A stretch of 64,000 nucleotides of DNA from a phage. How positions within the stretch are numbered: position 1 is the stretch's first letter; each line of letters begins with the position of its first letter. A model generated the notes under the pieces. That model searched no databases, was not told the origin of the DNA, and saw nothing but the letters and a program-made list of their open reading frames with translations. The translations under genes and the position numbers were made by a program. This document shows positions 1 to 64,000 of the stretch, in pieces. Location: assembly GCA_024686575.1 (NCBI GenBank), contig GCA_024686575.1_4863.1; one strand, written 5' to 3'.

Positions 1-176
1 TTACTCTTATTAGTCAGCAAAGCACTTACACGACCGTCTGGTTCCGGCGGACCATAACTCTCCACACGGATACGTTCTGTGGTCAGGGGCGTATAAACGG
101 TTTCAGCATTAAAAGCATTGACTAAATCGAGCAAGGTTTGACTGTGATGGTGGTTAAAGTCAATAACAAAAGACAT
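1..176 (-). CDS. hypothetical protein, 3-prime partial (runs off window start)
   Basis: ATG at 176-174 preceded by AGGAG Shine-Dalgarno; open frame continues to position 1 (MSFVIDFNHHHSQTLLDLVNAF...). Confidence 0.45.
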   Translation of the reverse strand, partial: MSFVIDFNHHHSQTLLDLVNAFNAETVYTPLTTERIRVESYGPPEPDGRVSALLTNKS

Positions 177-221
177 GCCTCGCTCCTGGTATTTGATTAA
201 GGGGGGTCATAATACTTCACA

Positions 222-259
222 GGAAAATAATAAACAGTATAGGGGCCGAAGCCCCTATA
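222..259 (-). terminator. rho-independent terminator (UUCG-loop hairpin plus U-run)
   Basis: Stem TATAGGGGC/GCCCCTATA with CGAA loop on plus (UUCG in minus-strand RNA), followed on the minus strand by a T-rich run. Confidence 0.6.
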
Positions 260-267
260 CGCTGTGT

Positions 268-657
268 TTAGTAATCGTACAAAGGATACCGCGCGGAAAT
301 TTCTTTACCTACCCAAAAAGTTAACCGTAGGTTATTAACTCTGCAGTGTGTTCGTACTGACGGGGCAATTGTCGCTTTAACATTCGACGAACACGTACCC
401 GCATCTATTGGCTGGTACGTCTTGCGCTTTGTGTTAACGAGATAAAAGCCACCACCTGGACACAGTTCAGAACGTCCGTAGTTAACCACAGCAAACTCAC
501 CATTTTCCACCGTCACGACTGGTTCATCTTTGTCGCTGAATTTCACAGGTGCGTCAGTTTCCCACATTGGTTTGTATTGCGGGAAGTCCTGAACAGTAAA
601 CGCGTATACTGACGTAGTAACGCAAATTATAAACACAGCTAATACAGCACGCATCAT
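268..657 (-). CDS. hypothetical secreted protein with N-terminal signal peptide
   Basis: 129 aa ORF; hydrophobic N-terminus MMRAVLAVFIICVTTSVYA resembles a cleavable signal peptide; hairpin terminator immediately downstream. Confidence 0.6.
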   Translation of the reverse strand: MMRAVLAVFIICVTTSVYAFTVQDFPQYKPMWETDAPVKFSDKDEPVVTVENGEFAVVNYGRSELCPGGGFYLVNTKRKTYQPIDAGTCSSNVKATIAPSVRTHCRVNNLRLTFWVGKEISARYPLYDY

Positions 658-659
658 AT

Positions 660-1136
660 CTAGTCCTCTTCCAGATAGGGTAGAAGCCAGTCCATTTTCT
701 CCAAACGGTGAATCATGTTGCGAGTGTTTGGCGATACCTGTAAGGCATCGTGGAACTGTTTTTTGAAGTGATGCCAGTGATAAGAGAAAGGTTTAGTTGG
801 ATAGCCCGCTTCCTTGAGAACCTCTTCCCATTCCAACTTCTGGATAAGGTGTTCGTCAACCAAAACCACAACTAAAGCCTTCCAGGCACTCCGACGAAAA
901 TGCCGGGACAACCGATGTTTTAAATCGGCATAACTTTTTCTTTTACTGGACCGTATTGCTGGTGAAGTCTTACTGTGATGAAAAGAACGTCTCGTAAGAT
1001 TCAGAATCTTAACAGGAGTACCCCTAAGCGAACTGTCTGCAATATTCAGTTCATGCTGAGGAACAAGCTCCACACGGCGGATGACGTTTATACGGGTTCC
1101 ATCCGTATCTCGTGTTTCGTAAGCAACACGTATCAT
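660..1136 (-). CDS. hypothetical basic protein
   Basis: 158 aa ORF tightly packed between neighbouring minus-strand genes; His/Lys/Arg rich; no recognisable motif. Confidence 0.55.
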   Translation of the reverse strand: MIRVAYETRDTDGTRINVIRRVELVPQHELNIADSSLRGTPVKILNLTRRSFHHSKTSPAIRSSKRKSYADLKHRLSRHFRRSAWKALVVVLVDEHLIQKLEWEEVLKEAGYPTKPFSYHWHHFKKQFHDALQVSPNTRNMIHRLEKMDWLLPYLEED

Positions 1137-1153
1137 TATACACTCTCGCTCGT

Positions 1154-1639
1154 TTAGACGAATTGACCTTCTGCCATCGAAAGAAAAATGGGAACGCTTT
1201 CAGCGTAATGAGTTAAAAGCTTTTCCTCCGGTGGCGTGTGTGACGAAATAACATTGTAGTTCGTCATACGAAAATACCGTTGGCCGTCAGCAGCAATATA
1301 CCATCGGTCAATCTGGAAGCCTTGTTGGTGAAAGAATCCCAGCGCGGGAATGTTGGTCGGGTGAACACGACAGCTGACGTGTTTACGATCGGAGTTCTGC
1401 TGAAGATACTTAAGCATAAATCTACCGACGCCGCCGCGTCGCGATTCCTCGGGCACAACCATATAGACCAAATGGCCAGGTTCCCATGCCATGATTCCCC
1501 GCACGATATCATCCTCAACAAACATCGTGAGTTTAATAGGCTCCTCACGAATACTGTTTAAGTCGCGTACCCATTCAACCAGTTCAGGATAAACGTTCGC
1601 AGGAATCTTATCCTCGACCACATTAATAACAAGCATCAC
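1154..1639 (-). CDS. putative GNAT-family N-acetyltransferase
   Basis: 161 aa; segment VVPEESRRGGVGRFMLKYL fits the acetyl-CoA binding motif (R/Q-x-x-G-x-G/A) and is followed by a GFF..GF segment typical of the GNAT fold. Confidence 0.5.
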   Translation of the reverse strand: MMLVINVVEDKIPANVYPELVEWVRDLNSIREEPIKLTMFVEDDIVRGIMAWEPGHLVYMVVPEESRRGGVGRFMLKYLQQNSDRKHVSCRVHPTNIPALGFFHQQGFQIDRWYIAADGQRYFRMTNYNVISSHTPPEEKLLTHYAESVPIFLSMAEGQFV

Positions 1640-2274
1640 TTCTCTCCACTAAGCAGGTATATGGCTTCTGCCAATGACAGGGACGGTTTTAACAGCATGT
1701 GTAGCGGCAGGATTGTTGAACGGTGAAACTGTGCCGGTGTTTTTGCCAGGTGTTCCAGATAGCGATTGACCGACATTTCTTGCCAATCGATAGTAGGACG
1801 AACCCAGCTTATCTGTAACCATTTCCCCAATGAGACGTCACGCTTACCGCGTGGCATAATTATACTTAACTTGTACCCGTGGTCGAACTGACGCGGTGAA
1901 TGACCTGGTTCCCAAGGAACTTCGGGACCTAGCGAGTCTGCAAGAAACCCTTCTTTAATTAACACATTTCTGACGGCAGCGAATATCCGTCCTCGTTGCG
2001 CGGTGATCTCTTTGACATGCGCCATGGCATTTAGTTTACGTTTGGTAATCGCAGCGGAAAGCGCGCTGACAAACTGCCCTTCAACATACGGGGCGTTTAA
2101 GCTGCTACGAAACGGCACTACGTAAAACGCCTCCCACAATACTTCTTCGACTGCCGCCAATAACAATGCTTCTTTCTCAGCTGCAGTAAAATCCACAGAC
2201 AGCATTTTGGTAAACGAACCTAATATAGCGCTAAACGGTAGTAGTACAGACCGTTGACGAAATTGTAATTGCAT
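1636..2274 (-). CDS. hypothetical protein
   Basis: 212 aa ORF; AAAGGAAT Shine-Dalgarno upstream of ATG at 2274; 4-nt overlap with downstream gene. Confidence 0.6.
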   Translation of the reverse strand: MQLQFRQRSVLLPFSAILGSFTKMLSVDFTAAEKEALLLAAVEEVLWEAFYVVPFRSSLNAPYVEGQFVSALSAAITKRKLNAMAHVKEITAQRGRIFAAVRNVLIKEGFLADSLGPEVPWEPGHSPRQFDHGYKLSIIMPRGKRDVSLGKWLQISWVRPTIDWQEMSVNRYLEHLAKTPAQFHRSTILPLHMLLKPSLSLAEAIYLLSGEK

Positions 2275-2314
2275 TTTTATATTCCTTTTGGGTCGTGCTT
2301 ACACAGTAATTTAC

Positions 2315-2365
2315 GTAGACGTAATAAAAAAATAAGAAGCCTCTTCTCCCGGAGGAGAAGAGGGC
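2315..2365 (-). terminator. rho-independent terminator
   Basis: 12-bp GC-rich stem GCCTCTTCTCC/GGAGAAGAGGGC followed on minus strand by TTATTTTTTTATT. Confidence 0.7.
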
Positions 2366-2369
2366 TTAA

Positions 2370-2942
2370 TTACACTTTAGGTGCGGTAGTCTGTTGCTTC
2401 GCGTTGCTCTTATTCAGCTTGTATTCAACAACTTTGGCACCAATGGCCATCGAGTTATAAGCAAGCGTCTTAATCGGCCATGTAAAGAACACGGCCTGAG
2501 CAAACAAAGGTAAGAGCGCCGCAATCAGCACATCCGTTAACTCTTGTGGATAATGCAGGTGTGTGTCCCAGGCCATCACGCCAGTAATCACCACAGTGGT
2601 CAGCACCAACAAAACGATAAGGACTTTCTGCGGACCTTTCAAATTTGGCCACAGAGTCAATAACGTTTCTTTGGCGAGCTTTTCATCCATGCTTTCTACT
2701 GCGGCTTTTGCTTGCGATTCAAACGTTTTCGCCATGTTCCCCACCTGCTCAAGGATGAGGGGGCGTAAAGAAGTAAGAATCACGTTAGCAGGTTTAGTGA
2801 CATCAATTTCAACATCACTTCCCAAAGCGGTCTGGGCGGCTGTTTTTAGTCGTTTACTCTCTTCCAGGCTTAATTTATTGGTGCCCGCCTGGATAAGAAC
2901 ATCCAACACATCCGTCGAGGCTTCTTGCAAAGACTGCGACAT
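2370..2942 (-). CDS. hypothetical membrane protein
   Basis: 190 aa; two hydrophobic helices near C-terminus (VLIVLLVLTTVVITGVMAW and LIAALLPLFAQAVFFTW); terminator hairpin downstream. Confidence 0.6.
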   Translation of the reverse strand: MSQSLQEASTDVLDVLIQAGTNKLSLEESKRLKTAAQTALGSDVEIDVTKPANVILTSLRPLILEQVGNMAKTFESQAKAAVESMDEKLAKETLLTLWPNLKGPQKVLIVLLVLTTVVITGVMAWDTHLHYPQELTDVLIAALLPLFAQAVFFTWPIKTLAYNSMAIGAKVVEYKLNKSNAKQQTTAPKV

Positions 2943-2944
2943 CG

Positions 2945-3595
2945 CTATTTCCTCCGGCGTCTTCCTTTCCGCTTACCGGCCTTAGCTTTAGGAACTTTAA
3001 CCTTGGGCGGAAGAAGACTATTTAGGTTTAATAAGTTGACCCTGACGAAGATATTGCCCACCGCCACGGCATCGATACTGTGTTCATCCAATACCGATAA
3101 GTCGCACCGGGTATGGTTAGCGTAGAGCTTGGTAACCGCTTGCTGCATATGCGATTTATCAGTACCCTTTGCTTCCACACCAACGTACGACTTCACAATA
3201 ATAGGATTAAACCCATGGAGATATTTTTCGGGAAACACGTCCCAAAGCGTTCGCCGCAACATCAGTTGCAACTCCACCCCAGACTCGTACGCTGAGAGCT
3301 TAGCTCTTCGCATGAATGGAGTTTCGGTAGCGACAAAAGTCGGCCTTGCCAGTTTTAAAAACTCGCGAAAGCGTTCTTCTAATTCCACCAAACGCGCATC
3401 ACGTTTCCCTACGCACTCGCCAAAGGCGCTATTGTGCGTAGGGTCCGCAACATGAGCCGTTCCCGCCCAGACAACTTCACCTTGAGGTTGGCCAAATTCC
3501 CAGTCGATAACCGCCATCCCAAGATGGGCGGTACCGGGGTCAACAGCCGCAATCCTCACCATACTGTCGGGTAACCTCGGCTCAGGAATCAGCAT
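2945..3595 (-). CDS. ruvC: RuvC-like Holliday junction resolvase
   Basis: IAAVDPGTAHLGMAVI, VATETPFM, KSYVGVEAKGTDKSHMQQAV and DAVAVG align with the four conserved RuvC segments including catalytic acidic residues; Lys/Arg-rich C-terminal tail. Confidence 0.75.
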   Translation of the reverse strand: MLIPEPRLPDSMVRIAAVDPGTAHLGMAVIDWEFGQPQGEVVWAGTAHVADPTHNSAFGECVGKRDARLVELEERFREFLKLARPTFVATETPFMRRAKLSAYESGVELQLMLRRTLWDVFPEKYLHGFNPIIVKSYVGVEAKGTDKSHMQQAVTKLYANHTRCDLSVLDEHSIDAVAVGNIFVRVNLLNLNSLLPPKVKVPKAKAGKRKGRRRRK

Positions 3596-4482
3596 CAGTT
3601 AGCTGTCCCTAAGAACCACGGTGCTGGCTGGCCGATACGGATGGTCAGTGACAGACGATCGTTGGTCTGTGCCAGGTTAGTGAACAGAGAGATGTAGTAC
3701 AACGCTTGCACACCGATAGCTTCGTCGTAGCTGAACTGTGAACCGGTAGCCGACTCACCCGTTTCAGGGGTATCAACGCCAGAGCACAGCGCAATTTCAG
3801 AGATAATCGAACTGCGCGGCGTGCCACGTAGAATCGCCGTCACGTTCATGTATTCCTGAACATCAAACTCAGTCCATGGAATCACCAGGTCTGCGCCCGA
3901 TTCAACATAACGACCGTCGGGGATCTCTACAGTGCCGTCATCGTCGTAATCGTAGTCTGGGAGTTCTTTCGGTACCGGGTTCAGTTCCGCATCGGTATAG
4001 ACGAAATCTTTGACGGTTTCAACACCGTTTTCGCGAGTGATATCCAGGTCAGTGGTCTTCACTGCGCGCATATCGATACGTTTCAGATAGTACGCCCAGT
4101 AATCCCGCGCGCCGATAGTTTCACGAGTACGGAAAGCGTACTGTTTACGTTGCTCATCAGATAAGTCATTATCCAATGTACGCAGTACCAATGGAACGCG
4201 CGAGAACATCCCTGACGTAATCGGGGATTTCGCGACAGGAACAACGTCTGCCACAACATCAGACTGATCAACAATGTGTCCGCGATTGCCTACGCACATG
4301 TATCCTAAATGCGGGCGTGTAGCGCCATCGGGCACTTTCGAGGTCATGAGTTTATAAAACTCGTTCATCGTGGATTTCTGTGGGTACTGCACGTCAGCGC
4401 CTGTCAATAACGCGGTCGTAAGTCGCATCGCGTTAAGAGTCACTGTTGACAGTTTACCATCGTAAACTTTGGTGTTAGCCAT
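3595..4482 (-). CDS. hypothetical protein
   Basis: 295 aa ORF; start overlaps stop of upstream gene; no recognisable motif. Confidence 0.65.
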   Translation of the reverse strand: MANTKVYDGKLSTVTLNAMRLTTALLTGADVQYPQKSTMNEFYKLMTSKVPDGATRPHLGYMCVGNRGHIVDQSDVVADVVPVAKSPITSGMFSRVPLVLRTLDNDLSDEQRKQYAFRTRETIGARDYWAYYLKRIDMRAVKTTDLDITRENGVETVKDFVYTDAELNPVPKELPDYDYDDDGTVEIPDGRYVESGADLVIPWTEFDVQEYMNVTAILRGTPRSSIISEIALCSGVDTPETGESATGSQFSYDEAIGVQALYYISLFTNLAQTNDRLSLTIRIGQPAPWFLGTAN

Positions 4483-5002
4483 TTAAAAATTCTCCTGGGC
4501 GAAACCCGTCGAGTGCCCGTTTAGTTACCAGCTGCGCCAGCTTACGGGGAGTTGGGTCAACAAAAGTAATCGCAATCGTGCCTTTGAAAGATAGATGGTG
4601 CGGGATTAAGCGCGCCTCATACGATTCCATTTCTGGGGTAATCGGTTCAACCATGATATCGTAGGTGTCGAGCTGGAGACCCAGCTCATCGACAATATAC
4701 GGAACTAATTCATGGCTCCATTCCACCGCACCTTTCGGGACTTCAACCGTTACGTCTTTAAGTAACTTGTTTAAGTCCGCACGAGTCAGGTAAAACTCTT
4801 GGGTGCCGTGTACTCCATTTACAAAGCGCGCCGCAACTTTAGACTCCACGCCTTTAGCGCGTCGCTCTGCTTGGGTCAGCGGCCACACCCCACGTGGGTT
4901 AAACTCGTAGTTATTTTCACTATACGATAACTTAAAAACGTAATTGATTCTCTCAACCAGAATCTGTTTCGGGGTTTTTGATAAATCTATACGGTATCCC
5001 AT
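4475..5002 (-). CDS. hypothetical protein
   Basis: 175 aa ORF in operon-like array with 8-nt overlap to downstream gene. Confidence 0.6.
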   Translation of the reverse strand: MGYRIDLSKTPKQILVERINYVFKLSYSENNYEFNPRGVWPLTQAERRAKGVESKVAARFVNGVHGTQEFYLTRADLNKLLKDVTVEVPKGAVEWSHELVPYIVDELGLQLDTYDIMVEPITPEMESYEARLIPHHLSFKGTIAITFVDPTPRKLAQLVTKRALDGFRPGEFLNG

Positions 5003-5009
5003 AAGTCTC

Positions 5010-7205
5010 TCACTTTGGTAATTGGTCTAGCCGGAAGCCATCCATGTCACGGTCGGCCACGCGCTCGGCAAGCGTCCACTCCTCAAATGACGTCCGCACA
5101 CGGACAACGTCGATAGGCGGCTGTACCATATCGACCACAACATCCTGCTCGACCTTCACACGGATACCAGGGTAGACATTCATCCGCAACTTAATACGTT
5201 GCGGGATTGCCATTTCCTTTATCACGGGAGCGACAGGGATGGGCTTATCCGTCGTCATGAATGAACTACGGCTCACACGCTGCACGTCTGTCAGAGGGTA
5301 AATGATATTTGTTGTATCGGCAGCCTCTGTGAGAATATCATCCAGAATCGGGATGACTGGGTCGGTGACATCGTAGGTGTCAGAACCCATACGTGCGGCA
5401 AAATGGACAGTATACGACGAGAGTTTCGTCATTAACCGCACCATCGCGCGTTGTATTTCAGCTTGTGAGACAGACGCACGTGTTTCCAGATTAGTGGCCA
5501 CGTTTAGAGCGTCGGTGGCGATGTCCTGCCAGGTTTCCGCGGAGACTAACTCGTAATCAAAACCAAACGTTTTAAAGAACTCGTCGTAATCGCGGTAAGG
5601 TAGGTCAAGATCGCACTTATAGTCACGGTAATGGTAGGTAAACAGCATTGTGCCGGCAGCACGGTCGGCTAGCTTGTGTCGATTATACGAGTAACGGTAA
5701 CGACGACGCTTCTGCACCATGATTTCGCTAATTTCATCGTACAACTCATCTGCAGACATCAAATTACCGATAACTTCATGATGCGTGTCCGTGTAATAGT
5801 TAATCAACGCATTAAAACGGCCGGGCCATGAGCTTGGCAGATGCTGTTCCATCTCATCAAAACCAACCCAGCGTTTGATTAGCACACCAAACACATTCCA
5901 CACCGGGATTTTATCCAGTGCTACGCCAGAATAACCTTTGAAGCTCGCATACAAGAACAGTGCCAGCAGCTCTTTTGAAGTGAGCTTTAGCGTGTCCCCG
6001 TTCGTTGGGTTAAGAATTTCGTGGTAAATGTTGTACTGTCCACGTGCCACGATATGCATCCACTCGTTGAACAAGCCATGCATAAATTCCCAACGTTCGA
6101 TGGCCTCTGGGTCAATCGCCGTTACCTCAACTAACTTCGTTGGTAGGTTCGGATACTGCGTCAAGCTCAAACGCCGATCGAGGTCTTCCTGATAGTCAGG
6201 TTCGTGCACTGGGTTATTGTACGCCAGATTGATTTCTTTCTGGATGATGTCAGTTGTGCTAACAATGTCCAGGTCACGGCCCGAGTCACGTTCAGTATAG
6301 TTAAGCGACGACTGGTAGCCGATCGGGAGTGGTGTCAGGTCATCGTCGCTGCCCGTCGTCGGGTCGTGAATCTGCTGGGCGACCTTATATCCAACAGCAG
6401 GCATACCCCAACCTGTCAGCAGGGTGTCAATCATCCAAGTAAAGATTTCTTCCTTACCAGAGTTACGTTCCCAGTAACGGATATTGCGATACAGTGTGAA
6501 TTTCTGCTTGAGGGTCAGGTACGGCATGAACTCGTGCAGTTCTTGGTGCGAAGCCAAGAACTCGGTCACGTAGTAGGAGTGCGTTTCGGTCGTAAACTGT
6601 AATCGTTTGCGGATGTACATGATAAGCCCCGGCCACACCGGGTACTGCTGCATGTAAAAGGCCAGTACGAAACAGTCGTTGTGAACTTTCCAGCCATCGG
6701 CCATGAAACGTACATGTGCCGCACGAATAAAGTTCTCAATATGTGTAATTAACGACGTCTCCTGCGGTTCAACTAAAGCAGGATCGTAATACAAAATTGA
6801 GCAGTCATCGACACGTATCGCGTATGCAACATCAATCGGATTGAAAGTACCGCGAATATATACTGCGTAGTCCGGATACTCGGCGATTAAGTCGTCGATA
6901 TACTCCGGGTTAGAACGATATACGTTTGAGGTCTTTTTATGACGGGAGAGGTTCTGCGTCGTTAACTCTATCTGCTCTTGCGTGTCGAGTGACGTAATGT
7001 ATATCGGCTTGTCGATTGCATGTCGTTTACCTGCTAAGTGTAGGTAATACCGCCACGTCTCACGGTTCTCGGAAACGAAACCGCCGTTTTTGGTTATTGC
7101 CAGGTTCATCTGTTGGGCGATGCTCTCTGATTTGACAATCAGGGATTTCGCTAACTGGATAGCCTGGTCACGAAAAATGTTAAATCTCTGCATCGGAGAC
7201 CCCAA
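5010..7205 (-). CDS. hypothetical large protein
   Basis: 731 aa ORF; track start at 7205 is a TTG, first ATG is 4 codons in at about 7193; divergent from the plus gene starting at 7205. Confidence 0.7.
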   Translation of the reverse strand: MGSPMQRFNIFRDQAIQLAKSLIVKSESIAQQMNLAITKNGGFVSENRETWRYYLHLAGKRHAIDKPIYITSLDTQEQIELTTQNLSRHKKTSNVYRSNPEYIDDLIAEYPDYAVYIRGTFNPIDVAYAIRVDDCSILYYDPALVEPQETSLITHIENFIRAAHVRFMADGWKVHNDCFVLAFYMQQYPVWPGLIMYIRKRLQFTTETHSYYVTEFLASHQELHEFMPYLTLKQKFTLYRNIRYWERNSGKEEIFTWMIDTLLTGWGMPAVGYKVAQQIHDPTTGSDDDLTPLPIGYQSSLNYTERDSGRDLDIVSTTDIIQKEINLAYNNPVHEPDYQEDLDRRLSLTQYPNLPTKLVEVTAIDPEAIERWEFMHGLFNEWMHIVARGQYNIYHEILNPTNGDTLKLTSKELLALFLYASFKGYSGVALDKIPVWNVFGVLIKRWVGFDEMEQHLPSSWPGRFNALINYYTDTHHEVIGNLMSADELYDEISEIMVQKRRRYRYSYNRHKLADRAAGTMLFTYHYRDYKCDLDLPYRDYDEFFKTFGFDYELVSAETWQDIATDALNVATNLETRASVSQAEIQRAMVRLMTKLSSYTVHFAARMGSDTYDVTDPVIPILDDILTEAADTTNIIYPLTDVQRVSRSSFMTTDKPIPVAPVIKEMAIPQRIKLRMNVYPGIRVKVEQDVVVDMVQPPIDVVRVRTSFEEWTLAERVADRDMDGFRLDQLPK

Positions 7206-9946
7206 TGGAAGATATTAGTAAATTAACGGGCGACCCCGCGGTAGCTGCCATACTGCGTAAGTCCACGAGCCCGTCGGCTCAGCAGCAACGCGGTAAGCGT
7301 GAAGATGGCGGTGTTACACCAACCCGTACAGAACTCACAGGTATCGCGAGTAGCCGCATTCGCACCGTTAAAAATGCCGAACGTATCTTTGATGCGCTCC
7401 CTGAGTTAGAGGTCATTGTTACCATCGCGACCTCCTCGCTCCTGTCCACAAAAGATTTGATTAACACCACGCTGATTTACGACAACGTGGCGGATATCCC
7501 GATCGACCTGCGTCAACAGTTGTTAGAACCCGTGCGTGATTTCCATGACCACACGCGCCAGTTGCCCAACAAACTGTATCAGTGGATTTACGATGCACTG
7601 AAATCCAAAGGTGCGAGCCCAGTGTTGCTGATTTCAGATACCGGATTCGATGAACTCTTCGGCTTAAAGCCGTCTGTTGCAACCGAATCACTGCGCCGGA
7701 GCCAATCTGACTTCTTTGAACGTCAGTTGGGTATTCTAGGCAAGATTGGCGGTGAGAACAAACCGAAGGTTGGTGTAGAAAGTATTCTGGGCCGTGCACG
7801 TGGCGCTGACAAGCCCACCAAGCCACAAACCATTAAACTTAACTTTGCATCAGCCCCTAACAGTCCGTTTAAAGCAGACGGTATGTTAGCTTCCCTGGAT
7901 ATCGTTATCACCGACAACCCGCGTATTACCCTGTTACCAGAGGCTTATCGCCGTGTGGCACAGGAGAATGCTCGTACCGGCCTGTTCGGGCAGTTAGAGC
8001 AGTACGCATATGAACAACCTTCTACACCGACAGGTGCGTCAGCGTATAACGCTGACCAGTTCACTGACAGCGAACAAGAGAAGGCAAAACTCGGTTTAAT
8101 CAACATTGGCGACCTCAACGAAGCGTACCAGAAAACGCCTGAGCAAAAGCTTTACGGCGAAGTACCGAAGATGAGTTTCTCCGATGCTAACAAAATCGAA
8201 TACACGGAACGATTACTGCCAGCAGAGTCCACACTCCCGCTCGTTATCGGCGACGATGTTCGTAACCCCATAGGTTATCTGGCCATCGTTGACGAAATGG
8301 GTAACTTCATTAACTCGCGCTCCACACTTTACGGTGATGCGAACTTCATGAACTACCTGAACAACGACGGTATGGTGGATTCAACAATCAACCGTGCAAA
8401 TCTGGGGATGGGCAACACAACCCGAATCACACCAGACATTGCTAACCGCTTAACAGCGCGTTATGGTGAGATTGCTGAAGATCAGCTGACAAAAGCGTTG
8501 GGTGAGGCGTTGGGGGGTGCTGAGATTAGCATGACGGTAACCGAAACGTTCAGCCGTATCATGTTAGCGCGCCATCTGGCAAAACGTCATACGCAGGTTA
8601 TTTATATTCCTGCGGAAAACCTTTGCTACTTCGCCACGGACTTTGATGAAGATGGCATCGGTGTATCTATTACCGAACGTTCGTTCGTTATCTCTACTGT
8701 CCGTATGGCACTGTTGTTCGCTACCATGAACTCTGCGGTGTTAAACTCTGCGCGTCACATGCAGTACGACATTGAGTTGGCACCAGATGACATGAACGGT
8801 CAGAAAACAATTGACCAGTTGAAAACAGACATCATGAACTCCTATAACCGTCGTCAACCGATGTGGGGGGACATGAACGACACCTGGGCAATGACGACAA
8901 ACGCAGGTATTGCGTTCAACGTTATCGGTAACGACTACTACGGTAGTACCAAAGTGTCTGTGTCGGATACCACGCCGGATTATAAATATCCGGATAAGGA
9001 TTTCGACGAAGGTCTGTTACGTCGTACTTGTCACATCGCTGGCGTTGACCCTGACCTGGTAATGACCCCAGAGAACATCGAATTCGCTTCACAGATTTTC
9101 TCTAAATCGTTGCTGGTCACGCAACAAGTTGTTAAGAAGCAAGAGATTCTCTCTAAGCCACTGACACGTTATGTAGTCAATGGGATGTTGGCCTCCCCGT
9201 CGTTACAATCGGCGATGATTAAAATCATTGCAGAGTATATCAATGCTAACGGCAAAGGGATGACTACTGACCAGATTACGAAAAAGGTCTCTGAGTATCT
9301 GGCTGCCTTCATCAACGGTATGAAAGTAACCTTACCACCGCCAGACACCTCAGCAGCAGCCTCGCAGATGGAGTTGTTCGATAAACGTACTGAGTTCTTT
9401 GAGAAGCTGGCTGATCTGGTTGTAACGGATGACATTGCTGCGCAACTTCAGCAGGAAGGCATCTCGATGGACCCGAACGATCTGAAGACGATGATCAAAT
9501 CCTTCTATACGCGCAACTGGCTGCGTAAACAAGGCATTGAAACCGACTTCTTCGATCTGGTTTACGACGATAAATCTCGTCAAGACAACATTACCATGAT
9601 GACTGATGAAGCGATGGCTGCTTCGAAGACGCTGATTCAACTGGCGAAACGCTTTACAGGTCGTCTGGAAACGTTGGCGAAAAATGCTGACCTTGATCCT
9701 AATGATGCTTCCGGCGGATTCAGTGGTGGTTTTGATGCGGGCGGTGACACCGGTGGCGGTGAAGGAGATCTCGGTGGTGGGGGTGACGATGATTTAGACC
9801 TCGATCTCGATACGGATGACGGAACCGACGGGGATAGTACAGGGGAAACGACTGAGTCGACCGAAACCACGGATACAACCACCGAGGGAACGGAAGGCAC
9901 AGAAGACGAAGGGACTACCGACGACAACCCAGACAACGCCCTCTAA
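7205..9946 (+). CDS. hypothetical large protein with acidic Gly/Asp/Thr-rich C-terminal tail
   Basis: 913 aa ORF; GGAG Shine-Dalgarno 5 nt before ATG; C-terminus is low complexity (GGFSGGFDAGGDTGGGEGDLGGGGDDDLDLDLD...); strong terminator after stop. Confidence 0.75.
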   Translation: MEDISKLTGDPAVAAILRKSTSPSAQQQRGKREDGGVTPTRTELTGIASSRIRTVKNAERIFDALPELEVIVTIATSSLLSTKDLINTTLIYDNVADIPIDLRQQLLEPVRDFHDHTRQLPNKLYQWIYDALKSKGASPVLLISDTGFDELFGLKPSVATESLRRSQSDFFERQLGILGKIGGENKPKVGVESILGRARGADKPTKPQTIKLNFASAPNSPFKADGMLASLDIVITDNPRITLLPEAYRRVAQENARTGLFGQLEQYAYEQPSTPTGASAYNADQFTDSEQEKAKLGLINIGDLNEAYQKTPEQKLYGEVPKMSFSDANKIEYTERLLPAESTLPLVIGDDVRNPIGYLAIVDEMGNFINSRSTLYGDANFMNYLNNDGMVDSTINRANLGMGNTTRITPDIANRLTARYGEIAEDQLTKALGEALGGAEISMTVTETFSRIMLARHLAKRHTQVIYIPAENLCYFATDFDEDGIGVSITERSFVISTVRMALLFATMNSAVLNSARHMQYDIELAPDDMNGQKTIDQLKTDIMNSYNRRQPMWGDMNDTWAMTTNAGIAFNVIGNDYYGSTKVSVSDTTPDYKYPDKDFDEGLLRRTCHIAGVDPDLVMTPENIEFASQIFSKSLLVTQQVVKKQEILSKPLTRYVVNGMLASPSLQSAMIKIIAEYINANGKGMTTDQITKKVSEYLAAFINGMKVTLPPPDTSAAASQMELFDKRTEFFEKLADLVVTDDIAAQLQQEGISMDPNDLKTMIKSFYTRNWLRKQGIETDFFDLVYDDKSRQDNITMMTDEAMAASKTLIQLAKRFTGRLETLAKNADLDPNDASGGFSGGFDAGGDTGGGEGDLGGGGDDDLDLDLDTDDGTDGDSTGETTESTETTDTTTEGTEGTEDEGTTDDNPDNAL

Positions 9947-10013
9947 ACAAAAAAAAAGAAAAAGAAATAAGGTTTACCTCTCCCTTCGGGGAGAGGTACC
10001 TTTTCTTTTTTAA
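9947..10013. terminator. bidirectional rho-independent terminator
   Basis: Stem TACCTCTCCC/GGGAGAGGTA with TTCG loop, A-run upstream and T-run downstream; sits between convergent genes. Confidence 0.8.
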
Positions 10014-10312
10014 TCTTCTGTAGCAGCTTTAGGTTTATTAACCAGTTCGTCGAGCATGATACCAATCGCCAGAGGGTCGTTCTGGAAAGGTTCTAGCTTT
10101 TCCAATACCTTTGTATCCTTTGCTGCTTTTAACGCCTTCAGGAGGCCTTTACGGGCGTTATAGAAGATTTGCCAGCGACGCCCATGACTGATCGCGGTTT
10201 TGGCTTTGTGGAAGTCGGCTAAGAAAGCTTCAGTCGCTTTGTTTTCAGGTAACTCAAAGCGAAAACGCACACTACGCTCAAAATCCATGTTGACAACAAT
10301 GAACTTTACCAT
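10010..10312 (-). CDS. hypothetical protein
   Basis: 100 aa ORF; GAGG upstream of ATG; perfect palindrome TATAGAG-CTA-CTCTATA lies just upstream. Confidence 0.6.
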   Translation of the reverse strand: MVKFIVVNMDFERSVRFRFELPENKATEAFLADFHKAKTAISHGRRWQIFYNARKGLLKALKAAKDTKVLEKLEPFQNDPLAIGIMLDELVNKPKAATED

Positions 10313-10325
10313 GCTCGAACCTCAT

Positions 10326-10342
10326 TATAGAGCTACTCTATA
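10326..10342. repeat. perfect palindrome TATAGAG-CTA-CTCTATA
   Basis: 17-bp element with 7-bp perfect inverted arms in the 34-bp spacer between two small minus-strand genes; operator-like. Confidence 0.5.
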
Positions 10343-10346
10343 ATAA

Positions 10347-10613
10347 TTACGCCAGTGTAATGTGGTACTTATCAATGTCAGGGAATCGCTCTTTGATCAT
10401 CCCGCAGAACATATCTAGCACCGGATCAGTTTTTGCGGCCTTCTCCATCTCAGGAAAAATACTACGCAGTGGCACGCCAGGGTACAGTCCTGCCGTTTTC
10501 TTAAGCTCTTCTTTATACTTTGCCAACAGAGATTTAACCCCAGCTGTCTTCGGGAAGCCGCACCCTGCGACCCCATCGTTTTCAAAATAGATTACTGCTT
10601 CAACACTAGACAT
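10347..10613 (-). CDS. hypothetical small protein
   Basis: Track ORF 10347-10631; the second in-frame ATG (at 10613) has an AAGGAG Shine-Dalgarno 8 nt upstream, so the shorter 88 aa form is preferred. Confidence 0.55.
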   Translation of the reverse strand: MSSVEAVIYFENDGVAGCGFPKTAGVKSLLAKYKEELKKTAGLYPGVPLRSIFPEMEKAAKTDPVLDMFCGMIKERFPDIDKYHITLA

Positions 10614-10631
10614 TTTAATACTCCTTTTCAT

Positions 10632-10671
10632 GATAAAATAAAAAATAATAATAGGAGACCCGAAGGTCTCC
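10632..10671 (-). terminator. rho-independent terminator
   Basis: Hairpin GGAGACC-CGAA-GGTCTCC followed on minus strand by a long T/A-rich run. Confidence 0.65.
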
Positions 10672-10678
10672 GTATTAC

Positions 10679-12355
10679 TTAGTACAACACTGGTGCAGTT
10701 TTCTCACCATTGCTCAGAAGCAAGTAAGTGTGCTGCGGCAGCTGCATCAATACAATTGCATGTGGCACGTTTTCCTGTACTGCTTCGTAGATAGACACAA
10801 CCGGGTCTGCGGTATTGCCCAGAGACGCTACCGTAACTACGTCGTGTTTATCAACAGAATGGTACATGCCTGGAATCACGATGGTGAACTGGCTCTGAAT
10901 CAGATTAACCACCTTGCCAGAATCGCTCAGCTTGATAGTCAGTTTGCGCAGAGAGTTTGCTACCATCAGGAACAGGTCACGGAACCAGTCTTCATATTCA
11001 CTTACGCCGTTGTCGCCAGCGGTTGCTGTGAACAGATCTTTTACGAAGAAATCAATATCGCTGATTTTCCGTTCGAAATCGATAGCTTTGAACTTCGGCA
11101 CATCTTTACCACGCTTAGTGCCCAGCGACAGCGCGTTGTGTACCAGGAAAGTGATATTCGCCAGGTACGCATTAGCAAAGCGAGAAATTTCACTGATAAC
11201 CACTTCTGCTTCGCTGCTGTTCGCAATCGCATATTCGTGCAGTTCTTTCGTGTTCTTACGCAGTTCATCGATCGTGCGTTTCACCTTAGCCATGATAGTT
11301 TCAACATCTTCTACCAACGCCAAGTTGTCGAGATCGGATTTCAGTGCGTCGTGCTTAGCAACGAATTGTTTCATGCGTTCGCACATGTCAGTGTTAACAC
11401 CGACCAGATACGCGCGATAGCTATCCCGTGCACGCACAATCAGGTCAGCCCCGTCGTAGAAAACAACCTCTTCATTACCGTTAAAGATATCTTGCAACGG
11501 TGTAGCCCAATCACGCGTTTCCGCGTAAACAGATTGCTTAATGCGACTGTTAGCTTCCTTCGCTGGAATCGACATTTTAAGCTCGGGGGTTTTCAGCTCG
11601 TGAAGTGCGTAGTCTTCCATCAAATCAATCTCCTGCAGAATGTTGTTAATTGGGCCATTGGTAGTGTCCTTCTCGGTTTCTTCTGTTGCGCCGAGTGGGG
11701 AAAGCACTGGGTTATTAACTGTAGCATTAGACACCGGCATTGGTTGTACAGGCACCTGTGCTGGTTCAGGCTGGGGCTGTTGTGCTGTGGCTGGGACTAC
11801 TTGCGCCGGTTGTGGGTTCAGGATAGGATCACTAACCAGGTTAAGACCTGCACCGCCAGCAATCACGGTTAGTGCCGCATCCGTGTTACCAATCTTAACA
11901 CCACCGGATGGCGCAGAAGACATGGTCAAGCCATCAGTAACACGCACACCGCCAGAACTGTTACCGCCCAGTAACCCGCCTGCGTTGCTACCACCACCTA
12001 AACCACCACTGCCACCCAAACCGCCGGACTGCTGAGAACGAATTTCGGCAAGAATCTTACCGACTTGTTCCCAAGCATTAACCAGTTTGGTGTGACGATC
12101 GTCGTTATACGCGTCGCCCGCGTTATGCACCTGCTGATAGGCAGCTGCTTTATACGCGTCGACCGCATATGCGATAACCTGTGCTTCACTACCCCCTTTG
12201 GATGCTGCCCATGCCGCAACATACGTCGCAATCTTTAACGCCTGATCTGGCGGAATGCTACGACTACGCATCACGTTATTCAACTGCGACAGTACCGCGT
12301 CCTGATCGAGGTGTTTAACGATGACGTTTTTGATTTGTTCAACAGTAATGCTCAT
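10679..12355 (-). CDS. hypothetical protein with central Gly-rich and Pro/Gln-rich linker
   Basis: 558 aa; AAGGAG Shine-Dalgarno; internal low-complexity stretch GGLGGSGGLGGGSNAGGLLGG followed by PQPAQVVPATAQQPQPEPAQVPVQP; terminator downstream. Confidence 0.7.
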   Translation of the reverse strand: MSITVEQIKNVIVKHLDQDAVLSQLNNVMRSRSIPPDQALKIATYVAAWAASKGGSEAQVIAYAVDAYKAAAYQQVHNAGDAYNDDRHTKLVNAWEQVGKILAEIRSQQSGGLGGSGGLGGGSNAGGLLGGNSSGGVRVTDGLTMSSAPSGGVKIGNTDAALTVIAGGAGLNLVSDPILNPQPAQVVPATAQQPQPEPAQVPVQPMPVSNATVNNPVLSPLGATEETEKDTTNGPINNILQEIDLMEDYALHELKTPELKMSIPAKEANSRIKQSVYAETRDWATPLQDIFNGNEEVVFYDGADLIVRARDSYRAYLVGVNTDMCERMKQFVAKHDALKSDLDNLALVEDVETIMAKVKRTIDELRKNTKELHEYAIANSSEAEVVISEISRFANAYLANITFLVHNALSLGTKRGKDVPKFKAIDFERKISDIDFFVKDLFTATAGDNGVSEYEDWFRDLFLMVANSLRKLTIKLSDSGKVVNLIQSQFTIVIPGMYHSVDKHDVVTVASLGNTADPVVSIYEAVQENVPHAIVLMQLPQHTYLLLSNGEKTAPVLY

Positions 12356-12386
12356 TGTAAATAATACTCCTTAAGAGATGTAATAA

Positions 12387-14165
12387 TTAGCGGCCGATTT
12401 TAGCAATGTCTTCTTCGGTCGGTCTGATGTACGGGTCCAGTTTAGGATTCCGCATCATTACCAAACTTGGGTTGGTCTTCATGTACGGGTTGAGGATGTT
12501 TGCCTTAAACGGTGCCGACTTAGGAATATAGTAGACGTTACCGCATTCCAGATGCGACGCGGATGCGTGCTTAGTACGGTCGTTCAAGTTAACGGTCTTG
12601 CCTCCTTTCTTCGAACGCTTAGCATCGGTTTCGGTTTGACCGATGGCGTGCGTAGACACTGCCAATACCATTGATTCTGTAGAGGCATTGAAGAAACTGA
12701 TACCGCCGTTGCTCGTAATGGTGCGCATCACCAGATTGAGCACGATCTGTTTGTTCAGTGCGTCTCGAATAGACTTCGCCGCTGTCTCTGGAGTCCGATG
12801 TTCCAACTGCCCCAGCTTCCAACGTATTTTCGAGATCGTTGTGGTAAAGCCACGTTGACCCAACAGTAGGTAATCGGTTACCGTGAGACGTTTTCCGTAC
12901 ATAGACGGAATATCATCTTGCTTGGTAAGTCGAGTGCGTACCATCAGCTGCGTGGTATACCAGAGGAAATCAAACATATCCAAATCATCAGGGATGGACG
13001 GATCGTTTGCCATCAGCTCACCACGGAAGGTGCTGTTGACATAGCGTTCACATTCCTGGAAGTGGCTGTCCATACTGCGACTCAGTTCGATATCCGAAGG
13101 CTTCAGTCCGCGAATACTGCGGCCCAACACTTCACGCCAAGACGCTGCAGAGTTGAGGTTTGCAATATCTTCGTCCATTGCCATTTCATTAATCTGTGTA
13201 AACAGCCCCGGTAATGTTGGCGCACGACCGTTCTTACTGTTCTGTTTACCTGCGTAGTAGTGCGCTGCTTTGAAGAATGCGGCAGTCGCTACCAGCAACA
13301 GATGTTCGTTTTGATCCCAACGCCCTGCATCGGTGTTAGGCATATCTTCACGTTTAACCAACAGCACGTACTGGATGGTCTTCGCGAGTTGTGGCTCACC
13401 GGATTGAATCACCACATACTTCGTTAAGTCCACATCACGTACTTTAATCGCTGGCCAAATCGCCACATCAACGCCCGCATAACGCTTCACGGCTTGTTTA
13501 AAGCCATAACGCCCAAAGAGCCAATACATCAGTGGCTTCTCATCTGTGTCGTGTCCAATCTGTCCAGTGGAGACAAACAGATTCGATGTACCCGGCAAGA
13601 ACAGCTGCTCAGGGCGACCATTCACCAGAATCTTCGTTGGTTTCTTACAGAACTTGATAGACACCTTGCGAGTGAAGTCAAAGTTAATAAAGATACCGCC
13701 GTGCTCACGACATATACCAGGTTGATGGATTACAGGTGCTACGTGGTACGTTGTACCATAGTAGTTCATTAAGCCGCCACGACGAATAAACGGCAGGCTC
13801 ATTGGTCGTTGCACCGGGCGAGGATCACCTGGAACTCGGAACGAGGCCATTACCATATACGTGTCAGTGGATGAGATGTTAATAATTGACCGGCCACGAT
13901 TATTTCGTGAATTGTTATCCGACTTCGATAACTTAAAGATAAAAGCTTCAAACGGCGACATTTGGCGACAACCTAATACCGTTAACCCTTCTGGTAATTT
14001 CGGGTTATCGATTTCATCATACGTCAACTCACGACGTAGAATGGTTGCCACACGATCATGTATCCCATCTTTAGCTTGTGTGTACCCAACTCCTTCTGCA
14101 ATTGCACGATTAAAAGGCACTATTTCGCCTGCCTCTTTAATCTTCCTAATCGCATCTTTAAACAC
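12387..14165 (-). CDS. hypothetical protein
   Basis: 592 aa ORF; no recognisable motif by eye. Confidence 0.7.
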   Translation of the reverse strand: MFKDAIRKIKEAGEIVPFNRAIAEGVGYTQAKDGIHDRVATILRRELTYDEIDNPKLPEGLTVLGCRQMSPFEAFIFKLSKSDNNSRNNRGRSIINISSTDTYMVMASFRVPGDPRPVQRPMSLPFIRRGGLMNYYGTTYHVAPVIHQPGICREHGGIFINFDFTRKVSIKFCKKPTKILVNGRPEQLFLPGTSNLFVSTGQIGHDTDEKPLMYWLFGRYGFKQAVKRYAGVDVAIWPAIKVRDVDLTKYVVIQSGEPQLAKTIQYVLLVKREDMPNTDAGRWDQNEHLLLVATAAFFKAAHYYAGKQNSKNGRAPTLPGLFTQINEMAMDEDIANLNSAASWREVLGRSIRGLKPSDIELSRSMDSHFQECERYVNSTFRGELMANDPSIPDDLDMFDFLWYTTQLMVRTRLTKQDDIPSMYGKRLTVTDYLLLGQRGFTTTISKIRWKLGQLEHRTPETAAKSIRDALNKQIVLNLVMRTITSNGGISFFNASTESMVLAVSTHAIGQTETDAKRSKKGGKTVNLNDRTKHASASHLECGNVYYIPKSAPFKANILNPYMKTNPSLVMMRNPKLDPYIRPTEEDIAKIGR

Positions 14166-14176
14166 ACCGGCCTCCC

Positions 14177-15181
14177 TCAGAGAATCATCCCAACGAGTGC
14201 TACCCCTGCAGCCAAATACGCGGGAATGGATTTCAAGAACTCCGAGCTATCTTTTCGCTGATAAGCTCGGGACTCGTATTGGTCTTTACGAACATCGGAA
14301 CGCAACTTAAGCTCATTCGTCTGGATTGCGTTAAGGGTGTTAATCCTCTCCTTCTCCAGCGCCAGATTATTAAGTTGCGTACGATAATCGAGGTCTTGCC
14401 GATTCTTTTTCTCATCGAGATCTTGCAACTTGGCCTGATACGTGGCTTCCAGCTTCGCACGAACATCTCGCAACTCTGGAATGTTATCGAGCCACCGATA
14501 ACGCCTCGCTTCATCTTCAGATGCAAACGCCCGGAACGGGGACATCGGGTCATCGAAAGCGTACATTATCATCTTACCCCCTTCGACACACTCCGCACCA
14601 CCGATTACCATGTAAATACCCTCGTCGTAATACTTCGATCGAATCGGTTCGACTTCCAACATCGTTGTATAGAACCTCAGCCACTTTAAAGGTGCTGGGT
14701 CTTCGTACTTCTGCACAACTACCACGCCCAAGGCAAATTCTTTACGATCCCCTCCTGGCTTACCAATAACCTCAGAATCGAGTTTTACTGGTTGAGTAGA
14801 GAAAGCCATTCCTAGCTTCTTCAACACCACCAAGTCGCCTCGCATTAACGCACCGATATCATCAACTACATACATCAGCGTTGTTTCGCCGTTCGTAGTT
14901 AATTCCTTACATATCTGCGCATACTGCTTTGGCGAATGTGCGTCGCGCAAACCAGATAGGTTAGCACCGTTCGCAAACACCGTATAGGTCACGTAAATCA
15001 CAATCCCAAATTCCGCCGCTGTGGTGGACGACGGGGCTAAAACAAAATGCCCGCCACTGAGTTCAGTGACGTAAATGGGAAACCCGGTATTATTTTCGTA
15101 CGTGATAGTCTTCGACACGGCACCACGGTGCATGGGCCGCTGGGTTAGCGTTGGCTGAACGTCTAAATCATAACGGTTCAT
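14177..15181 (-). CDS. hypothetical coiled-coil protein with C-terminal hydrophobic anchor
   Basis: Track ORF begins at a TTG (15205); first ATG at 15181 (MNRYDL...); C-terminal region rich in heptad-like K/E/L/Q repeats, ending in AAGVALVGMIL. Confidence 0.6.
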   Translation of the reverse strand: MNRYDLDVQPTLTQRPMHRGAVSKTITYENNTGFPIYVTELSGGHFVLAPSSTTAAEFGIVIYVTYTVFANGANLSGLRDAHSPKQYAQICKELTTNGETTLMYVVDDIGALMRGDLVVLKKLGMAFSTQPVKLDSEVIGKPGGDRKEFALGVVVVQKYEDPAPLKWLRFYTTMLEVEPIRSKYYDEGIYMVIGGAECVEGGKMIMYAFDDPMSPFRAFASEDEARRYRWLDNIPELRDVRAKLEATYQAKLQDLDEKKNRQDLDYRTQLNNLALEKERINTLNAIQTNELKLRSDVRKDQYESRAYQRKDSSEFLKSIPAYLAAGVALVGMIL

Positions 15182-15220
15182 TGAGCATCCCAGTAATAAT
15201 ACCAAAAGAATTATTCACGT

Positions 15221-15235
15221 AGATAATATCTATCT
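15221..15235 (-). promoter_or_regulatory. conserved motif 2 (plus AGATAATATCTATCT; inverted repeat AGATA-N5-TATCT)
   Basis: Exact 15-mer present four times in the window; here about 45 nt upstream of the ATG at 15181. Confidence 0.5.
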
Positions 15236-15286
15236 CAGATTACTTTGGGCACGGGTTCATACCCAGTGCCCGTAACGTAAAAAACT

Positions 15287-15985
15287 TTAGGGTATTAGGC
15301 GTTGGGCTATTTCGCGGAGTTGGTCGCGGGTTAAATCAGCCAACTTCTGGTCGCCGAAGCCCAACTTCAGACCCAGCTCGTACCCAGCTTGCGGATACGT
15401 GTTCGTGTTTGCTACTGAGAGGAGTGCATCGGCTATCTTTACCATCGTTAACTCGAGAGACGCATACGGGGCGGGGATCGGCTGATTCACGATTTGGTAA
15501 TTATAACGCACTGCGGCGTTATCGTAGTCAAACTCCATCCTTCTGCCGAGAACGTTAAACGACTCCGCAGAATAACTACCAAGTGGGTGATTGGCTTTTT
15601 CCCACAAATCTTTCCGTTCAGTAAACCCAGTCGCGAAGTTCTGACGTATGGTGTCGAATATTTGCGTTGCCTGGCTAGGGTGTATATTTTTCAGCTCATT
15701 GTAGTCGTAGTCGGCGATGGAATATAGAGTGAACACAACACCGTTTATATTTAACTGCGGATAATCCATCCGCAGACTGTCATCACCTTGTAAATGAAGT
15801 TCCCACATCCTTACCCACTGCAATATCGCGCTTACCGCATCGTGACTGAGATAAAAATTAGTAGGTTCTTCAGGATTTTCACGGAAGGGAACAGAGCATT
15901 CCGATACAAAAAAGCCGGCTGCCATAAATCCTCTGCCGTCGAACATAGGCGCAACTAATCTTGATTTTTCTAAATTGATTACCAT
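15287..15985 (-). CDS. hypothetical protein
   Basis: 232 aa; AAGGAG Shine-Dalgarno 8 nt upstream of ATG; preceded by the AGATAGATATTATCT motif and the terminator of the upstream gene. Confidence 0.7.
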   Translation of the reverse strand: MVINLEKSRLVAPMFDGRGFMAAGFFVSECSVPFRENPEEPTNFYLSHDAVSAILQWVRMWELHLQGDDSLRMDYPQLNINGVVFTLYSIADYDYNELKNIHPSQATQIFDTIRQNFATGFTERKDLWEKANHPLGSYSAESFNVLGRRMEFDYDNAAVRYNYQIVNQPIPAPYASLELTMVKIADALLSVANTNTYPQAGYELGLKLGFGDQKLADLTRDQLREIAQRLIP

Positions 15986-16025
15986 TACTGTCTCCTTAAG
16001 TTAAAACCGAACGACTCTCTCCCTA

Positions 16026-16040
16026 AGATAATATCTATCT
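16026..16040 (-). promoter_or_regulatory. conserved motif 2, copy downstream of the 766 aa gene terminator
   Basis: Exact 15-mer 41 nt upstream of the ATG at 15985, immediately after the terminator U-run. Confidence 0.5.
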
Positions 16041-16089
16041 ATAAATTTTTAGAAAAAAAGAAAAAGCTTACTCCCCGAAGGGAGTAAGC
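16041..16089 (-). terminator. rho-independent terminator after the highly expressed 766 aa gene
   Basis: Stem GCTTACTCC/GGAGTAAGC followed on minus strand by TTTTTCTTTTTTTC. Confidence 0.8.
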
Positions 16090-16120
16090 TAATCTTAGGC
16101 AACGTAATCCTTACGGATTA

Positions 16121-18421
16121 TTAGCCGCCAGCGCCTTCACCGCCAGTACCTGGCTGGGTAGCACCGCCGCCAACATCACCAGCATTACCACCGTCAGTAC
16201 CGCCGGTACCGTTGGAAGTAGTAGTGACGTTGAACGCCAGTTTCTCTTCCACGAACTTGGTGATACCTTTAATCCAGATCAGACCAGTGATCGGGCAGTG
16301 GCAGATGTGCGCGTTACGAGGCTGTACTGCCAGCTCTTTGCTGGTAGCGCCGTTACGCTGGATGTTGATGTTGGTTACCATGATCGGAGACCAGAAGTGG
16401 TTACCCCAGTTCAGAACACAGTAAGAACCATCATCAGCGGTTGGAACTTTCAGAACCCACTGCAGGCGGCGAGTCCAGCTGCCGTCAGCTTCGTTCTTCA
16501 CACGCCAGCGGTCATCGTTGGTGGTGATAACTTCGTACTCGTAGCGATCGCCCAGCAGACGCTGGTCACCCTGAACCAGCAGCAGCATTGCAGCAGTCGG
16601 TTCGTCAGTTGCGATAACAACTTTCGGCAGTGCGTTCGGGTCCGCAGTCAGCAGGCGCAGAGCCGGCATGAAGCGAGAGTCCTGGATAGCACGAGTTACC
16701 TGGTCACCGATACGCTGTACCAGACCCTGACGGGCGTTGATGAGCGCATCTTTGGTATCCAGAGACTGGATCACTTTGTCCACTTCGTAGTCGCTTTCGC
16801 TGTACCACGGAGCAACCCAGTGACGGCCCAGGCCGCGGATAGCAGGTTTGTCCCACGGAGTGATCATGGACGCAGCTGCGTTCTTAACCGCTTCGGTGTA
16901 AGACAGAGTCTGAGTGATAGCCAGCATTTCGTTACGGATGTTAACCGCAGAAACGAGGTCGTCCAGACGTTCGGTGTCGTCGTATTCAACGCCAACCGGA
17001 GATTTGGTCATGATCGGAGAACCGTACTGCAGTTTGTAGTTCTCTTGTTCCCAAATCGGGTCGAGCAGAAGGCCCTGGGTTCTCCGGTTCTCGTTGGTAC
17101 GAGTACCGTCGAAGCGCCAGCCCAGCAGCTCCAGTTTCAGGTTGTCGATGATGACTTTGCCGGTGCCGCTTTCGATATCAACAGCAGTACCAGTTGCGTC
17201 GTACAGACCTTCGATTTCCAGAGACGGTGCAGTCACGTCAACACGACCAGAGAACTGACCATTGGTGAACAGAGACATGCTGATGTTCATGGAATAACGA
17301 ATGGTGTAATCGTTCTGTGCCAGAGCGGCCAGTGCCGGGATTTCAGCACCTTTCCAGTCCAGAGACTTGGCGTTCAGGGAGAACACAGTGCGACGGAACT
17401 GCAGGACCAGCTCACGGCCATCACCTTCAGGAGGACGCTGGAAGGTAGCGAACTGCATGTCGCGTACGTTCAGTTTGATCAGCGCACCATCTTTCGCTTC
17501 TTCGGCCGGCTTACGCACAGACAGCAGCAGGCTACCCAGCGCTGCACCCGGTGCGATTTCGTCGGTTTCATCGTAACCTTCCTGCACGATACCCGGATGG
17601 GCAGACAGCTGGAACAGGTTCAGACGACGCTCAGAGAAGCTCAGGTAGTTGGTCGGATACGCCGGCACACGACCCAGCTGAACGTTTTCGTTTTCGATGA
17701 TGTCTTCGGATACGAAGAACTTCGCGTTCTCACCGGTTTCCATCACGTAAGGTACGATACGGATAGCATCGTCCTGCAGGACTTTGTGGTTAGACAGCGC
17801 GTTATGCAGCGGCTGACGGTTGTCTTCAACCACGTCTTTGGTCAGCAGGGCGTTCAGGATACCACGAGTTACAGTAGTAACTTTGGTACGAACGGTGATC
17901 CCGACGTCGTTGGTGTCCACAGTGATGGTCGGGAACAGGGTTTCTGCAAACTTGGATTGAGTTTCCAGAGCACGCACGTTCAGCGTCCAGGTCAGACCCA
18001 GGTTTTTGTCCAGGTCTTTGTTGGTGTAGTATTCGGTTGCGACCAGCGGAGTTTTACCGTAGTCAGCAGCCAGGGATGCTGCACCAGAAATAGCGATCGG
18101 CATATAGCTGGCGTATTCCGGCTTCGCGCTCTCAGCAGCAACACGGGTCATGAAGTCATCTTCGTGACCGGCAGCAGCCAGAATCATCGCAGAAGCAACC
18201 TGAGCAGCGTGGCTCATGGTTTTGCCAGGGTTTACAGCTTCGTAGTGCTGCTGAGCAGTGTCACGCAGGTTGGTGAAGCCGGCAGCATTTTTACGTACAG
18301 ATTCGCCAACGGCTACGGTTTGCCATACGTCATTAGCGGAAGAGCCTGCCTTGGCAGCAGCGACCAGAGCATTGCCCTGCTGAACCAGCTGGTCCAGACT
18401 AGCGATACGGGTATCTTTCAT
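16121..18421 (-). CDS. highly expressed structural protein, candidate major capsid protein
   Basis: 766 aa; strong preference for GGT/CTG/CGT/AAC/ACC codons unlike most neighbours; strong terminator directly downstream; Gly-rich C-terminal tail. Capsid role is a guess from size and expression. Confidence 0.75.
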   Translation of the reverse strand: MKDTRIASLDQLVQQGNALVAAAKAGSSANDVWQTVAVGESVRKNAAGFTNLRDTAQQHYEAVNPGKTMSHAAQVASAMILAAAGHEDDFMTRVAAESAKPEYASYMPIAISGAASLAADYGKTPLVATEYYTNKDLDKNLGLTWTLNVRALETQSKFAETLFPTITVDTNDVGITVRTKVTTVTRGILNALLTKDVVEDNRQPLHNALSNHKVLQDDAIRIVPYVMETGENAKFFVSEDIIENENVQLGRVPAYPTNYLSFSERRLNLFQLSAHPGIVQEGYDETDEIAPGAALGSLLLSVRKPAEEAKDGALIKLNVRDMQFATFQRPPEGDGRELVLQFRRTVFSLNAKSLDWKGAEIPALAALAQNDYTIRYSMNISMSLFTNGQFSGRVDVTAPSLEIEGLYDATGTAVDIESGTGKVIIDNLKLELLGWRFDGTRTNENRRTQGLLLDPIWEQENYKLQYGSPIMTKSPVGVEYDDTERLDDLVSAVNIRNEMLAITQTLSYTEAVKNAAASMITPWDKPAIRGLGRHWVAPWYSESDYEVDKVIQSLDTKDALINARQGLVQRIGDQVTRAIQDSRFMPALRLLTADPNALPKVVIATDEPTAAMLLLVQGDQRLLGDRYEYEVITTNDDRWRVKNEADGSWTRRLQWVLKVPTADDGSYCVLNWGNHFWSPIMVTNINIQRNGATSKELAVQPRNAHICHCPITGLIWIKGITKFVEEKLAFNVTTTSNGTGGTDGGNAGDVGGGATQPGTGGEGAGG

Positions 18422-18433
18422 TTCAAGTTTACC

Positions 18434-18958
18434 TTATTTAGATAAATGACATGCGTACAACTGCGTCAGCACTTCGTGCGCAGCAAACTGCGTCGACGTA
18501 CTGAACGTATCATCCACGACACGAGTCTTGGGACGCATATATTTAAAAAGTTCTGCGCAGAACATCTTTTTCGCAGCGTGGTCTTCACTTAAAGAAAAAC
18601 CCGGTCCGGATTTAGCTTCTGCAAAAGACGCCACAACAACATCGCCACGTTGTGAGAACACCCAACGTAAACGACCGTCGAATGATTCCCCATATAAATC
18701 AGCAAGGGTTTCATTCGTACCTTTCTCAACCAGGTTTAAGACCTGGTCATAATAAAGAGTCGGAAGTGCAGGTGGTGCCATAATCGATTTATAAATCGAA
18801 ATAGGGTCACTCACTGGCAGTATGATGGAACTAAAGCCCGACGAGCAGTCATATAACCAGTTAAAGAAGCTTGCTTGGAGTTCCTCCAACTTTTTAACGC
18901 CAGCCCCTTTATCTATGTTAGATTGAACTTCCCACGGTGGACTAAAACGAATTTGCAT
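18434..18958 (-). CDS. hypothetical protein
   Basis: Track ORF 18434-19012; internal ATG at 18958 avoids a 40-nt divergent overlap with the plus gene at 18973; stop lies 12 nt upstream of the 766 aa gene start. Confidence 0.5.
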   Translation of the reverse strand: MQIRFSPPWEVQSNIDKGAGVKKLEELQASFFNWLYDCSSGFSSIILPVSDPISIYKSIMAPPALPTLYYDQVLNLVEKGTNETLADLYGESFDGRLRWVFSQRGDVVVASFAEAKSGPGFSLSEDHAAKKMFCAELFKYMRPKTRVVDDTFSTSTQFAAHEVLTQLYACHLSK

Positions 18959-18972
18959 TTTAAGGATGCTCC

Positions 18973-20535
18973 ATGAATAGTAAAATGATGTTGATAACCG
19001 CCTTAGCCGCACTGTATACAGAATCTATGCTGACGGACCCTAGCAAGGATCATGATGTCATAAGAAAAGTTCTGATGCAGATCAAGCTTCCGGAATATGC
19101 GGAAGATGGCGAAGAGCGCTTTGCACTCATCGAGATCAAGGACATTATCACATCTATCATAGACGGCGGCATGGAATACGACCACGCGAGCGTTATGAAG
19201 CGCTTGAAGCTGGCCACCACTCAAGTACGTCCTCTATACGATACGATTACCAAATTCCTCGAAGACGATTTGCCCGAGGAAGAAGACAAACGTACCGAGC
19301 ATCTTAATCGACAACTGTCTCAATATTATTTCCAATTACGTCAATGTTTACAGAGCGTCGAACTCAAAACAAAAATGGGTCGCGCGTTCGGAGCATTGAA
19401 TGGAACTGAGACACGTGTTGATCTGAACACCGCAGTGCTCGAACTCAAAGAGGCGTTATCTACGTTCGGTGAACGCTCTCATAATAAGATTCCATCATTG
19501 GTCGGTGAGCTGGTTACAGATAATCGTGCTCCGTTTGTTAAAGTGTTCGACTCGATTAACAAGAAAGCTGCAGGTAATGGTTTGCAGACGGGCTGGAAAG
19601 CCATTAACCAAATGCTCGGTTGTAACAAAGGGATTACCGAAGAACTGTGGCTAATGCCAGCGTTACCTTTTAACTGTAAGTCTTTGTTCAGTCTCTTGCT
19701 GAGCCTATCGATTCCTATCTTCAACACGCCTGAGAAAGTAATGGCGGATGTGAAGGGCACACTGCAACCAATTATTCTTGACTTGAGTTTAGAAAACGAA
19801 CTCGACGTTAACTTAGCTTACGGCTATCAAGCTCTGTACGGTCATTTTGAAGGACAAGTTCCACAGATGACCATTTCACAGGATGCAACCGCTGAAGAGA
19901 AGTTAGCACACACAACAGCAATGTCTGATTACCTCTGTGGTAAGATTCGCGCAAACGGTTGGGACTACGTTTTCCAAAAGCACACCAACTCTGATTTTAA
20001 AGTGCACTACATCAACGACCTTATTCTCGACTTACGTCGTCGCGGTTATCATGTTGTTGGCATTCGCGCAGACTACTTAGGCACAATCAGCAAAGCAGGA
20101 CACGGCAACGGTATTGCCGGGAGTGATATCAAAGAAATTTATCGTATTGCTCGTAACATTCAAGTGGTGCGCAACCGTGGGTTCTTAATTGCCCCACACC
20201 AGATTTCCCCAGAAGGTAAGCGCTTAAAAGCGTTAGACCCGGTAGGCTTCTGTAAGAACTTACCTGGTCGTGGTCTTTACGATAGTTGTTCGAGCCTTGA
20301 TAACGAGGCCGATGGTGAAATGTATTTTAACAAGCGTGTGGTCAACGGCCATAGCTTCTTAGAAGTTCAACGCGGTAAACACCGCACCATTATCGATACT
20401 AAAGAATCTTATCACTACACAGTGATACCTTTCCAGGATGTAGGCATCCTGCCTTGGGATTGTGATAAAGAAGAAACCGTAACAGCGTCGTCTATCAACT
20501 TCTTCACCGGTGGAATGGGTGATGATTTGTTCTAA
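18973..20535 (+). CDS. hypothetical protein
   Basis: 520 aa ORF; AAGGA Shine-Dalgarno 7 nt before ATG; hairpin after stop. Confidence 0.7.
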   Translation: MNSKMMLITALAALYTESMLTDPSKDHDVIRKVLMQIKLPEYAEDGEERFALIEIKDIITSIIDGGMEYDHASVMKRLKLATTQVRPLYDTITKFLEDDLPEEEDKRTEHLNRQLSQYYFQLRQCLQSVELKTKMGRAFGALNGTETRVDLNTAVLELKEALSTFGERSHNKIPSLVGELVTDNRAPFVKVFDSINKKAAGNGLQTGWKAINQMLGCNKGITEELWLMPALPFNCKSLFSLLLSLSIPIFNTPEKVMADVKGTLQPIILDLSLENELDVNLAYGYQALYGHFEGQVPQMTISQDATAEEKLAHTTAMSDYLCGKIRANGWDYVFQKHTNSDFKVHYINDLILDLRRRGYHVVGIRADYLGTISKAGHGNGIAGSDIKEIYRIARNIQVVRNRGFLIAPHQISPEGKRLKALDPVGFCKNLPGRGLYDSCSSLDNEADGEMYFNKRVVNGHSFLEVQRGKHRTIIDTKESYHYTVIPFQDVGILPWDCDKEETVTASSINFFTGGMGDDLF

Positions 20536-20543
20536 CGAACACT

Positions 20544-20561
20544 GGGGAGCTTAGGCTCCCC
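20544..20561 (+). terminator. hairpin after plus gene (weak terminator candidate)
   Basis: Stem GGGGAGC/GCTCCCC with TTAG loop 9 nt after the stop of 18973-20535; no clear U-run. Confidence 0.3.
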
Positions 20562-20851
20562 TACGGGCAGTTTATGCGTCCTGCCGAGATCAAAAAAAAT
20601 ACGACGAACTATTTATATGCGTGGAATTACCCGAGTGCTAGAACACTCGGGTATAATTATTCCAGGCAAATATTCCTGTTATCTCTTGTTGAGTATTATC
20701 TCACCTCCTAGTCCTTTAATGGTACGGGTGGAAGTCTGCGGTTGGCGGGTAACCTCTTGCAGACGTTGTTGAAAAGCGACTTGTTTCAGCTGTTGCTGAC
20801 GCAGTTGTTGCATAAAGGTATTCATGTTAACCTCTAGGTGGATGTGAATAA

Positions 20852-20890
20852 GCTCTCTCCTTCGGGAGAGAGCACCTTTTATTTTCTTTT
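20852..20890 (+). terminator. rho-independent terminator (plus strand)
   Basis: Stem GCTCTCTCC/GGAGAGAGC with TTCG loop followed by CCTTTTATTTTCTTTT. Confidence 0.65.
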
Positions 20891-20932
20891 CGGAAAATAA
20901 ATATAAAGCCCTCTTACCCGAAGGTAAGAGGG
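20880..20932 (-). terminator. rho-independent terminator (minus strand)
   Basis: Stem CCCTCTTACC/GGTAAGAGGG, UUCG loop in minus-strand RNA, T-rich run on minus strand; directly downstream of gene 20939-21799. Confidence 0.7.
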
Positions 20933-20938
20933 GTACTA

Positions 20939-21799
20939 CTACGGTTTATAATCAACTTCGTTGATCTCACCGCAAGCCGGACAAGCAATGTTCATTGTCT
21001 GCGAAGTGTAGCGATGGGTTCTCGGTACTGTAGCGACATGGTTGCGGTTACAGCCGGAACACGTCCAACCGACCACTGGTGCCTTCGATTGTTTCGGGGC
21101 AGGAGTGTCTTCTTTTAACAATGCGACTACCGCGTGAAATTTACGAAGTTCTGCGTTAACATGCGCTTCCCAGTCGGCGTCCAAACGCGCCGTGAACCAA
21201 CGTTGAATCTTCTGGCCAAGGCCGTCTTGATTTTCTTCTTCATGGGACATCACAAACTTGAGATTTGCGCGACCCCACTGCACAACGTTCTCTACTTTAA
21301 TCCCGTCTACGGTGTCGCTGATTGGCGTATAGTTAAAAGTTGGATAGGTGAGATAACAAGCTTCAGCTGTTGCAAAGACCGTATTGCCTTCAAACAGCGC
21401 CATGGCCTCATCGCCCTTAGCATCCTTCTGTGCGGCTTCCAATCGTGGGCAATGGAAACCTTCAAGTTGCTGGATTTTGGTCGTTAGCGCATTGATACCC
21501 TGCAGCACAGCGATACGCTTTTTGCTGTCTGTAATGGTTGCCATTACCTTGCACAACGCGCGCGAGATAGCGCTATACATTGACGTTTTGCGGTTTTCAT
21601 CGAGGAAACGCTCTTGCTGCTCCAGGTCGTAAGAAGACAGGCCGTAGCTCTGCCCTTCGACCAACACGACGTAAGTACGACGTTTGTCGCGGTCCAGCTG
21701 GACAATGGCCGCATCGGTTAACGGATCGCTAGCCAATACTTCGTGGTCGGGAGGTAGGGGGAAATCTGAACTTTTGATGAAATCAGTAATGCTGTACAT
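20939..21799 (-). CDS. hypothetical protein with C-terminal Cys4 zinc ribbon
   Basis: 286 aa; C-terminus WTCSGCNRNH...NIACPACGEI (CxxC-N19-CxxC); terminator immediately downstream. Confidence 0.7.
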   Translation of the reverse strand: MYSITDFIKSSDFPLPPDHEVLASDPLTDAAIVQLDRDKRRTYVVLVEGQSYGLSSYDLEQQERFLDENRKTSMYSAISRALCKVMATITDSKKRIAVLQGINALTTKIQQLEGFHCPRLEAAQKDAKGDEAMALFEGNTVFATAEACYLTYPTFNYTPISDTVDGIKVENVVQWGRANLKFVMSHEEENQDGLGQKIQRWFTARLDADWEAHVNAELRKFHAVVALLKEDTPAPKQSKAPVVGWTCSGCNRNHVATVPRTHRYTSQTMNIACPACGEINEVDYKP

Positions 21800-21801
21800 T
21801 T

Positions 21802-22218
21802 TTAGTCCTTAAGAGAGTTAATAAAGTCATCTAAACTAATATCACGGAATGGGAAGTAAACACCTTCAAGCGGGATCGTGTAGTGTTCACTAATGGCACG
21901 TTGCCAATCCAGAACAGTTGCGGGGTAGTTCACAACCTCAAAGTTAGGATGCGTAATTGGCGGAATTGCGTTGTAAACATAGCCGTTGATATTTTTCGAT
22001 GGGAACGCTGCACGGAACTTCGGCTCCATGTAGAACATTTCCTCTTTTACTTCCTGGCCTTCCCAGAAACGATAACCGCCCTTACCGTCAGGAATATAAA
22101 TCGCCTTGTCACGGGGTATAGGGGAATCCTTGGATAGCGGAACAAATCGTCCGTACTGGTCAAGAACCATCCAGTCGGTGTCATTCTTTAAATACTTTTG
22201 GAGCTTCTCATTAATCAT
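21802..22218 (-). CDS. hypothetical protein
   Basis: 138 aa ORF; AAGGAA Shine-Dalgarno upstream of ATG at 22218. Confidence 0.65.
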   Translation of the reverse strand: MINEKLQKYLKNDTDWMVLDQYGRFVPLSKDSPIPRDKAIYIPDGKGGYRFWEGQEVKEEMFYMEPKFRAAFPSKNINGYVYNAIPPITHPNFEVVNYPATVLDWQRAISEHYTIPLEGVYFPFRDISLDDFINSLKD

Positions 22219-22228
22219 TTTTCACGTT

Positions 22229-22264
22229 CCTTAGGCAAAAAATAATACCACCCGTAGGTGGTAT
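22229..22264 (-). terminator. rho-independent terminator
   Basis: Stem ATACCACC/GGTGGTAT followed on minus strand by TATTTTTTG; ends the three-small-gene operon. Confidence 0.7.
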
Positions 22265-22277
22265 TAAATTATCTATA

Positions 22278-22466
22278 CTACTTCTTCCCGAGTTCCCCAC
22301 GGAACTTCGCCAGCTCTTCTTTCCAGTCCGGCTTCGGTAGTGCGCTTTTCGGCCCCACGATAAATGTGCGTTCTGAGGTTTGTGGATTCACCTCTACTGT
22401 TTCGTTATCTTCCACTTCACGAAGCATGATTCCGTTTTTACCATCGTAATTAACTAAAACGCCCAT
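22278..22466 (-). CDS. hypothetical small protein
   Basis: 62 aa; AGGAG Shine-Dalgarno 8 nt upstream; start overlaps the stop of the upstream small gene (TAATG); terminator downstream. Confidence 0.5.
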   Translation of the reverse strand: MGVLVNYDGKNGIMLREVEDNETVEVNPQTSERTFIVGPKSALPKPDWKEELAKFRGELGKK

Positions 22467-22648
22467 TAGTAAATCTCCTGCTGCATTGGAAATACATTAC
22501 CTGTCGGTGAGACAAGTAAAACTTGCGCGGTAACGTGAACGATTTCTTCTTCGTCCTGACGACGAACACCGTTAGTGAGATTATCCCACTCACGTTTAAA
22601 ACGCGGGTGAGATAAGAACTCGGCAAACTCCGTATCAGAAAAGTCCAT
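22466..22648 (-). CDS. hypothetical small acidic protein
   Basis: Track ORF 22466-22666; the ATG at 22648 (MDFSD...) overlaps the stop of the upstream 47 aa ORF as TAATG, suggesting translational coupling. Confidence 0.45.
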   Translation of the reverse strand: MDFSDTEFAEFLSHPRFKREWDNLTNGVRRQDEEEIVHVTAQVLLVSPTGNVFPMQQEIY

Positions 22649-22791
22649 TAGCCGCGACCTGTACACATGGCAACAGAGTTACCGTTATCGATGCACTTGT
22701 TGTAATCTTGAGTTACAGTGATGGACAGTACCGCGAAAGCAACAACAGCAACGATGGCAAAGATGGCACGTTTATGGTTACGAGTTAACAT
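22648..22791 (-). CDS. hypothetical small membrane protein (below ORF-track size cutoff)
   Basis: 47 aa hand-translated ORF MLTRNHKRAIFAIVAVVAFAVLSITVTQDYNKCIDNGNSVAMCTGRG; AAGGAG Shine-Dalgarno 8 nt upstream; conserved promoter-like motif about 55 nt upstream. Confidence 0.4.
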   Translation of the reverse strand: MLTRNHKRAIFAIVAVVAFAVLSITVTQDYNKCIDNGNSVAMCTGRG

Positions 22792-22842
22792 GGCAATACT
22801 CCTTTAGATTAATAGTCGATTGAGTTGATAGATTGTCTTCTA

Positions 22843-22868
22843 TCACCTAGGTAATATATATCTGAAAT
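22843..22868 (-). promoter_or_regulatory. conserved promoter-like motif 1 (minus-strand reading contains TATATATTACCTAGGTGA)
   Basis: 26-nt exact repeat TCACCTAGGTAATATATATCTGAAAT shared with 31344-31369; lies between a terminator and the first gene of a small-gene operon. Confidence 0.55.
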
Positions 22869-22984
22869 TATTTTTATTCAGAGTACACCCTCTATAACGC
22901 TCTCAAACGCGTTTTGAGAGCTTTTATCACTATAGAGGGCGTTCTACCGTTAGAGTGGCTTTAGAAGGTTGTGAGTGCGTTTAG
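22869..22984 (-). other. structured non-coding region with nested palindromes (regulatory element or small RNA candidate)
   Basis: CCCTCTATA...TATAGAGGG encloses the palindrome GCTCTCAAACGCGTTTTGAGAGC; followed by three TTAGAG-type repeats; sits between a terminator and promoter motif 1. Confidence 0.4.
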
Positions 22985-23025
22985 AGGGCTAAAATAAAGA
23001 GACCTGGTCTCACAAGGAGACCAGG
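22985..23025 (-). terminator. rho-independent terminator
   Basis: Stem CCTGGTCTC/GAGACCAGG followed on minus strand by TCTTTATTTTAG. Confidence 0.65.
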
Positions 23026-23032
23026 CACACAT

Positions 23033-23830
23033 TTACATCAAATCCAGGCTCTGTGAGACCGCAACTTCCGGTTCACTGATACCGCTGGTCACTGACAATG
23101 TAAAGCGACGATCGTTAATCACTTCAACTGCTTCGCTCGCACGCAGTGAATACTTGTCGGCGATTGGCAGTACACTGTTATCGTTCTGCGGCGGCAGAAT
23201 CTGTGCCGGGAACGGAATGTACGAGTTGAAAGTGATATACGGACCGACCTGCATCATCGGGAACACTTCGTTCACGTTATTTGACATCCCTTCATCCGAA
23301 GAGATAACGGAGTGACGCAGACAGGCACGCAGGCCAACGGTGTACTCCGGATCGCGCGATTCGCCGATCAGTGCGAAACGGAACACATTGAAATCGTAGT
23401 CGTCTGCAGCGAAGTGTTCTGGCAGGATACGCTGTACGTATTCAGGGTAAGTGGTCACGTCACCCGGAATAACATTCACGGCGAGTTTCTGTGCCAGGAA
23501 ATACGCATTCGCGAAACCATACTGACCCGCCAGCGCGGCTGAAATCGGTGCAGTGGTTACGCAGTGCAGGAACAAGTGATAACCCAGCCCGCCTTTATCT
23601 TCGATTGCCAGGTCCTTCTTACTCTGCACACCGTCAGCAGTATAAATAACTGCCACTGTCTTATCCAACGTCGACGCCATGACAAAATCCAACTGCACCT
23701 CACCGCTCTGCGGTAGTACCTTAACCAGACGATCCCAGAGCTTGGTCGGTTTGGTGAAGTTAGCGGCTTCGTACGCATCAATGTCGAGAACAGTTTGGCC
23801 GGTCATGCGAAAGGTGTGAATCGCTTTCAT
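23033..23830 (-). CDS. hypothetical protein
   Basis: 265 aa ORF; AAGGAA Shine-Dalgarno; terminator downstream. Confidence 0.7.
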   Translation of the reverse strand: MKAIHTFRMTGQTVLDIDAYEAANFTKPTKLWDRLVKVLPQSGEVQLDFVMASTLDKTVAVIYTADGVQSKKDLAIEDKGGLGYHLFLHCVTTAPISAALAGQYGFANAYFLAQKLAVNVIPGDVTTYPEYVQRILPEHFAADDYDFNVFRFALIGESRDPEYTVGLRACLRHSVISSDEGMSNNVNEVFPMMQVGPYITFNSYIPFPAQILPPQNDNSVLPIADKYSLRASEAVEVINDRRFTLSVTSGISEPEVAVSQSLDLM

Positions 23831-23873
23831 TGCAATATTTTCCTTAAGGTTACTTACGGGTCATACTAGATGA

Positions 23874-25187
23874 CTAAGCTGTAAATTTTTCATCTTTGAG
23901 CCAAAGACTCAGTTGTGATTGGGTGTTATAGCGTCCTGATGCCATCGTTTGACCATCGACAGCGGACTGGAACACTTCACCCACCAACGTGCCGTAGCGG
24001 GTATAGACCCCATACTCGTTGGCAAAAACGTATTTTACTGGCATACCGGGATATAGGATGCCGTGCGTTGAACGGTTCCAGGTTGTTTGCACAATCGTAC
24101 CCAGACCCATCTCCAGTTTAGACCGCTGCGGTTTATCGGTATCACTAAAGTGTTTATCAGGATCGATTGGTGCGTTAACCACGCCGCCTGGATACGCAGC
24201 AGGGTCGGCCTGCGCCACAAACTTATCAGGTGTGGTCATACTGATGTCGCCAGGCGTAAATGAACTACTACGCCCATCCAACACACGTACAGACCCTACC
24301 CTGTAACCCGTACCGTGGTTAAGCGCGGCCTGGTCACGGTATTCCAAACTACTGGTGTCGCCGCCACAAATCAGATAGATAACATTACCCGCGATATCGG
24401 TGGTGCGGTCAATGTGAGCAGCCTGTTCACGAGGCAGATTATAGATGACCAGTTTAGGCTTCGTTGTGTTATTAAACTTCAACGAGTCCCAGGGCCGATA
24501 CAGATACCAGCGCTGCAAGTATTGGAAGACCCCAATACCTTTGCTGTAAACACCGTAATGGTTCTGCAGATAATCAAACACGCTTAAGAAGTCTTCGGAG
24601 TCCGGTATAACGATATCACGATATGCCTGCTGTTCTTCCTCGTCGTATTCAATTCCTTTCAACTGCCCCTCTGCAGCCACCCCGTCCGGCAACGTATCCG
24701 CCAGTATCGAGCGTGCCACTGTTAACCCATCGGTTTCGTGGTAGATACCGCCCACTTGACGGTTACGCAGGAACCACATCGACTCATCCATCAGCTCCAA
24801 TGTTACCAAAGCGATAGATTTCTCATCAGACTGACTCAAGAACATCGTCGGTGTTTCCGCGTTGTGGTCGCGGTTATTTATCACGATGCCGCGGTAGTTA
24901 AAGACCCCCGCGATTTTCTGTCCACGACGCAATAACAGCTTTACCTTCAAATCCCCTTCTGCGGACGATGTGATCATTCGCATGTGGCTGTAGGGTATAG
25001 CCAAGGTGAGATGTGTCAATAAACAGATATCGCGCGTAAAGTGACCCGTGTGGATGATAGACAGCATCTTCAACACCGTCACTGGGGCACCGTGCACCGT
25101 GAGGAATATCCCGTAGTCGATAGCCGGTAACCCCCGAGCATTAGCGATGTGACCGTTCGCCATCTGTTGTAACCGACCAAACGACAT
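23874..25187 (-). CDS. hypothetical protein
   Basis: 437 aa ORF in tightly packed minus-strand array 23033-28561. Confidence 0.7.
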   Translation of the reverse strand: MSFGRLQQMANGHIANARGLPAIDYGIFLTVHGAPVTVLKMLSIIHTGHFTRDICLLTHLTLAIPYSHMRMITSSAEGDLKVKLLLRRGQKIAGVFNYRGIVINNRDHNAETPTMFLSQSDEKSIALVTLELMDESMWFLRNRQVGGIYHETDGLTVARSILADTLPDGVAAEGQLKGIEYDEEEQQAYRDIVIPDSEDFLSVFDYLQNHYGVYSKGIGVFQYLQRWYLYRPWDSLKFNNTTKPKLVIYNLPREQAAHIDRTTDIAGNVIYLICGGDTSSLEYRDQAALNHGTGYRVGSVRVLDGRSSSFTPGDISMTTPDKFVAQADPAAYPGGVVNAPIDPDKHFSDTDKPQRSKLEMGLGTIVQTTWNRSTHGILYPGMPVKYVFANEYGVYTRYGTLVGEVFQSAVDGQTMASGRYNTQSQLSLWLKDEKFTA

Positions 25188-25726
25188 TAGCGACCTCCTC
25201 GGGCTCTATAAGCGTACTCAATACGTTTCATAATCGTATCATTAAAACGGTGGAGTTTAGACTCCAGGCGGACCTGCCCAAATAACGACTGAACACAGTC
25301 CGCCATCGTTGCCGTGGGTTTCTTGAAATACCCGTAGCGGTTAGCCACAGGAAACAGTTTCGAAGCCAGCACATTGAACTGACGCAACCCTTCGATAGGG
25401 ACTTCCCGGTAAATCAGCGTCGGGTTCTCCAGATAGTTCAGCCAGTCCGCAAGGTGTTCCATAATCCACCCGTACACTTTAATCCCGTCATGCGGGTCGT
25501 GTACATCTAACGCACCACCGGTCGCTAAATACTCAGCAGCTTCTGAGGGGTGCAGATAGATAGGCTTCATGTTCAGTAACAACGCTTGTCGTTTCTTCGG
25601 GTCTTCTGGCAAGAACAATCCGTGTTCCTGACTGGCGTAGGTTGTGATGGTTGCGTATTCCGGTACCCGGAAGAACACCCACGCTTTAAACAGCATAAAT
25701 GCTGCACTGCGCTTCTTCTCCGACAT
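25187..25726 (-). CDS. hypothetical protein
   Basis: 179 aa ORF; start/stop overlap with neighbours. Confidence 0.65.
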   Translation of the reverse strand: MSEKKRSAAFMLFKAWVFFRVPEYATITTYASQEHGLFLPEDPKKRQALLLNMKPIYLHPSEAAEYLATGGALDVHDPHDGIKVYGWIMEHLADWLNYLENPTLIYREVPIEGLRQFNVLASKLFPVANRYGYFKKPTATMADCVQSLFGQVRLESKLHRFNDTIMKRIEYAYRARGGR

Positions 25727-25728
25727 TA

Positions 25729-27084
25729 CTACCTCGCGTATTTCAAAATCACGTAGACCATCGGGACGTAATAGAACTGACTGTCCTTCGGTAAAGCCAG
25801 CACCAATTCTGCTAAACGCGCAGCCACTTCACTAGGTACCGGTTGTTTGTTCAGATACAGGTACAAACAATGCTCCAGAACCGAGCTGTACGAGCCGCTA
25901 TAGAACGTTTCGCTTAACAGGTAGGGTTTATACGTCAACGGCAGAAAAGCCACCATATCCTCGCCTGCGTTGCCCTGATACTCAGGGAACATAACCGGTT
26001 CGAATGCTTCGAACTCTGGCCACTCCCCATCGTACGTTGCCAACTGACGAATCTGTGATGTAAAGAAGCGCGTTGAACTGAACTGTGACCACGCGATGGT
26101 GTTGCGGGTCTGCATCGTTCTGAAAGTGCGCGGGTTAACTGCGCTGCATTCTTTCTCGACGTACGGTAGTAGTCCTGGCTGTTGATTTAACAACACCGTG
26201 AACAGCGTTTCGATATCTTGCACAGGTTTCGGCGGGTGTGGGTAAATACGGATATCTTTACCAACGGTTCGAAGGCCGATAGCCTTCACAAACATCGCCA
26301 AGAAGACGTCGTAGTAGCCACCTGCCTTTAACCCGTCGAGTTTCCAGTCGCGTGGATAAGCAAGGGTTTCTAAACTGGTATCGTAGAAACGGCGAACAAA
26401 CGTCGTCTCAATGTCCTTAATGCGGTCTCCCAGCTCCAGGAACGTACGATACTCGTTGGGGGTCAGTAAGGTATCACCACCGGTCCACGCGCGCTCACGG
26501 ACGTAATGGAGCGTTCTCACAGTGCACAGACGAATCGTCTCTGCAATCTGCGGTGTAATCTCGTACAACATCGTGTAACGTATCTGGTACGTTGCAATTT
26601 TGTTGTTCGACATTCGGGTAACGGCAGTGATGTTAAACAGTCCGTGTCGATGGTCGCCTATCGGCGCAACAAAGAAGTCACCCTCGTTCGGTGTAATCGA
26701 TGCTACCAGGGTCGACGTCCCGGTCAGTTCGAAAGTCTTACGTTGTTCGTCCTGCGTACGGTCGAGCGGTGCGTTAACACGTAATGACAGATTAACAATC
26801 TTAAGCAGCTGTTGCGTAGGGCTGTCATTCTGAGTATCGAACATCGTCTTCGGATCGTTGCGACCCGACAACGCGTGATAAAAATCAACCGGCCATTCAG
26901 AACCTTCGTTGTATTGCAGGAGATACTGTTTCGGAATCCTGTCGAAGTCCGTTACCGTGGTGCGGGTTGGAATCGTTACCAAGTTGCTGGCTTCTTTTAC
27001 CCCGTCCTGCGGTTTATTGATAATCGGAATCTCAGGTTCAACAGGAACGAATTTAGTATCACCCCTCTTGTTCGCCTTGAGCAT
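25729..27084 (-). CDS. hypothetical protein
   Basis: 451 aa ORF; overlaps upstream gene by 26 nt. Confidence 0.7.
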   Translation of the reverse strand: MLKANKRGDTKFVPVEPEIPIINKPQDGVKEASNLVTIPTRTTVTDFDRIPKQYLLQYNEGSEWPVDFYHALSGRNDPKTMFDTQNDSPTQQLLKIVNLSLRVNAPLDRTQDEQRKTFELTGTSTLVASITPNEGDFFVAPIGDHRHGLFNITAVTRMSNNKIATYQIRYTMLYEITPQIAETIRLCTVRTLHYVRERAWTGGDTLLTPNEYRTFLELGDRIKDIETTFVRRFYDTSLETLAYPRDWKLDGLKAGGYYDVFLAMFVKAIGLRTVGKDIRIYPHPPKPVQDIETLFTVLLNQQPGLLPYVEKECSAVNPRTFRTMQTRNTIAWSQFSSTRFFTSQIRQLATYDGEWPEFEAFEPVMFPEYQGNAGEDMVAFLPLTYKPYLLSETFYSGSYSSVLEHCLYLYLNKQPVPSEVAARLAELVLALPKDSQFYYVPMVYVILKYAR

Positions 27085-28561
27085 TATCGGCTCCTCTGAT
27101 GGCTATAATCGTGGTATTAAATTGCGTCAACAGGACACGGCGATAGAACTTCGTGATTTCACCAATCACACTTGGTGGTAACACAGGTTTATCCCACCAC
27201 CAATCCGGGCAATCCCAATCTGGGAATAACCACTCAATAAGCACTTTTGCCGCTTTTGGATAAAGATGCAGTGGCCATAAGTCCATATTACGCCAGTCGT
27301 GTATTGCCGACTCTGTTAAGTAGTACGCTTTCTCGACATGAACTTCACGGTTACGTAGCGAGAAGACGCCGTTTTCCCAATGGTAGAAACGTGGTTCAAT
27401 GATTTGACCGTTCTCGAACAATTCCATACGGATAATGCCCGTCTGACCTGTCGGGTCTATCGTGCGACAGTGCTCGATATAAGGAACCACGTCGGCATTC
27501 CAGACATACGGTAAATCATCGATACTACAAACCTCAGGGTCGATCATGTTTTCTTCACCGAAGGCTACATCGGTGCCGAACACATGCAGAAGCTTTGCTT
27601 TTAGCGGCGAGTGTGTACGTTCGAACTGTTCTGTCGGTGACAGCAGATACGGTAGGCGTAAGAACTGGCGAGATTCATTAATCCACCAAGTGCCGTCGAG
27701 GTTCTTTTGCTGTTGGTGACGTTGCACACCCTCTTCATTACTCACAAACGGTGGGTCTATCTCAGGCCACCATTCATCGGGCAACGGTGTCTGGTTGATG
27801 ATGTACGGGTAGGTAATCACCACCTCTTCGGGTCGCTGATACGAGAAGCGTATAACGAAGCTGGTCTCGTAATGGTTTTCGTCGTTATCCCAGGTAGGAG
27901 AGATAACATCGTAAACCGTCTCGATACGGGTTGGTGCATAACGCACCGCTAAGACATTCTGGCCACCGGCGACATTGCCTGTGGTGAAAACGTCGGGTGT
28001 GAAATGTGCCTTTAGATAGGCTTTAAAGTCATCGTATTTCGGCACACGGGTCCCTGCGGCAATATAGCATTCGTTCAATAGCTTAAGCGCAGGCTTTGGA
28101 ATCAGGTAGTACGCTTCGGATTCCGTCATGGTCGAATAGCGACCCATGTCGATAAGTGAATCCAAGCGGTTTGCCCAACGTAACAATTCGTCACGCGATG
28201 GGCCGACACGCCGTAGCGTGATGGTCACGTTATACATTACGCGGACAGGAGCAGCGCGTACTTGGTCTTCGGGGTTATGGAAGAATGGAATCTCTGCCGC
28301 TAACCCAACTTGACGGTTAATGCGTGCACGTTCATCACGTTCTTCTTCCACTTCGACGTAGACACGGTTCGGTGCTGAATAGTCCACCGGTGTCTCATCG
28401 CCGAGCGTAGAGCCTGGCTGATGGGCGGTGTTGAAGCTATCCGTGAAAACAACACTGGCACGTTCAATACCAGATTCGTTTAGCACACGTTCTACGACGC
28501 CGTCGACCACAGCTTTGCGCATGGTCTTGTCCAACGATGGAATTTCAAAATACTGTTGCAT
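27059..28561 (-). CDS. hypothetical protein
   Basis: 500 aa ORF; GAGGGA Shine-Dalgarno upstream of ATG at 28561. Confidence 0.7.
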   Translation of the reverse strand: MQQYFEIPSLDKTMRKAVVDGVVERVLNESGIERASVVFTDSFNTAHQPGSTLGDETPVDYSAPNRVYVEVEEERDERARINRQVGLAAEIPFFHNPEDQVRAAPVRVMYNVTITLRRVGPSRDELLRWANRLDSLIDMGRYSTMTESEAYYLIPKPALKLLNECYIAAGTRVPKYDDFKAYLKAHFTPDVFTTGNVAGGQNVLAVRYAPTRIETVYDVISPTWDNDENHYETSFVIRFSYQRPEEVVITYPYIINQTPLPDEWWPEIDPPFVSNEEGVQRHQQQKNLDGTWWINESRQFLRLPYLLSPTEQFERTHSPLKAKLLHVFGTDVAFGEENMIDPEVCSIDDLPYVWNADVVPYIEHCRTIDPTGQTGIIRMELFENGQIIEPRFYHWENGVFSLRNREVHVEKAYYLTESAIHDWRNMDLWPLHLYPKAAKVLIEWLFPDWDCPDWWWDKPVLPPSVIGEITKFYRRVLLTQFNTTIIAIRGADNAQGEQEG

Positions 28562-28599
28562 TAGCTGTCCCTCGTTGTAGTCATATCACTGGCCTAAAA

Positions 28600-28630
28600 C
28601 GCAAAAAAAAGAAAGGGAGCCGAAACTCCC
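28600..28630 (-). terminator. rho-independent terminator
   Basis: Stem GGGAG/CTCCC with CCGAAA loop, followed on minus strand by TTTCTTTTTTTT. Confidence 0.65.
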
Positions 28631-28638
28631 TTCGTGTT

Positions 28639-28968
28639 TTAGTGGGCCAGCCAAGCCAGCTGCCACTTCTTACATTTTATTCCGCTGTGTCCAACCGGAT
28701 TGCGGATAATGTCCATCGTTTGCCCGACAACGAATTCAATCATCTTGTCTGATAACCTTTTACCCATCGCGATAGAGAGGGCTGTAATTTGATCAGGGTC
28801 ATCGATGTACGCATAGACCGGCTCATTACTGCCGAAGATAAGATAGAAGGAACCCTCGCACGCCACGATTGAGGTCAGTGGCACGATACACCCGGTATAC
28901 TCTCTCGCCAGTTCAGCCGCATTTGGGGTTACTTCCATTACGTAACCTTTAACAGATTTCTTTTCCAC
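28639..28968 (-). CDS. hypothetical protein
   Basis: 109 aa ORF immediately downstream of the DHFR gene; terminator after stop. Confidence 0.6.
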   Translation of the reverse strand: MEKKSVKGYVMEVTPNAAELAREYTGCIVPLTSIVACEGSFYLIFGSNEPVYAYIDDPDQITALSIAMGKRLSDKMIEFVVGQTMDIIRNPVGHSGIKCKKWQLAWLAH

Positions 28969-28969
28969 T

Positions 28970-29521
28970 TTAAACTCCAGCGATACGATTTAAAATTTGA
29001 TACGTCCAACGGTGCGTGTGTTTCTGGCCGTCGGGTAAATGAGTCATGGTGTAGTCGACTTGAAAAACATCTCTGTCGATTTCTGGGAAGAATGCATCTG
29101 CACCTTCAACAGCAATGTCAATACGCGATAGATAAATACGATCCGCACGAGCGAGGGTTTGTTGATAAACTGATGCGCCGCCAATAATCATCACCTCTTG
29201 CTCTTTTCCGGTATCTTTCTCGATACGTTCCAGAGCCTTGATGGCTAAATCAATACTCGTGTGAAACGTCACCAAACGCATGTCGGTGTGTTCTTCCCGG
29301 CCATTGATGTACCCTTCTGGGTTACGAGTAACAATTAAGTTACCGCGGTTAGGCAAAGGACGACAACCTAACGATTCCCAGGTCTTACTACCCATGATAA
29401 CGTTCTTCCCTGTGGTAATTGCCTTAAAGTTAGCCAGGTCGGCAGGCAGACGCCACGGCAGTTCATTGTTTTTACCGATGGCGTTGTTGCGGTCCATCGC
29501 GACGATAATAGAGAGTTTCAC
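28970..29521 (-). CDS. folA: dihydrofolate reductase
   Basis: 183 aa; aligns along full length with bacterial and T4 DHFR (IIVAMDRNNAIG, LPWRLPADLANFK, VIMGSKTWESLG, RPLPNRGN, MIIGGASVYQ, YLSRIDIAVEGADAFFP); GTG start. Confidence 0.85.
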   Translation of the reverse strand: MKLSIIVAMDRNNAIGKNNELPWRLPADLANFKAITTGKNVIMGSKTWESLGCRPLPNRGNLIVTRNPEGYINGREEHTDMRLVTFHTSIDLAIKALERIEKDTGKEQEVMIIGGASVYQQTLARADRIYLSRIDIAVEGADAFFPEIDRDVFQVDYTMTHLPDGQKHTHRWTYQILNRIAGV

Positions 29522-29892
29522 GGTTTGCTCCTACGGGCTTTAGATAATTCTTTCATTGCGTGGCGTAAATGGCGACTAAATTCAAGACGGCTATACGAGA
29601 ATGTCACCGGATAGTCCAGAATCACCGACAGTGATACCGTTCTGGCATCCACTTCGACCAACAGACTGTTCGTACAGCAACCTGCAAACATCCCACTACC
29701 AACCAACGGCCTCTTAAGCCTAATAGTTAGCGTACCAAGCCATTCCCTGTCGCCGAGCAGCAACAAGGCCTCTGCCAGGTCTTCTTCAACTACCGCTAGA
29801 CAGTATTCGTCATCTCGTACACGGAGGCGAATCTGCGGTTCTACGTTTGCGATTTCTGGCGTCATCTCAAATTTAAATTTATCGGTCATCAA
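29518..29892 (-). CDS. hypothetical protein
   Basis: 124 aa ORF; stop overlaps DHFR start; gene begins directly after a terminator hairpin. Confidence 0.6.
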   Translation of the reverse strand: MMTDKFKFEMTPEIANVEPQIRLRVRDDEYCLAVVEEDLAEALLLLGDREWLGTLTIRLKRPLVGSGMFAGCCTNSLLVEVDARTVSLSVILDYPVTFSYSRLEFSRHLRHAMKELSKARRSKP

Positions 29893-29928
29893 ACAATCCC
29901 AAAAAAGAAGGTGGCATGTTAGGCCACC
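29893..29928 (-). terminator. rho-independent terminator or attenuator
   Basis: Stem GGTGGC/GCCACC followed on minus strand by TTCTTTTTTGGG; next gene starts immediately after, so readthrough is likely needed. Confidence 0.6.
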
Positions 29929-29936
29929 TTATTAAA

Positions 29937-30482
29937 TCATTGAACCATACGCTGCGCGTCGTAAGACGGTGCGAGGTTCACAACACGACCATGTAGAGTT
30001 TGCTCTGCTTCGTCTAACAGGTCATCGCGTACGAGCGTCTGGCGAATGTAAAGCGTTGCACGTATCCCCTCAGCGCTGTAAGGCGCGGTGACCATTTTGG
30101 TCTGGTAACCATCAATCGTCACCGGAACACGCTCACCGTTACGACGAACAAAATGCTCCAACTTACCGTAATCGTGACTACAGACTTTAGACATGTCGGA
30201 CAATCCCGCATCGATTAAGTATTTCCAAAGACCGATGATGCTCTCCGAGCAATGTTTGTTAAGTTCACCTTCGACGACAAACTCGTACCCACCGTACGTT
30301 AGAATGTGCGTGCCTGCTGCACGACGATCACATTCTAAAATGAATACGCCCAGACCAATCATAACTGGACGCGGGATTGTCATGACACTGGTACTAAATT
30401 GCAGCGTAGTAACCTCATCCCAAAGGGGCGATGATTTATCGTTACTTACGCTAATAATATCTTTAAGATTGACACGTTTCAT
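29937..30482 (-). CDS. hypothetical protein
   Basis: 181 aa ORF; AAGGAG Shine-Dalgarno 9 nt upstream; terminator downstream. Confidence 0.65.
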   Translation of the reverse strand: MKRVNLKDIISVSNDKSSPLWDEVTTLQFSTSVMTIPRPVMIGLGVFILECDRRAAGTHILTYGGYEFVVEGELNKHCSESIIGLWKYLIDAGLSDMSKVCSHDYGKLEHFVRRNGERVPVTIDGYQTKMVTAPYSAEGIRATLYIRQTLVRDDLLDEAEQTLHGRVVNLAPSYDAQRMVQ

Positions 30483-30540
30483 TATAAATACTCCTTAAGA
30501 TTAATGGTCGATTACATACGGTTTCAGGCTAACGTAATAT

Positions 30541-31302
30541 TTACGCTGCTGGTTCTTCAGCGGTTTTCACTTCAACTGGTTTCATCAGCGAGTTCGCACA
30601 GTCGAAGATAGCATCCAGGAAACCACGGAACGGCTTCATGGCTTCACGCTGGGCGTTCTGACGTTCTTCTTCAATTGCTTCTTCTTGCGCCTGAATTTCT
30701 TCAGCAGTCAGCTCCGGGTGTTCCGTCATGCTTTCTGCCAGGGTCATCACTTTCGGCTGCGCATTCCGAATCGGAATACGGCGGATGACCTTGGTGATAT
30801 TCCCGAGCTTCATGCCACCCAGCGCGGTTTCGAACAGCGTACCGAAATCTTGCAGTGGGTCTTCGCTGATTTCCAGTACCGCCGGAGTCGCAACCAGACC
30901 AAAGGCAATGACCAATTCAACAGCAGTGTCGGTGACGTGCACAGCGAACGGGGTGTCTTCCATCTGCAGGTAATTGTTACCATTATAGGTCACCGGAATG
31001 AATTTGATTTCTTCCCCTTTCTTCAGGCGCAGTGTGTCGACTGCGGCTTTGTACTGAACTTCGTACAGTTCCGGTTTAACACCGTCAACGTTATCCAGTG
31101 TAAAGAGCAGGTCGCCAACCGCCATACGGCGCGGCAGTTTGCGTTTGTTGATTTCGCGCAGCCAGACTTGTAAGCCGGTGAATTGAATTGGGGACAGTAT
31201 AATTTTAAAGCCGTTGGTTGCTTGCAGGATAGCACCGTCGTCTTCGCTACGTTCGATAGAGCCATTAGCCAGAGTAAGCAGATTGATAGTTTTCATTTTC
31301 AT
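30541..31302 (-). CDS. hypothetical protein
   Basis: 253 aa ORF; AAGGAA Shine-Dalgarno; conserved promoter-like motif about 50 nt upstream of ATG. Confidence 0.7.
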   Translation of the reverse strand: MKMKTINLLTLANGSIERSEDDGAILQATNGFKIILSPIQFTGLQVWLREINKRKLPRRMAVGDLLFTLDNVDGVKPELYEVQYKAAVDTLRLKKGEEIKFIPVTYNGNNYLQMEDTPFAVHVTDTAVELVIAFGLVATPAVLEISEDPLQDFGTLFETALGGMKLGNITKVIRRIPIRNAQPKVMTLAESMTEHPELTAEEIQAQEEAIEEERQNAQREAMKPFRGFLDAIFDCANSLMKPVEVKTAEEPAA

Positions 31303-31343
31303 ATTCCTTAAGTGATAGTCGGTTAAAAGATTACCAATGCAAT

Positions 31344-31369
31344 CTCACCTAGGTAATATATATCTGAAA
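31344..31369 (-). promoter_or_regulatory. conserved promoter-like motif 1, second copy
   Basis: Identical 26-mer, with partial conservation of the next 15 nt; located after the paralog-1 terminator and about 50 nt upstream of the ATG at 31302. Confidence 0.55.
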
Positions 31370-31385
31370 TCTTTTCTAATCTGAG

Positions 31386-31426
31386 ACAAAAAAAGAAAGG
31401 GTAAATCCCCCACCGAAGTGGGGGAT
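31386..31426 (-). terminator. rho-independent terminator after paralog 1
   Basis: Stem ATCCCCCAC/GTGGGGGAT, UUCG loop in RNA, followed on minus strand by CTTTCTTTTTTT. Confidence 0.8.
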
Positions 31427-31438
31427 TCGCCAGTCTAA

Positions 31439-32698
31439 TTACTTAGACTTTTCGTACGCACCGATACCGGCGCTGATGTAGCCGTTAACGCCGGCGATCA
31501 GGTTTTTCTGGCCAGTTGCAACGCAACGTTCGGTCCAGGAGATGTACTGGTTCGCAACGGTGATTGCACGACGTGCAACACGGACGTTGGAAGTCAGTTC
31601 AGCGTTGTCGTCGATCTTCACGCCGTCGATACGTTTCAGCAGCGCCTCAATAGCCCGCTCGTACGATTCTTGAGCCTGGTTATTTTTGTGGTACGCTTTC
31701 ACGTTCTCTTCGACTGCTTTACCCAGCTGGTTGAAGAACGCAACCAGAGAAGACAGCGTCTGAGCAGACGGAGTAGAAACAGATTTTTCTACGCTGCCTT
31801 CAGCATCGATAACGGTGAAGGAAGCTTCCAGGTCATCCCCGTTCACTTTCACGTCAGCTTTACCGATCTGGTTACCCAGCAGTTGAACTTCGCCCGCTTT
31901 GCCTGCAGTGGCTTTGTTAACCGCTGCTGCGAAGCCGCTGTTCAGTTTCCCGCCTTCAACTGCGCTGACCATGCTGGTTGCAGCTTTGACCACTGCATCC
32001 TGCTCGCCGTAGATGCTGCCGATAGTAGACAGAACACCTTTCAGGACGTTGATGTCGTTACCGACGAACTTACCACCGGTGGTCAGGTTCTTAATGAACC
32101 CACCGCTAACGGTGTCTTTCTTCTGCTTGCCCAGACCACGCAGAGCCGCGTCATATTTCTTAGCGCGCGCCTGAATGGATTTACCCTGGTTGCTGAACTT
32201 GAGCCAGCGATCTTTGATTTTACGGCCTTGTTCTTTCAGCCAGTCGAAGATACGCTGCAGGAACGCTTTGATGTCGTCCCACAGTGATTCACGAGCAACC
32301 TGACGGCGTTTACGTGCGCCGTAAGATTCCTGCGCAACGCTTACGCGGTGATCGAATGCCCAACGTTTACGGATAGATTCCTGCGCAACGTCCAGCTGCT
32401 CAGCAGCTTCGTCAGGCATATCTTCTTCCACTTCCATTGGCTCTTCGCCATCTTCGCCTTCGCCGTCAGCAGCGGCTTCAGCAGCATCAACTGCATCCAG
32501 CTGTGCATCAGTTTCGTCACCGTCTTCTGCCAGCACGTCTGCTTCTGCGTCCAGCTGGTCGATCGGTTTGGTGTCGTGCTCGATGTCAGCCAGAGTACCT
32601 TCCACGGACTCAGCCGGCAGCTCGATGCCATCTGGAACGACAGTGCCTGCGCCTTCGACAGATTCACGAGCGAGTTTACTTTTTACAAAGTTAGCCAT
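31439..32698 (-). CDS. abundant protein, paralog 1 of tandem pair (candidate head or scaffold-like structural protein)
   Basis: 419 aa; strongly biased codon usage; N-terminus MANFVKSKLARESVE and C-terminus GAGIGAYEKSK shared with the adjacent gene; acidic N-terminal region; terminator downstream. Confidence 0.8.
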   Translation of the reverse strand: MANFVKSKLARESVEGAGTVVPDGIELPAESVEGTLADIEHDTKPIDQLDAEADVLAEDGDETDAQLDAVDAAEAAADGEGEDGEEPMEVEEDMPDEAAEQLDVAQESIRKRWAFDHRVSVAQESYGARKRRQVARESLWDDIKAFLQRIFDWLKEQGRKIKDRWLKFSNQGKSIQARAKKYDAALRGLGKQKKDTVSGGFIKNLTTGGKFVGNDINVLKGVLSTIGSIYGEQDAVVKAATSMVSAVEGGKLNSGFAAAVNKATAGKAGEVQLLGNQIGKADVKVNGDDLEASFTVIDAEGSVEKSVSTPSAQTLSSLVAFFNQLGKAVEENVKAYHKNNQAQESYERAIEALLKRIDGVKIDDNAELTSNVRVARRAITVANQYISWTERCVATGQKNLIAGVNGYISAGIGAYEKSK

Positions 32699-32714
32699 CT
32701 TTTTCTATCCTCTA

Positions 32715-32735
32715 GGCGGTACGCCGTGTACCGCC
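32715..32735 (-). other. intergenic hairpin between the tandem paralogs
   Basis: 8-bp stem GGCGGTAC/GTACCGCC with 5-nt loop and no U-run, between the stop of paralog 2 and the Shine-Dalgarno of paralog 1. Confidence 0.45.
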
Positions 32736-32775
32736 ATTAATGATTTGTCAACTGACGTTCAGTACGTAAAGCGGA

Positions 32776-34053
32776 TTATGCTTTAGACTTTTCGTACGCG
32801 CCAATACCAGCGCCGATGTAGCCGTTCAGGCCGCTGATAACAGTGTTACCAACGTGAGCCACAGCACGGTTCAGAGTCTGGTAGTTACGCACAGCCTGGT
32901 CAGCTGCAGTGCGTGCATTACGCAGCGCTTCCCACTCGCCTTCGTCGTTGGATTTTTTCAGAGCGGCAGCAGCTTTGGCAGCAGCCTCTTCCAGTTTCTC
33001 AACGTCAGCGTCGTAGCTGCGGAAGTCTTGCAGGACTTTCTCGAAGCCTTTACCGATAACGTCCAGGGCAGACGCAGCAGATGCCAGTGCAGAAATAGCC
33101 GGAGTAGCGATTTCTTTCGTTTCAGAAACGTCACCCGTCGACAGGAAGGCCACTGCGGTGAATTCCTGACCGCCTGCCAGAGTTTTGGTGCCGGTCTGTA
33201 CATAGGCGTTGCCTGGCAGTGCCAGAACTTTCTGACCGCCTTCGCCGTCTTCGAATTGCGGCAGTGCGCGCAGTTTCTTCGCAGCGGTACCAAACAGGGC
33301 AACGTCAACAGCGCCTTTAGCAGCGGTTGCGGTACCGTCTGAAGTTTTGGTGATCGCTACAGCAGAGTCAGCCGCCTGAGAGGACAGCTTGTTGATAGCA
33401 TCTTTCGCTTTACCGCCGGTCAGCTCTTTCGCGATAGCGATAGAGTTGGCCACATCGAATTCACCTTCGATAGACAGTTTGCTAATAAAGCCACCAGAAA
33501 TGTTTTCTTTCTTCTGTTTGCCGAGCTTACGCAGCATCTCCTGGTAAGCTTTCGCACGTTTCTGCGCGGACTTACCAACGTTGATGTACTTCAGTTTCAG
33601 CTCTTTCGCTTTCGCGATAACTGCTTTACACAGTTCAACGAAGCGTTCGAACAGATCTTTCAGGGTTTCTTTCCAGCCTTCCTGAGCTGCTTTGGTCATG
33701 CCACGGCCACGGCGATAAGATTCGCGTGCCAGTTTGGTACGATCGATAGCCCAACGCTTACGGATAGATTCCTGCGCCACCTCGGTGTGAGCGATGGCTT
33801 CTTCAGGCATCTCTTCACCGTTTTCGATTTTTTCGTCAGCAGCGTCGATAGCAGCTTCGGTACGCTCGGTATCAGCAGCCAGAGTTTCCTGGTCACCATC
33901 GAGCTGTTCCAGCTGACCGTCGATAGACGCAACTTCTGCCAGCTGAACGTCGATGTTCTCTTCTGCCGGTTCAACGTTGCTCAGACCGTCGATTACGTCG
34001 CCGGTAGCTTCAACGGACTCGCGGGCGAGTTTACTTTTTACAAAGTTTGCCAT
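32776..34053 (-). CDS. abundant protein, paralog 2 of tandem pair (candidate head or scaffold-like structural protein)
   Basis: 425 aa; same N-terminal 15 residues and C-terminal motif as paralog 1; biased codon usage; AAAGGAA Shine-Dalgarno. Confidence 0.8.
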   Translation of the reverse strand: MANFVKSKLARESVEATGDVIDGLSNVEPAEENIDVQLAEVASIDGQLEQLDGDQETLAADTERTEAAIDAADEKIENGEEMPEEAIAHTEVAQESIRKRWAIDRTKLARESYRRGRGMTKAAQEGWKETLKDLFERFVELCKAVIAKAKELKLKYINVGKSAQKRAKAYQEMLRKLGKQKKENISGGFISKLSIEGEFDVANSIAIAKELTGGKAKDAINKLSSQAADSAVAITKTSDGTATAAKGAVDVALFGTAAKKLRALPQFEDGEGGQKVLALPGNAYVQTGTKTLAGGQEFTAVAFLSTGDVSETKEIATPAISALASAASALDVIGKGFEKVLQDFRSYDADVEKLEEAAAKAAAALKKSNDEGEWEALRNARTAADQAVRNYQTLNRAVAHVGNTVISGLNGYIGAGIGAYEKSKA

Positions 34054-34109
34054 TTGTTTCGGTTCCTTTGGTTATAACCCAATTACACGCCCCTAGATAA
34101 GGGGCCCCC

Positions 34110-34667
34110 TTAGGGACGTGCGATTTTTAAAAACACTGCTAACGACGAGATCATATCGGATAACCCGTTCGGACGTGTCAACCAACGTGCCAGCAGTTCG
34201 TGGTCTGCATAAGATAATAGACGCCGGTCAGGCGTGTACGTCTGATGCGCAGTTCCCATTTGGCGAACTTGCCCACTACGGCCGTAAGCCGCAGCAAGAA
34301 GTCGTGAGCCCAGGGAACCGGTTCGCTCTACTTGCTTGGTAGAGTGGATATCGTTCATGTACGATACCAGAAGAACGGACCACTGTCCTGTTGACACTGT
34401 ACGGCGTTTACCGTCAAGTATGAACGATGCAGTTTCGTTATAGAACGTATTAAACGTAAAACCGACCTGCGGATATTCGTCATATAATACTTGTTGGACA
34501 GAGTCAGCGCCCATCATGCGGAAATACGGCAGCACGACGGCTGCAGCTTCCAGGGTTTCATGTATCAGTTCGTCGTCATGAACCAGCACGGGGTTTTGGG
34601 TCAGTTTCGCCATGTAGTTTTTAATCAACTTCTCGGCGAGGTTAAAATTCTGGTCATTGTCAAACAT
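34110..34667 (-). CDS. hypothetical protein
   Basis: 185 aa ORF upstream of the paralog pair; structured GC-rich hairpin just downstream of stop. Confidence 0.65.
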   Translation of the reverse strand: MFDNDQNFNLAEKLIKNYMAKLTQNPVLVHDDELIHETLEAAAVVLPYFRMMGADSVQQVLYDEYPQVGFTFNTFYNETASFILDGKRRTVSTGQWSVLLVSYMNDIHSTKQVERTGSLGSRLLAAAYGRSGQVRQMGTAHQTYTPDRRLLSYADHELLARWLTRPNGLSDMISSLAVFLKIARP

Positions 34668-34690
34668 GAGACTCTCCTGATAATACGGCC

Positions 34691-35668
34691 TTAAACCAGA
34701 CCGTATTTTTTCTCCAGACGTTCACGTTTGTACTTGAGTTCCATCAAGCGCTTTTCGTGCGCTTCGATGAGTTTCTCAATGTGCACGTCCCCTTCACCGG
34801 CAGCCAGTTGTTTCTTGTACAACAGAATACGCAGTTCAGTCGCTTTCGCGGCTTCCACGCACTCGTCATAACGATCCATTTGCCATTCTGCAATATTCAG
34901 ACGCACGCGGTAGACGATCGACAGCGGGAACGGGACGGAGGACATGCCCAGCGGGTCAGTGGTGTTCGAACCGAACTGCTGAACCAATTGGCTATATGTC
35001 TCTTCGTCAAACACCGCTTCGGGTATCTCAGCGTAGTCTGCTTTCAGTTTGGTAATGGGGGTTGCCAGGACGCGCACCGCAATACAGAAAGACGTCTTAC
35101 GAGTTTGCAGATACTGAAGGTCTTTCGGACCGATTCCCTTCACTGCAATGTTCGAGTCTTGTACAGCGGCAATCTCTTCGGCCGTGATGTAGTTAATCAG
35201 GGTGCTAGCGTAACCGACGAAGAATTCGATCATATCCAGCAACTGCAACACGGTTTGTTTGTTGAACGTTAGAGATGATGTCACCAACGTCTTCCCGATG
35301 TCACGGTCGATACACTGCTCCAGGAAAGGTCGCAGCGCCTGTACGTTCTGCATAGACGCGATGACGTACTCCAGCATACTTGCGTTACGTAACCCTTTAA
35401 CTTCCAAACCGGAGCTATGCAGGTACTTAACGATTTCAGTAGAAAGGTCTGCAACAGGCTTCGCTTTAAATGGCTTACCCTGGATACTTCCTACCAGTTC
35501 CTGGAGGTTCTGGAACTGTGGCTCTAACGCAGCAATCGAGTCGCAGTTAGATGACAGTTGATTTTTTAAGTTGGTGGCTTCGAAGCTCGGCAGCAACATC
35601 GCCAACATATTCGGAATCGGCATTCTTTTCCCCTTACAGTACCGGATTCGCGCCAGCGCGATAGGCAT
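34691..35668 (-). CDS. hypothetical protein
   Basis: 325 aa ORF; C-terminal coiled-coil-like region. Confidence 0.7.
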   Translation of the reverse strand: MPIALARIRYCKGKRMPIPNMLAMLLPSFEATNLKNQLSSNCDSIAALEPQFQNLQELVGSIQGKPFKAKPVADLSTEIVKYLHSSGLEVKGLRNASMLEYVIASMQNVQALRPFLEQCIDRDIGKTLVTSSLTFNKQTVLQLLDMIEFFVGYASTLINYITAEEIAAVQDSNIAVKGIGPKDLQYLQTRKTSFCIAVRVLATPITKLKADYAEIPEAVFDEETYSQLVQQFGSNTTDPLGMSSVPFPLSIVYRVRLNIAEWQMDRYDECVEAAKATELRILLYKKQLAAGEGDVHIEKLIEAHEKRLMELKYKRERLEKKYGLV

Positions 35669-36752
35669 CGATGATTTTGTTTACATCGCCGCTACCGGAC
35701 TTCGCCTTGCTAAAGTCTGATTTGTCGAGTTCTTGAGACCCGGTCTGACCACGCGTATAAATGGTTACACGGTTCCAGGTCTGGTCGACAACCACGTAGT
35801 AAACAGTCAGGGTGTCTTTGAACACACGCTGGCGGATATTGTAATCATCGAAGTCACCGCCCAGCTGAGCAGTCAGATCGTCGATAGTTTCTTGAGAAAC
35901 CACCATAACCGAAGACGCGTTGTTGATGGATGGGCTCAGTGTCAGCAGGCCAGACAGCCAGTTGGCGTTTTTCTTCTCCATCATCTTGCGGTAATAACCG
36001 GACTTATCACGGAAGCGGTTCTTACGGTATTCTTCGATAAGGTCATTACACAGCGCGATATCTTTCGCGTAGCTGAGAGAACCGACCTTCGCGCGCAGCA
36101 CACGTTCCCAGAAGGTTTTGGTTTGATCGCTGAACGCGATGAGCGTTTTCATTTCGTCGGTCGGCAGAGACTTCACATCAAGACGCAGACGCATCGGCAG
36201 CTCGACTTTATTACCGTCACGTTCGAAGGTAACAGAGAACACTTTACCGTTGGACAGACCTTCTTGATCATGCAGGAGCTTCAGCGTGTTGTTCGGCAGC
36301 ACAGAACCTGCGGACGATTCAGTCGCTACTTTGTTATCGGATTTCTGGCGACGGGATTCACCGACCGCAAGCCCGATTTTATCGTATGACGGCAGCGTGT
36401 GACGGGAGGACTCGCCGATTGCGAAAGACGCTAAGCGAGAACCCGAACGTGCAGCCGCGTCGAGGGCATTACGACGGGTGCTAACCTGGTCAAGCGTACC
36501 AAGGATATCAACCTCAGGAACACCTACCAGAATTGAGATGGCGGTAAGTTGGTTGCCCGCGAGCAGGATTTGGATTTTCTCCAGAATACCTGGCAGGTAA
36601 TCTAAGCCCAACAGACTTTGTTCAACCAGCGTGGTGTGCTCGTTGTACAGCACAGAGTTGAATTCTTCCGTCGATTCCGCCCGCTGGCGAAGCAGCATGG
36701 GAAACTTAGAAAGAAAGGAGACGAGCGATGTCTCAAATGTTTTTTCTGCCAT
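35634..36752 (-). CDS. hypothetical protein
   Basis: 372 aa ORF; divergent from plus gene 36775; 12-bp palindrome AACTCCGGAGTT between the two starts supplies GGAG on both strands. Confidence 0.7.
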   Translation of the reverse strand: MAEKTFETSLVSFLSKFPMLLRQRAESTEEFNSVLYNEHTTLVEQSLLGLDYLPGILEKIQILLAGNQLTAISILVGVPEVDILGTLDQVSTRRNALDAAARSGSRLASFAIGESSRHTLPSYDKIGLAVGESRRQKSDNKVATESSAGSVLPNNTLKLLHDQEGLSNGKVFSVTFERDGNKVELPMRLRLDVKSLPTDEMKTLIAFSDQTKTFWERVLRAKVGSLSYAKDIALCNDLIEEYRKNRFRDKSGYYRKMMEKKNANWLSGLLTLSPSINNASSVMVVSQETIDDLTAQLGGDFDDYNIRQRVFKDTLTVYYVVVDQTWNRVTIYTRGQTGSQELDKSDFSKAKSGSGDVNKIIDAYRAGANPVL

Positions 36753-36761
36753 TTTTAACTA

Positions 36762-36773
36762 AACTCCGGAGTT
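36762..36773. promoter_or_regulatory. palindromic shared ribosome-binding element AACTCCGGAGTT
   Basis: Perfect 12-bp palindrome centred between divergent start codons (36752 and 36775), giving GGAG on both strands. Confidence 0.45.
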
Positions 36774-36774
36774 A

Positions 36775-38037
36775 ATGATGAGTAACGAGACCGATAAGAA
36801 CGATCCGGGGTATGACCCGAATACCGACTACGACAATTCGTATCAAAACCCGAATAATATCGATGCAGTACCATCGGTCGCCGACTACTTTGACCGTCGA
36901 CTGTCCGATGCGAAACCCACCACGGCGTACAACGTTAATGATGAGTTATCGGGTTGGAATGACCGTATCCGTCTTACGTTAGGTTTGGGTCTGGCTGCGC
37001 AGCGTGTGACCAACCCCTACATGGGGTTCAACCATATGATGGCGTCGAACCCGACGCCTGTTAACCGTGAGTACGGTGGTCTAACCTTTATTACCCGCCC
37101 TGACTTCAACTTGTGCTTTGACAACATTGCCAACTCGCGCAAGATGTCGAACATGGCTTCTCAGCCGAAATCGTCACTCGACTATTCCATTCTGGCAGCG
37201 TTAGACCCAGATTTTGAATTGGGGTTCTCTGATTCACCGATGGAAGATGGGCGAAGAAAGAACCGTTTGGGCACGCCATTCATGAAGGACATTATGTTTG
37301 ACAATCTTCAGGCATTCATACCATTGCTGAGTACACAGATGCTGAGCCTCTCGGGGATGCCTGACCAGTCTGTCGATAACTGGATGTCTGAAGAAGGTTT
37401 GATGCGCGAACAGTGGGGTATGGTTGACTCCACACATGAAATCAATAACCAGTACAGCATGTCGATGTCGCTGAACAACCCATACGGCAACCCTATCATG
37501 CGAATGATGGGTGTGTGGCTGGAGTATATGTCCGGCATTAAAATGGGTAAGTTCAAACCGAAGATGCGTAACTCCATCCAACGTCGCATTGACTACCAGT
37601 CAAGGATGTACGGGTTTAAATACGACGCACTCGGAAACATTACCCGTTTCTGGACAGCGTGTGTTTGTTGGCCGATGAACGATAACGCCGGTCAAATGGC
37701 GAACGTCGATAACACCAAGCCTCAATTAAATGACGACACCACAATTAACCTCAACTGGCAATGCATCGGGGCGCGCTTCGATGACCCATTGTACATGGAG
37801 ATGTTCAACTTGACGGTGTCTATGTTTAACCCGGATATGATGCCGCAACCAGGGAGTGTTGCAGCGGGCAACTTTATCCCGATTGCCGAAGACCAGCTTG
37901 TGCCGATTGCACCACAGCTACTACCGCTGTTCAACTACTACGGCTATCCGCACATCGACTCCCTGCGTCGTAAGCTGACCTGGTATGTTTATCAGGCAGA
38001 TTACCAATTCATCCTTAAACGAGCGGGCTTACTGTAA
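36775..38037 (+). CDS. hypothetical protein
   Basis: 420 aa ORF; GGAG upstream; tandem ATG ATG start; stop overlaps start of next gene. Confidence 0.7.
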   Translation: MMSNETDKNDPGYDPNTDYDNSYQNPNNIDAVPSVADYFDRRLSDAKPTTAYNVNDELSGWNDRIRLTLGLGLAAQRVTNPYMGFNHMMASNPTPVNREYGGLTFITRPDFNLCFDNIANSRKMSNMASQPKSSLDYSILAALDPDFELGFSDSPMEDGRRKNRLGTPFMKDIMFDNLQAFIPLLSTQMLSLSGMPDQSVDNWMSEEGLMREQWGMVDSTHEINNQYSMSMSLNNPYGNPIMRMMGVWLEYMSGIKMGKFKPKMRNSIQRRIDYQSRMYGFKYDALGNITRFWTACVCWPMNDNAGQMANVDNTKPQLNDDTTINLNWQCIGARFDDPLYMEMFNLTVSMFNPDMMPQPGSVAAGNFIPIAEDQLVPIAPQLLPLFNYYGYPHIDSLRRKLTWYVYQADYQFILKRAGLL

Positions 38038-40997
38038 TGACTACGAAAACGTACGACGCATTATCGAAAGACTTGCTACTGATGGCACATAACCCATCAG
38101 CAATGCAGTCGTTAATGCTGAACCAGCTCCAAGACGTGCAGGACGCCGACGGGCAAATCCTGCTACGTGACCCGACCGACCCGGTGGTCTACATGACCGA
38201 AGTCGGAATTACGATGGGCCACACGATTATCCAGGGCGATCGGGACACCATTCCGAAAATGTTCCCCTCTATGGCACAAACTCACGATGATCTGTTCCGC
38301 CACATGTCTGACGTGGATTATGTCGATGTTTTTGCCCAGCCATCACAAGCGACCTTACTGCTGCTTCTAGATGTCGACTCTCTATTAGCGAAGGCGATGC
38401 CGTTAAACGTGGCAGGTATTCGTAAAGTAGTGATTCCGCGGGATACCGTCTTTACTGTTTCAGGTTACAACTTTGCCATTCAGTATCCCATCGAAATTCG
38501 AGTGCTGCCGTATGGTACTGTTGATAATCCAGCCTTCCAGGTCTTGTGGATTACCGAAACCCAGTCACCGATATCGCCCGTAACCACTAACGCGTTGGAC
38601 TGGGAACTGACAAGTGTTCCCAGCACACCGTCGCAGATACTGGCTATCCGTATTCCGGTGATGCAGTACAGTGTAAAGGACGAGAACGATACGTTGTTGG
38701 GGCAGAACACGTTTGTGATGACGCGCACGTTCACCAACAAGTTCTTCTACGCACGGGTGTGGAATAAACCGTCCAATTCAAACACCTGGACAGAAATCCA
38801 TCACACGCACAGTCGTGACGTTTACGATCCAAACACACCTACGGCGCTGATTCAAGTCGTTAACCAGTCCATTCGCTGTACGATACCGTCTATCTACATG
38901 GCGAAGAACCTGGTAAGTGGTGAAATCCGCATGGACGTATATACGACCATCGGGCCACTCGACCTCGACGTTTCTGCATTTCCGGCGGACGAGTACACCT
39001 TCTCATTGCGCGACTTGAACGGTGAATACGATGCGGGATACATCAACCCGTTGAAATCATTCTCCATCAAAATGCTGGTTGCTGAAGAAGGCAGTTACGC
39101 CACCGGGGGGCGTACACAACTTTCGTTTGATGAGTTGCGTGACCGTGTGGTAAATAACGCTGTGGGGATTCGCAAACTGCCTGTAACGGAAAAGCAGTTA
39201 GAAGCCACCGTATCGGATTACGGTCTAACGTTATCGAAGCCAAACGATTACGTAACTGGGCGTACTTACTTCCTGACTGCGCCGATGCCGGAGTCCACGT
39301 TATCTAAAGTGAGTTCCCCTATCGGAACCATCACCGCCCCGCTGTACTTTAGCTGGGATGAACTGGTGAAACTGCCGACGGTCCGTATTAACGGCAACCG
39401 TTTGACGATTGAGCCGGATACGCTGTATCGCTTTACGGATACCAGTCTGCAAATCGATGCGGAGATGACCATCCTTGCGAAGACCATGCGTAAAGAAGAT
39501 TTGGTTAACGCGGGTAACACTAACCGTTACCTGTTCACACCGTTCCATTACGTGGTGGACATTAACAACAAATCTTGCGATGTTCGTATTTACCAACTCG
39601 ATAAACCGCAGTTGAACTCAAAACGTTTCGTTAGCACCAACGTGACAACGGAGCTGAGTGTTGTCACTGCAGATTATCAGATTGAGAAAACGAGCGAAGG
39701 TTATATCCTGCGCACTGTGACTAAGTCAGAACCGCCATACCAGGCGTTAAGTGATGACCAAGTCTTTGCGCAGATTTCCTTCTCGCCACGCAACGCAGAC
39801 GGTAAGTTGGCGTACATCAACGGCACCTTAGTGGGTCGTCAAGGTTCGGAGCGTGTATGGGAATTCTTGTTGAAAACCAATCTCGATGTTGACCGTAACG
39901 ATGAGCTGATTATCAACAACACCCGAATCACCACCGAAGTGGATGTGGACACACCTGCACCGTTGTTAACCGAGTATAACGTGTTCTACGGCTGTACGGG
40001 TTACTACCCCGGTAATTACGAACGCGCTGAAATGGATACAATGATTGTACCGCCTGCGCGCGATGGTATTGGGATTACTCATGAGATTTTCAAAATCGAG
40101 CTGGGTAAAGCCATGTCCTATTACTGGCGAAAAGCACGTGCAGTAACGGACAGCATCAACTACGAATACTACCAGAAGGACGTTCTGGCGTATTGGGAAA
40201 AGGATGTTATTAAAACCAAAGAAGATGGTGTAACGCCTGAGTATACGTACGACCCTAATGCTGTTCCACCGTTGCAAATCACGTACCTGCATCGCAAAGG
40301 CGATCCGAAAATAGACCCGGTCACCGGTGAACAAGAAATCGCACACCACGTTGGGGAGCAAATCTTCGACGGGAACGGTCAGCCTATTATTGCGAAACCG
40401 CGCAGTATTAAGTTCCGTAGTGAAATGGCTGTCTTTGATGCCCGTTATAAGTTCGCAACCTCGAAAGCGGTTAAAACGTACCTTGATAGCGTAATTGACA
40501 ACATCATCAACTATGTTACGGTGGTACTGCCTAATCTGAAACCGCTGCTGTTGGAGCAAACTGAAGGCTTCTTTGTTCCTATCACCACGATGGGTTATAT
40601 CGACGTACGTACCGAAGACGGGGTTGTGTCACCGTTGCCTGCTGAAAACCAGTTCACTGTCAAATATTACCTCACGGCAGCGAACCGCGCAAACAGCGAG
40701 CTTCTGGCACAAATCCGGAAACGGACTTCGCAAGTCATTAACGATTATCTGTCAACACATCTGACCGTTTCAGCAACCGAGATTGGTAATGCGCTACGCA
40801 CCACGCTTAACGATGCCATTATCGGTGTTGAACTCGACGACATGGGGCCAGATAAAGACCTGCGACTGTTCACTGTCATTACCGAAGCGGCACGTGCCAC
40901 GATTGGTAAGAAGCTCGATATCGAAGCCAATGGCGACATCGGTTTGAAAGATGACATCGTACTGTCGTACAACCGTCACGATACCGAAAAAGAATAA
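38037..40997 (+). CDS. hypothetical large protein (possible virion component)
   Basis: 986 aa ORF; start overlaps upstream stop; strong bidirectional terminator after stop. Confidence 0.75.
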   Translation: MTTKTYDALSKDLLLMAHNPSAMQSLMLNQLQDVQDADGQILLRDPTDPVVYMTEVGITMGHTIIQGDRDTIPKMFPSMAQTHDDLFRHMSDVDYVDVFAQPSQATLLLLLDVDSLLAKAMPLNVAGIRKVVIPRDTVFTVSGYNFAIQYPIEIRVLPYGTVDNPAFQVLWITETQSPISPVTTNALDWELTSVPSTPSQILAIRIPVMQYSVKDENDTLLGQNTFVMTRTFTNKFFYARVWNKPSNSNTWTEIHHTHSRDVYDPNTPTALIQVVNQSIRCTIPSIYMAKNLVSGEIRMDVYTTIGPLDLDVSAFPADEYTFSLRDLNGEYDAGYINPLKSFSIKMLVAEEGSYATGGRTQLSFDELRDRVVNNAVGIRKLPVTEKQLEATVSDYGLTLSKPNDYVTGRTYFLTAPMPESTLSKVSSPIGTITAPLYFSWDELVKLPTVRINGNRLTIEPDTLYRFTDTSLQIDAEMTILAKTMRKEDLVNAGNTNRYLFTPFHYVVDINNKSCDVRIYQLDKPQLNSKRFVSTNVTTELSVVTADYQIEKTSEGYILRTVTKSEPPYQALSDDQVFAQISFSPRNADGKLAYINGTLVGRQGSERVWEFLLKTNLDVDRNDELIINNTRITTEVDVDTPAPLLTEYNVFYGCTGYYPGNYERAEMDTMIVPPARDGIGITHEIFKIELGKAMSYYWRKARAVTDSINYEYYQKDVLAYWEKDVIKTKEDGVTPEYTYDPNAVPPLQITYLHRKGDPKIDPVTGEQEIAHHVGEQIFDGNGQPIIAKPRSIKFRSEMAVFDARYKFATSKAVKTYLDSVIDNIINYVTVVLPNLKPLLLEQTEGFFVPITTMGYIDVRTEDGVVSPLPAENQFTVKYYLTAANRANSELLAQIRKRTSQVINDYLSTHLTVSATEIGNALRTTLNDAIIGVELDDMGPDKDLRLFTVITEAARATIGKKLDIEANGDIGLKDDIVLSYNRHDTEKE

Positions 40998-41043
40998 AAA
41001 GCACTACCCTCTCCCGAAGGAGAGGGTAGCCTTTTATTTTATT
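40985..41043. terminator. bidirectional rho-independent terminator
   Basis: 11-bp stem CTACCCTCTCC/GGAGAGGGTAG flanked by A-run upstream and TTTTATTTTATT downstream, between convergent genes. Confidence 0.8.
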
Positions 41044-42772
41044 CGCCGTCAAGCATATTTTTGCGATTATTGCCTTTCACCAACGGGTTACGTTTGGCCA
41101 GGTTCAGTATCGTCTGCAGTGTAGCGGCAGCACCGCAACAACGACGCACCAAAGACAGGTTACGTCGCAAGCCGACGAAGAGGTCTTCATCCCCGTCTGG
41201 GGAGAATAACACCATCGAGAGTTCACGACCGTCGGTACGCAGGCCAGAAGGCTGATTAAGCTCATTCATGATGACTTCGCTAATCAGGTTAACGTATTCA
41301 ACGTTATCCTTGGTTGCTTTCTGGAACTGCTCCAACACTTTAATCGTGTTGTTAACCGCCTTATCCAGTGCACTGTAACGATTCAGGTTAGTCGCAGCGG
41401 TGTCGTTGGTAAAGCCTTGTTTACCTAACGTTACCACTACAGCCAGCAACTCACGTTCGTCACCAACCGATAACGTGCCTGCCTGACGCATTTGCTCTAA
41501 ACACTCGCGTCCCAAGAACGCAGATGCTTGTGCGTTGACCAATACCTTACCAGGCACGAAGTCCACACCATCGTCATGACCCACCAAACCACGAACTTTG
41601 TTTTCTGGGATAACGACCAAAGGTGCAGTAGCGTATTCGAATCCTTTGCGGGAAACGTCGCTGATGATGAAGTTCATCGTGGTGTTCAGCTGCGCTAACG
41701 CCTGACCGAAAATAAGCGCGGTGTCGTGTGCTGCTTTGTTAACTTGCTTACCGTTGTGCGTGGTGGTTGAACCTTGCTGATTCTTAAAACCTTCGGCGAC
41801 GCTTGGGTCAATCATCGCTTTAAAGGCACTCTGGAGCGAGCCAAAGTAACCGATAAGTTCGCTGGCAACATTCGACATCTGATGGAAGTTCAACAGGTTC
41901 GGAATACGCACACCGGCTTCGCGAGCAGACTTCGGTAACGCCTGCCAGGCTTTCTTACCCACTTCAATCGGGTAGATACCGTACGTCACGTTGTGTTGTA
42001 ACAGGGTGTCTAACAGATCGTGAATAACCTGCTGGCTTGACTGACGTTTCTTAGTGTAGCCTTTGAACAACTCAGTGAACGGCGAACGACCCAGCGCGCT
42101 GCTCAAGTCGTTCAGATACTCTTCCGCGTTCATGTTCGTAAACACTTCGTCGGCCATCGCGATAGCCAAGTTCAGGTTTTCCAGATCACGACCTTTCAGA
42201 CCCTTAGAGGCTTCGATGTATGCATCTTTCACTGCGCTGATTTTCAACTGACCGATGATAGTGTTTTCGGTCTGGGAGAAACTCTCTGCTTTTTCGCCGA
42301 CTTTCTCAGCGTAACCTTCGCCGTCGAATTCGCCATTACCAGCAAACCCGTTACCGTTGCTGATAATCCAACCGATGATTTTGATAATCGCGGTCATGAT
42401 CAACACAACCAATCCCACTTTACCTGCATTTGCCCAGGATTCGAGCGCAACAATAGTCTCTTTCTGGTGCGTGCGGGTATAGTTCGAGGTCAGGATTTTG
42501 CGAACGGCTTCGGGAATTGTACCTGGGCGAGAAGATTCAACAGCGACAGCGACATCTTTCGACAGACCTGCGCGACGCACTTCGTCAAGAATCGCGTCAA
42601 TTTGCAGAATCAGTCGAGAGCCGTAGATTAAGTCAGCTTCGTTGCGTTGCATGTACAGATTGAGCTGGTTGACAGAATCAATACGCTCGGCCATACGTGA
42701 ACGCAGGACTTCACCGATCTCCCCCAAACGCCATTTGGGGTGGGTGGCGTTACCTGTCATTTCCATGCTCAT
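41039..42772 (-). CDS. hypothetical protein with one predicted transmembrane segment
   Basis: 577 aa; hydrophobic segment GKVGLVVLIMTAIIKIIGWII near residue 120-140. Confidence 0.7.
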   Translation of the reverse strand: MSMEMTGNATHPKWRLGEIGEVLRSRMAERIDSVNQLNLYMQRNEADLIYGSRLILQIDAILDEVRRAGLSKDVAVAVESSRPGTIPEAVRKILTSNYTRTHQKETIVALESWANAGKVGLVVLIMTAIIKIIGWIISNGNGFAGNGEFDGEGYAEKVGEKAESFSQTENTIIGQLKISAVKDAYIEASKGLKGRDLENLNLAIAMADEVFTNMNAEEYLNDLSSALGRSPFTELFKGYTKKRQSSQQVIHDLLDTLLQHNVTYGIYPIEVGKKAWQALPKSAREAGVRIPNLLNFHQMSNVASELIGYFGSLQSAFKAMIDPSVAEGFKNQQGSTTTHNGKQVNKAAHDTALIFGQALAQLNTTMNFIISDVSRKGFEYATAPLVVIPENKVRGLVGHDDGVDFVPGKVLVNAQASAFLGRECLEQMRQAGTLSVGDERELLAVVVTLGKQGFTNDTAATNLNRYSALDKAVNNTIKVLEQFQKATKDNVEYVNLISEVIMNELNQPSGLRTDGRELSMVLFSPDGDEDLFVGLRRNLSLVRRCCGAAATLQTILNLAKRNPLVKGNNRKNMLDGE

Positions 42773-43212
42773 GAAATTTGCCCTTTCAGTTCTGCCATGT
42801 AGAAACCAACCACTTCCATAAAGCGGCTAATCCACAGACCGACGGTTTCCCAGATATCTTCACCGAGCGCCTGGTTGAAGATTTCACGAACAGAGAAACT
42901 TTCCAGGGCTTTAGCGCCGCCATACACGTTGCAGTAACGATTGCAGTACAGACCCACGGTCATGTCCTCAATCACGCCCAAATCAACACAGTACAGCTCG
43001 TTAACGTCGGAGACGATATTACGCATTACCGGACGTAAAAACGTCCCAGCGGCCTCTGCAGCGCCATATTGGCCATTATCAGCCAGTACCGCGTTATACG
43101 CCAGTGAGAAAGCAACCAGACCAGTCAAAGCACGCTGGGCGTGTACGCCTTTCCCTTCGTTGGTACGTTTGAAATCCAGTACCAGGTTATTTAAAGAAAC
43201 TTTGTGCGTCAT
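42769..43212 (-). CDS. hypothetical protein
   Basis: 147 aa ORF; 4-nt overlap with downstream gene. Confidence 0.65.
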   Translation of the reverse strand: MTHKVSLNNLVLDFKRTNEGKGVHAQRALTGLVAFSLAYNAVLADNGQYGAAEAAGTFLRPVMRNIVSDVNELYCVDLGVIEDMTVGLYCNRYCNVYGGAKALESFSVREIFNQALGEDIWETVGLWISRFMEVVGFYMAELKGQIS

Positions 43213-43227
43213 GTTAAGTACCCTTAC

Positions 43228-44580
43228 TTAGGAAGAAGTCGCCTGACTAAGCTTCGCAGAAGCCACACGCAGGTCATTAGAAAGATAGCGCTCCATCGTA
43301 CGCTGATAATCCACCCCAGCACGCTCACGGCGACCGCCAGGGGTCAGCGTTTTCATGATGAAGCTAAAGACGTTGTCTTTGTCTTTCACGGTTTTCAGTA
43401 GTTCGTCGATAGACGCAATGCCCTGCAGAATACGTTTACGATGTTCGTTCGCTTCTTTCGTGGTGCTGCCTTTTAAGGTGTTCAGCTCCTCCACTAAGTT
43501 ACGGCGCATCGTCTCAAAACGTTCCTGCGGCGGATCGTAGATGGTGTTGCGTGGGTCGTTCACAATCAGGCCGAACGCGACTGAGATAGTCGTGAAGAAC
43601 AGACCAACTGGATTAGTCGAAGCCACAATCAGCAGCGAAACGTTAAGCATCTCCAGCATCAGATGCACACCGTAGTTCATGTACGACGCGTTCCGGCAGA
43701 GATAGAATTGGGACGTTTCGATTTTGTACAAGGCTGACGCCAGGTACGGGGCTGCACCAAAGCGAGCTGCGAAGTCATCTGCAGCACGTTCCCAGGTACG
43801 GTTAGCGAACCCTTCCGAACCGGTAACAAACGGACGCTCAAGCAGAATGTCTGTCACCAGATGCATGTAGATGTTCTCTTTAGACATCTCTTTGCAGATA
43901 GTTTCCGGCTGATTCACTTTGGTGTTCAGCATACGTTCAACGTCTTTTACGACTTTTAAACGCACTGTCGGGTCTTCTGTTTGCATCATGCGGTTCGCTG
44001 CAGCATCCGCAATCAGGTTCGTTACCACCGTACGCATCAAGGTACGGAAATAGTAATAGACGTGACCGACTTCATGTAGAATAATCGCCGCGACTTCTAA
44101 ATCCGTTAACTCGATACCTGTCAGTAGTTTCGGGGTCAGCCAAAGTGGGGACGGCACCTTGCTGAGTTCGCCTGAAAGCTTCGCATTTTTATCGTCGAAC
44201 TCGCCGTTCAGCTCGTTCTCTTTTAAGAACTTACTGTAGACATCCAGGTCGGTGTTACCCTGCACCATCTTGCGTTGCAGGTCGGCGATGATTGGGTTGT
44301 TCGCGTCGAGCTTCGGTGGCTCCACACCCGCAAACACAACGTCCGCCACACCTAAGTCGGACCCGTTACGAGGCAGGACTGTAATACCGTTGTTGTCAAA
44401 GACCCAGGCAGCAATACCAGAACTCTGATAACCCGCTGGCGAGAAGTCGCCCGCATCACGGAACTTACGTACCACTTCCGCCAAAGAGGCGAGTTTCTTT
44501 TTATCTTGGAATCCGATGGACTCCGAGGCCACGGCTTTCGCGTCGGCCAACGAGGTTATGTGCTTTTGCCAGTGTCCCAT
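43228..44580 (-). CDS. putative membrane-associated zinc metallopeptidase (HExxH, M48/M56-like)
   Basis: 450 aa; AAIILHEVGHVYY contains HExxH; downstream TWERAADDF resembles the E-x-x-A-D third-ligand motif; hydrophobic stretch LLIVASTNPVGLFFTTISVAFGLIV. Confidence 0.65.
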   Translation of the reverse strand: MGHWQKHITSLADAKAVASESIGFQDKKKLASLAEVVRKFRDAGDFSPAGYQSSGIAAWVFDNNGITVLPRNGSDLGVADVVFAGVEPPKLDANNPIIADLQRKMVQGNTDLDVYSKFLKENELNGEFDDKNAKLSGELSKVPSPLWLTPKLLTGIELTDLEVAAIILHEVGHVYYYFRTLMRTVVTNLIADAAANRMMQTEDPTVRLKVVKDVERMLNTKVNQPETICKEMSKENIYMHLVTDILLERPFVTGSEGFANRTWERAADDFAARFGAAPYLASALYKIETSQFYLCRNASYMNYGVHLMLEMLNVSLLIVASTNPVGLFFTTISVAFGLIVNDPRNTIYDPPQERFETMRRNLVEELNTLKGSTTKEANEHRKRILQGIASIDELLKTVKDKDNVFSFIMKTLTPGGRRERAGVDYQRTMERYLSNDLRVASAKLSQATSS

Positions 44581-44650
44581 TTAGACGTTCCTTTTAGAAA
44601 ATACGTTACCCACAAATCAGTATAGCAGACACCATATTTGAGAGTAGACC

Positions 44651-46435
44651 ATGGAAATCAATACCTATTACGCACCCGAGGATGTCATCGCTAAAGAGTG
44701 CAAGCACGTCGCTTATGCGACGGACGAAGAAAAAGAAAATGACTTTGTCCTCATCAAAGAGGTCATCCATACTAAGGATGGCAGGCTTATCCCGCGCTTG
44801 GTAATGCGTGAGAATTTAAAGCGTCCGGTGTACGTTACCCGTGAAGAATATCGTAACCACCAGGAGAAAAAGGAGTTCGAAGAAAAAGGAAAATGTCAAG
44901 AACTCTGGACTACTGATGCGCAGATGGCGAAGACGTTGCAGATGGGTTTAGGTGCACGTTTCCCTGACCCGAAAAAGAACCTGAGGCGTGTTTGTACTAG
45001 CCCGTACGTTTATTGGGCCGACTTACCGATTACCAGCTGGATTAAACAGAAATACTTAAAGCGTTGGCCAAACAACATCAGTCCTAACCGTCTTTGTGTA
45101 TACGACGTAGAGACCAACGAAATGGACGGCACGAAGGAACCGTGGATCGTGTCATTTATCTTAGACGACGAAATCCATTTCTTTGGTGCTAAGAACTACA
45201 TGGACCGCATCGGTAAAAACGCGGAAGAAGTCATTCTCAAAAAAGCGCAGGAACTCTTAAGCAAAATCGAATTCGATGAGAAAGACAAAAAGACTGGCGA
45301 AAAGGTGACAAAGACCAAAGACATTATCAGTGGTTATAAAATCTTCACCTATACCTGCGCTACAGCAGGGCAGTGCATCGTCAGGATGTTCGAAGAAATT
45401 CATCCGCGTCTTCCTGATTTGCTGGTCGCATGGAACCACCAGTTCGATATTTCACGCATGTTAGAAACCTTGCAGAAAGAAGGCATCGATCCACTGGGCG
45501 TCTTTAACCATCCGGATGTGCCGGAGAAATACCGTCGTCTGTGGTTTAAAGAAGACCAGGCGAACAAAAAGACAGAATCCAAGTCACTCACCAAAGCACC
45601 GTCACAACAGTGGCACGTACTCTACTGTACTGCGTCTTTCTACTGTGTGGATGCCATGGTGTTATTCCGTTCGTTGCGTGTCCACGAAGGCCAACGTCCT
45701 TCGTACAAGTTATCTGCCATACTGTACACCGAACTCGGTTTACACAAACTCGACATTCCTGGCCTGCCGTATGAAGATAACCTGCAATGGCACATAAAAG
45801 CACAACGGGACTACCCTGCCGAATACGCCGTATACAACATGATGGATAACTTGTTAATTGTGTTGTTGGATAAGAAGACGAACGACTTGTCTTCAGCAAT
45901 ATCCATTCTGGCAGGTTTCTCGATGTACGATATCTTCCCGTCGCTACCAAAACGTATCTGTGTGGCCTTTACCTATTATCTGTATGACAAAGGATACGTC
46001 ATCGGCTCCGTAGGATCTGCAATGCGTAACGATTACGATGAAGAGGTTATCGGTACAGACGGTTGGATTGTTACCCTGACAGCATGTATGAATGCTGAGA
46101 ACGGTCTGAATAACATTCTGGAGGAGATTGACGAATATTACTCTGCGTTCCGTGGTCAAACTGCGGATGCGGACTTAACCCAGGCCTACCCTTCGGCCAC
46201 AAACATGATGAACCAGTCTCGTGAGACCACACTCATTGAACTGCTGTCCATCAATGGGGTTAGTGAAGAGATTCGACGTCGCACGGGCGTCAACTTAACT
46301 GCTGGGCGAGTTAATGCCATGGAAATAGCGACAGACTTCTTCTGCTTACCGGACAAAGACACTGTCCTGTCTACGTTCTTACGTAAGCAAGGGGAAGTAG
46401 TGACAGAGCCTATGGAGTACATCTGCGGGTTCTAA
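44651..46435 (+). CDS. family-B DNA polymerase N-terminal fragment (3-5 exonuclease domain plus motif A)
   Basis: 594 aa; Exo I-like VYDVETNE, Exo II-like VAWNHQFD, Exo III-like YCVDAM, and polymerase motif A-like DLTQAYPS; motifs B and C (KxxxNSxYG, YGDTDS) not found, so the rest of the polymerase is encoded elsewhere. Confidence 0.65.
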   Translation: MEINTYYAPEDVIAKECKHVAYATDEEKENDFVLIKEVIHTKDGRLIPRLVMRENLKRPVYVTREEYRNHQEKKEFEEKGKCQELWTTDAQMAKTLQMGLGARFPDPKKNLRRVCTSPYVYWADLPITSWIKQKYLKRWPNNISPNRLCVYDVETNEMDGTKEPWIVSFILDDEIHFFGAKNYMDRIGKNAEEVILKKAQELLSKIEFDEKDKKTGEKVTKTKDIISGYKIFTYTCATAGQCIVRMFEEIHPRLPDLLVAWNHQFDISRMLETLQKEGIDPLGVFNHPDVPEKYRRLWFKEDQANKKTESKSLTKAPSQQWHVLYCTASFYCVDAMVLFRSLRVHEGQRPSYKLSAILYTELGLHKLDIPGLPYEDNLQWHIKAQRDYPAEYAVYNMMDNLLIVLLDKKTNDLSSAISILAGFSMYDIFPSLPKRICVAFTYYLYDKGYVIGSVGSAMRNDYDEEVIGTDGWIVTLTACMNAENGLNNILEEIDEYYSAFRGQTADADLTQAYPSATNMMNQSRETTLIELLSINGVSEEIRRRTGVNLTAGRVNAMEIATDFFCLPDKDTVLSTFLRKQGEVVTEPMEYICGF

Positions 46436-46490
46436 AACAAAAAAAGAAAGGCCTCTCTACCCTAGGGTAGAGAGGTACTTTTATTTAGCC
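46436..46490. terminator. bidirectional rho-independent terminator
   Basis: Palindromic stem CCTCTCTACCC/GGGTAGAGAGG flanked by A-run and T-run, between convergent genes. Confidence 0.8.
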
Positions 46491-46985
46491 GCCAAAGGCG
46501 TGCATAACCAGCGAACGGAGGTCCGGGTCGTTCAAGCGACGGGCCAGACGGTCAACATCGTTGGTATCACGGAAACGACCTTTATCGGCGCAGCGTGCGT
46601 AACGAATCAGCATGTTAATAAAGATAACGAAGACTTCACGCTCGTCACGATTCGGGAAGTTCTCACTGATACGGTTATTAGCAGCCGGTGCGTAGAAAAT
46701 ACCGTTACGGTGCTTATTAGCCGCTTCTACAAAGGCGTAGAAACCATCCAGGAAGGCCTGACCGCGCAGTTTAAACAGCTCACGGAAAGAGTGATGCAGC
46801 TTATTATACGCATCTTTCTCAGCCTGGGTACCAGATGCTTTACGTGGGCCGGCGTTGTTACCTGCTTCATCGAGCATCGTGGTGATCAGTTTAACACGAT
46901 ATTGGTCGTCGTTGCTGTAAGAAGCGCTATCACGGACCACGCCTTCTGTACGCGGGTCAAGGGTAGTAGTGTCTTTCTTAGTCAT
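46485..46985 (-). CDS. hypothetical protein
   Basis: Track ORF 46485-47060; internal ATG at 46985 has an AAGGA Shine-Dalgarno and avoids 62-nt overlap with the upstream gene. Confidence 0.55.
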   Translation of the reverse strand: MTKKDTTTLDPRTEGVVRDSASYSNDDQYRVKLITTMLDEAGNNAGPRKASGTQAEKDAYNKLHHSFRELFKLRGQAFLDGFYAFVEAANKHRNGIFYAPAANNRISENFPNRDEREVFVIFINMLIRYARCADKGRFRDTNDVDRLARRLNDPDLRSLVMHAFGG

Positions 46986-46998
46986 GAGGAAACAATCC

Positions 46999-48297
46999 TT
47001 AGGTGATGTGGAATTTAGGGATGTACTCTTTAACCACGGTTTCACGACCGTGCATCGCACCCATTGCAGTGGTCATAACGTTCGAGAAGCCGGATGAGAT
47101 ATCCGCAGCGATTGCCCGTGGCTCTTCTGCTTTGTGTGCAGAGGCGCACGCCGCACAACAGTCTACGTGACCTTGCTGACATAAGATGGGTCGGCGGAGT
47201 CGAACAACTTTACCGAATTGCGTTTTCAAATACTCTTCGGTGAGTTGGGTAACTTTACCGTTAATCATCGCGTTCATGCCAACATAACGCTTGTAGTTAT
47301 ACTGGTTAATTACAAGTGCATGAGTCAGTTTTGTCCCGCAATCTCCAGGCACGATTTTGTGGTTCTGGAAGATCATCTGGATGATACGTACCTGCTCACC
47401 ACCCTTAGCGGTTTCTGCACCACGCATGAAGGAACCTTCACGAGTGTCATTGAACTTCTCTACCAGGTACTTCATCCCGGTCTGATCAACTTCCATCAGA
47501 CTCGTTGGGATTAAGGTAAAATCTGCACCTTCTTTAAAAGCGGTCTGAATACCATACATCAGCATCAGCTTACGGCGACGCATACGCGCTTTAGGCGAGC
47601 TGTAGAACTCAACGGACTGGTCGCCACTCAACCACTCTTTATCAAGTTCGTCGAGAGCTTTTTCAATCATAACGATAACCGCAGGGTTATCCAGTTCGTC
47701 TTTGTGCTTCAACAGCAACGCATCACGTACCTTATACGCGTCAGGATGCGTTGTAAGGCTTCTAATTGTTCCTGTTGGGGCAATCCCACGACACAACGGA
47801 GCAAGCTCGTGTAGACCCCCTACAAAGCGTCCTATCATGTATGGCCGAATCGCGTCTTCGTTGTCTGGATCGGTGTCATCGTATTCCACACATCGTTCGT
47901 ACATCTCCTTACGGTAGGCTAGCGGGTCACGGGACTCTGCCAGATACGGGAGACGGGTACCGAATGCGTAATAGATAGCAATCCAGTTAAAGACATAGCG
48001 ACCCACGGTAGTCGGAATGGGACCAGCTAGACCTGGGTACATCTCAGGACGCAATTCAAACTGCTCTTCCGGCACGAACAGCTCTTCATCTTTTTTGCAC
48101 CCTTCAATCGGCACCCATTTAATTTCTTCGTTTTCCCAGTAGTGGGGCAAGCCGTCAATGTAGTTCAGGTCGTATTGCTCAGGTGGCTCACCTTTTTCAT
48201 TAAAGATTGCCACGTTGAAAACCGCAATACGCCACACCAGTCTACGCCAAGCTTCTGCTTTACACGCAGCGACCAGATAATCAATCTTGTTCATCAT
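46999..48297 (-). CDS. hypothetical protein with C-terminal cysteine cluster
   Basis: 432 aa ORF; C-terminal HVDCCAACASAH cluster; no confident family assignment. Confidence 0.7.
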   Translation of the reverse strand: MMNKIDYLVAACKAEAWRRLVWRIAVFNVAIFNEKGEPPEQYDLNYIDGLPHYWENEEIKWVPIEGCKKDEELFVPEEQFELRPEMYPGLAGPIPTTVGRYVFNWIAIYYAFGTRLPYLAESRDPLAYRKEMYERCVEYDDTDPDNEDAIRPYMIGRFVGGLHELAPLCRGIAPTGTIRSLTTHPDAYKVRDALLLKHKDELDNPAVIVMIEKALDELDKEWLSGDQSVEFYSSPKARMRRRKLMLMYGIQTAFKEGADFTLIPTSLMEVDQTGMKYLVEKFNDTREGSFMRGAETAKGGEQVRIIQMIFQNHKIVPGDCGTKLTHALVINQYNYKRYVGMNAMINGKVTQLTEEYLKTQFGKVVRLRRPILCQQGHVDCCAACASAHKAEEPRAIAADISSGFSNVMTTAMGAMHGRETVVKEYIPKFHIT

Positions 48298-49165
48298 CTA
48301 CCTCCGCGTCCCCACTAGCGTATATGACTTTCAACGCTTCCAATCCTTTCCGCAAGATTTCTCCAGGCGGGACGTTGTCGACGTTCAACAGGGCAAGGTT
48401 CTTTTCTAAGTCACCGTAAGCCCCATCAAACTCCGCATGAGGAATAATCGATAAGCCCACCGCATACATCGTCAGCAAATCAATTTCGCTAACATCTTCT
48501 ACGCGAAACTCTAACGACTGCTGCACCACCGTTAAGTCTGGCTCAGCAGGCAGATTCATAAAGACAAACGCTGACGGGTTCTCAGGGAACAACCGCAAGT
48601 AAGCGACGATACGCTCTTGGCGCTCATCGTCGCTGTTTCGTTTCTGGCTTTCCAACGACTCTGCTGCTAAGAAGTTTTCCATCACGGTAAGCACGCGTGG
48701 GCTGACAACAGTAATCAGGTCTTCGAAGTGCAGGTTTTCGTCACCGTAAACATAACGACACATGTTCTCCAGGATATACTCTGGTGTCTCACCAGAGGAG
48801 ACAATCCCGTAAAGGGCATCACTGTCTTCGAACTCCTCGAAGGCTTCCAACACACCGTGAAGGATACGTACGGTTTCTTTCGGTTTCTGGAAGACGATTT
48901 GTGGATTAAGTCCGATACCGAGGCGGTTGCCTAATCCAACCGCTACCTTCACGATAATGGATTCCAGACGGACAGTTTCGTCCGCGTGGTCAGACAACGG
49001 GTTGCTATAAACATCGGATAACGCCACATCGTAACCGTAATCCATACCGAGCGTCACTAAATCTAGCATCGGTGCTGCACGACCTTCGTGACGGTTGACT
49101 GTCAATACAGCCGCATAGTCGGTATAAATATCAATCATGGCTCTGTTCCATAGTGAAAAGGGCAT
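48281..49165 (-). CDS. hypothetical acidic protein
   Basis: 294 aa ORF; alternative ATG 9 codons in (about 49138). Confidence 0.6.
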   Translation of the reverse strand: MPFSLWNRAMIDIYTDYAAVLTVNRHEGRAAPMLDLVTLGMDYGYDVALSDVYSNPLSDHADETVRLESIIVKVAVGLGNRLGIGLNPQIVFQKPKETVRILHGVLEAFEEFEDSDALYGIVSSGETPEYILENMCRYVYGDENLHFEDLITVVSPRVLTVMENFLAAESLESQKRNSDDERQERIVAYLRLFPENPSAFVFMNLPAEPDLTVVQQSLEFRVEDVSEIDLLTMYAVGLSIIPHAEFDGAYGDLEKNLALLNVDNVPPGEILRKGLEALKVIYASGDAEVDDEQD

Positions 49166-49177
49166 TCATACCAAGGC

Positions 49178-49210
49178 GAATAAAAAAAAGAAAACGGGGC
49201 CGAAGCCCCG
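49178..49210 (-). terminator. rho-independent terminator
   Basis: Stem CGGGGC/GCCCCG with CGAA loop followed on minus strand by TTTTCTTTTTTTTATT. Confidence 0.7.
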
Positions 49211-49218
49211 AATTTCTA

Positions 49219-49590
49219 TTAATGTCCCGTCAGATCTTTCTCCAGCTCCTTTAACGCACGTTCACCTGCCACCTGCTCGCCGGCTTTGGCGATAATCGCT
49301 TTGCGACGACGGATATTGTCGAGCATCAGCAGTATCTGCCAGCGGGGGCGGTCGAGGAACTCGTCTATCGACATCCGGTAGTTTTCACCGACCTCTTCAC
49401 GTAAGTAAGTGGCGTACCAGATATCGTAAAGACTACCGTATACCGGGTTTTCAAAATCCGACAATCCTACCTGATGGTCGCCGGTATTAAGAGCCAGTGT
49501 ACGGTCATACGCTTCCAGAAGCTCGTTATGGGCTTCCTGATACGTAATAGGACGTGTGCTACGCTGCTTGAAGAGAGAGGTGGTATCCAT
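49219..49590 (-). CDS. hypothetical protein
   Basis: 123 aa ORF; terminator immediately downstream. Confidence 0.6.
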   Translation of the reverse strand: MDTTSLFKQRSTRPITYQEAHNELLEAYDRTLALNTGDHQVGLSDFENPVYGSLYDIWYATYLREEVGENYRMSIDEFLDRPRWQILLMLDNIRRRKAIIAKAGEQVAGERALKELEKDLTGH

Positions 49591-49634
49591 CTTGAGCGTT
49601 GTAATGATTTGCTCGGACGGAACGTCTTCCTGGT

Positions 49635-51605
49635 CTAGCCAATATCGGCGTATTGATCCAGCAAGAATTTCTGAATCTCGGACACCACTCGAGAGAGCAC
49701 GAAAAAAACCCTGTCCGGACTGATGGTAACAATACCGCGATACAGACCGTCTTTCTCGCCGTGTGTTTTACCACACGCCGGGCAGCGTTTACCCATGTAA
49801 CCGAATACCGCTAAACGTGTACGTTCGTTGTATTCAGCAATCGCGTTTTCAAACTGACCAACGTAGATACGGTCGGAAGACAGCTCTTCCAGCATCTCAA
49901 CGATTTTCGCTGTGTCGGTTTCAGTTTGTGGGATAACCTGCATTTCACCGTTTACTTCACGTTGCTCATTAACGGTGATAGATTTCACCATGTGAGCGTA
50001 ACGCGTTAAGCGACGGGCTTCTGCAGTTAAACGCATATGGGATTCACGTTCACGCTCGGTAGCAAATTCAGACAGCGCTGCCGTAGTTGACGCGTTAACG
50101 TCTTCAATCCACTTCTCGGTGGAGTCAAAGAAGCTACCCAGGGTAGAACGGCCAAATTCAACACGCACGTCGTGGTATTCAAATACCGAAGATGGGTCAA
50201 CCTGATGCGCTGCGATATATTCGCGCTGTTCTGCAATAGAAATCACTGGACGCTCAGTACCGCGTTGACGTGCCCACAGTTGTTTCTGCAGGTCGCTAAA
50301 CAGACCGGAACCGAAACGGATACAGCGTGCGATATTCAGCTTCACATCTTCCTGCTGGTTGCAGCCGTCTTCGCCACACATCAGCGTCCATGGAATACCA
50401 GACGGCCACTTCGCCTGCAACGGACCCAGAATAACCAGCCAGTAGTCAGCCAGATCAATGGTATCCAACAGCACCGTACGCAGATCGTTACCCGCACAAT
50501 CGATGGTTGCTTCGGTAACAAACTGAAGTGCGAATTCAACCATGTGGCGCATGTACACGCCAGAAGACGACGACAGCATCAAACCATAGGTCTGCATACC
50601 GATGGTCGCAGTTTCCAGCGTTAGACGCATGTCGAAGTCACAAAGGTCGCGTTCATGCGGTGCGCGGAAGCCCACGTAGATACCTGTGGCCGGCAACCAA
50701 ACCATGTTCGGAATACCCGACTTACGTACACGACGCAAAGCAGCCAGCGCGCCAGTGTGCATATTGTCACGCGGTGCAATAGCACCAGATGCCTTGCCGT
50801 CCGGCAACATCACGCGCTGTTCCCAAGCGGTATCACCACGATCCAGTGCACCAGCAAATGCCGGTACGCCGTCCTGTAGACGTGGCGGGGTCATGTTCAA
50901 AGCACGATAGATGTCGTCGTAAACCTGTTGCTGTTCAGGGCTTTCGAATAGCAGCCGACCGTCTTTCGGTGAACGTTTAATGTTACCGAGGAACTTTTGC
51001 AGGGAGTCTGCAATGATGTTAGGGTCTTGTTTCAGACCAATCAACATCTTCGACTGTGTCAGAATACGATCGGCTTCATCCTCACCCATTTCGGCGGTTT
51101 CAGCTAAATGGGTATTACCGAAGTCAATCTCACGCATCTGTTGTTGTTCCGGAACCTTCGGTGCAGCATCTTCCATTTCTTTTACAGCCGGCTGTGCCGG
51201 TGCAACCGCTTCCGGAGCTTTTGGCTGCGGAGCAGGTTCTACCACAGGCGCTTTCTCTACTACCGGTTCCGGGGCACGATGTAGGTGCTCCTGCACCTGT
51301 TCAGAGAAAGTCTGAGCTGCCGGTGGTACAGGCGCAGCAGGTTCAGGCAACGCCTCTTCTACAAACGTCGGACGCTCAAGCTTAGGCTCCGGACGATGAT
51401 AGTGTTGGTGATAAACTTCTTCTGCACGGGCAAAAGAAAAATCGGGATTGGCTTGTTTAATAGCCATGATGATTGCATCCGAGGTCGCGTCATCAGGCAC
51501 GGTCGGAAGAATCATCTCTTGTTGGGTAGCAGCCGCCACAGGGGCTGGCTGGTCGGGATTAGGGCGACGGGCATTACCCGGACGCTGATCTTGGATCTCA
51601 GACAT
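49635..51605 (-). CDS. hypothetical protein with Pro-rich N-terminal region and C-terminal CxxC pair
   Basis: 656 aa; residues about 60-140 are Pro/Ala/Glu/Val rich (PEPAAPVPPAAQ...PAPQPKAPEAVAPAQPA); C-terminal GKRCPACGKTHG. Confidence 0.7.
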   Translation of the reverse strand: MSEIQDQRPGNARRPNPDQPAPVAAATQQEMILPTVPDDATSDAIIMAIKQANPDFSFARAEEVYHQHYHRPEPKLERPTFVEEALPEPAAPVPPAAQTFSEQVQEHLHRAPEPVVEKAPVVEPAPQPKAPEAVAPAQPAVKEMEDAAPKVPEQQQMREIDFGNTHLAETAEMGEDEADRILTQSKMLIGLKQDPNIIADSLQKFLGNIKRSPKDGRLLFESPEQQQVYDDIYRALNMTPPRLQDGVPAFAGALDRGDTAWEQRVMLPDGKASGAIAPRDNMHTGALAALRRVRKSGIPNMVWLPATGIYVGFRAPHERDLCDFDMRLTLETATIGMQTYGLMLSSSSGVYMRHMVEFALQFVTEATIDCAGNDLRTVLLDTIDLADYWLVILGPLQAKWPSGIPWTLMCGEDGCNQQEDVKLNIARCIRFGSGLFSDLQKQLWARQRGTERPVISIAEQREYIAAHQVDPSSVFEYHDVRVEFGRSTLGSFFDSTEKWIEDVNASTTAALSEFATERERESHMRLTAEARRLTRYAHMVKSITVNEQREVNGEMQVIPQTETDTAKIVEMLEELSSDRIYVGQFENAIAEYNERTRLAVFGYMGKRCPACGKTHGEKDGLYRGIVTISPDRVFFVLSRVVSEIQKFLLDQYADIG

Positions 51606-52218
51606 TAGCCGCTTCCTCGGTTTCTACTACAACGTCATTGTGATCGACGATGGCGTTTTTAGGGAGTTCCTTCGAATTATTAGCCAGAGCTTCAGCCAAC
51701 AGAACTTCGGCTTGTTCCACGGTATGACCGTTATTCAGCGCCTGCTTCACGAACTTCACTTTCGCGTTATACGTGGAGAAGATTTCGATACTGGTGCCCT
51801 GAATATCCATCGCAAGCATGTTTGCCCGCTGGTCAATCAGGGACAGTTCGGTGTGGTCGACGTGGAACTGGTCTTTGATTTCTTTCCACGTTTTGCTGTT
51901 ATCGTTCAGCATGTCAAACACCGGCACAGCCTTAGCATCTGCCTCAACAATCAGTTTACCGAACAGCTCTTTGCCTTGCTGACACATGCCAAGGAAAGCC
52001 GCCTGTGCTTCATCCAGCGCTTTCAACGTAAAGGCTTTCAGCTCTTCGTGCGTAATGGCTTCAGTTACTTCACGCTCCCGATCAATTTTGCCTGACAGGA
52101 ATTCGGTACTTTCGATAAACACAGCTTGTTTTTTCAACACAGACTGCATCATCGCCTTGACGAAATCGCGGGCGTCTTTACGTGGGTTATAAGCGGGTTT
52201 CTTTTTGCGACGACTCAT
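51598..52218 (-). CDS. hypothetical protein with basic N-terminus
   Basis: Track ORF begins at a TTG (52260); ATG at 52218 (MSRRKKKPAYNPRK...) has an AAAGGA Shine-Dalgarno 9 nt upstream. Confidence 0.6.
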   Translation of the reverse strand: MSRRKKKPAYNPRKDARDFVKAMMQSVLKKQAVFIESTEFLSGKIDREREVTEAITHEELKAFTLKALDEAQAAFLGMCQQGKELFGKLIVEADAKAVPVFDMLNDNSKTWKEIKDQFHVDHTELSLIDQRANMLAMDIQGTSIEIFSTYNAKVKFVKQALNNGHTVEQAEVLLAEALANNSKELPKNAIVDHNDVVVETEEAANV

Positions 52219-52278
52219 CGTAATAATCCTTTTGAAATTAGGGGTTGGGTGTATACACAATATACACCCAAAACGTGA

Positions 52279-52662
52279 TTAACTTGCATCGTGTGGAACA
52301 GTCACCCAATCGTGCCATTTTTCAGAGTAAAGACGATAAGCCATCTTTGGATTCTGATCGACACTACCGGCCGGGTTCTCATTCCACAACACGTACGTAT
52401 ATAACTCGTACGACGAAGTGTTACGGATACTTGACGTGCGGGTGACGTAGTACGTCAACCCGCGTTGGTTAAGGAACAGGCCGCTGTAATGTTCAGTGAC
52501 CATGTAGTAGTGAAACGCCTGGTTGATAGTGGCGTCGGTACAGAGTTTCTTAGCGACGTCTTCTACGCCGGGATACGCCTTTAGAATGTTTTCGAGAAAA
52601 CTTGCTAAAGTCATTCCGATGTAGGGTGGCAGCGGCTCTGCTGGACGCGGCGGAGTGAGCAT
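52279..52662 (-). CDS. hypothetical protein
   Basis: 127 aa ORF with AAGGAA Shine-Dalgarno before ATG at 52662; overlaps the 3-prime end of the helicase ORF by about 113 nt in another frame. Confidence 0.5.
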   Translation of the reverse strand: MLTPPRPAEPLPPYIGMTLASFLENILKAYPGVEDVAKKLCTDATINQAFHYYMVTEHYSGLFLNQRGLTYYVTRTSSIRNTSSYELYTYVLWNENPAGSVDQNPKMAYRLYSEKWHDWVTVPHDAS

Positions 52663-55294
52663 GTGATTTCCTTACAACGTAGGGGGATGTCGCAATACGG
52701 AACGACAATACGACATCCTTGAGTGATTTCTGACGGGCATTCAGGTAATTGCAATGCTTCGGTACGTTATACGCATGGAATAACCACACCGTTGGGTCTA
52801 TTTCACCCCATTCGTTGTGGAGAATCTTACGTGGACGACCGGCCATCTGTTCGTTCAGTTGCTGGTCTTCTACCGGGGTTGAGATGTACATGTGTACCAA
52901 CCCAGGTTTATCGACCGCAGTCCCCGCTTTCCCCGGTGTGGAGATAGAGAAGTCTGCTTGGATAAAGTCGTCATACGAATCGCCTGCATTATATTTCGCC
53001 ACCATCAGTGGATGGAATACAGGGTCACGCGATAACTTATCTTTCACATACTCGGTAAAGAACTCACACATCGCTACCGTAGCAAAGAGTATCAAACATT
53101 TTTGGCCAGGCTGATACCGTTTAAGAAACGATTTCTCAACCACATCCCAGATCATGTTTGCGTATTCTAAATGCAAGTTCTCTTTAATCAGCTTCCCTTC
53201 GAAGAGCTTGTGGTTATACGGCGTCATCTTCGACGCCCACCACGCAAACTTCTTATCATCCAGTCGATAGTACAACGCCTTCACGTCAACCACCGGAATG
53301 ATTGGAATACTGATTCGGTACTCCATTGGGAAACGTTCTAAATACCGCTCCGCGATAAAGGCTTTACTGCTACCCGGCTTAAGAGTTGCAGACATCTCTA
53401 TCGATGCCGGCGGATTCAACATTATACCAGCCATGTAAACGAGGTGAAAATGCTCGTGCACCTCATCCATCGCCACCAGACCCACACCCAGAACATCATA
53501 AAACGTATCCAGGTCCACAGGGTTAGTCGCAGCAGTGTTAATGTACTCCTTCAGGAAACGCTGTAGAGAGACCGTGGGGAGGATTATTACCTTAATACCA
53601 CGACTATCTAGCTCTCCCGACTTACCCATCTCCAGTGCGTCGTAAATCGCCTGTACGCCTGTACAAACTAACACCTCGTCACGAAGTATACGAAGTCCTG
53701 TTTCATCATCACAGACGTCAAACAGCCATTTGGGAACGTACGACGGACGGTGAATCAATGCGGTACGGGTTCCCCGTTTAACCATCGACTTCATACAGGT
53801 CTTGGTGTTGTGCGTAACAATCCACTGTCCCAGAACGTACAGATGTTCATCGTTGTCGACAGTAATGCACGAACCATGACTCTTCCCAACATACACGATA
53901 GACTTAACACGGAGTTTCAGTGTATCGTTGTATTGACCGTTGTCGCGACACAGCGCTTTCTTACGCGGGAGGTTGAACAGCATTGAAGGTGTCTTGTGCC
54001 TAATGAACACCATATAAGCCAATTTACCTTCTCTACGTTCTCCTTTGTAAGTAAAGAACGGACGTTTTGTGGATATAGTTGCAATACCACCTAACGATCT
54101 CACCAACTCCTGGACGCCCAACGCCAGCGACTCGCTGGTGCTACAATACGACGGCTGCCCTCCATCTTTATTCACGGTTCCGTCCGTGTCCATTAAACCG
54201 CGCAGCAGCTCCCAGCGTTGCTCAATCGAGCCTTCAAAATATTCATCCGGAATATATTTTCTATCAGACCCTTTCCCTAGAAGACCGTGGTCCTGCAAAT
54301 AGAGCGGCCAGGACATCGGCACTTCACGTCTGCGACGACGCATTCTATACTGATAACGATCGGCGGGAACCATCTCGGTATCGTCAGGTAAATACTTCCT
54401 CACCAGCTCGACAGTTTCTGGATCGGCTGATGTGAAGCCTACCGCGCCATTTTCACAGGCGTGGCCGTTTCCCAAGAATGCCCCCATGAGATACGGATGT
54501 ATTTTAAAGCACTTTTCACTTGTCTCTTCCGGTTCAGGTAACGGAATGTAGACTCGCGGGTTCGGCATTGCAATCAGTCGCTGAATTTCTTCCGTACTTC
54601 TTACCTGCCACCGAGTGTTTGGTGTGGTATTGACGTAGTAGGATTGCCAGAGATGCTCTTTACCGACCACAGTCTTACGTCCGTCAGCAAAAGTTATCTC
54701 GTAAAAATCCCAATCTTCATGCGGGTACACCGCCGTCACATTCGTCGGCTTCCCATCCCTACCGATTACCACATCCCCGACTTCTAGCTCTCCATGTAAT
54801 TTCCACCCACCAGGAATCCTTACACGCTGATCCCATCTACAGACCTTTCCTCTTCCTGTTTGTATCGCGAAAACCGTTTGTGAACGCGATGGATCTGTTG
54901 CGGCGGCTACGACTTCATTCTGATAATAGAAACGCGACTCTGGGTCTGTTTCTTCCATCTTGAATCCGTAATTATCAAACGTGCACTTATAAGGTTCTGC
55001 ACGTTCAGGATGGTGCTCTGTTAGCTTGTACTGAAAAGCGTATTCAATTGCTGCTCGTTGGAGGATATGTTTAATCTTCTCAGCGAACACTTTATGGAAA
55101 ATGAACGTCCTTAAAGACGGAATGTGAGCGTAGTACGCGTCACCGCGTTCCGTAGTTATTCGTCCATGTTGCTTGCCCATCTTTGGGGCGTGCATATTCT
55201 CTTCGGCCCACGCGAGTATGGCCCTTTCAGCCTGGCGGATAGGGACTTCAACCCGTACCCCCATACTCGTGTAAGTCATTTGAATTTCTACCAT
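52550..55294 (-). CDS. DExH-box (SF2-type) helicase/ATPase interrupted by an intein
   Basis: 914 aa from ATG at 55294 (GAGG Shine-Dalgarno; track N-terminal extension rejected); Walker-A-like AIQTGRGKV, motif II AMDEVHEH, motif III SAT; about 345 aa intein inserted after GRGKV. Confidence 0.75.
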   Translation of the reverse strand: MVEIQMTYTSMGVRVEVPIRQAERAILAWAEENMHAPKMGKQHGRITTERGDAYYAHIPSLRTFIFHKVFAEKIKHILQRAAIEYAFQYKLTEHHPERAEPYKCTFDNYGFKMEETDPESRFYYQNEVVAAATDPSRSQTVFAIQTGRGKVCRWDQRVRIPGGWKLHGELEVGDVVIGRDGKPTNVTAVYPHEDWDFYEITFADGRKTVVGKEHLWQSYYVNTTPNTRWQVRSTEEIQRLIAMPNPRVYIPLPEPEETSEKCFKIHPYLMGAFLGNGHACENGAVGFTSADPETVELVRKYLPDDTEMVPADRYQYRMRRRRREVPMSWPLYLQDHGLLGKGSDRKYIPDEYFEGSIEQRWELLRGLMDTDGTVNKDGGQPSYCSTSESLALGVQELVRSLGGIATISTKRPFFTYKGERREGKLAYMVFIRHKTPSMLFNLPRKKALCRDNGQYNDTLKLRVKSIVYVGKSHGSCITVDNDEHLYVLGQWIVTHNTKTCMKSMVKRGTRTALIHRPSYVPKWLFDVCDDETGLRILRDEVLVCTGVQAIYDALEMGKSGELDSRGIKVIILPTVSLQRFLKEYINTAATNPVDLDTFYDVLGVGLVAMDEVHEHFHLVYMAGIMLNPPASIEMSATLKPGSSKAFIAERYLERFPMEYRISIPIIPVVDVKALYYRLDDKKFAWWASKMTPYNHKLFEGKLIKENLHLEYANMIWDVVEKSFLKRYQPGQKCLILFATVAMCEFFTEYVKDKLSRDPVFHPLMVAKYNAGDSYDDFIQADFSISTPGKAGTAVDKPGLVHMYISTPVEDQQLNEQMAGRPRKILHNEWGEIDPTVWLFHAYNVPKHCNYLNARQKSLKDVVLSFRIATSPYVVRKSHAHSAASSRAAATLHRNDFSKFSRKHSKGVSRRRRRR
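53807..54841 (-). mobile_element. intein with LAGLIDADG homing-endonuclease domain
   Basis: Starts with Cys after the P-loop and ends VLGQWIVTHN followed by Thr; LAGLIDADG-like motifs YLMGAFLGNGHA and LLRGLMDTDGTV; in frame within the helicase ORF. Confidence 0.7.
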
Positions 55295-55304
55295 GCTGCC
55301 CCTC

Positions 55305-55337
55305 TTCGCACAAAAAAAGAGGGGCGCAAGGCCCCTC
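55305..55337 (-). terminator. rho-independent terminator or attenuator between RNAP genes and helicase gene
   Basis: Stem GAGGGGC/GCCCCTC followed on minus strand by TTTTTTTGTG; helicase Shine-Dalgarno and ATG follow within about 12 nt. Confidence 0.65.
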
Positions 55338-55340
55338 GGT

Positions 55341-57446
55341 TTACAACTCAATTACCACAGCGGCTCCTAGGTCATCGTACAACGATGCCGGGATTTTGTA
55401 CTCGGTATAAAAACCAACGCGATCGATATTCCCCTGCTGTCCTTCAAACAACAACATCGGAATTGCCGAGCGCAAACTAATGAGCGTGTTGTGATCGACA
55501 AACCGTTTCCCTGTAGCGTTAGTAGAATCCTCACTGTCAAATCCTACTGCCGGGAACGGATTGGTTGGCGACTCTACACGAGATATCGCCAACATAATCG
55601 CAATGTGCGTCATCGGTATACCACTCAGCTTACGCTGGATATACTTAAACGTGTCCATCAACGCATAAGTACACTGTTTCTCTGTAGCACCACCCATTTC
55701 AACCAACGTCACCGGTTTCACACGACCTTGTTTCTTGTTCAGCTTCACAGTCGAGGCTGTGTTGATGATTTCCACAATGTCTTCGTTCTTATCGGCAGCA
55801 ATCGAACGGAGCTTGGTTTCTAAGCCGGCTACGAACTCCGCCATCGATTCAGAACGGTTGGTGTAGACCAGGACCGGGTGTTTCGGGTTCCATCCTTTTA
55901 AGGGGATTTCTACCGTCTTCTTCTCGATACGAATGTTCGCTCGTTGTTTCAAGAAGTAGTGCAGGAACGGTTTAGAGAAGTTCCCACAAACACCCATTCG
56001 CACATCGATAGAATCCGCAGCGATTATCTGCCCATCTTCTAAACGACGTTGGAAAGTTAAGTCGGTGATTTCTGGTAATGCCGTTTCATCAATTGCATCG
56101 AGATCTTCATGATACGCAATCTGGCTCAGCTCCGAATAAACTTTGTCGGTAACAACCAACTCGTATTCTGACCAATTCCCACGCTGTGGTTTTGGCAGCA
56201 AGCACAACCCTTTCAGAGAGTTATGTTTGTATTCGGTCATATACTCACGCATACGTGGGGTGAGTACCAGGTTGAGCAGATAACGCAAGAAGTCAAGGTG
56301 CTTGGTAGAGAGAATTCCCTGTGTACCCTTTTCCGAGATGGACGTGGATGCCAGGTGACCTGGTGACGTACCTTCAGAGAGGTTATAAATCAAATCCCCC
56401 ATACAGGTCGCACAGATGGACTGATTCGCCATCTCTTTACAGGTCATGGCACTACGGAAGACCAGCGGTTTGCCAACCAGGTCTGCGTATCCGCCTTTCT
56501 CAAATCGCAACCACGGACCATTATCGCCTTCTAAACGATAACGCATCCCCACCATCGCTTTATAGGCACGCTCATCCAGCTGCGTATCCTTAAACGTGTA
56601 GCGGTGTGCGTGTGTTGTACCGCAGTCGTCGTACGTGAAATACATCAGTACGTTTGCTGCCAGCTGCAGTTTACGTGAGGCGTATTCTGCTTCGGCAATC
56701 TTGTCAGTGTTGTACAGGTGGGAACGTGAAGTTGCACCAGATTCTTTCAAACGCGAAATAACCGAATGCATTCCGGTAAAGAAGCCTTCCCACACCTGAT
56801 TGGTGTATACACGTGAGTCAATTTCTGACGTTTTGCCGCGCACGAACGCTTGCAGTACCTGGTTCATCTTCACGGTACCGTCCAGTACCGACATTACGAC
56901 TGGGTTATACCGCAGCGCAGGGTCTTTGAAGATTTTCTCGATAAGCTTATACGCTTCTTCAACCATATCCTGACCATCTTCATCGTAGCCAGTAGGATAC
57001 TGCACTTCCCACTGACGGATGAGTTCGAAGTTCGGGTGGTCGTAGATCTCCATCATCGTATCAAAGTCGATTGTCGTACAATAGGACAGCAAGTTCTTCA
57101 CTGTCATGTTGAACGCATCGGCGTAGACATGTTGACTCAGGATATAACGCGTTTCAGCAAGGTCGACACCTGCTTTACGGGCCAGTACCGCTGCTTCCGA
57201 CATAAAGTCCAGATGCAGGTCATCTGTTGCTACCTGACCTGGACGATACGCCATGGTCGATGGAGTGGGCACCTGCGGATACAGACGCGACACACCCCAA
57301 TACGGCCAGCTGAGTTTGATGTGGCGACTAGACATTTCCAACGACTTACCATCGTCGAAAGTCACGTAATAACGCCCGCGTAGTTTCCACACCTGATCAG
57401 AGTTAAGCATACGCAAATCACGTACGTGTACAGAACGACCCGCCAT
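55341..57446 (-). CDS. multisubunit RNA polymerase beta-prime-like subunit, C-terminal part
   Basis: 701 aa; ASTSISEKGTQGILSTKH matches the beta-prime trigger-loop signature AAQSIGEPGTQLTMRTFH; preceded by a Cys cluster (C-x8-C-x2-C) as in the C-terminal Zn site of beta-prime. Confidence 0.7.
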   Translation of the reverse strand: MAGRSVHVRDLRMLNSDQVWKLRGRYYVTFDDGKSLEMSSRHIKLSWPYWGVSRLYPQVPTPSTMAYRPGQVATDDLHLDFMSEAAVLARKAGVDLAETRYILSQHVYADAFNMTVKNLLSYCTTIDFDTMMEIYDHPNFELIRQWEVQYPTGYDEDGQDMVEEAYKLIEKIFKDPALRYNPVVMSVLDGTVKMNQVLQAFVRGKTSEIDSRVYTNQVWEGFFTGMHSVISRLKESGATSRSHLYNTDKIAEAEYASRKLQLAANVLMYFTYDDCGTTHAHRYTFKDTQLDERAYKAMVGMRYRLEGDNGPWLRFEKGGYADLVGKPLVFRSAMTCKEMANQSICATCMGDLIYNLSEGTSPGHLASTSISEKGTQGILSTKHLDFLRYLLNLVLTPRMREYMTEYKHNSLKGLCLLPKPQRGNWSEYELVVTDKVYSELSQIAYHEDLDAIDETALPEITDLTFQRRLEDGQIIAADSIDVRMGVCGNFSKPFLHYFLKQRANIRIEKKTVEIPLKGWNPKHPVLVYTNRSESMAEFVAGLETKLRSIAADKNEDIVEIINTASTVKLNKKQGRVKPVTLVEMGGATEKQCTYALMDTFKYIQRKLSGIPMTHIAIMLAISRVESPTNPFPAVGFDSEDSTNATGKRFVDHNTLISLRSAIPMLLFEGQQGNIDRVGFYTEYKIPASLYDDLGAAVVIEL

Positions 57447-59683
57447 TATTTATCCTCCCGAATTGGACGCACTAATTCAAAACCTTCACAGCGATGGATG
57501 TTACGTATCATCCTGTCAATCTGCGAATCACCCATTGGCAGTTTCTTACGATCGACCAGCACCCCTGGATTGGTTGGTGTTGGCGAGTTATACAGCCCCG
57601 TTACGATCGCACGGTGTACCGCAGGGTTATTAGCGCGGTCATGAGTTTCGGGGAAGTTGCCCGGACCAAAGCCGTCGGTAAGACGCTGCTCGGAAGGACC
57701 ACCCCACTTCAACCCTTTCAGGTTAATCGGATATGAACCACGTCCTTGGTTGGATGCATCAATACAACCCAAATAGTTCGTGTACATCGACGAGATACTG
57801 GAGAACTCACGACCGGTTTTATCCAGGCGCAGAGTCTCTACCATGCCGACGTAAAACTGGTTCTTCGTCCACTCTTTCTCACCCTGATAGTTAGTAATCA
57901 GTAGCTTAGACTTGCGTGGTGCATACTCGCCTAGAGCACGGCAGATTTCTACCTGGGTAGCATTCAATTCGTGGGGAAGCCAGATACGAATCGTGAAGTC
58001 GTAAATCTCTTTAAAGAGTTCCAGACGTGACCCAGTATCCGGGTGACTGGCATTGAGATAGAATGTCCAGCGTGGGTTATAGCGATCGATATAGTCCATC
58101 AGGATTTCCCAGGCTTCATCAACCTGGTTGGCGGCAAGTAAAGGTTTCAACCGCATCTTCAACTGCTCGGATGCAGCAGACCAATACATGTGGAACAGCG
58201 CAGCATAAGTCGAACGACGAATTACGGCGTTCATGGAACGAATGACATGCACACGTTCTCCGAACTCGTTAATCGGCATTTCTTCATCAGGCCGCACTGC
58301 GCCCACGATACCTTTTGTACCTGAACGGTCGGTGATTTTCGATGAGACGGTAACTGGGATTGGATAACGTACCACGATGCGTATCGTGTAACTACCAATT
58401 GGGTCCCAGAGACCACGCTGAACCGGCTGCGCCAGTTTGTTTAACACGTTCTTATCAGCAGAACGGTTATACTCGCCTTTACGCATGGCTTCATCGTATT
58501 CACGACCAATCTCTTCACGGAAGTCGTTATAGACTTCATACGTCTCAGAACAGAACGCCTTGTCAAGAATCTCAAACGCTTTCGGTGACCAGACGATATT
58601 CTTGTCCTTGGACATCGCAAAATAGAACCGTACGATATCATTGTAAAAACGTTTCAAAGCGTTCGCGTAGTGATCTAACTCGCGTTTGTTCTCTTCGGTA
58701 CATGCGATATTGTTAACACCACGATCGCATTTGGTTTCGTCCCGCCATACCTGAATATCAACGACACGAGAACCGGTACGTTCCATCTTTTCAAAGTCGC
58801 CAGCCAGTCGCGCTTTGTAATGCTCAGGGTCGGCATCAACATACTCACAACGGTCGAAGTGCGGAGAGACATGTTGTGTTTCACCTACGTGCGAGTCAAT
58901 GGCTGCCCATAGCTTATCGAAACGGCGCGCGGCAATAACCAACCCATCATCACGAATTGCCTGTCCTTTATTGGGCAGGTACTGTGGTCGACGAACGCCA
59001 TCAATACCCGTTGTCCCATACGTATCAAGCAGGTACTCGTCGTCGCGCAAGGTAAAGTCGATTGCACGCAAACCATAAGCGTGCATCGCTTTCGCTGCAG
59101 TTTCGGAGATGGTGTACGAGTCCTCGATAATGTCCGGGTGCGACATCGTCACGGTGTGCAGGTTGACCCCATCGACAAACTCACCGTCTTTCTGTGCCGG
59201 CAGCACGGTAAGCATTTCATCTTTTTCCAGGTGCTGCGTCTGCCCGCGCAGCAACGCCTGAAGTTTCCCAGTAGCCTCTTTCTTAGACGAGAAAATGTTA
59301 TCGTGGTTGGTGTAATACTTAATATCGATTACATCAATCATCACTTTGCGCTGGTTGGTTAAATCTGCGCGCGTGAAGAAGATAACATGTTGGAGCGGTT
59401 CGTGATCCCCTTCACGACCATAGCGTGCAAAAACAGCTGCACGAGTAACACCTTCTTTGGTTGTGTAACTGCACACGGTACCACTGTCTTCCACGATATC
59501 GTTAAAACAATAATCGTGGTAGTTCACATCAGCGCCGGTAAAATGGATAGTCGGATCTGGATTGTCCAGTGGTACCGCCGACTTCATATGTCCACCCACC
59601 ATTGAGGCACGTGCCCCAGATACGCCAGTGATATTCACCTCACGGTCAGCAACGCTTGACATGAGTTCGACTGGTGTTTTCAT
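57446..59683 (-). CDS. multisubunit RNA polymerase beta-like subunit, C-terminal part
   Basis: 745 aa; ITDRSGTKGIVGAVRPDEEMP matches the beta signature [20 protein letters not shown]; C-terminal GGPSEQRLTDGFG resembles GGQRFGEMEVWA; stop overlaps the start of the beta-prime-like gene. Confidence 0.7.
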   Translation of the reverse strand: MKTPVELMSSVADREVNITGVSGARASMVGGHMKSAVPLDNPDPTIHFTGADVNYHDYCFNDIVEDSGTVCSYTTKEGVTRAAVFARYGREGDHEPLQHVIFFTRADLTNQRKVMIDVIDIKYYTNHDNIFSSKKEATGKLQALLRGQTQHLEKDEMLTVLPAQKDGEFVDGVNLHTVTMSHPDIIEDSYTISETAAKAMHAYGLRAIDFTLRDDEYLLDTYGTTGIDGVRRPQYLPNKGQAIRDDGLVIAARRFDKLWAAIDSHVGETQHVSPHFDRCEYVDADPEHYKARLAGDFEKMERTGSRVVDIQVWRDETKCDRGVNNIACTEENKRELDHYANALKRFYNDIVRFYFAMSKDKNIVWSPKAFEILDKAFCSETYEVYNDFREEIGREYDEAMRKGEYNRSADKNVLNKLAQPVQRGLWDPIGSYTIRIVVRYPIPVTVSSKITDRSGTKGIVGAVRPDEEMPINEFGERVHVIRSMNAVIRRSTYAALFHMYWSAASEQLKMRLKPLLAANQVDEAWEILMDYIDRYNPRWTFYLNASHPDTGSRLELFKEIYDFTIRIWLPHELNATQVEICRALGEYAPRKSKLLITNYQGEKEWTKNQFYVGMVETLRLDKTGREFSSISSMYTNYLGCIDASNQGRGSYPINLKGLKWGGPSEQRLTDGFGPGNFPETHDRANNPAVHRAIVTGLYNSPTPTNPGVLVDRKKLPMGDSQIDRMIRNIHRCEGFELVRPIREDK

Positions 59684-59713
59684 TCGTAAATGCTCCTTTT
59701 GGTTACCTCGGTA

Positions 59714-59728
59714 AGATAATATCTATCT
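59714..59728. promoter_or_regulatory. conserved motif 2 in divergent intergenic region
   Basis: Exact 15-mer between the RNAP beta-like gene start (59683) and the plus gene start (59750); could serve either or both. Confidence 0.5.
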
Positions 59729-59749
59729 GTTTTATTTTAAGGAGAGACG

Positions 59750-60073
59750 ATGCTAGATAAATTTGCTACCTTATCCGAAATAATACCTTCGCCTGATTCG
59801 ACCAAGTATAAGGTGTTGCATGACTATACAGACTTCCTTCGCAAACACCCAGATACTACAGAAGAAGTTGTTGACCCAAAATATGCCTACCCAGAGGTAC
59901 ACAGTTTCTACGCGTACTGTCGTCTCAAACAGTACGATAATAGTATTATTTATCCGATGATGTTAATGAACGGAATTTCTACTCCGTTCGATTTCACGCC
60001 AGAGATAAGAACCTTATTGGTTCCTAGTGTCGGTGTGGTAAGTAACATCTTATCGACTATCGTAGAATCTTGA
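59750..60073 (+). CDS. hypothetical protein
   Basis: 107 aa ORF; AAGGAGAG Shine-Dalgarno; the AGATAATATCTATCT motif lies 21 nt upstream; bidirectional terminator after stop. Confidence 0.65.
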   Translation: MLDKFATLSEIIPSPDSTKYKVLHDYTDFLRKHPDTTEEVVDPKYAYPEVHSFYAYCRLKQYDNSIIYPMMLMNGISTPFDFTPEIRTLLVPSVGVVSNILSTIVES

Positions 60074-60105
60074 AAAAAAGAAGGGACGCCCAGTCCCTTC
60101 TTTCT
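60072..60105. terminator. bidirectional terminator
   Basis: Stem GAAGGGAC/GTCCCTTC with A-run upstream and short T-run downstream, between convergent genes. Confidence 0.65.
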
Positions 60106-60110
60106 AACGC

Positions 60111-61478
60111 TTAACGTAAATTAGCTGATGAGAATGGTAGGTTGCCTAAACTGCTGCTACTTCCGCCACCTAAACCACCCAGACCACCTAACACGTCACT
60201 ACTCCCTCCTAAGAGGTTGGTGCTACCGCCGCCCAACTGCGTGCTACCCCCCAAGAGATTATTACTACTTCCCAGCAAACCAGAACCCAGACCACTTTCT
60301 TTCGTCACCGCATTACCACGCAGCGCTTCACCGAGAGACAGTTCTTTAATTGTCCCTTTCGGTAAATGGCCGTTGTTCTCACGCAGCGCTTCCTGAATCT
60401 TCGGTGCTAACGCATTGAAGCTATTAGCCGAAGACGCCTGTTGCGCTTTCTTCGCACGGAAATAGTTTACCGGATCATTGAGATCAAGATTTTCCTGCGG
60501 AGCTTGTTGAGAAGCTAAAGCAACGACCGGCTTTGTGCCGGCAGGTGTACGCCCGATACGGAAATCTGTTGCGGTGGTGTCTGTTGCCTGATCGTTACGT
60601 GGGCCGGTATTATACGGCAGAGTTTGGATAACGTTATCATAAACGCTCATGTTATCCAGTTGGCCAATCCATTCTTCTTCTAACGGACGCAGTGGAGTGT
60701 GGTCACGCAGACCACGAACCACTTGATTGTAGTTGGTCACGTATTGTGCCCAACCGCGTGCCAAAGAACCGAAGTACGGACGCGGATCGTTAGAACCAGT
60801 AACCGAAGGATACCAACCAAACACTGCAGTTAGCAGGTTAAAGATAATGACCTTATCCTGCTTACGCTGGAGCTTGGCACCGAAGAATGTTGCCGTACCA
60901 TCCAGTGACTCTTCTTCAAACATGTGTTTGTAGTTCGCCACGCGGATATATTTGATACCCTCAATGGTCATATCGCTGGAGATGAAGATACTGGTGATCT
61001 TTGTCTTTTTATCTTCTTCCAGCAAACCGTAAACATAGTTCTTCACCGCTTGCCAGCTCTGAACCAGTTTCTTATCCATCGTCGGATCTTTCAGGTCAGC
61101 ACAAACCACATCGCTTAAAAACTTCTTGTAAGCTGCCAGACGGATATTCTTTCCTTCGGCTGCTGTTTCCAAAATAGCATCGATTAGCTCGAAGCTTTTC
61201 AGGAAGAGGTTCGCGTTGATGGCTTTCTTCAGGAAGCGAATCGTTCCAGATTCGCCAGCCAGTACCGATTCACACAGTGGGTGGAACGCATGACACTCAC
61301 TACCTTCATCGTCTTCCAACCCACGCTTAATCATCGCTGCAGTTGGAAGCACCAAGCGGCGCTTCACTTTGTTGTAGGTGAACATTGCTGGATGACCATC
61401 ATCGATAGTCAGCATGTCACCTTCGAATCCGTATCCGAGAGAGGTCAGAAACGAACGGTAGAATTCAATCAATTTCAT
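60111..61478 (-). CDS. hypothetical protein with Gly/Leu/Ser-rich C-terminal tail
   Basis: 455 aa; C-terminus LGSGLLGSSNNLLGGSTQLGGGSTNLLGGSSDVLGGLGGLGGGSSSSLG; terminator downstream. Confidence 0.7.
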   Translation of the reverse strand: MKLIEFYRSFLTSLGYGFEGDMLTIDDGHPAMFTYNKVKRRLVLPTAAMIKRGLEDDEGSECHAFHPLCESVLAGESGTIRFLKKAINANLFLKSFELIDAILETAAEGKNIRLAAYKKFLSDVVCADLKDPTMDKKLVQSWQAVKNYVYGLLEEDKKTKITSIFISSDMTIEGIKYIRVANYKHMFEEESLDGTATFFGAKLQRKQDKVIIFNLLTAVFGWYPSVTGSNDPRPYFGSLARGWAQYVTNYNQVVRGLRDHTPLRPLEEEWIGQLDNMSVYDNVIQTLPYNTGPRNDQATDTTATDFRIGRTPAGTKPVVALASQQAPQENLDLNDPVNYFRAKKAQQASSANSFNALAPKIQEALRENNGHLPKGTIKELSLGEALRGNAVTKESGLGSGLLGSSNNLLGGSTQLGGGSTNLLGGSSDVLGGLGGLGGGSSSSLGNLPFSSANLR

Positions 61479-61490
61479 GGTTAATAATCC

Positions 61491-63191
61491 TTAATCAATG
61501 AGACCGTTGCCGAGTCCGTTTCCGCCTATACCGCCTAAGCCACCACCCAGGTCAAGACCTCCAAGAGGATCTAAGCCACCTGTGTTAGTTGGAATGTTAG
61601 ATAGCATTCGACCCCGGCCTTGGCCTTTCTCGAATTCTGTATAACCTTCTTCCACGGCTTTCAGCAGCGTTGCAGTGTTCTGTGCCAGCTCACCAACGTA
61701 TTTGAGATCGGTGGTGTTGCCGGTATGGAGACGGAATTGCATAAACGACGCGTAGGTGTAATATTCCAGCGGTTCGTCGTCGACACGGATTTCAATACGA
61801 GTAACGGTCCCCAACAATGCGGTGACCAGCATGTGACAGCGAATATGGTTATGTTTAGTAACCTGAACCATCGCTTCTTTCATGTTCTGCAAGAAACGAC
61901 GACCTAATGCAGCAGGTAACTGATGATGTGTGATGCTGCTGACTGAGTTAGGAATAACTTCCAACGTAGGCTCTATCATGATATCCGTGTTACGGTTATC
62001 AAAGACAAAGCTCACTTCGCCAATCAGGTTACGTGACATAATCGGCCCGATAGACATAGCCAGATCATACGCAACTAGACTACCCTGAGTAGAAAAGCCG
62101 TTACGTCCAATCCAGTGGTCGGTTTGGTTAACCAGCCCTGCACCCAACCCACGGCGACTTGCCAGCGCCAGCGATTCACGGATACATTCATCCAACCGCA
62201 TTGGGTTGACAATCGCATTACGCAAATCAGCCAAACGGAACGTCGCCTTACTGGTTGCTTTCCAACCGCCAGATACATCAGACATCCCGTTCTGGAGTGC
62301 TTGACGCATCGCAGCAATCAGTTCGTGGTTGCTGTAGTTACGGATAACACCACGCTGCTTCAATTCAGATTCAACGCCGATGGAGTTATTACCTGCAAAG
62401 AAGCTTTCCACGCTACCGAGTTCGGTATCTACCCCAGAGCTTGCCAGATACGCATTACTGATTGCAGATACGTAGTTTTCCGGACGCTGGAGTTGGGATA
62501 CCATCAACTGTGGTGCAGAGCTACTGGTTGCGGATAGCACAGAGTCGCTCGTTGGAACGAACTTCTCACCGCTATTCATTTCAATACGTTTTACCATATC
62601 CGCTGCTTTCGCGATCGAAATGATATCTACCGTACTTTCTGTTTGACCTTCAACAGACAGCGCTTTCGATAAAACGTAGTTATCCAGTAGACGGAATGAG
62701 TCTGGGTTCAATGTTTTGCCGCCCAGGGCATCGTGTGTATACGTTGCCTGTAAGCCGTAGATGTCGTTAATGTACAACACCATATCGTCCGGCAGCAGGC
62801 TACCCAGGCTGGTTTCTGCCTGACTGGTATAACCGGAGACGATGTATTGCGTTTCCTGAGTGCGTGTTGCATTCAGAGGTTTAGCAATAAACACCGCCAC
62901 GAAGTTAAAGATACCGGTATCACGTGATTCCCATTGGAACTGTACAGGACGATTGTCATCATCGGACACGTTGATGAATGGACGCTCAAAACCGTTCTGG
63001 GTGCCATCGAAGCCCACGATGGCAGATAATGCTTCTTGATACTGCTGTGTTCCCACAGCTTTTTCCCCGCCCAGTTCAACCGCTGCTGCTAAGTCATCCA
63101 GTGCACCCGTCGATGCGTTAAAGCCGATGCGGCGACGAACTTGCTCTGGAACATCGTAGACCGGATACATCAGTAGATTTACAAGCTGCAT
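61491..63191 (-). CDS. hypothetical protein with Gly/Leu-rich C-terminal tail
   Basis: 566 aa; AAGGAG Shine-Dalgarno 9 nt upstream; C-terminus GGLDPLGGLDLGGGLGGIGGNGLGNGLID. Confidence 0.7.
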   Translation of the reverse strand: MQLVNLLMYPVYDVPEQVRRRIGFNASTGALDDLAAAVELGGEKAVGTQQYQEALSAIVGFDGTQNGFERPFINVSDDDNRPVQFQWESRDTGIFNFVAVFIAKPLNATRTQETQYIVSGYTSQAETSLGSLLPDDMVLYINDIYGLQATYTHDALGGKTLNPDSFRLLDNYVLSKALSVEGQTESTVDIISIAKAADMVKRIEMNSGEKFVPTSDSVLSATSSSAPQLMVSQLQRPENYVSAISNAYLASSGVDTELGSVESFFAGNNSIGVESELKQRGVIRNYSNHELIAAMRQALQNGMSDVSGGWKATSKATFRLADLRNAIVNPMRLDECIRESLALASRRGLGAGLVNQTDHWIGRNGFSTQGSLVAYDLAMSIGPIMSRNLIGEVSFVFDNRNTDIMIEPTLEVIPNSVSSITHHQLPAALGRRFLQNMKEAMVQVTKHNHIRCHMLVTALLGTVTRIEIRVDDEPLEYYTYASFMQFRLHTGNTTDLKYVGELAQNTATLLKAVEEGYTEFEKGQGRGRMLSNIPTNTGGLDPLGGLDLGGGLGGIGGNGLGNGLID

Positions 63192-63203
63192 TTTAAATAC
63201 TCC

Positions 63204-64000
63204 TTAAGAATTAAACCATTCAACTTCTTCTAACTTGCGACGTGCATTCAACACCATAAACTCCGCCAGGCTATTGTGCAGTGACAAGTGAGGTATATAG
63301 TTTGGCTGATCCGTCTCACACTTCAGCAGCGCAGCTGCTTCTGGTGTAGCCCTGAGATGGAACAGATACGGGTTGATGTGATCCTTGTGTAACAAGGTCA
63401 GTGATTCCCGTGGTGTAGATTGCGGTTCGAGATTACGCGGGTTGCGATACTCCTGAAGATAATATCTATCTAAATCTGCTTTGAGTTCAGATCGAATTGG
63501 GTCGGCTGCATAACCGGCAGACATCTCAGAACGCACCATATTGCAACTTAACAGTTGCGCAACGTCATACATTCCATAATTGAGATAAGTTGCCTGTGCT
63601 AACGCCATGCCGTAGCGAAACGCTTCTGGTCCACATTCGGTATACGTCTTATAATGCGCGCTACGATGGAGTGCTAATGCGACTAACCATTCGTGGAGCG
63701 TATAGACAGGACCGTCGTGTGTTGCCAGTTGCGAATCAATCAATAACTTAACATCTGCTGGAGCGGCATTATCCAGGCGCATTGTTTTCAAGAAAGAGCG
63801 GTATTCTTTAAATACGTACTCGGTACGGACGTATTCTTTCATCTGGGCAGGAGAACGTGCCTGCACCAAATCCATGGCGTTTATCTTACCCTTTTCGCCA
63901 TTGAATATCACACTTTCTGGATGCGCTTTTAACAGCACCGGCTGGTTAGAGATTTTGTTTGCAAAACCTGTTTCAATCTCTTGTTTAACCAGAAAATACA
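63204..64000 (-). CDS. hypothetical protein, 5-prime partial (continues beyond window end)
   Basis: Track ORF starts at a GTG at 63938, but the frame stays open to the window end; contains an internal copy of the AGATAGATATTATCT motif. Confidence 0.55.
   Translation of the reverse strand, partial: YFLVKQEIETGFANKISNQPVLLKAHPESVIFNGEKGKINAMDLVQARSPAQMKEYVRTEYVFKEYRSFLKTMRLDNAAPADVKLLIDSQLATHDGPVYTLHEWLVALALHRSAHYKTYTECGPEAFRYGMALAQATYLNYGMYDVAQLLSCNMVRSEMSAGYAADPIRSELKADLDRYYLQEYRNPRNLEPQSTPRESLTLLHKDHINPYLFHLRATPEAAALLKCETDQPNYIPHLSLHNSLAEFMVLNARRKLEEVEWFNS
63457..63471 (-). promoter_or_regulatory. conserved motif 2, intragenic copy
   Basis: Exact 15-mer inside the coding sequence of 63204-64000 (encodes DRYYL), about 270 nt upstream of the next gene start at 63191. 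Confidence 0.35.

Follow-up and report, generated by a model that had tools for sequence, protein, structure and literature searches.

In the jumbo phage phiKZ, the core of the late promoters is T(-3)ATG(+1), with the G as the start site (PMC4666361), and transcription by the nvRNAP requires only this TATG and an undefined downstream sequence (PMC4666361). Early promoters, which are used by the virion RNAP, have been described in jumbo phages that encode RNA polymerases (PMC7598289), and intergenic sRNAs as well as bidirectional terminators have been documented in related jumbo phages (PMC11512511). The small proteins and antisense RNAs of these phages are largely uncharted.

Here, we describe a convergent gene junction within a phage sequence of 64 kb, which we refer to as the window and by which we mean the whole stretch of DNA that was analyzed. 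In a sequence comparison, the 601 nt around the locus share 99.0% identity with Salmonella phage SaP7 and 93–98% with about 30 further genomes of Seoulvirus, among them SPN3US, SEGD1 and the SPFM series, with weaker matches to Erwinia jumbo phages. Because of these identities, the window is assigned to a Seoulvirus, an SPN3US-like, phiKZ-related giant (jumbo) phage of Salmonella. Our main reading, to which we assign a probability of roughly three in four, is that a compact cassette with an accessory gene has been inserted where transcription units of this SPN3US-like phage converge. Sister phages already have an annotation for the small gene of this cassette, as a hypothetical protein, and the other features belong to the standard punctuation of transcription. 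What appears to be new is the layout of a cassette that is flanked by covarying hairpins, its strand-specific twin terminators, the chimeric origin of its allele and the implied antisense overlap. The features of the locus are the following, in the order of their coordinates in the window:

18973–20535, plus strand: gene of a DnaB-like replicative helicase, the left boundary (PF20307 divDNAB, E 1.2e-124; phrog_3213, E 4.5e-201)
20544–20561, no strand assigned: hairpin hp4, GGGGAGC-TTAG-GCTCCCC, 8 nt past the helicase stop, without a U-tract on either strand
20573–20576, plus strand: TATG-1, in the context GTTTATGCGTCC, a candidate phiKZ-type promoter core
20592–20599, no strand assigned: A8 tract (T8 on the minus strand), 8–11 nt long in all relatives and 20 nt upstream of the G of TATG-2
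20616–20619, plus strand: TATG-2, in the context ATATGCGTGGAAT, candidate start of a plus-strand antisense RNA of ~265 nt
20628–20653, no strand assigned: hairpin hp3, with a 10-bp stem and a 6-nt loop, 25 nt past the stop of the small gene, without a U-tract
20652–20657, plus strand: TATAAT hexamer, not conserved and fortuitous
20679–20825, minus strand: gene of a 48-aa basic protein (PHROG 18219), its product identical to SaP7 ULF48335.1
20831–20835, minus strand: Shine-Dalgarno sequence AGAGG, 5 nt upstream of the ATG
20852–20889, plus strand: hairpin hp2 and U-tract, GCTCTCTCC-TTCG-GGAGAGAGC followed by ACCTTTTATTTTCTTTTC, predicted plus-strand intrinsic terminator (stem 20852–20873)
20878–20901, no strand assigned: AT palindrome TTTATTTTC-TTTTCG-GAAAATAAA, made by the two opposed U-tracts
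20893–20932, minus strand: hairpin hp1 and U-tract, CCCTCTTACC-TTCG-GGTAAGAGGG followed by CTTTATATTTATTTTCC, predicted intrinsic terminator of the upstream operon (stem 20909–20932)
20939–21799, minus strand: gene of a 286-aa hypothetical protein, the right boundary (phrog_10180, E 8e-97)

The small gene, its relatives and its paralogues

The first-pass annotation had regarded the interval between the two boundary genes as gene-poor and as the longest non-coding stretch of the window. The former view is contradicted by the relatives, in which the small ORF is an annotated CDS, and the latter holds only if ORFs shorter than 60 aa are disregarded, since the CDS in SaP7 divides the interval into two shorter gaps (143 and 113 nt). 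Elsewhere in the SaP7 annotation, which starts the helicase at 18985 instead of 18973, gaps exceeding 200 nt are open reading frames, with the exception of a 242-nt gap at 22791–23032. The same first-pass annotation had described a Gln-rich minus-strand micro-ORF of 43 aa with an AGAGG Shine-Dalgarno sequence; ORF and AGAGG are present, but the product comprises 48 residues (MNTFMQQLRQQQLKQVAFQQRLQEVTRQPQTSTRTIKGLGGEIILNKR), including the peptides TIKGLGGEIILNK and QPQTSTR. The neighboring 286-aa protein carries a C-terminal CxxC...CxxC zinc ribbon and is encoded by the last gene of a minus-strand operon, which is headed by an early-promoter-like motif at 22849–22863.

The 48-aa protein matches phrog_18219 over its full length (E 1.5e-26, residues 1–48 on profile positions 1–48 of 48). 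Its orthologues are annotated as CDS for hypothetical proteins in SaP7, SPN3US, Huxley, pEa_SNUABM_29 (pEa29), SPAsTU and pSal-SNUABM-04, and in these six phages, as well as in five metagenomic contigs, the gene is found between the same divDNAB helicase and phrog_10180 genes; overall, synteny is preserved across Seoulvirus, Machinavirus and uncultured relatives. For a family alignment, we used the 23 distinct sequences from a profile search, which derive from jumbo-phage contigs of ~240 kb or fragments. All but one of them are 47–49 aa long, the exception being a member of 44 aa (P0029), and while their identity drops to ~40%, residues M1, Q20, R21, K37, G38, G41, I43 and K47 are invariant in the 23 sequences. 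The protein has an invariant QR...KGLGG(D/E)I core. The Shine-Dalgarno sequence is kept in position and varies in sequence (GGAG, GAGG, AAGGA). In every pair with measurable synonymous divergence pN is smaller than pS, and dN/dS ranges from 0.09 to 0.56 wherever dS is unsaturated. These patterns indicate a genuine gene under purifying selection, which bears out the earlier suggestion that the region hosts a small peptide.

All family members are hydrophilic and very basic, with a pI of 10.6–12, a net charge of +5 to +9 and a GRAVY of -0.7 to -0.96. The window protein itself (GRAVY -0.87, pI 11.8) is soluble and has no hydrophobic segment, its best 19-residue hydropathy window scoring -0.37. 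On the basis of the family alignment, AlphaFold2 predicts a helix for residues 3–26 and a C-terminal β-hairpin around KGLGG, at a moderate pLDDT of 69. When 1.84 billion representatives were searched exhaustively with an HMM, only the PHROG 18219 family and three low-complexity matches were retrieved; sequence searches with the 48-aa protein in Pfam, NCBIfam and the PDB returned no homolog or domain, and Foldseek searches of the PDB and BFVD no structural analog beyond one family member. A resemblance to ribosomal protein uL29 (PF00831), seen in the motif QFNxRxQ, was considered and rejected: the PDB profile reached an E-value of 0.16, just 1 of the 23 members reached 0.042, and hhalign gave a probability of 2% over 18 columns. 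Our literature search revealed no transcript, ribosome or proteome data for the small gene and no report on SPN3US gp71/gp72. Most likely, the protein binds nucleic acid or an acidic partner, as judged from its charge alone, and acts as a dispensable early or host-interaction factor.

The distribution of the gene is uneven. Erskinevirus (phiEaH2, Stratton, Asesino) has the same helicase and the same neighbor, there of 290 aa, but the small gene is absent; the two flanking genes lie ~110 nt apart, with one bidirectional terminator and a conserved helicase-proximal block between them. SPN3US, Proteus phage 7 and the SPLA phages have two tandem paralogues (SPN3US_0071 and SPN3US_0072), which comes with an extra ~250 nt; the two SPN3US proteins are 41% identical, and paralogue pairs remain conserved as proteins at a nucleotide identity of only 52–56%. 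The gene in the window combines traits of both copies. Its first 125 nt are identical to the SPN3US_0071 copy at 124 positions, whereas from nt 126 to the stop it matches an L018-type allele at 19 of 22 positions, compared to 15 of 22 for the SPN3US_0071 copy. L018 is a near relative, in which this allele occupies the SPN3US_0072 position, and the flank downstream of the window gene's stop likewise matches the SPN3US_0072 copy and L018. The window copy thus is a recombinant of the two paralogues, with a body of the SPN3US_0071 type and a tail of the SPN3US_0072 type; such a chimera is what one expects if the paralogues recombine inside the KGLGG-coding core and the DNA between them is deleted.

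Given the absence from Erskinevirus, the tandem copies in SPN3US and the recombinant allele in the window, the cassette is accessory: genera have gained or lost it, and it carries either one or two copies of the gene. By the same comparisons, the small gene is specific to the Seoulvirus/Machinavirus lineage and the cassette seems to be dispensable, at least in the Erskinevirus lineage.

Hairpins and terminators

The other convergent junctions of the window each have a single shared bidirectional terminator hairpin (40–60 nt), and the extra hairpins found here therefore belong to the inserted cassette. We compared the four hairpins in 4–9 sequences each, representing 3–5 distinct stem variants from Seoulvirus, Machinavirus and uncultured relatives. 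None of the 241 stem cells is broken, and compensatory double changes are seen at 25 of 36 stem positions (hp1, 9/10; hp2, 4/9; hp3, 7/10; hp4, 5/7). On this count the conservation of the hairpins is significant, and their stems are maintained by compensatory substitutions; the raw number of terminators, by contrast, is not significant (5 found vs 2.5 ± 1.8 expected). The first-pass annotation had proposed a conservation analysis across related phages as a check, and ORF and hairpins alike proved to be conserved.

In a terminator scan, hp1 passes on the minus strand and hp2 on the plus strand, while hp3 and hp4 are devoid of proper U-tracts. This agrees with the back-to-back terminators noted before, the stem at 20852–20873 running into a plus-strand T-run and that at 20932–20909 into a minus-strand one. 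In minus-sense RNA, hp1 presents a UUCG loop followed by a U-tract, and in four lineages it contains G·U wobbles, which exist in the minus sense only. Hairpin hp2 presents its UUCG loop and U-tract in plus-sense RNA, and in Machinavirus (Huxley) an internal position that is mismatched as C/A when read in the minus sense pairs as U·G in the plus sense. Because of the U-tracts, the orientation of the UUCG loops and the wobbles, we read hp1 as a minus-strand and hp2 as a plus-strand terminator, so that the earlier view of the region as a transcription-unit boundary is supported by convergent, strand-specific terminators. In minus-sense RNA, hp2 forms a 5'-proximal stem-loop, 28 nt before the ATG of the small gene.

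Together, hp1, hp2 and their opposed U/A tracts constitute a 78-nt near-palindrome. This explains the result of an Rfam search with a relaxed E-value, which gave only sub-threshold, miRNA-precursor-like matches on the hp2+hp1 double hairpin; at the gathering threshold, there were 0 Rfam matches in the whole 64-kb window. No tRNA or tmRNA was found. GC skew does not change at the locus and thus gives no hint of a replication origin, which we rejected as an explanation.

The two remaining hairpins lie on the helicase side. Hairpin hp4 is the hairpin that the first-pass annotation had placed after the plus-strand gene, and it lies in a block of ~65 nt which is also conserved in Erskinevirus, where the small gene is absent. 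Hairpin hp3 corresponds to an inverted repeat with a CTAGAA loop for which arms of 8 bp had been given; the repeat is there, but its arms measure 10 bp (TACCCGAGTG-CTAGAA-CACTCGGGTA). The TATAAT reported beside it is also present and overlaps its 3' arm, but varies even within the species. The top of the hp3 stem is invariant (GTG/CAC), its lower part covaries and its 6-nt loop is variable. Compared to SaP7, the loop is inverted in the window, an inversion to which 4 of the 6 differences within the 601 nt can be traced, and reverse-complement pairs of loops are seen among other relatives, too. The variation and inversion of the loop argue against loop-specific recognition, such that boxB-like protein binding is unlikely, and they are consistent with a structural role as a stabilizer or processing site at an mRNA end. 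Hairpin hp3 probably serves the small mRNA as a stem-loop for stabilization or processing at the 3' end, and it may also be the 5' stem-loop of a plus-strand RNA. Membership in a dispersed-repeat family was considered and rejected, as hp3 is unique within the window.

Promoter motifs, proposed model and alternative readings

An AT-rich 15-nt motif (AGATAGATATTATCT or AGATATATATTACCT) occurs at six minus-strand sites, 25–45 nt upstream of gene starts, with 7 matches found where 0.9 would be expected. A matrix of these six sites gives them 32–39 bits, compared to at most 14 elsewhere, and the motif fits the description of the early promoters of virion RNAPs. The best score in the region of the small gene is 1.8 bits, and the inter-copy spacer of SPN3US is negative as well, which led us to reject an early promoter of the small gene's own.

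In the model that we propose, hp1 (20909–20932) would end the minus-strand, early-type operon, and the short mRNA of the small gene would be bracketed, and stabilized, by hp2 at its 5' end and hp3 at its 3' end. Since the region contains no early-type motif, expression of the gene would depend on read-through of hp1 or on an unrecognized promoter, which is the weakest part of the model. That the small gene would be transcribed past a good terminator is a point against it. On the other strand, hp2 (20852–20873) would terminate plus-strand transcripts, with helicase-side transcription passing the helicase stop by ~320 nt. As hp4 lacks a U-tract and hp2 is the first canonical plus-strand terminator, these transcripts most likely cross the whole of the small gene in antisense, and this traversal would probably dampen the gene once plus-strand transcription is active.

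The first-pass annotation had also named a small regulatory RNA as a possibility, and a more specific explanation for antisense transcription would be a dedicated cis-antisense RNA. In this scenario, a phiKZ-type promoter at TATG-2 (start at G20619), at TATG-1 (start at G20576) or at both would give rise to a non-coding plus-strand RNA of ~265–310 nt that ends at hp2; it would carry hp3 as its 5' stem-loop, be complementary to the whole small mRNA including Shine-Dalgarno sequence and AUG, and allow a stage-specific switch-off of the protein, and in Erskinevirus TATG-1 would yield an sRNA of ~75 nt. Both TATGs are conserved amid varying flanking bases: TATG-1 in the examined Seoulvirus, Machinavirus and Erskinevirus genomes, though L011, the most divergent relative, lacks it and has another sequence in place of the block, and TATG-2 in every relative with the small gene, always 7–10 nt upstream of hp3. 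They are the only two plus-strand intergenic TATGs, compared to 12 on the gene-sense strand, in the 64-kb stretch, as counted on the 99%-identical SaP7 sequence. A near-identical element, CTTATGCGTGG, is located upstream of a minus-strand gene in a 136-nt gap at 63801–63936 (a numbering derived from SaP7 and possibly slightly offset). The plus strand has its own terminator beyond the ORF, and its two micro-ORFs (45 and 51 aa), whose ATGs lie within TATG-1 and TATG-2, are conserved in neither frame nor stop, because the length of the A-run varies; we discarded them as genes. The modest requirements of the phiKZ nvRNAP and the sRNAs documented in related phages also speak for such an RNA. The motif, however, is merely 4 nt long, TATG-1 lacks an AT-rich upstream element, and the use of the phiKZ motif by an SPN3US-type nvRNAP is an assumption made by analogy. 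Furthermore, the strand asymmetry was not replicated in a control of 50 kb from Huxley, where 7 sense and 9 antisense intergenic TATGs were counted; avoidance of antisense TATGs is thus not general, we rejected it as genome-wide proof of promoters, and the promoter call is one from local conservation only. The asymmetry within genes can be explained by codon usage, and read-through of the helicase mRNA would account for the plus-strand terminator without an extra promoter. We consider a dedicated antisense RNA possible but doubtful. Somewhat more speculative is a generalization of it, in which the locus represents a conserved sense/antisense switch of nucleus-forming jumbo phages that times a fast-evolving, copy-number-variable basic mini-protein. 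As parts of this same conjecture, a non-coding plus-strand RNA would start at the conserved TATG/hp3 element, right behind the helicase gene, stop at a UUCG-loop terminator of its own and pair with the whole mRNA, and TATG-1 of Erskinevirus would produce a free sRNA of ~75 nt.

Three further readings depart from this picture to a greater extent. The small ORF, the convergent antisense transcription and the stable stem-loops at both mRNA ends have the geometry of a type I toxin-antitoxin-like pair, with the mRNA of a small toxic peptide and an overlapping antisense RNA. We deem this very improbable, given that the peptide is hydrophilic and, unlike most type I toxins, has no transmembrane segment, that the antisense promoter is a candidate only, and that the phage is strictly lytic and the context that of an early-type operon. 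A shade less credible still is a purely non-coding terminator cluster or sRNA locus with a 48-codon ORF that arose by chance: while the ORF is indeed short, Gln-rich and without a known domain, chance does not account for the near-constant length of the family at such low identity, for the invariant C-terminal motif, the dN/dS below 1 and the retained Shine-Dalgarno sequence, or for paralogue pairs that are conserved as proteins despite their nucleotide divergence. The least probable reading interprets the TATAAT as the -10 box of a host sigma-70 promoter and the inverted repeat as the operator of a repressor. It is suggested by the way the hexamer abuts a perfect 10-bp palindrome, yet no -35 partner is present and a scan of positions 19500–22000 for sigma-70-like sites (-35/-10 with a spacing of 16–18 nt) found 0 of them. 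The hexamer is absent from SPN3US, which has GGGTAAGAGTTA at that position, as well as from Huxley, pEa29, SPAsTU and others. Moreover, compensatory changes in the stem are typical of a structure formed by RNA or a single strand, not of a protein-binding site with a fixed sequence, the hp3 loop flips between near-identical phages, and phiKZ-like phages transcribe without the host RNAP (PMC4666361). We hence favor the accessory-gene cassette described above.

The proposed cassette among known systems

Read as an accessory cassette, the locus adds modestly to the kinds of punctuation already known from phage genomes and does not challenge current understanding. Our literature search found no transcriptome for Seoulvirus, and the locus supplies examples of strand-resolved terminators and a candidate matrix of early promoters for this group. 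A functional test should be easy, as nature provides knock-outs (Erskinevirus), duplications (SPN3US) and recombinant alleles (the window).

The closest parallels to its individual parts differ from it in specific respects. The candidate promoters resemble the late promoters which the phiKZ nvRNAP uses (PMC4666361, PMC7598289), in that there are two conserved plus-strand TATGs, one of them with an A-rich tract ~20–27 nt upstream and a conserved downstream element, but here no gene follows on the plus strand. With the cassettes of the phage 'moron' type, in which a small gene that brings its own flanking terminator or stem-loops sits between conserved genes, the locus shares presence and absence between genera, variation in copy number, flanking hairpins and an insertion exactly at a terminator junction; unlike in these, a promoter of its own is not recognized, and the phage is a virulent jumbo phage, not a temperate one. 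The terminators have the GC-rich stems, tetraloops, strand-appropriate U-tracts and conserved structure of those at convergent junctions of the jumbo phages phiKZ and 201phi2-1 (PMC11512511). They differ from these in forming two separate mirror-image hairpins, with the plus-strand terminator located beyond the embedded minus-strand gene and not beside the plus-strand gene that it serves. The gene itself belongs to the same family as PHROG 18219, SPN3US_0071 and SPN3US_0072 (AEP83904.1 and AEP83905.1), SaP7 ULF48335.1 and Huxley gp84. Its product is identical to the SaP7 protein over the full length and encoded in the same place between the helicase and the 286-aa gene, and there is no difference from PHROG 18219 at the family level; the window allele stands out as a recombinant, which joins a body of the SPN3US_0071 type to the tail and downstream flank of the SPN3US_0072 position.

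Recombination and inversion around the small gene

Judging from its sequence, the gene for the 48-aa basic protein (the small gene; window 20679-20825, minus strand) is a recombinant when compared with SPN3US (L002 2770-3175), where the paralogues SPN3US_0071 and SPN3US_0072 lie in tandem. Its nucleotides 1-125 are identical to SPN3US_0071 at 124 of 125 positions, the last 22 nt follow the allele type of the near relative L018, which is the one at the SPN3US_0072 position, and the downstream flank is of the same type as in SPN3US_0072 and L018. This combination of an SPN3US_0071-like body with an L018-type tail and flank implies that two tandem paralogues were joined within the stretch coding for the KGLGG core, with about 250 nt deleted between them.

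The hairpin located 3' of the small gene's stop codon has a 6-nt loop, CTAGAA (20638-20643), that is inverted to TTCTAG in the Salmonella phage SaP7 (L001 2739-2744). This inversion accounts for four of the six differences between the window and SaP7 over 601 nt (99% identity), and among the other relatives, too, there are loops that are reverse complements of each other (TTACAG/CTGTAA and CTCGAA/TTCGAG). In the divergent relative L011, a contig from Logan SRR27258056, the spacer between helicase and small gene (1640-2038) measures about 400 nt, compared to the usual 140 or so. It has no obvious ORF. It harbors several extra hairpins, one with a U-tract, and a further plus-strand TATG directly adjoining a hairpin.

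Gene junctions and annotation gaps

Further convergent gene junctions each carry one GC-rich hairpin, with an A-run on one side and a T-run on the other:

10493-10554, convergent junction, single hairpin
40998-41038, convergent junction, single hairpin
46436-46484, convergent junction, single hairpin

These single hairpins are bidirectional terminators; the terminator tail typical of this phage is TTTCTTTTTTT.

Only 14-26 nt (18959-18984) separate the helicase gene from the divergently transcribed 174-aa gene, which lies upstream of the major capsid gene, and the promoters of both must therefore sit within neighbouring coding sequence.

Four 'gaps' in the SaP7 annotation stay open when read in frame with the gene that follows them (window equivalents):

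14507-14721, SaP7 'gap'
26845-27058, SaP7 'gap'
48043-48280, SaP7 'gap'
51516-51597, SaP7 'gap'

In two of them, the frame is still open past the stop of the upstream gene. All four likely reflect start codons annotated in the wrong place, or genes that overlap or are longer than annotated, not intergenic DNA.

A candidate early promoter

Six sites on the minus strand of the window carry an AT-rich motif of 15 nt, AGATAGATATTATCT or AGATATATATTACCT, which lies 25-45 nt ahead of the start of a gene on that strand:

15221-15235, minus, 15-nt motif
16026-16040, minus, 15-nt motif
22849-22863, minus, 15-nt motif
31351-31365, minus, 15-nt motif
59714-59728, minus, 15-nt motif
63457-63471, minus, 15-nt motif

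Seven matches were found where 0.9 were expected, and these six sites score 32-39 bits, while scores elsewhere do not exceed 14 bits. The motif is probably the early promoter of Seoulvirus, the one used by the virion RNA polymerase.

Follow-up and report, generated by a model that had tools for sequence, protein, structure and literature searches.

The minus-strand sequence at 22843–22880 is probably, at odds that we put near three in four, an early promoter belonging to the phage's own virion RNA polymerase, and it would head a compact unit composed of a 5′-terminal hairpin, a conserved leader box, three coupled small genes (gp66, gp67 and gp68) and a terminator. This is the most likely reading because the motif aligns with phiKZ sites and because a variant of it precedes a non-virion polymerase beta-like gene. 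An early promoter followed by an operon of small genes is what one would expect in phages of this group, and the accepted picture of phiKZ-like transcription is left unchanged by the findings on motif and operon.

The window, that is the whole stretch of 64,000 nucleotides analysed, comes from an SPN3US-like Salmonella jumbo phage (Seoulvirus), shares 98.7% identity with SPN3US and is oriented as the reverse complement of NC_027402. SPN3US is the genetic model among the nucleus-forming jumbo phages of Salmonella and Erwinia, and its RNA polymerases comprise the virion subunits gp42, gp218, gp240, gp241 and gp244 and the non-virion gp35 (PMC5105663). The literature searched reports no promoter for SPN3US or its Erwinia relatives and yielded no transcript data, mapped start site or expression timing for SPN3US-like phages.

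Anatomy of the predicted promoter

A preliminary description of this DNA had drawn attention to an exactly repeated 26-mer. The duplication is indeed exact, TCACCTAGGTAATATATATCTGAAAT occurring exactly twice in the window, at 22843–22868 and at 31345–31370, although the second copy had been placed one base too low, at 31344–31369. No match with up to three mismatches appeared in any of 100 dinucleotide shuffles. Read on the minus strand the 26-mer becomes ATTTCAGATATATATTACCTAGGTGA, within which TATATTAC lies at 22858–22851; both copies contain this octamer. Its proposed identity with the phiKZ early element is borne out, since TATATTAC is found also at six phiKZ sites whose flanks align with those seen here. 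The bare octamer is not enriched in the window (two instances against 1.1 expected) and the longer motif, in which the signal resides, was therefore used instead.

The promoter motif falls into two subclasses, here called A and B, and the 26-mer represents the consensus core of A. At 22843–22880 the predicted subclass A promoter consists, on the minus strand, of an A-rich upstream stretch AAAAATAATTTCAG ending in TTTCAG, the core ATATATATTAC, the spacer CTAGGT and a conserved GA. By analogy, transcription is predicted to start at the G at 22844, seven nucleotides after the C of TATATTAC, with an uncertainty of about 2 nt. This G is invariant or nearly so across the aligned sites and is where the hairpins described below begin; the true +1 may nevertheless be off by a few bases, because some hairpins in IMG/VR sequences pair 2–5 nt further upstream.

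The upstream gene, a homologue of SPN3US gp65 (23033–23830), is closed on the minus strand by an intrinsic-terminator-like hairpin and T-run at 23002–23026. Between this terminator and the promoter the spacer holds a very stable compound hairpin (22879–22949, minus strand), the inner stem of which reads as terminator-like on the plus strand (22899–22921). The 171-nt spacer, with the gp65 terminator hairpin included, folds at z = −5.35.

A strand-consistent motif family

Motif counts were obtained by pattern searches locus by locus. In SPN3US, GATANATATTAYCTASGTGA at up to three mismatches matches 15 sites where about 0.07 would be expected, all 15 being on the plus strand and 14 being intergenic, 25–134 nt ahead of the start codons of genes that read in the same direction. 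Relaxing the pattern brings in two more sites, again on the plus strand, one of them intergenic and the other beginning within the final four bases of the preceding gene. The SPN3US total thus comes to at least 17, with no site off the main coding strand and with 16 of the 17 counted as intergenic. The element CAGATAKATATTAY is conserved across the 15 SPN3US sites and in eight orthologous loci; the latter, from eight relatives in four genera, have exactly one motif each, heading the small-gene cluster. In IMG/VR the 22-nt core of subclass A occurs 38 times, exclusively on 13 contigs of 107–246 kb, with up to six copies per contig and one strand used on each. The preliminary description had held that a motif lying mostly inside coding regions, with no positional preference, would speak against a promoter; the opposite is seen, namely a strand-consistent, intergenic motif upstream of gene starts.

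All six motif sites in the window lie on the minus strand. Besides the two copies of the 26-mer there are three subclass B sites, at 15215–15235 (AGATAGATATTATCTACGTGA, upstream of the gp76 homologue), at 16020–16040 (34 nt upstream of a 232-aa ORF, 15287–15985) and at 59708–59728, and a weak subclass B-like site at 63451–63471, the sole intragenic one, inside ORF 63204–63938. The site at 59708–59728 is 24 nt upstream of an RNA polymerase beta-like gene of the window (57446–59683), which carries the RNA_pol_Rpb2_6 domain and corresponds to SPN3US gp34, not a virion subunit. In SPN3US another subclass B site precedes gp22; the gene directly after gp22, gp23, carries an annotation as RNA polymerase beta subunit. 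In phiKZ, it is early promoters that produce the non-virion polymerase (PMC13282480). Subclasses A and B may differ in timing or regulation.

The 5′ hairpin and the leader box

The preliminary description under-described the element, as the 26-mer runs on into a hairpin at the 5′ end and then a conserved leader; both are new details. The predicted transcript opens at 22827–22844 (minus strand) with the hairpin GATAGA-AGACAA-TCTATC, the stem of which shows a compensatory change when compared with Asesino and phiEaH2 (GAGAGA...TCTCTC). Of 16 subclass A sites, 14 carry a perfect hairpin with 5 bp or more that begins between +1 and +3, whereas 2000 shuffles gave 1.4 such sites on average and never more than 6. 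Among 35 unique subclass A sites from IMG/VR there are 22 with a perfect hairpin and 13 without (shuffles: 5.4 ± 2.2, maximum 13 in 1000); these 35 sites display 14 different stems, with hairpin start positions peaking at +1 to +4. Because loop lengths differ from site to site, consensus folding of the +1 region with RNAalifold on an ungapped alignment returned no structure, and the position-anchored count against shuffles was used instead. An Rfam scan of the whole 64 kb window at gathering score produced no matches.

The position of the hairpin at the extreme 5′ end suggests that it protects the transcript from decay. It may also act in promoter-proximal pausing or attenuation, since at some sites it is followed by three or four U residues.

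The leader box, AATCGACTATTA at 22810–22821 on the minus strand, is immediately 5′ of the Shine-Dalgarno sequence AAGGAG (22799–22804). Its consensus, AATCGACYATTA, recurs just 5′ of the Shine-Dalgarno sequence, before every gp66 homologue and, in phiEaH2, before each inserted gene as well. The same arrangement follows the second 26-mer copy, a subclass A promoter on the minus strand at 31345–31370: coming after a terminator at 31428–31403, it is succeeded by the hairpin GAGATTGC-ATTG-GTAATCTT (31346–31327), the box AACCGACTATCA (31313–31324) and the gp55 homologue (30541–31302).

The gp66–68 unit

The three ORFs, the TAATG junctions and the closing terminator of the operon originally proposed are all present, the genes being real and the unit bounded by terminators. 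On the minus strand gp66 (47 aa) occupies 22648–22791, gp67 (60 aa) 22466–22648 and gp68 (62 aa) 22278–22466; the length of gp67 is counted from its ATG, the mechanical ORF list taking an upstream GTG to give 66 aa. Both junctions are TAATG, each start overlapping the preceding stop by one base, and relatives have either TAATG or TAA-(1–2 nt)-ATG (TAAGATG, TAACATG). Downstream, at 22243–22266 on the minus strand, an intrinsic-terminator-like hairpin of 10 pairs followed by TTTTTTG closes the three-gene unit. Relatives differ in the genes that they carry between the promoter and the gp66 homologue, and leader boxes flank the inserted ones.

All three genes are annotated as hypothetical in SPN3US (ACQ60_gp200, gp199 and gp198; gp66, gp67 and gp68 in the original numbering), and the 47-aa ORF is accordingly not new. 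Ratios of dN/dS are 0.03–0.40 with saturated synonymous sites, indicating purifying selection, and indels come in multiples of three. Orthologues of the three ORFs are found in 41–60 phage records from several genera and are confined to Salmonella and Erwinia jumbo phages, and each ORF falls in a PHROG family that has no assigned function. A 48-aa ORF at 20679–20825 was considered as a possible paralogue of gp66 and rejected.

The transmembrane helix predicted earlier for the 47-aa product corresponds to a 19-residue hydrophobic stretch, residues 9–27, with a mean Kyte-Doolittle value of 2.67. The helix is preceded by a basic N-terminus and followed by a tail, DYNxCxxxGNSxAxCTGRG, in which the two cysteines (a Cys-X9-Cys pair) are invariant. 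The gp67 product is acidic and predicted to be soluble, while four strands and a C-terminal helix are predicted for gp68. As previously remarked, recognisable motifs are lacking: neither the three ORFs nor their neighbours match Pfam. Word-indexed protein searches with the small proteins returned close orthologues only, and an exhaustive profile search with gp67 retrieved only orthologue-like proteins of about 60 aa, one fragment and three repeat-rich proteins regarded as spurious. AlphaFold models are moderately confident (gp67, pLDDT 71 and pTM 0.32; gp68, pLDDT 69 and pTM 0.34), and the best fold matches to them have E = 0.16 in BFVD and E = 2.3 in the PDB. Sequence, profile and fold searches thus provided no functional lead for gp66–68.

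Alternative explanations

Could the motif instead be a middle or late promoter of the non-virion RNA polymerase, with gp66–68 not expressed early? The unit is flanked by virion and head genes and lies in a neighbourhood of structural genes, head genes included, not in an obviously early block, and the existence of two subclasses means that at least one could be another temporal class. Yet the late promoters of phiKZ have only TATG at the start and the middle ones only a weak AT-rich motif at −24, and bioinformatics fails on these classes (PMC7598289), whereas the motif here is long, strongly conserved and aligned with the TATATTAC sites. Furthermore, a variant precedes the non-virion polymerase gene, the transcription of which must predate that enzyme, and we consider this alternative unlikely. 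Slightly less likely still is that the conserved sequence serves first of all as a cassette for recombination or regulation, resembling the PeSL (promoter-early stem-loop) elements of T4-type phages, and that its repetition reflects spread with small genes by copy-and-paste and not polymerase specificity alone. The differing genes between promoter and gp66 homologue, the leader box before each inserted phiEaH2 gene and every gp66 homologue, and the terminators often found just upstream of motif sites would all fit such a history, but it is compatible with a promoter role and does not exclude it; moreover, the single indel examined (against SPN3US, in 15287–15985) falls inside an ORF, away from the motifs.

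Recognition by the host sigma-70 RNA polymerase appears very improbable. The phage infects an enterobacterium, and TATATT, as a −10 box, agrees with TATAAT at five of six positions, but a consensus scan of the coding strand upstream of gp66 yielded no sigma-70-like match. A −35-like hexamer at proper spacing is missing, TTTCAG being only 3 nt from TATATT, and conservation runs on through the downstream CTAGGTGA, which a −10 box does not require. The same architecture is shown by phiKZ, the development of which is reportedly independent of host transcription. Least credible of all, and hardly to be entertained, is that a non-coding leader or spacer happens to contain the three small reading frames by chance. 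All three are very short and without Pfam matches, but the low dN/dS over saturated synonymous divergence, the in-frame indels, the conserved stop-start coupling, the breadth of orthologues and the PHROG family for each speak strongly against this.

Proposed function and significance

On the preferred reading, that of a virion polymerase early promoter, the motif would be recognised by the multisubunit virion RNA polymerase, which is injected with the DNA in phiKZ-like jumbo phages, and expression would depend on the stretch ATATATTAC. The resulting message of some 600 nt would open with the hairpin (22844–22827), continue through the leader box (22821–22810) to a strong Shine-Dalgarno sequence and end at the hairpin and T-run at 22266–22243, its three genes probably being translated in coupled fashion via the TAATG stop-start overlaps. 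The gp66 product would be a 47-aa inner-membrane peptide with its N-terminus in and its C-terminus out, placing the Cys-pair tail in the periplasm, and gp67 and gp68 would be small soluble proteins. We infer that the most likely role of the three is an accessory early function at the host envelope or in the cytoplasm, for example in takeover or exclusion.

A broader idea, tentative and on balance doubtful, is that subclass A is a portable early-expression module, uniting promoter, 5′ hairpin and AATCGACYATTA box, which has been kept in at least four jumbo-phage genera. The box might then signal early messages, for instance as a binding or processing site governing translation or decay, the boxes might mark points of small-gene gain and loss, and gp66–68 might form a membrane-anchored takeover or exclusion module.

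For SPN3US the results offer a testable promoter model, with a consensus, two subclasses, predicted start sites and about 17 early transcription units. The gp66–68 products, one of them predicted to be inserted in the membrane, make a compact set for takeover or exclusion screens. If functional, the +1 hairpin and leader box would add a post-transcriptional layer to early control and could provide parts for engineering.

Comparison with known systems

A motif of the virion polymerase type can be found in every jumbo phage that encodes an RNA polymerase (PMC7598289), and in phages related to phiKZ the promoters of this enzyme each consist of an extended AT-rich element, transcription starting 6 nt beyond it in phiKZ and phiR1-37 (PMC5312081). 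The resemblance to the early promoters of phiKZ is close. Within the first 40 kb of the phiKZ genome TATATTAC occurs six times, always on the plus strand, intergenic and 35–54 nt upstream of an ATG, and when these six sites are aligned with those of the window ATTT-A, TATATTAC and TG are invariant. The two systems share the identical core, a T-rich or ATTT-A element about 10 nt upstream and a TG with its G seven bases after the core, as well as multiple intergenic copies in the same direction as the downstream gene (PMC8244752, PMC7598289). In contrast to phiKZ, conservation here extends over a longer block (CAGATAKATATTAY together with CTAGGTGAG), there are two subclasses, and subclass A adds the +1 hairpin and the leader box, at start positions that here are predicted only. 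Of the six phiKZ sites examined, only two have a stem of 5 bp or more at +1 to +3, and the 5′ UTR, measured here from predicted starts, is 45–64 nt compared with 31–40 nt reported for phiKZ (PMC8244752).

The early promoter of AR9, AAATATATATTAT-N6-G+1, comes very close in its AT-rich core (ATATATTAT, which is also found in subclass B) and has equal spacing to the G (PMC5312081). AR9, however, infects Bacillus and has uracil in its DNA, the flanks of its promoter show no relationship to those here, and its starts are experimentally mapped where ours are predicted.

The PeSL elements of T4-type phages combine a terminator stem-loop and an early promoter in short conserved cassettes beside small, variable, functionally uncharacterised genes, in plastic regions (PMC4122927). 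Their promoters are read by the host polymerase, whereas here a sigma-70-like match is absent and the architecture is phiKZ-like. In PeSL, the stem-loop precedes the promoter and acts as a terminator, while the hairpin here is at the predicted 5′ end of the transcript. A terminator lies just upstream of the second 26-mer copy and of several SPN3US sites, while the first copy is preceded instead by the compound hairpin, which has no T-run on the minus strand.

The virion RNA polymerase promoters of N4 similarly pair an injected phage polymerase with a short promoter-associated hairpin. The single-subunit N4 enzyme recognises a DNA hairpin upstream of the start, while the hairpin here is within the transcribed region, at +1 to about +20. 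A further parallel is with the 5′-terminal stem-loops that stabilise bacterial mRNAs, such as that of the ompA leader, where the hairpin likewise leaves no or almost no unpaired 5′ nucleotides, a position which hinders 5′-end-dependent attack by RNase E and RppH.

The gp66-68 unit in SPN3US and its relatives

A database search with window positions 21800-23900 gave matches in 37 phage records, the best being to Enterobacteria phage SEGD1, Salmonella phage SPN3US and Proteus phage 7, each with 98.7% identity over the full length. SPN3US is a Seoulvirus, one of the phiKZ-related phages having both virion and non-virion multisubunit RNA polymerases (PMC5105663), and the window is oriented as the reverse complement of its record. 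The three small ORFs are already annotated there as the hypothetical proteins ACQ60_gp200, gp199 and gp198 (SPN3US 65485-65998), which are gp66, gp67 and gp68 in the original numbering used here.

All elements of the unit have minus-strand orientation. The gp65 gene lies upstream, and its terminator (23026-23002) is separated by a spacer of roughly 120 nt from a promoter-like 26-mer, which the preliminary description had reported as an exact repeat; it does occur exactly twice, at 22843-22868 and 31345-31370, although the second position had been placed one base off. Downstream come a Shine-Dalgarno sequence, AAGGAG, eight bases 5' of the ATG at 22791, the ORFs of 47, 60 and 62 aa (22278-22791), joined via TAATG overlaps, and a 10-pair hairpin followed by TTTTTTG (22266-22243) that ends the unit, so that the three-gene operon, its junctions and its closing terminator are all present as first described. 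Between the gp65 terminator and the promoter is a very stable compound hairpin, CCCTCTATA...GCTCTCAAA-ACGCG-TTTGAGAGC...TATAGAGGG (22879-22949). It has no T-run on the coding strand; the inner stem, read on the plus strand together with TTTT, has a terminator-like score. Relatives carry extra genes in the gap that it occupies.

A genome-wide family of predicted early promoters

No match to the 26-mer was seen in shuffled sequence, even with three mismatches allowed. The bare core TATATTAC, unlike the longer motif, is not enriched in the window. The whole-genome search that had been suggested was run on SPN3US and revealed a genome-wide family: GATANATATTAYCTASGTGA, at up to three mismatches, has 15 sites where chance predicts about 0.07. 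They share one strand, that bearing most genes, and, mapped on the annotation, 14 are intergenic, 25-134 nt upstream of a co-oriented start codon. The preliminary description would have given up its promoter reading had most sites lain inside genes, at no favoured position; the observed distribution is the opposite. A looser pattern adds two further SPN3US sites on the same strand, one intergenic and the other beginning within the four bases that end the preceding gene. The window holds six sites, all minus strand, at 15215, 16020, 22843, 31345, 59708 and 63451. IMG/VR holds 38 occurrences of the 22-nt core of the version first noticed, all of them on 13 contigs (107-246 kb) with at most six copies each; wherever a contig has several copies, they share one strand.

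That TATATTAC is the phiKZ early-promoter core, as the preliminary description had it, is supported by the phiKZ genome, whose first 40 kb contain six occurrences, all on the plus strand and in a gap 35-54 nt before an ATG. In an alignment of these with the two window copies, ATTT-A, TATATTAC and, five to seven bases further downstream, a TG are invariant. The literature is in agreement: early promoters of phiKZ comprise an extended -10-like box with a T-rich part upstream of -19 (PMC8244752); those of AR9 read AAATATATATTAT-(6N)-G+1, and in phiKZ and phiR1-37 the start is 6 nt past the element (PMC5312081). By this published spacing, transcription is predicted to start at G 22844 for the gp66 unit and at G 31346 for the second copy. 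No sigma-70-like site was found on the coding strand of the gp66 unit. A motif variant lies 24 nt before the gene at 57446-59683, which carries the Rpb2 domain of RNA polymerases but is distinct from the five virion subunits, and another precedes gp22, directly followed by an annotated RNA polymerase beta subunit gene. Since the non-virion polymerase of phiKZ is produced from early promoters (PMC13282480), these placements fit an early promoter served by the virion polymerase.

Two motif subclasses and a hairpin at the predicted start

Alignment of the 15 SPN3US sites separates two subclasses. Subclass A, TTTCAGATATATATTAC(C/T)TAGGTGAG, includes both copies of the 26-mer and precedes gp5, gp55, gp66, gp101, gp135, gp180 and gp249; of these, gp101 is a helix-turn-helix (HTH) DNA-binding gene. 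Subclass B, AGATAGATATTATCT, precedes gp9, gp22, gp30, gp34, gp76, gp125 and gp209, and appears in the window at 15215-15235, 16020-16040, 59708-59728 and 63451-63471 (minus strand). It contains a perfect inverted repeat, AGATA-N5-TATCT, which could also be a binding site for a dimeric protein. Two of the window copies (16020-16040 and 15215-15235) flank a 232-aa ORF (15287-15985, minus strand; phrog_15414, a family of unknown function) between the major head gene and the gp76 homologue. The matching SPN3US gap retains both motifs and, of the gene itself, the first 25 or so codons and the 3' end; as the middle is missing, the SPN3US copy is an internal deletion remnant.

Subclass A sites form a hairpin from the predicted +1 onwards. 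Counting orthologues, a perfect stem of five or more pairs begins at +1 to +3 in 14 of 16 sites, whereas 2000 shuffles averaged 1.4 such sites and never exceeded 6; in subclass B, one of eight sites has such a stem, which is chance level. Among 35 unique subclass A sites from 13 genomes, 22 have the hairpin, against 5.4 +/- 2.2 in shuffles (maximum 13 in 1000), with 14 different stem sequences, a positional peak at +1 to +4, a shoulder at -5 to -1 and a median folding z-score of -3.0. The gp66-unit hairpin is GATAGA-AGACAA-TCTATC (22844-22827, minus strand); in Asesino and phiEaH2 it becomes GAGAGA...TCTCTC, both sides of one pair having changed. At many of the IMG/VR loci (L016-L051) three or four T follow the hairpin, as in GTAATCTTTTAAC and CAATGCTTTTATAAC; the gp66 copy has no such T-run. 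With a T-run, the hairpin could act as a weak promoter-proximal pause or attenuator, instead of or besides stabilising the 5' end.

A conserved leader box

Between the hairpin and the Shine-Dalgarno sequence, directly 5' of the latter, lies a leader box, AATCGACTATTA (22821-22810, minus strand). A search of SPN3US with AWYCGACYATY gave 15 occurrences, 14 of them on the plus strand. Ten precede an ATG by 18-45 nt (nine at 18-31 nt, the tenth, in the gp30 leader, at 45 nt), and nine of these ten, placed on the annotation, are in operons with a subclass A site at their head. The box stands before each extra gene of the phiEaH2 cluster and before every gp66 homologue examined. Across four phage genera it is invariant at A..CGAC.AT and, being kept between genomes whose synonymous sites are saturated, is taken to be under constraint. 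It is perhaps a translation or processing signal of early messages. As AATCGACYATTA it also occurs without a promoter, some 20-30 nt ahead of genes inside subclass A operons, measured to the start codon, for example at 30502-30513 (minus strand) before the gp56 homologue (29937-30482), and in SPN3US at 57146, 166644, 167592, 224197 and elsewhere.

The three small proteins

Sequence comparison shows all three to be real genes: pairwise dN/dS for gp66-68 is 0.03-0.40 at synonymous divergence close to or at saturation, insertions and deletions preserve the frame, and successive genes stay coupled through TAATG or through TAA, one or two nucleotides and ATG. In the window, gp66 and gp68 are identical to SPN3US, while gp67 (22466-22648, minus strand) shows four amino-acid changes in 60 residues; positive selection is not indicated, because four synonymous changes accompany them. 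The gp67 copy is 100% identical to that of Salmonella phage SaP7.

Each protein falls in a PHROG family of unknown function and none matches Pfam. Homologues (60, 46 and 41 records for gp66, gp67 and gp68) come only from jumbo phages of Salmonella, Escherichia, Proteus and Erwinia. Large protein collections added only near-identical copies, and an exhaustive gp67 profile search only orthologue-like proteins of about 60 aa; repeat proteins that it also returned were judged spurious. gp66 has one predicted transmembrane helix, a hydrophobic stretch above a standard hydropathy threshold. It follows a basic N-terminus, MLTRNHKR, so that the positive-inside rule would put the tail in the periplasm; this tail, DYNxCxxxGNSxAxCTGRG, is almost invariant, and its two invariant cysteines, nine residues apart, might form a disulphide. 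Structures predicted with moderate confidence, two helices and a small hairpin for gp67 and four strands and a C-terminal helix for gp68, gave no significant fold match. The three thus appear to be clade-restricted small proteins made from a predicted early-type promoter, one of them membrane-inserted, for which takeover or exclusion is the most plausible candidate class of function.

Comparison with known systems

The 26-mer most likely belongs to an established kind of element, the AT-rich early promoter that serves the injected polymerase in phiKZ-related phages, here set before small genes of unknown function. The SPN3US consensus may already be in print, since a review holds that conserved motifs of this type are identifiable ahead of the presumed early operons in all jumbo phages encoding an RNAP (PMC7598289). 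The subclass split, the transcript-start hairpin with its many compensated variants and the leader box tied to subclass A operons, for none of which a description was found in the literature searched, are modest additions to it. The hairpin differs in phiKZ, where a stem with five or more pairs at +1 to +3 is present in only two of six sites.

The comparison covered eight orthologous loci, in Erskinevirus (Asesino, phiEaH2), Wellingtonvirus (Kwan), Machinavirus (Machina, Caitlin) and divergent Seoulvirus (pEa_SNUABM_29, STsAS, SPAsTU). Kwan has an unrelated gene in place of gp68, and Machina and Caitlin lack gp67 and gp68. The stretch between the gp65 and gp66 homologues is a variable slot in which the number of extra small genes ranges from zero to three; SPAsTU has one annotated as 'putative DNA ligase', and STsAS has a 1.1-kb unannotated gap there, containing a motif site. 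In several SPFM genomes (e.g. LR535908, LR535912, LR535913), the gp66-68 genes are unannotated or mis-annotated and their tblastn matches are split into two or three pieces, which looks like frameshift errors in the assemblies rather than biology.

In all eight loci a single motif stands at the head of the cluster of small genes, while the genes between it and the gp66 homologue vary from none in SPN3US-like phages to one to three extra small genes in others. The slot is thus plastic, and its control region is retained. In this pairing of varying gene content with a kept motif it resembles the PeSL cassettes of T4-type phages (PMC4122927).

Follow-up and report, generated by a model that had tools for sequence, protein, structure and literature searches.

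What is the role of a short non-coding region in which nested palindromes and short direct repeats are packed between a terminator and a promoter? For one such region in a phage genome a preliminary description offered three readings, namely a regulator-binding array, a small structured RNA or an origin-like element. The region is analysed here within the window, i.e., the whole stretch of 64,000 nucleotides (64 kb) in which it is found. Over positions 22000-24000 the window is 98.6% identical to SPN3US, a Salmonella jumbo phage of the genus Seoulvirus, and by its sequence it is that of an SPN3US-like jumbo phage. In our opinion the spacer is probably a composite intergenic control region and not a gene for a structured RNA, and the 42-bp array inside it would act by primary sequence. 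The feature that matters is this minus-strand direct repeat of three units, of which only the palindromic half had been noticed earlier.

Layout of the Spacer

The spacer comprises 241 bp (22792-23032) and is flanked by two genes, both of which are on the minus strand, so that the minus strand is its sensible reading direction. On one side is the gene for a 265-aa homolog of SPN3US ACQ60_gp201 (gp201; 23033-23830, minus strand), which comes after a virion structural gene. On the other side a 47-aa membrane-protein gene, homologous to SPN3US gp200 (22648-22791, minus strand), is the first in a run of small genes whose function is not known. Read in gene sense, the observed order is a terminator, degenerate TCTAAA-type units, the nested palindrome, an early-promoter motif, and finally a 5' hairpin with the ribosome-binding site, approximately 125 bp lying between the terminator and the early-promoter motif. 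The ribosome-binding site is that of the gp200 homolog (22789-22804, minus strand), with the Shine-Dalgarno sequence AAGGAG at 22804-22799 and the ATG at 22791-22789. The tRNA/tmRNA scan gave no hits, and the small ORFs in the region (22-29 aa) are chance ORFs only.

The terminator, placed at 22985-23025 in the preliminary description, is real but belongs to the minus strand, where the terminator scan delimits it to 22990-23026 (stem CCTGGTCTC/GAGACCAGG, loop CTTGT, then TCTCTTTATTTT). It is an intrinsic terminator of the upstream late/structural operon with the gp201 homolog, its G+C-rich stem-loop at 23026-23002 (minus strand) being followed by CTCTTTATTT. The hairpin is kept in 17 clade representatives with seven of its ten pairs changed on both sides, and among close relatives it is unvarying save one loop base.

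The early-promoter motif TTTCAGATATATATTACCTAGGTGA (22843-22867, minus strand) recurs in the window and is conserved in relatives. The sequence TATATATTAC sits inside this 23-25-nt block, which is found again at 31342-31364, there directly after a terminator, and as a weaker, degenerate copy near 59718. It shows no variation in close relatives, is conserved across genera, and is the part of the spacer for which blastn gives more than one match within single genomes of Erwinia and Salmonella jumbo phages. In published work the early promoters of jumbo phages are characterised by an AT-rich motif some 10 nt in length, highly conserved, placed close to -10 and located upstream of presumed early operons (PMC7598289). 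The block at 22843-22867 fits this description, also in that it recurs. No sigma-70 -35/-10 pair was found in this region of the window, and the motif is presumably read by the virion RNA polymerase. A promoter of this type would be active early and independently of the host polymerase, with transcription starting about 10 nt downstream of the motif. The predicted early promoter would open the next cluster of small genes in gene sense, on the gp194-gp200 side. The predicted early transcript would carry at its 5' end the stem-loop GGTGATAGA agacaa TCTATCAAC (GATAGA-agacaa-TCTATC; 22823-22848, minus strand; inverted repeat I3). Hairpins of other sequence occupy the equivalent place after the same promoter motif in relatives and at 31342.

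Palindrome, Distal Repeats and Array

Both a near-perfect nested palindrome and three TTAGAG-type repeats had been proposed, and both exist. The palindrome (22888-22939) has outer arms CCCTCTATA (22888-22896) and TATAGAGGG (22931-22939), inner arms GCTCTCAAA (22899-22907) and TTTGAGAGC (22913-22921) with the loop CGCGT, and the centre AAACGCGTTT; in gene sense (22939-22888) it reads CCCTCTATA gtgataaaa GCTCTCAAA acgcg TTTGAGAGC gt TATAGAGGG. Its minus-strand fold reaches -30 kcal/mol, far beyond shuffled sequence (z = -5.5, none of 200 shuffles as good), and the plus-strand fold has a z of -4.6. The perfect 9-bp outer stem is shared by this isolate and a single metagenome contig and by none of the other relatives. 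These, SPN3US among them, have CCCTCTAAAG or CCCTCTGAAG at the outer arm, so that pairing runs without interruption for no more than 7 bp, and in Proteus phage 7 one further outer-stem pair is lost. Outside the SPN3US species group the nested palindrome is absent.

The TTAGAG-type repeats (22947-22994, plus strand; families D1 and D5) are GTTAGAGTG GCTTTAGAAG GTTGTGAGT GCGTTTAGAGGGC, or in gene sense (22994-22947) CCCTCTAAACGC, CCTTCTAAAGCC and ACTCTAACGG. The D1 copies at 22953-22968 and 22973-22988 are 81% identical and 20 nt apart, and TAGAGGGC is present twice.

The conserved array was delimited with nhmmer and by comparison with relatives. It covers 22885-22926 on the minus strand and consists of three 10-11-bp units, (AAAAGCTCTCAAAAC) GCGTTTGAGA GCGTTATAGAGGG TGT; the right arm of the palindrome, GCGTTTGAGA GCGTTATAGAGGG, corresponds to units 2 and 3. 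The family consensus is AAAAnCGCTTAGAAyGCGTTnnAGAGCGTTTTAGAGGGTAT. A profile built of 22 array copies, the window excluded, matches the minus strand at 22926-22885 (E = 2.4e-9, 32.7 bits, profile positions 3-44). The second-best match in the 64-kb window is the adjacent set of distal repeats, whose plus strand, GGCTTTAGAAG GTTGTGAGT GCGTTTAGAGGGC, is a degenerate reverse copy of the whole array; this match is marginal (E = 0.08, 8.9 bits). Apart from it, the scan, which covered 64 kb of the approximately 240-kb genome, gave nothing else of note, and elsewhere blastn gave one place per genome. Both GCGTTTGAGAGCG and GCGYTTAGA occur elsewhere in the window at chance frequency, as do two-unit clusters.

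The preliminary description had also pointed to a recurrence of the CTCTATA/TATAGAG element as a palindrome at 10326-10342. That palindrome is real and sits between convergent genes, but it has only a 7-mer in common with the spacer element and gives no match to the profile of the conserved motif. The link between the two was rejected. The search for further sites of this type in the window was also unproductive, since CCCTCTATA-like words are not enriched (9 found vs. 7.0 expected).

The Array in Related Phages

The gp201 homolog served as the landmark for finding orthologous spacers, by tblastn searches of phage records and by scans for related loci in IMG/VR and in metagenomes. The array is found at the orthologous site in at least six genus-level clades: Seoulvirus (pEa_SNUABM_29, SPAsTU), Machinavirus, Erskinevirus, Wellingtonvirus, and the metagenomic lineages L026, L050 and L058-62. 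Its consensus at these sites is (A)AAGCGCTTAGAAy GCGTTnnAGA GCGTyTnnAGrGG, and the sequence between the terminator and the array is not alignable across these clades. In Derbicusvirus the array is absent and the terminator adjoins the promoter directly. In the SPN3US lineage the array sits 22 bp upstream of the early-promoter motif and is nearly invariant.

The array is intergenic and in the same orientation as the downstream gene or genes in the window, in all jumbo-phage copies examined, and in the copies of PVP-SE1, phiR2-01, an IncX-like plasmid and a chromosomal island that are discussed below. One array copy in phage Wc4 has the opposite orientation.

Conservation and Folding of the Spacer

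Ten sequences of the SPN3US group were aligned and the variable columns were counted per segment. The terminator has one variable column out of 40, the distal reverse units (22947-22994 region) 8/44, the left palindrome arm (22915-22945) 8/31, the loop and right arm 1/29, and the spacer and promoter 0/50. When pooled, 16 of the 75 columns vary in the left arm and the distal units vs. 2/119 in the terminator, right arm and promoter. Conservation in related phages was the test to which the preliminary description had submitted the whole region: the right half passes it with strong conservation, the left half does not. Counting of the palindrome pairs among the ten close relatives revealed no pair with a compensatory change and ten unpaired cells. 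A right arm that is frozen while the left arm drifts is not how a selected helix evolves. Three transitions fall at paired positions, and each of them leaves a G-U wobble in RNA of the gene sense (3/3, chance 0.125), which is weakly compatible with selection on an RNA hairpin.

The proposal of a small structured RNA finds no backing in wider comparisons. In the Rfam scan of the region the best matches had E = 3-6, far below the gathering thresholds. The covariation test on the palindrome gave no pairs changed on both sides, and the cross-genus consensus fold consisted of the terminator only. In the consensus fold of the 17 clade representatives the array shows only a 4-bp stem and no covariation, while the same fold recovers the terminator with seven compensatory pairs, so the method is able to detect a real structure.

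It is unlikely, in our estimation, that the nested hairpin is a functional RNA of the SPN3US lineage, whether as a small RNA, as a further barrier that keeps late read-through from reaching the early promoter, or as a site at which read-through transcripts are processed by RNase III or stabilised. The related jumbo phage 201phi2-1 does have reported small RNAs, both 5'-UTR-derived and intergenic (PMC11512511). In the spacer the hairpin comes after a strong terminator and before the promoter motif and may therefore be barely transcribed. Its fold is very stable and non-random on both strands, it is kept in all ten close relatives with 96% of the cells paired, and its G-U pairs are retained as described; nevertheless, the variation falls in one arm without compensation, there is no Rfam family, and outside the SPN3US species group the hairpin is missing even though the right-arm sequence is present there. 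The inner hairpin on the plus strand is followed by TTTTATCACT and has a terminator-like score; in gene sense no U-run comes after the hairpin. As a structured RNA the palindrome would not merit follow-up.

Origin of the Palindrome

If the helix is not selected, where does the palindrome come from? We infer its history from the left, promoter-distal arm (22915-22945, minus strand), in which unit 1 seems to have been rewritten to complement unit 2 and approximately 13 nt, the reverse complement of unit 3, seem to have been inserted. Compared with the family consensus AAAAGCGCTTAGAAyGCG, the window has AAAAGCTCTCAAAACGCG, a difference of three substitutions by which unit 1 has come to complement unit 2 (TTTGAGAGC) exactly. 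Compared with pEa_SNUABM_29 and SPAsTU, it carries an extra ~13 nt, CCCTCTA(T/A)AGTGA, beginning with nine bases that match unit 3 in reverse complement. Every one of these changes, three substitutions and one insertion, raises the complementarity of the arms, which is the signature of template-switch correction.

The palindrome would accordingly have arisen within the SPN3US lineage, where the complement of unit 2 may have overwritten unit 1 and a reverse-complement copy of unit 3 of about 13 nt may have been inserted upstream; a template switch would have turned the near-palindrome into a perfect one. The TTAGAG-type repeats could be a further reverse-oriented copy that is decaying. In Ripley-type mutations near-palindromes are corrected by template switching in replication. 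The left arm of the window resembles such cases in its substitution cluster and templated insertion, all toward complementarity, and differs from them in that the event is deduced here from two outgroups, both of the same genus, with no intermediate forms seen. On these comparisons the palindrome is a by-product of recent date that is confined to its lineage.

In 6 of 24 lineages (the window, Caitlin, L107, L058, L193 and a plasmid) unit 3 has a significant complement upstream. As this holds for only these six, inverted copies appear to arise sporadically and do not define the element. A conserved long-range pairing of unit 3 with the CTAAACGC-like box just after the terminator, promising on visual inspection, was rejected on the same count of 6 of 24 lineages, and some lineages carry this box as a direct repeat instead.

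Accessory Genes Next to the Array

In relatives of the same genus the interval from the array to the next conserved gene is the very place where one or two additional genes are found. In pEa_SNUABM_29, SPAsTU, pEa_SNUABM_4, pEa_SNUABM_6 and the metagenomic L047/L065 the array runs straight into a start codon (e.g., GCGTCTGGAGGCtattcgcATG). The ORF behind it encodes 131-137 aa and, in at least five phages, a stand-alone Nlig-Ia domain (PF22745, E = 1e-23 to 1e-28). In several relatives the last array unit (…AGAGGG or GGAGG) is the Shine-Dalgarno sequence of the accessory gene. The early promoter comes after the Nlig-Ia gene in the gene-bearing relatives, and the promoter block itself is repeated around the variable genes. 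At a second locus of phiEaH2, GCTTCTGAGAGCGTTTTAGAGGGTATTA-ATG heads a gene for a Dam-like methylase, and other jumbo-size contigs also carry it.

In the SPN3US lineage, this phage included, the accessory gene is absent, and judged by these relatives the array is an orphan there, its gene missing. In ChrisDB the leader TATTACAC is kept up to the would-be ATG together with the 3' end of the gene (TTTGATTAAAAA), an arrangement that looks like a clean deletion. The array has been retained in at least seven lineages without the gene, among which the gp201 homologs are 47-58% identical and the flanking spacer is scrambled. Such persistence argues that the array is under selection in its own right.

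This bears directly on another explanation, according to which the stretch between terminator and promoter is a neutral scar, the 5' leftover of a deleted Nlig-Ia gene, and the palindrome a by-product of repair. The explanation draws on the extra genes of the same-genus relatives, for which the array serves as the ribosome-binding region, on the remnants in ChrisDB and on the fast evolution of the left half. We hold it to be improbable, since the array is nearly invariant in the SPN3US group, persists across genus-level divergence in the gene-less lineages where the flank cannot be aligned, and occurs as the same 42 bp in plasmids and phages that are not related; had it been a neutral relic, it should have decayed by now.

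Occurrence Outside the Jumbo Phages

A search with the 43-nt consensus retrieved 438 phage records, in 217 of which the match spans at least 80% of the consensus, and the motif is shared at 85-95% identity in phage records and plasmids. The carriers comprise jumbo phages of the nucleus-forming type, T5-like phages (in the injection-stop region), rV5-like and FelixO1-like phages, IncX-type plasmids and chromosomal islands. In phiR2-01 and other T5-like phages the motif lies in the terminal repeat, at the start of a non-coding repeat region; the phiR2-01 motif is TCGCTTAGAACGCGTTTGAGAGCGTTCTAGA, and a second, partial copy comes after it. In the rV5-like PVP-SE1 it follows a terminator, and it is also present in the FelixO1-like Wc4. 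Approximately 1400 plasmids have the motif; they are mostly conjugative and 30-58 kb in size, and the one inspected is IncX-like. In E. coli some chromosomal islands carry it as well. The motif nearly always points to the next gene, and the genes downstream of it are unrelated to one another, no common family having been found among them. Degenerate pattern scans of IMG/VR were mostly at chance level and gave extended matches only in jumbo-size contigs. The carriers do share enterobacterial hosts.

The motif is not named in the papers retrieved by searches on its sequence, on the T5 injection-stop signal and on the IncX repeats. In T5-like phages, Repeat Region 3, i.e., the injection-stop-signal region, is conserved more than its neighbouring genes and contains repeats without known function (10.1101/866236). 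The same triple-repeat motif opens that region in phiR2-01. The T5 region differs in its size of about 1.2 kb and in containing DnaA boxes and numerous further families of repeats, and only the 42-bp motif is in common; SPN3US is not known to inject its DNA in two steps.

Since the carriers have neither a polymerase nor neighbouring genes in common, a common reader would be a host factor. It is possible, and we put it forward tentatively, that the 42-bp repeat represents a class of cis-elements not described before, common to very different enterobacterial mobile elements and read by a host factor through which incoming DNA would govern its entry or the expression of its first genes. The palindromes that form repeatedly around the repeat would then be by-products.

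The third reading of the preliminary description, an origin-like element, has no positive support. The cumulative GC skew declines steadily through 22.9 kb, with no switch in strand composition, and the AT-rich stretch beside the repeats would be explained by the recurring early-promoter motif. Very unlikely is an iteron-like replication or priming site, that is, an origin or a site of primosome loading beside an AT-rich region that a promoter activates: 10-11-bp units do occur in both orientations beside that stretch, the replicative helicase gene is approximately 2.4 kb off, the motif is found some 600 bp past the iterons and a DnaA box in the IncX-like plasmid and opens a repeat region with eight DnaA boxes in T5-like phages (10.1101/866236), but besides the skew without inflection and the promoter motif, most lineages have three units and no long iteron array, several loci run the motif directly into a start codon, and no initiator gene is linked.

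Possible Action of the Array

We infer the action of the motif from its placement. What counts in the 42-bp array would be its primary sequence and its fixed direction, and it would act where transcription and translation start or a short way upstream. Its likeliest role would be to bind a factor that enterobacterial hosts have in common, or to serve as a portable promoter-leader cassette. The reading favoured here is a DNA element or an unstructured leader, placed where a transcription unit begins, that a common factor would read; alternatively, a portable promoter-leader cassette could still be driving transcription after the loss of its cargo gene. Among the three original proposals the regulator-binding array fits best, but with the difference that the conserved unit is the 42-bp direct repeat on the minus strand and neither the palindrome nor the TTAGAG-type repeats.

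The unit spacing of 10-11 bp places the units on one face of the helix, and a typical factor site would require fewer positions than the 42 conserved here. We know of no convincing match of the motif to the consensus sequences of LexA, PhoP, PmrA, OmpR, ArcA, MetJ, boxA, ops or the SPO1 late promoter. Helically phased arrays of direct repeats are bound by small DNA-bending regulators at the P2 Cox boxes, the 186 Apl sites and the lambda Xis sites. The array resembles these in having at least three units of 10-11 bp on one helix face next to a promoter and in tolerating extra units in either orientation. Unlike them, its three units differ in a fixed order, so that the 42 bp make up one element and not three equal sites; the element is also shared by unrelated mobile elements.

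The motif was also considered as a sigma-70 promoter or a promoter-upstream site. Downstream of the motif, phages that are not jumbo phages show no excess of sigma-70-like promoters, the mean best score being 7.6 vs. 7.2-7.7 in three control regions. Good sigma-70-like pairs follow the motif in L193, L137, L077 and Wc4, and the support for this candidate comes from such individual examples.

Closest in layout are perhaps the PeSL (promoter-early stem-loop) regulatory cassettes of T4-type phages, which Arbiol and colleagues reportedly described in 2010. As in those, a terminator stem-loop and then an early promoter border a region in which relatives differ in the genes they carry. The differences are that the promoter here is the jumbo-phage early-promoter motif and not a sigma-70 early promoter, and that an extra conserved 42-bp triple repeat, which does not figure in the PeSL cassettes as described, stands between the terminator and the promoter.

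Implications

What the spacer brings to light is a 42-bp sequence common to plasmids and to phages with different RNA polymerases, always located in intergenic control regions. The array is a concrete probe for finding a host or shared factor acting on incoming mobile DNA, and it ties the unexplained repeat region of the T5 injection stop to elements in other phages. In the jumbo phages it marks a slot for exchangeable accessory genes, such as those for Nlig-Ia and the Dam-like methylase, which are candidate counter-defence genes.

Genetic contexts of the triple-repeat motif

The triple-repeat motif, consisting of three direct-repeat units of 10-11 bp, occurs at a second locus in phage phiEaH2 (L120, 1215-1259; sequence MIKPILKWMGGKSR...), where it abuts a gene for a Dam-like DNA methylase, the ORF of which starts at position 1259 immediately after the motif. 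Because this second copy precedes a methylase gene, the motif serves differing accessory genes within one genome. In the terminal repeat of Yersinia phage phiR2-01 the motif is followed approximately 115 bp further by a second, partial copy (L189, 1859-2003), and the two flank TACTGTATAAATATACAGTA (1935-1954), a near-perfect palindrome resembling a LexA box. Farther along there are repeated units of the AATGCGAATGATTCTCATT type, which are Fur-box-like. The IncX-like plasmid pRb23_3 has one good and two degenerate tandem copies of the motif within approximately 220 bp (L192, 3499-3720), with an iteron/DnaA-box origin region on one side and a relE/parE toxin-antitoxin operon on the other.

Elements associated with the array and the early promoter

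In Machinavirus-like phages (L004, L015, L017, L018, L019 and L050) the array is preceded, at a distance of about 15-25 nt, by another semi-conserved box, GAT(T/C)(T/C)ATCGT(C/A)T, and pEa_SNUABM_29 and SPAsTU have this box in inverted orientation (CGATAAATGA). The box could be the core promoter of the array-led genes.

Directly 3' of the early-promoter motif there is a short stem-loop, both at 22823-22848 and at about 31320-31345 of the window, and also at the equivalent position in the related loci L002, L004 and L005 and in the metagenome contig L056. Pairing is retained after each promoter copy despite the varying stem sequence (GATAGA/TCTATC, GAGAGTT/AACTCTC, GAGATT/AATCT), which suggests that early transcripts may share a conserved 5'-end hairpin. 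In Salmonella phage SPFM2 (L012) the early-promoter core is present in two copies due to a tandem duplication of 27 nt, AGATATATATTACCTAGGTGATAGAAG (alignment columns 185-211).

Read as plus strand, the nested palindrome's inner hairpin precedes TTTTATCACT (22899-22930) and has a terminator-like score, yet none of the neighbouring genes on that strand would need such a terminator. A perfect palindrome with 8-bp arms, TTATAGAG-cta-CTCTATAA, is located at 10325-10343 between the convergent homologs of SPN3US genes gp185 and gp186. Neither strand has a T-run after this palindrome, which is unrelated to the triple-repeat motif and probably represents a hairpin signal of its own.

Variation at the orthologous site

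At the precise site where relatives have a stand-alone gene of 131-137 aa for the Nlig-Ia domain (PF22745), which in DNA ligase binds NAD+, the window has none. The gene is on the minus strand in L002 (2040-2435) and L003 (1606-2010) and on the plus strand in L017 (2132-2545) and L018 (2155-2565); that of SPAsTU is annotated as 'putative DNA ligase'. Patchily distributed, this gene is a candidate for an NAD-related role in counter-defence.

The Derbicusvirus phages Phobos, CR5 and EarlPhillipIV (L020-L022) share the terminator and the early promoter at the orthologous site, and the triple-repeat array is absent between them. These phages offer a natural comparison for the added contribution of the array.

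Follow-up and report, generated by a model that had tools for sequence, protein, structure and literature searches.

A repeated, conserved 26-mer as a probable early promoter of the gp55-gp56 unit in an SPN3US-like jumbo phage

The 64,000-nucleotide stretch of phage DNA considered here (hereafter, the window) carries on its minus strand a 26-mer, ATTTCAGATATATATTACCTAGGTGA, in exactly two copies (31345-31370 and 22843-22868), and the question raised by the first of these is whether it is a promoter and, if so, which RNA polymerase reads it. The original prediction pointed to a second exact copy of the 26-mer at this site and took the repeat to denote a functional promoter class, as opposed to a chance recurrence. 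The copy is indeed there: the sequence at 31345-31370 is the same as that at 22843-22868, and additional matches with up to three mismatches are absent from the window, occur in 0 of 100 shuffles and are not expected by chance. As set out below, the element at 31345-31370 is very likely an early promoter of a phiKZ-related jumbo phage, and its reader is probably the injected, multisubunit virion RNA polymerase. A literature search returned no published mapping of transcripts, start sites or timing for SPN3US-type phages, and the polymerase, the start site and the early timing are accordingly given here as predictions.

Judged by its sequence, the phage of the window is an SPN3US-like Seoulvirus, that is, a nucleus-forming jumbo phage of ~240 kb related to phiKZ; over the region 29500-32800, identity is 99.4% with Proteus phage 7 and Enterobacteria phage SEGD1 and 98.6% with Salmonella phage SPN3US. 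Gene names follow the original SPN3US numbering, obtained as 266 minus the RefSeq tag number, a conversion that recovers gp42 as a polymerase subunit and gp53 and gp54 as internal head protein paralogs. All genes around the 26-mer at 31345-31370 lie on the minus strand. The orthologues of gp53 (32776-34053, minus strand) and gp54 (31439-32698, minus strand), both internal head protein paralogs with a match to the Pfam family phiKZ_IP, come first, and downstream of gp54 the order is gp55, gp56, gp57 and then DHFR (gp58). The gp53 and gp54 proteins are very abundant in the virion (PMC5694885), and several RNA polymerase beta-type subunit genes are annotated in SPN3US. The gp55-gp56 unit is placed among late structural genes, and the GC content around it shows no clear anomaly.

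Within this arrangement, the 26-mer at 31345-31370 sits between the strong terminator of gp54 and the gp55-gp56 unit, which ends in a second terminator. Its predicted position directly after the terminator of the first paralog agrees with the fold: the intrinsic terminator hairpin of gp54 (31403-31428, minus strand) has 11 pairs, 6 of them G-C, and a folding energy of -22.4 kcal/mol (z = -4.85), is followed by a T-rich tail (31387-31402, minus strand) and is invariant across the spacer alignment of seven relatives described below. Downstream of the 26-mer, a gene is present as anticipated, listed as an open reading frame of 253 aa (30541-31302); its length requires correction, however, as the second ATG, at 31296, is probably the true start of the gp55 orthologue, which would then comprise 251 aa (30541-31296, minus strand). 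This start is favoured because its spacing to the ribosome-binding site AAGGA is normal, because it is the sole ATG there in Erwinia phage pEa_SNUABM_29 and because it is the annotated start in SPN3US. Next in the unit is the expected gene of 181 aa, the gp56 orthologue (29937-30482, minus strand), and the hairpin reported after it is likewise real: the intrinsic terminator at 29898-29930 (minus strand) consists of a hairpin at 29908-29930 with 8 pairs (-12.1 kcal/mol, z = -2.1) and the tail CTTTTTTGGG at 29898-29907 (minus strand). In relatives, its stem has undergone a compensatory change from GGTGGC/GCCACC to GGTAGCC/GGCTACC, with pairing kept. Both sites have, on the sense strand and after a stop codon, the G+C-rich hairpin and T run that define an intrinsic terminator. 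The proposal of a two-gene unit is accordingly plausible in outline, but the terminator that closes it is weaker than that of gp54 and the next gene begins 9 nt beyond its tail, so that read-through into the DHFR genes is possible.

The two exact copies turn out to belong to a larger set. Identity between them ends at exactly 26 nt; over the 15 positions further upstream (31371-31385 and 22869-22883), 10 of 15 match, just as had been estimated, for 36 of 41 positions overall. The copy at 22843-22868 (minus strand) heads a run of small genes, the gp66-gp70 orthologues. Both copies are members of a sharper family, AGATAKATATTAYCT-N4-GA, with six exact AGATAKATATTAYCT matches in the window, all on the minus strand (15221, 16026, 22849, 31351, 59714 and 63457), and no intermediate matches at one or two mismatches; arithmetic from the pattern gives ~0.0005 exact matches expected by chance in 64 kb, both strands counted. 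With a position weight matrix built from SPN3US sites, the six window sites score 35-45 bits, the rest of the window at most 13 bits and shuffled windows at most 9 bits. At 31345-31370, the family defines a promoter core of 15 nt, AGATATATATTACCT (31351-31365, minus strand), within which lies the octamer TATATTAC (31353-31360, minus strand).

The same family pervades the genome of SPN3US, where 10 exact matches, 16 matches at up to one mismatch and 23 at up to two mismatches are found, 22 of the 23 on the coding strand. Of these 22, 21 were kept as sites, the one dropped being a weak two-mismatch match inside a gene. The sites lie ~30-100 nt upstream of start codons, save one inside a gene, and among the family copies in the window the one exception to an intergenic location is that at 63457, inside the end of a gene. 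Alignment of the 21 SPN3US sites yields the consensus ..AA..aaaTtTc AGATAgATATTAtCT a.GtGAga; over the AT-rich core, the information content is 1.0-1.7 bits per position. Two sub-variants can be distinguished, namely TATATTAC-CT/TT, which includes the 31345-31370 copy, and GATATTAT-CT; the latter form, AGATA-GATAT-TATCT, has partial dyad symmetry, whereas the TATATTAC sub-variant is not symmetric. Upstream of the core, TtTc and an AA tract are conserved in the 21 sites and gATTAaAAAaGATTTC recurs in related phages; the corresponding A/T-rich upstream part of the putative promoter is GATTAGAAAAGATTTC (31366-31386, minus strand), ~-36 to -20 from the predicted start. That start is placed at G31346 (minus strand), 7 nt after the octamer, on account of the conserved G and of the position at which the leader hairpin begins. 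The G carries 1.7 bits over the 21 SPN3US sites and is among their best conserved positions. If G31346 is the start, the octamer occupies -14 to -7 and the leader is ~50 nt long, similar to those that an equivalent start would give at phiKZ sites and to the 31-40 nt reported as typical of phiKZ (PMC8244752).

Comparison with relatives indicates that this block is held constant while its surroundings change. The gp54-gp55 spacer was aligned across seven genomes, namely the window, SPN3US, SPAsTU, pEa_SNUABM_29 and three assembly contigs; none of them departs from TTTCAGATATATATTACCT..GTGAG save at two variable spacer positions, where pEa_SNUABM_29 differs. Protein identity of gp55 is 44-78% in the more distant of the seven genomes, and the motif is unchanged even where the downstream gp55 is 44-60% identical. 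More broadly, the pattern AGATAKATATTAYCTNNGTGA occurs in 57 stretches of a viral contig collection, which with few exceptions come from contigs 220-248 kb long, and the layout of these stretches is nearly constant: a terminator tail, A/T-rich DNA, the core, GTGA and, 40-70 nt on, a ribosome-binding site and ATG. The flanks are conserved and asymmetric, with TTTC upstream and GTGA downstream.

The class of the putative promoter is suggested by phages in which transcripts have been mapped. According to reviews, sequence analysis detects a conserved AT-rich motif of ~10 nt in every jumbo phage with polymerases of its own, located at -10 before early operons, and where transcripts have been mapped this motif is the early promoter (PMC7598289); early promoters of the phiKZ type are conserved at -10, -20 and -30 (PMC11512511; PMC8244752). 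In the first 50 kb of phiKZ, TATATTAC occurs seven times on the coding strand and not once on the other, and all seven copies fall in intergenic DNA, 34-72 nt ahead of a start codon, with the surrounding pattern tttaaacagTATATTAC-N6-G, the G 7 nt past the octamer being present in 7/7. One of them lies upstream of PHIKZ054, the shell-protein gene, for which a primary start site with the early motif has been reported (PMC8244752). A variant, TATATCAT, is found upstream of PHIKZ070.1-071, and a degenerate copy of the motif stands at the equivalent position before a polymerase gene of Erwinia phage Phobos. To call the phiKZ octamer "early" is to draw on descriptions of the published logo, on one mapped gene and on the logo itself, which we take to agree with TATATTAC. 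The family is too frequent to be due to chance, strictly co-oriented with the genes downstream, invariant amid diverged genes and recurrent in its layout, and it shares its octamer with phiKZ; a promoter class is accordingly supported, as originally proposed, with the amendment that the "two independent copies" on which the proposal was founded are really six, in two sub-variants.

The genes that follow the motif copies bear on when they would be transcribed. The copy at 59714 heads two genes of 745 aa and 701 aa, the orthologues of phiKZ gp71-73 and gp74, with a best phiKZ match to PHIKZ073, annotated in KTN4 as a non-virion polymerase subunit. In SPN3US, two copies lie upstream of gp22-gp23, and SPN3US gp23 is orthologous to phiKZ gp55 (E = 8e-43). 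As for SPN3US gp22, considered as a shell protein, it is not so called here because BLASTP against the phiKZ shell protein gave no similarity and Pfam gave no match. In phiKZ, gp55, gp71-73 and gp74 are subunits of the non-virion polymerase, and the early genes encoding them are transcribed by the virion polymerase that is injected (PMC8287921; PMC13282480). The remaining sites precede small hypothetical genes and one gene for a helix-turn-helix protein, no virion-protein annotation is found among the ~20 SPN3US genes that follow a site, and the plus-strand genes of the window, including helicase and DNA polymerase, have no copy of the motif.

A promoter for the non-virion phage polymerase, either of a middle or late class or used throughout infection, would suit a site amid late head genes and would have precedents: in phage 201phi2-1, some non-virion polymerase genes are reported to be read from middle promoters (PMC11512511), so that a position upstream of such genes is insufficient to establish the early class, and in AR9 there are genes with both early and late promoters (PMC7598289). 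This reading is nonetheless unlikely, since the motif precedes the non-virion polymerase's own genes and that enzyme cannot be the first to transcribe them. In addition, phiKZ has weak middle and late motifs, namely an AT-rich patch at -24 and TATG at the start site, and sequence-based prediction is said to miss them (PMC7598289); the motif here is long and sharp and contains the phiKZ octamer.

It is more doubtful still that the motif serves as an operator, bound by a phage repressor or activator, and is not itself what the polymerase recognises. The partial dyad of the second sub-variant (AGATA-N5-TATCT) could suit a dimeric DNA-binding protein, and one SPN3US copy precedes the helix-turn-helix gene mentioned above; yet the sub-variant at 31345-31370 lacks this symmetry, orientation is strict and the conserved flanks asymmetric, with the reverse strand reaching at most 13 bits as against 35-45, and the distance to start codons is constrained. 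A host sigma-70 promoter is highly improbable: TATATT resembles a -10 hexamer, but a scan for -35 and -10 hexamers at 16-18 nt spacing finds no site at the motif, there is no -35 at workable spacing, conservation reaches well beyond the hexamer, and infection by phiKZ (a result for that phage, not SPN3US) is rifampicin-resistant and independent of the host polymerase (PMC7598289). Hardly to be credited, finally, is a dispersed repeat from recent duplication or recombination without a regulatory role, for, even if the two 26-mers do not differ and the genome contains repeated whole cassettes of promoter, hairpin and ribosome-binding region, the motif stays unchanged from genus to genus amid diverging flanking genes, its strand and position are fixed and a degenerate copy is kept at the equivalent place in distant relatives.

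If the element at 31345-31370 is an early promoter starting at G31346, the transcript would open directly with a hairpin, GAGAUUGC-AUUG-GUAAUCUU (31327-31346, minus strand), whose fold starts at nucleotide 1. In two relatives, L010 and L011, the stem reads GAGCAAA...UUUGCUU, with both partners replaced in three pairs and a single partner in a fourth; this covariation is to be counted as one event because it probably reflects one shared ancestral change. Across the alignment, 96% of cells in the leader stem are paired versus 37-55% in slid controls. The position of the helix was further evaluated over 55 non-identical cassettes of related phages, the stems of which vary widely in sequence: a helix of -3 kcal/mol or below begins within the first three nucleotides in 25 of the 33 cassettes of the TATATTAC sub-variant, in 2 of the 11 of the other sub-variant and in 11% of shuffles, with a nominal p-value that is too strong because the cassettes are related to each other. 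Folding energy, by comparison, says little: the 31327-31346 hairpin is not significantly stabler than shuffled sequence (z = -0.83), the mean folding energy of 21 SPN3US leaders does not differ from that of genomic controls (p = 0.46), and the informative features of the leader hairpin are confined to the placing of its helix at the 5' end and to the covariation. Protection of the mRNA at its 5' end or a protein-binding site are reasonable guesses as to its role.

Between this hairpin and the start codon of gp55 lies the element AACCGACTAT, followed by the ribosome-binding site TAAGGA (31305-31324, minus strand). The element, (A)ATCGACYAT...AAGGA, recurs before start codons in this phage group, and the gp55-gp56 spacer (30483-30540, minus strand) has it too, as GTAATCGACCATTAATCTTAAGGAG, beside a ribosome-binding site and without the promoter core. 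A search of the whole window against Rfam returned no family.

The products of the unit are themselves distinctive in their distribution. Homologs of gp55 and gp56 occur only in Seoulvirus-type phages; searches with gp55, gp56 and gp57 gave no Pfam match and, in PHROGs, only families of unknown function, and none of the three resembles PHIKZ001-003, which precede the DHFR gene of phiKZ. No relationship between gp55 and gp56 emerges from a profile comparison (3% probability), though their predicted secondary structures are similar. Neither is mentioned in the SPN3US virion proteome paper (PMC5694885) or carries a virion annotation.

The gp55 gene also appears, from comparison of closely related genomes, to be a sharply bounded variable cassette. 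In two assembly contigs, the neighbouring genes are 90-100% identical to the window, while from the leader to the gp55 stop identity is only ~0.5-0.7, returning to 0.93-0.97 from the gp55-gp56 spacer onward; on its left, the divergent block is bounded at the leader hairpin, immediately past the unchanged promoter. A third relative has its divergent blocks at gp56-gp57 and at gp59. Elsewhere in the window, a gene of 232 aa (15287-15985) lies between two promoter copies and has an internal deletion of ~607 nt in SPN3US; the deletion falls inside the gene and not at the promoter copies. Recombination at the terminator-promoter cassette, whose architecture is like that of the PeSL cassettes discussed below, is no more than suggested, by where the break points fall.

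The following sequence of events may thus be envisaged for the early promoter proposed here. The virion polymerase, brought in with the DNA from the capsid, would read AGATA-TATATTAC-CT at ~-19 to -5, along with the A/T-rich DNA before it, and would initiate on the minus strand at G31346 or close by. The resulting transcript would comprise a leader of ~50 nt that opens with a short hairpin, then gp55 and gp56, and would stop, at least partially, at the hairpin and T run 29930-29898; the strong upstream terminator would shield the unit from transcription of the abundant late head genes gp53 and gp54. A more speculative extension treats the TATATTAC-type cassette as a composite of terminator, invariant promoter, mRNA 5' hairpin and GACYAT element by the ribosome-binding site, in which the conserved DNA could be a crossover point for swapping fast-evolving early genes such as gp55 and the 5' hairpin could signal stability, export or translation of the first transcripts; we regard this extension as possible, though tentative.

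For a Salmonella jumbo phage used as a genetic model, the motif supplies a testable map of probable early promoters (6 sites in the window and ~21 in SPN3US, a start being predicted for each) and makes gp55 and gp56 candidate early, non-virion accessory genes. The variation of gp55 between near-identical phages is a pattern often seen in host-conflict genes. The motif is very probably an expected feature belonging to a known class of element, given that all phages of the group should have a conserved early-promoter motif, and it leaves the understanding of these phages unchanged.

Among known systems, the hairpin promoters of the N4 virion RNA polymerase resemble the present case in the injected polymerase, the small set of early promoters and the associated hairpin. 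In N4, however, the hairpin forms in DNA ahead of the start site and is what the polymerase, a single-subunit enzyme, recognises, whereas the hairpin here lies past the predicted start and shows covariation that would suit an RNA structure. The PeSL cassettes of T4-like phages are likewise small repeated units of a terminator stem-loop and an early promoter (PMC2839356; PMC4122927) that flank variable genes of unknown function, and they have been proposed to mediate modular gene shuffling in T4-like phages (PMC4122927). They differ in phage family and in polymerase, as T4 early promoters use the host sigma-70 enzyme, a requirement that does not hold here. Closest are the early promoters of phiKZ, with which the motif shares the octamer TATATTAC, the G 7 nt on and A/T-rich DNA upstream, as well as tens of co-oriented copies per genome, mostly intergenic and ~30-70 nt ahead of start codons; each phage also has a copy before two genes of which the second encodes the phiKZ gp55-type polymerase subunit. 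Hallmarks of the phiKZ type that are found here are a highly conserved AT-rich element of ~10 nt, conserved A/T-rich regions near -20 and -30 and many co-oriented and mostly intergenic copies. Copies also stand before non-virion polymerase genes, and gp55 and gp56 would be early genes. The motif departs from its phiKZ counterpart in its longer conserved block, with AGATA before the octamer and CT-N4-GA after it, and in its two sub-variants (TATATTAC and GATATTAT), one of which is usually accompanied by a hairpin at the predicted 5' end.

Most of the promoter cassettes (terminator tail, promoter core, leader and ribosome-binding site) built on the TATATTAC core sub-variant carry a recurrent minus-strand element, (A)ATCGACYAT(TA), which lies a few nucleotides upstream of an AAGGAG ribosome-binding site and occurs in the window at 30495-30520, 31305-31324 and 22800-22821. 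gp56, the second gene of the two-gene unit, is likewise preceded by this element, as are two or three SPN3US genes lacking a promoter core. The element could act in translation or represent a second type of promoter. In gp55, the first gene of that unit, listed as an ORF of 253 aa, the first ATG is situated just 2 nt past the ribosome-binding site (31296-31302), and translation likely begins at the second ATG, at 31296, to give a protein of 251 aa.

Comparison with relatives delimits a sharply bordered divergent block at gp55 (30541-31340, minus strand), wherein identity to two relatives that are elsewhere 90-100% identical drops to approximately 0.5-0.7 over the stretch between the leader hairpin and the stop codon; high identity to the same two relatives resumes abruptly at the spacer separating gp55 from gp56. 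A third relative has its divergent blocks at gp56-gp57 and gp59. Downstream of the unit, just 9 nt separate the terminator tail from the gp57 start codon (29889-29907, minus strand), a region in which neither a clear ribosome-binding site nor a recognisable promoter was detected; expression of the DHFR cluster must depend either on read-through of the terminator or on a promoter type invisible to sequence analysis.

The 21-nt repeat of family D20, which reads on the plus strand TCTGAGACAAAAAAAGAAAGG at 31380-31400 versus TCTAAAACAAAAAAAGAAAGG at 46431-46451, appears to correspond to the tails of two terminators that resemble each other. Two direct repeat pairs, each with 85-88% identity, correspond to conserved ends of the internal head protein paralogs gp53 and gp54, namely the C-terminal ends (31443-31498 and 32783-32838) and the N-terminal ends (32653-32705 and 34008-34060); the identical N-termini of these two proteins were already known (PMC5694885).

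Not every promoter copy is intergenic: the minus-strand copy at 63457-63471 is an internal promoter, located inside the gp30 orthologue, at its 3' end, with the next start codon 266 nt downstream, at 63191. Two further copies (16026-16040 and 15221-15235) flank a minus-strand gene of 232 aa (15287-15985; phrog_15414), which is intact in the window, whereas the SPN3US version has an internal deletion of approximately 607 nt and is thus dispensable in that phage.
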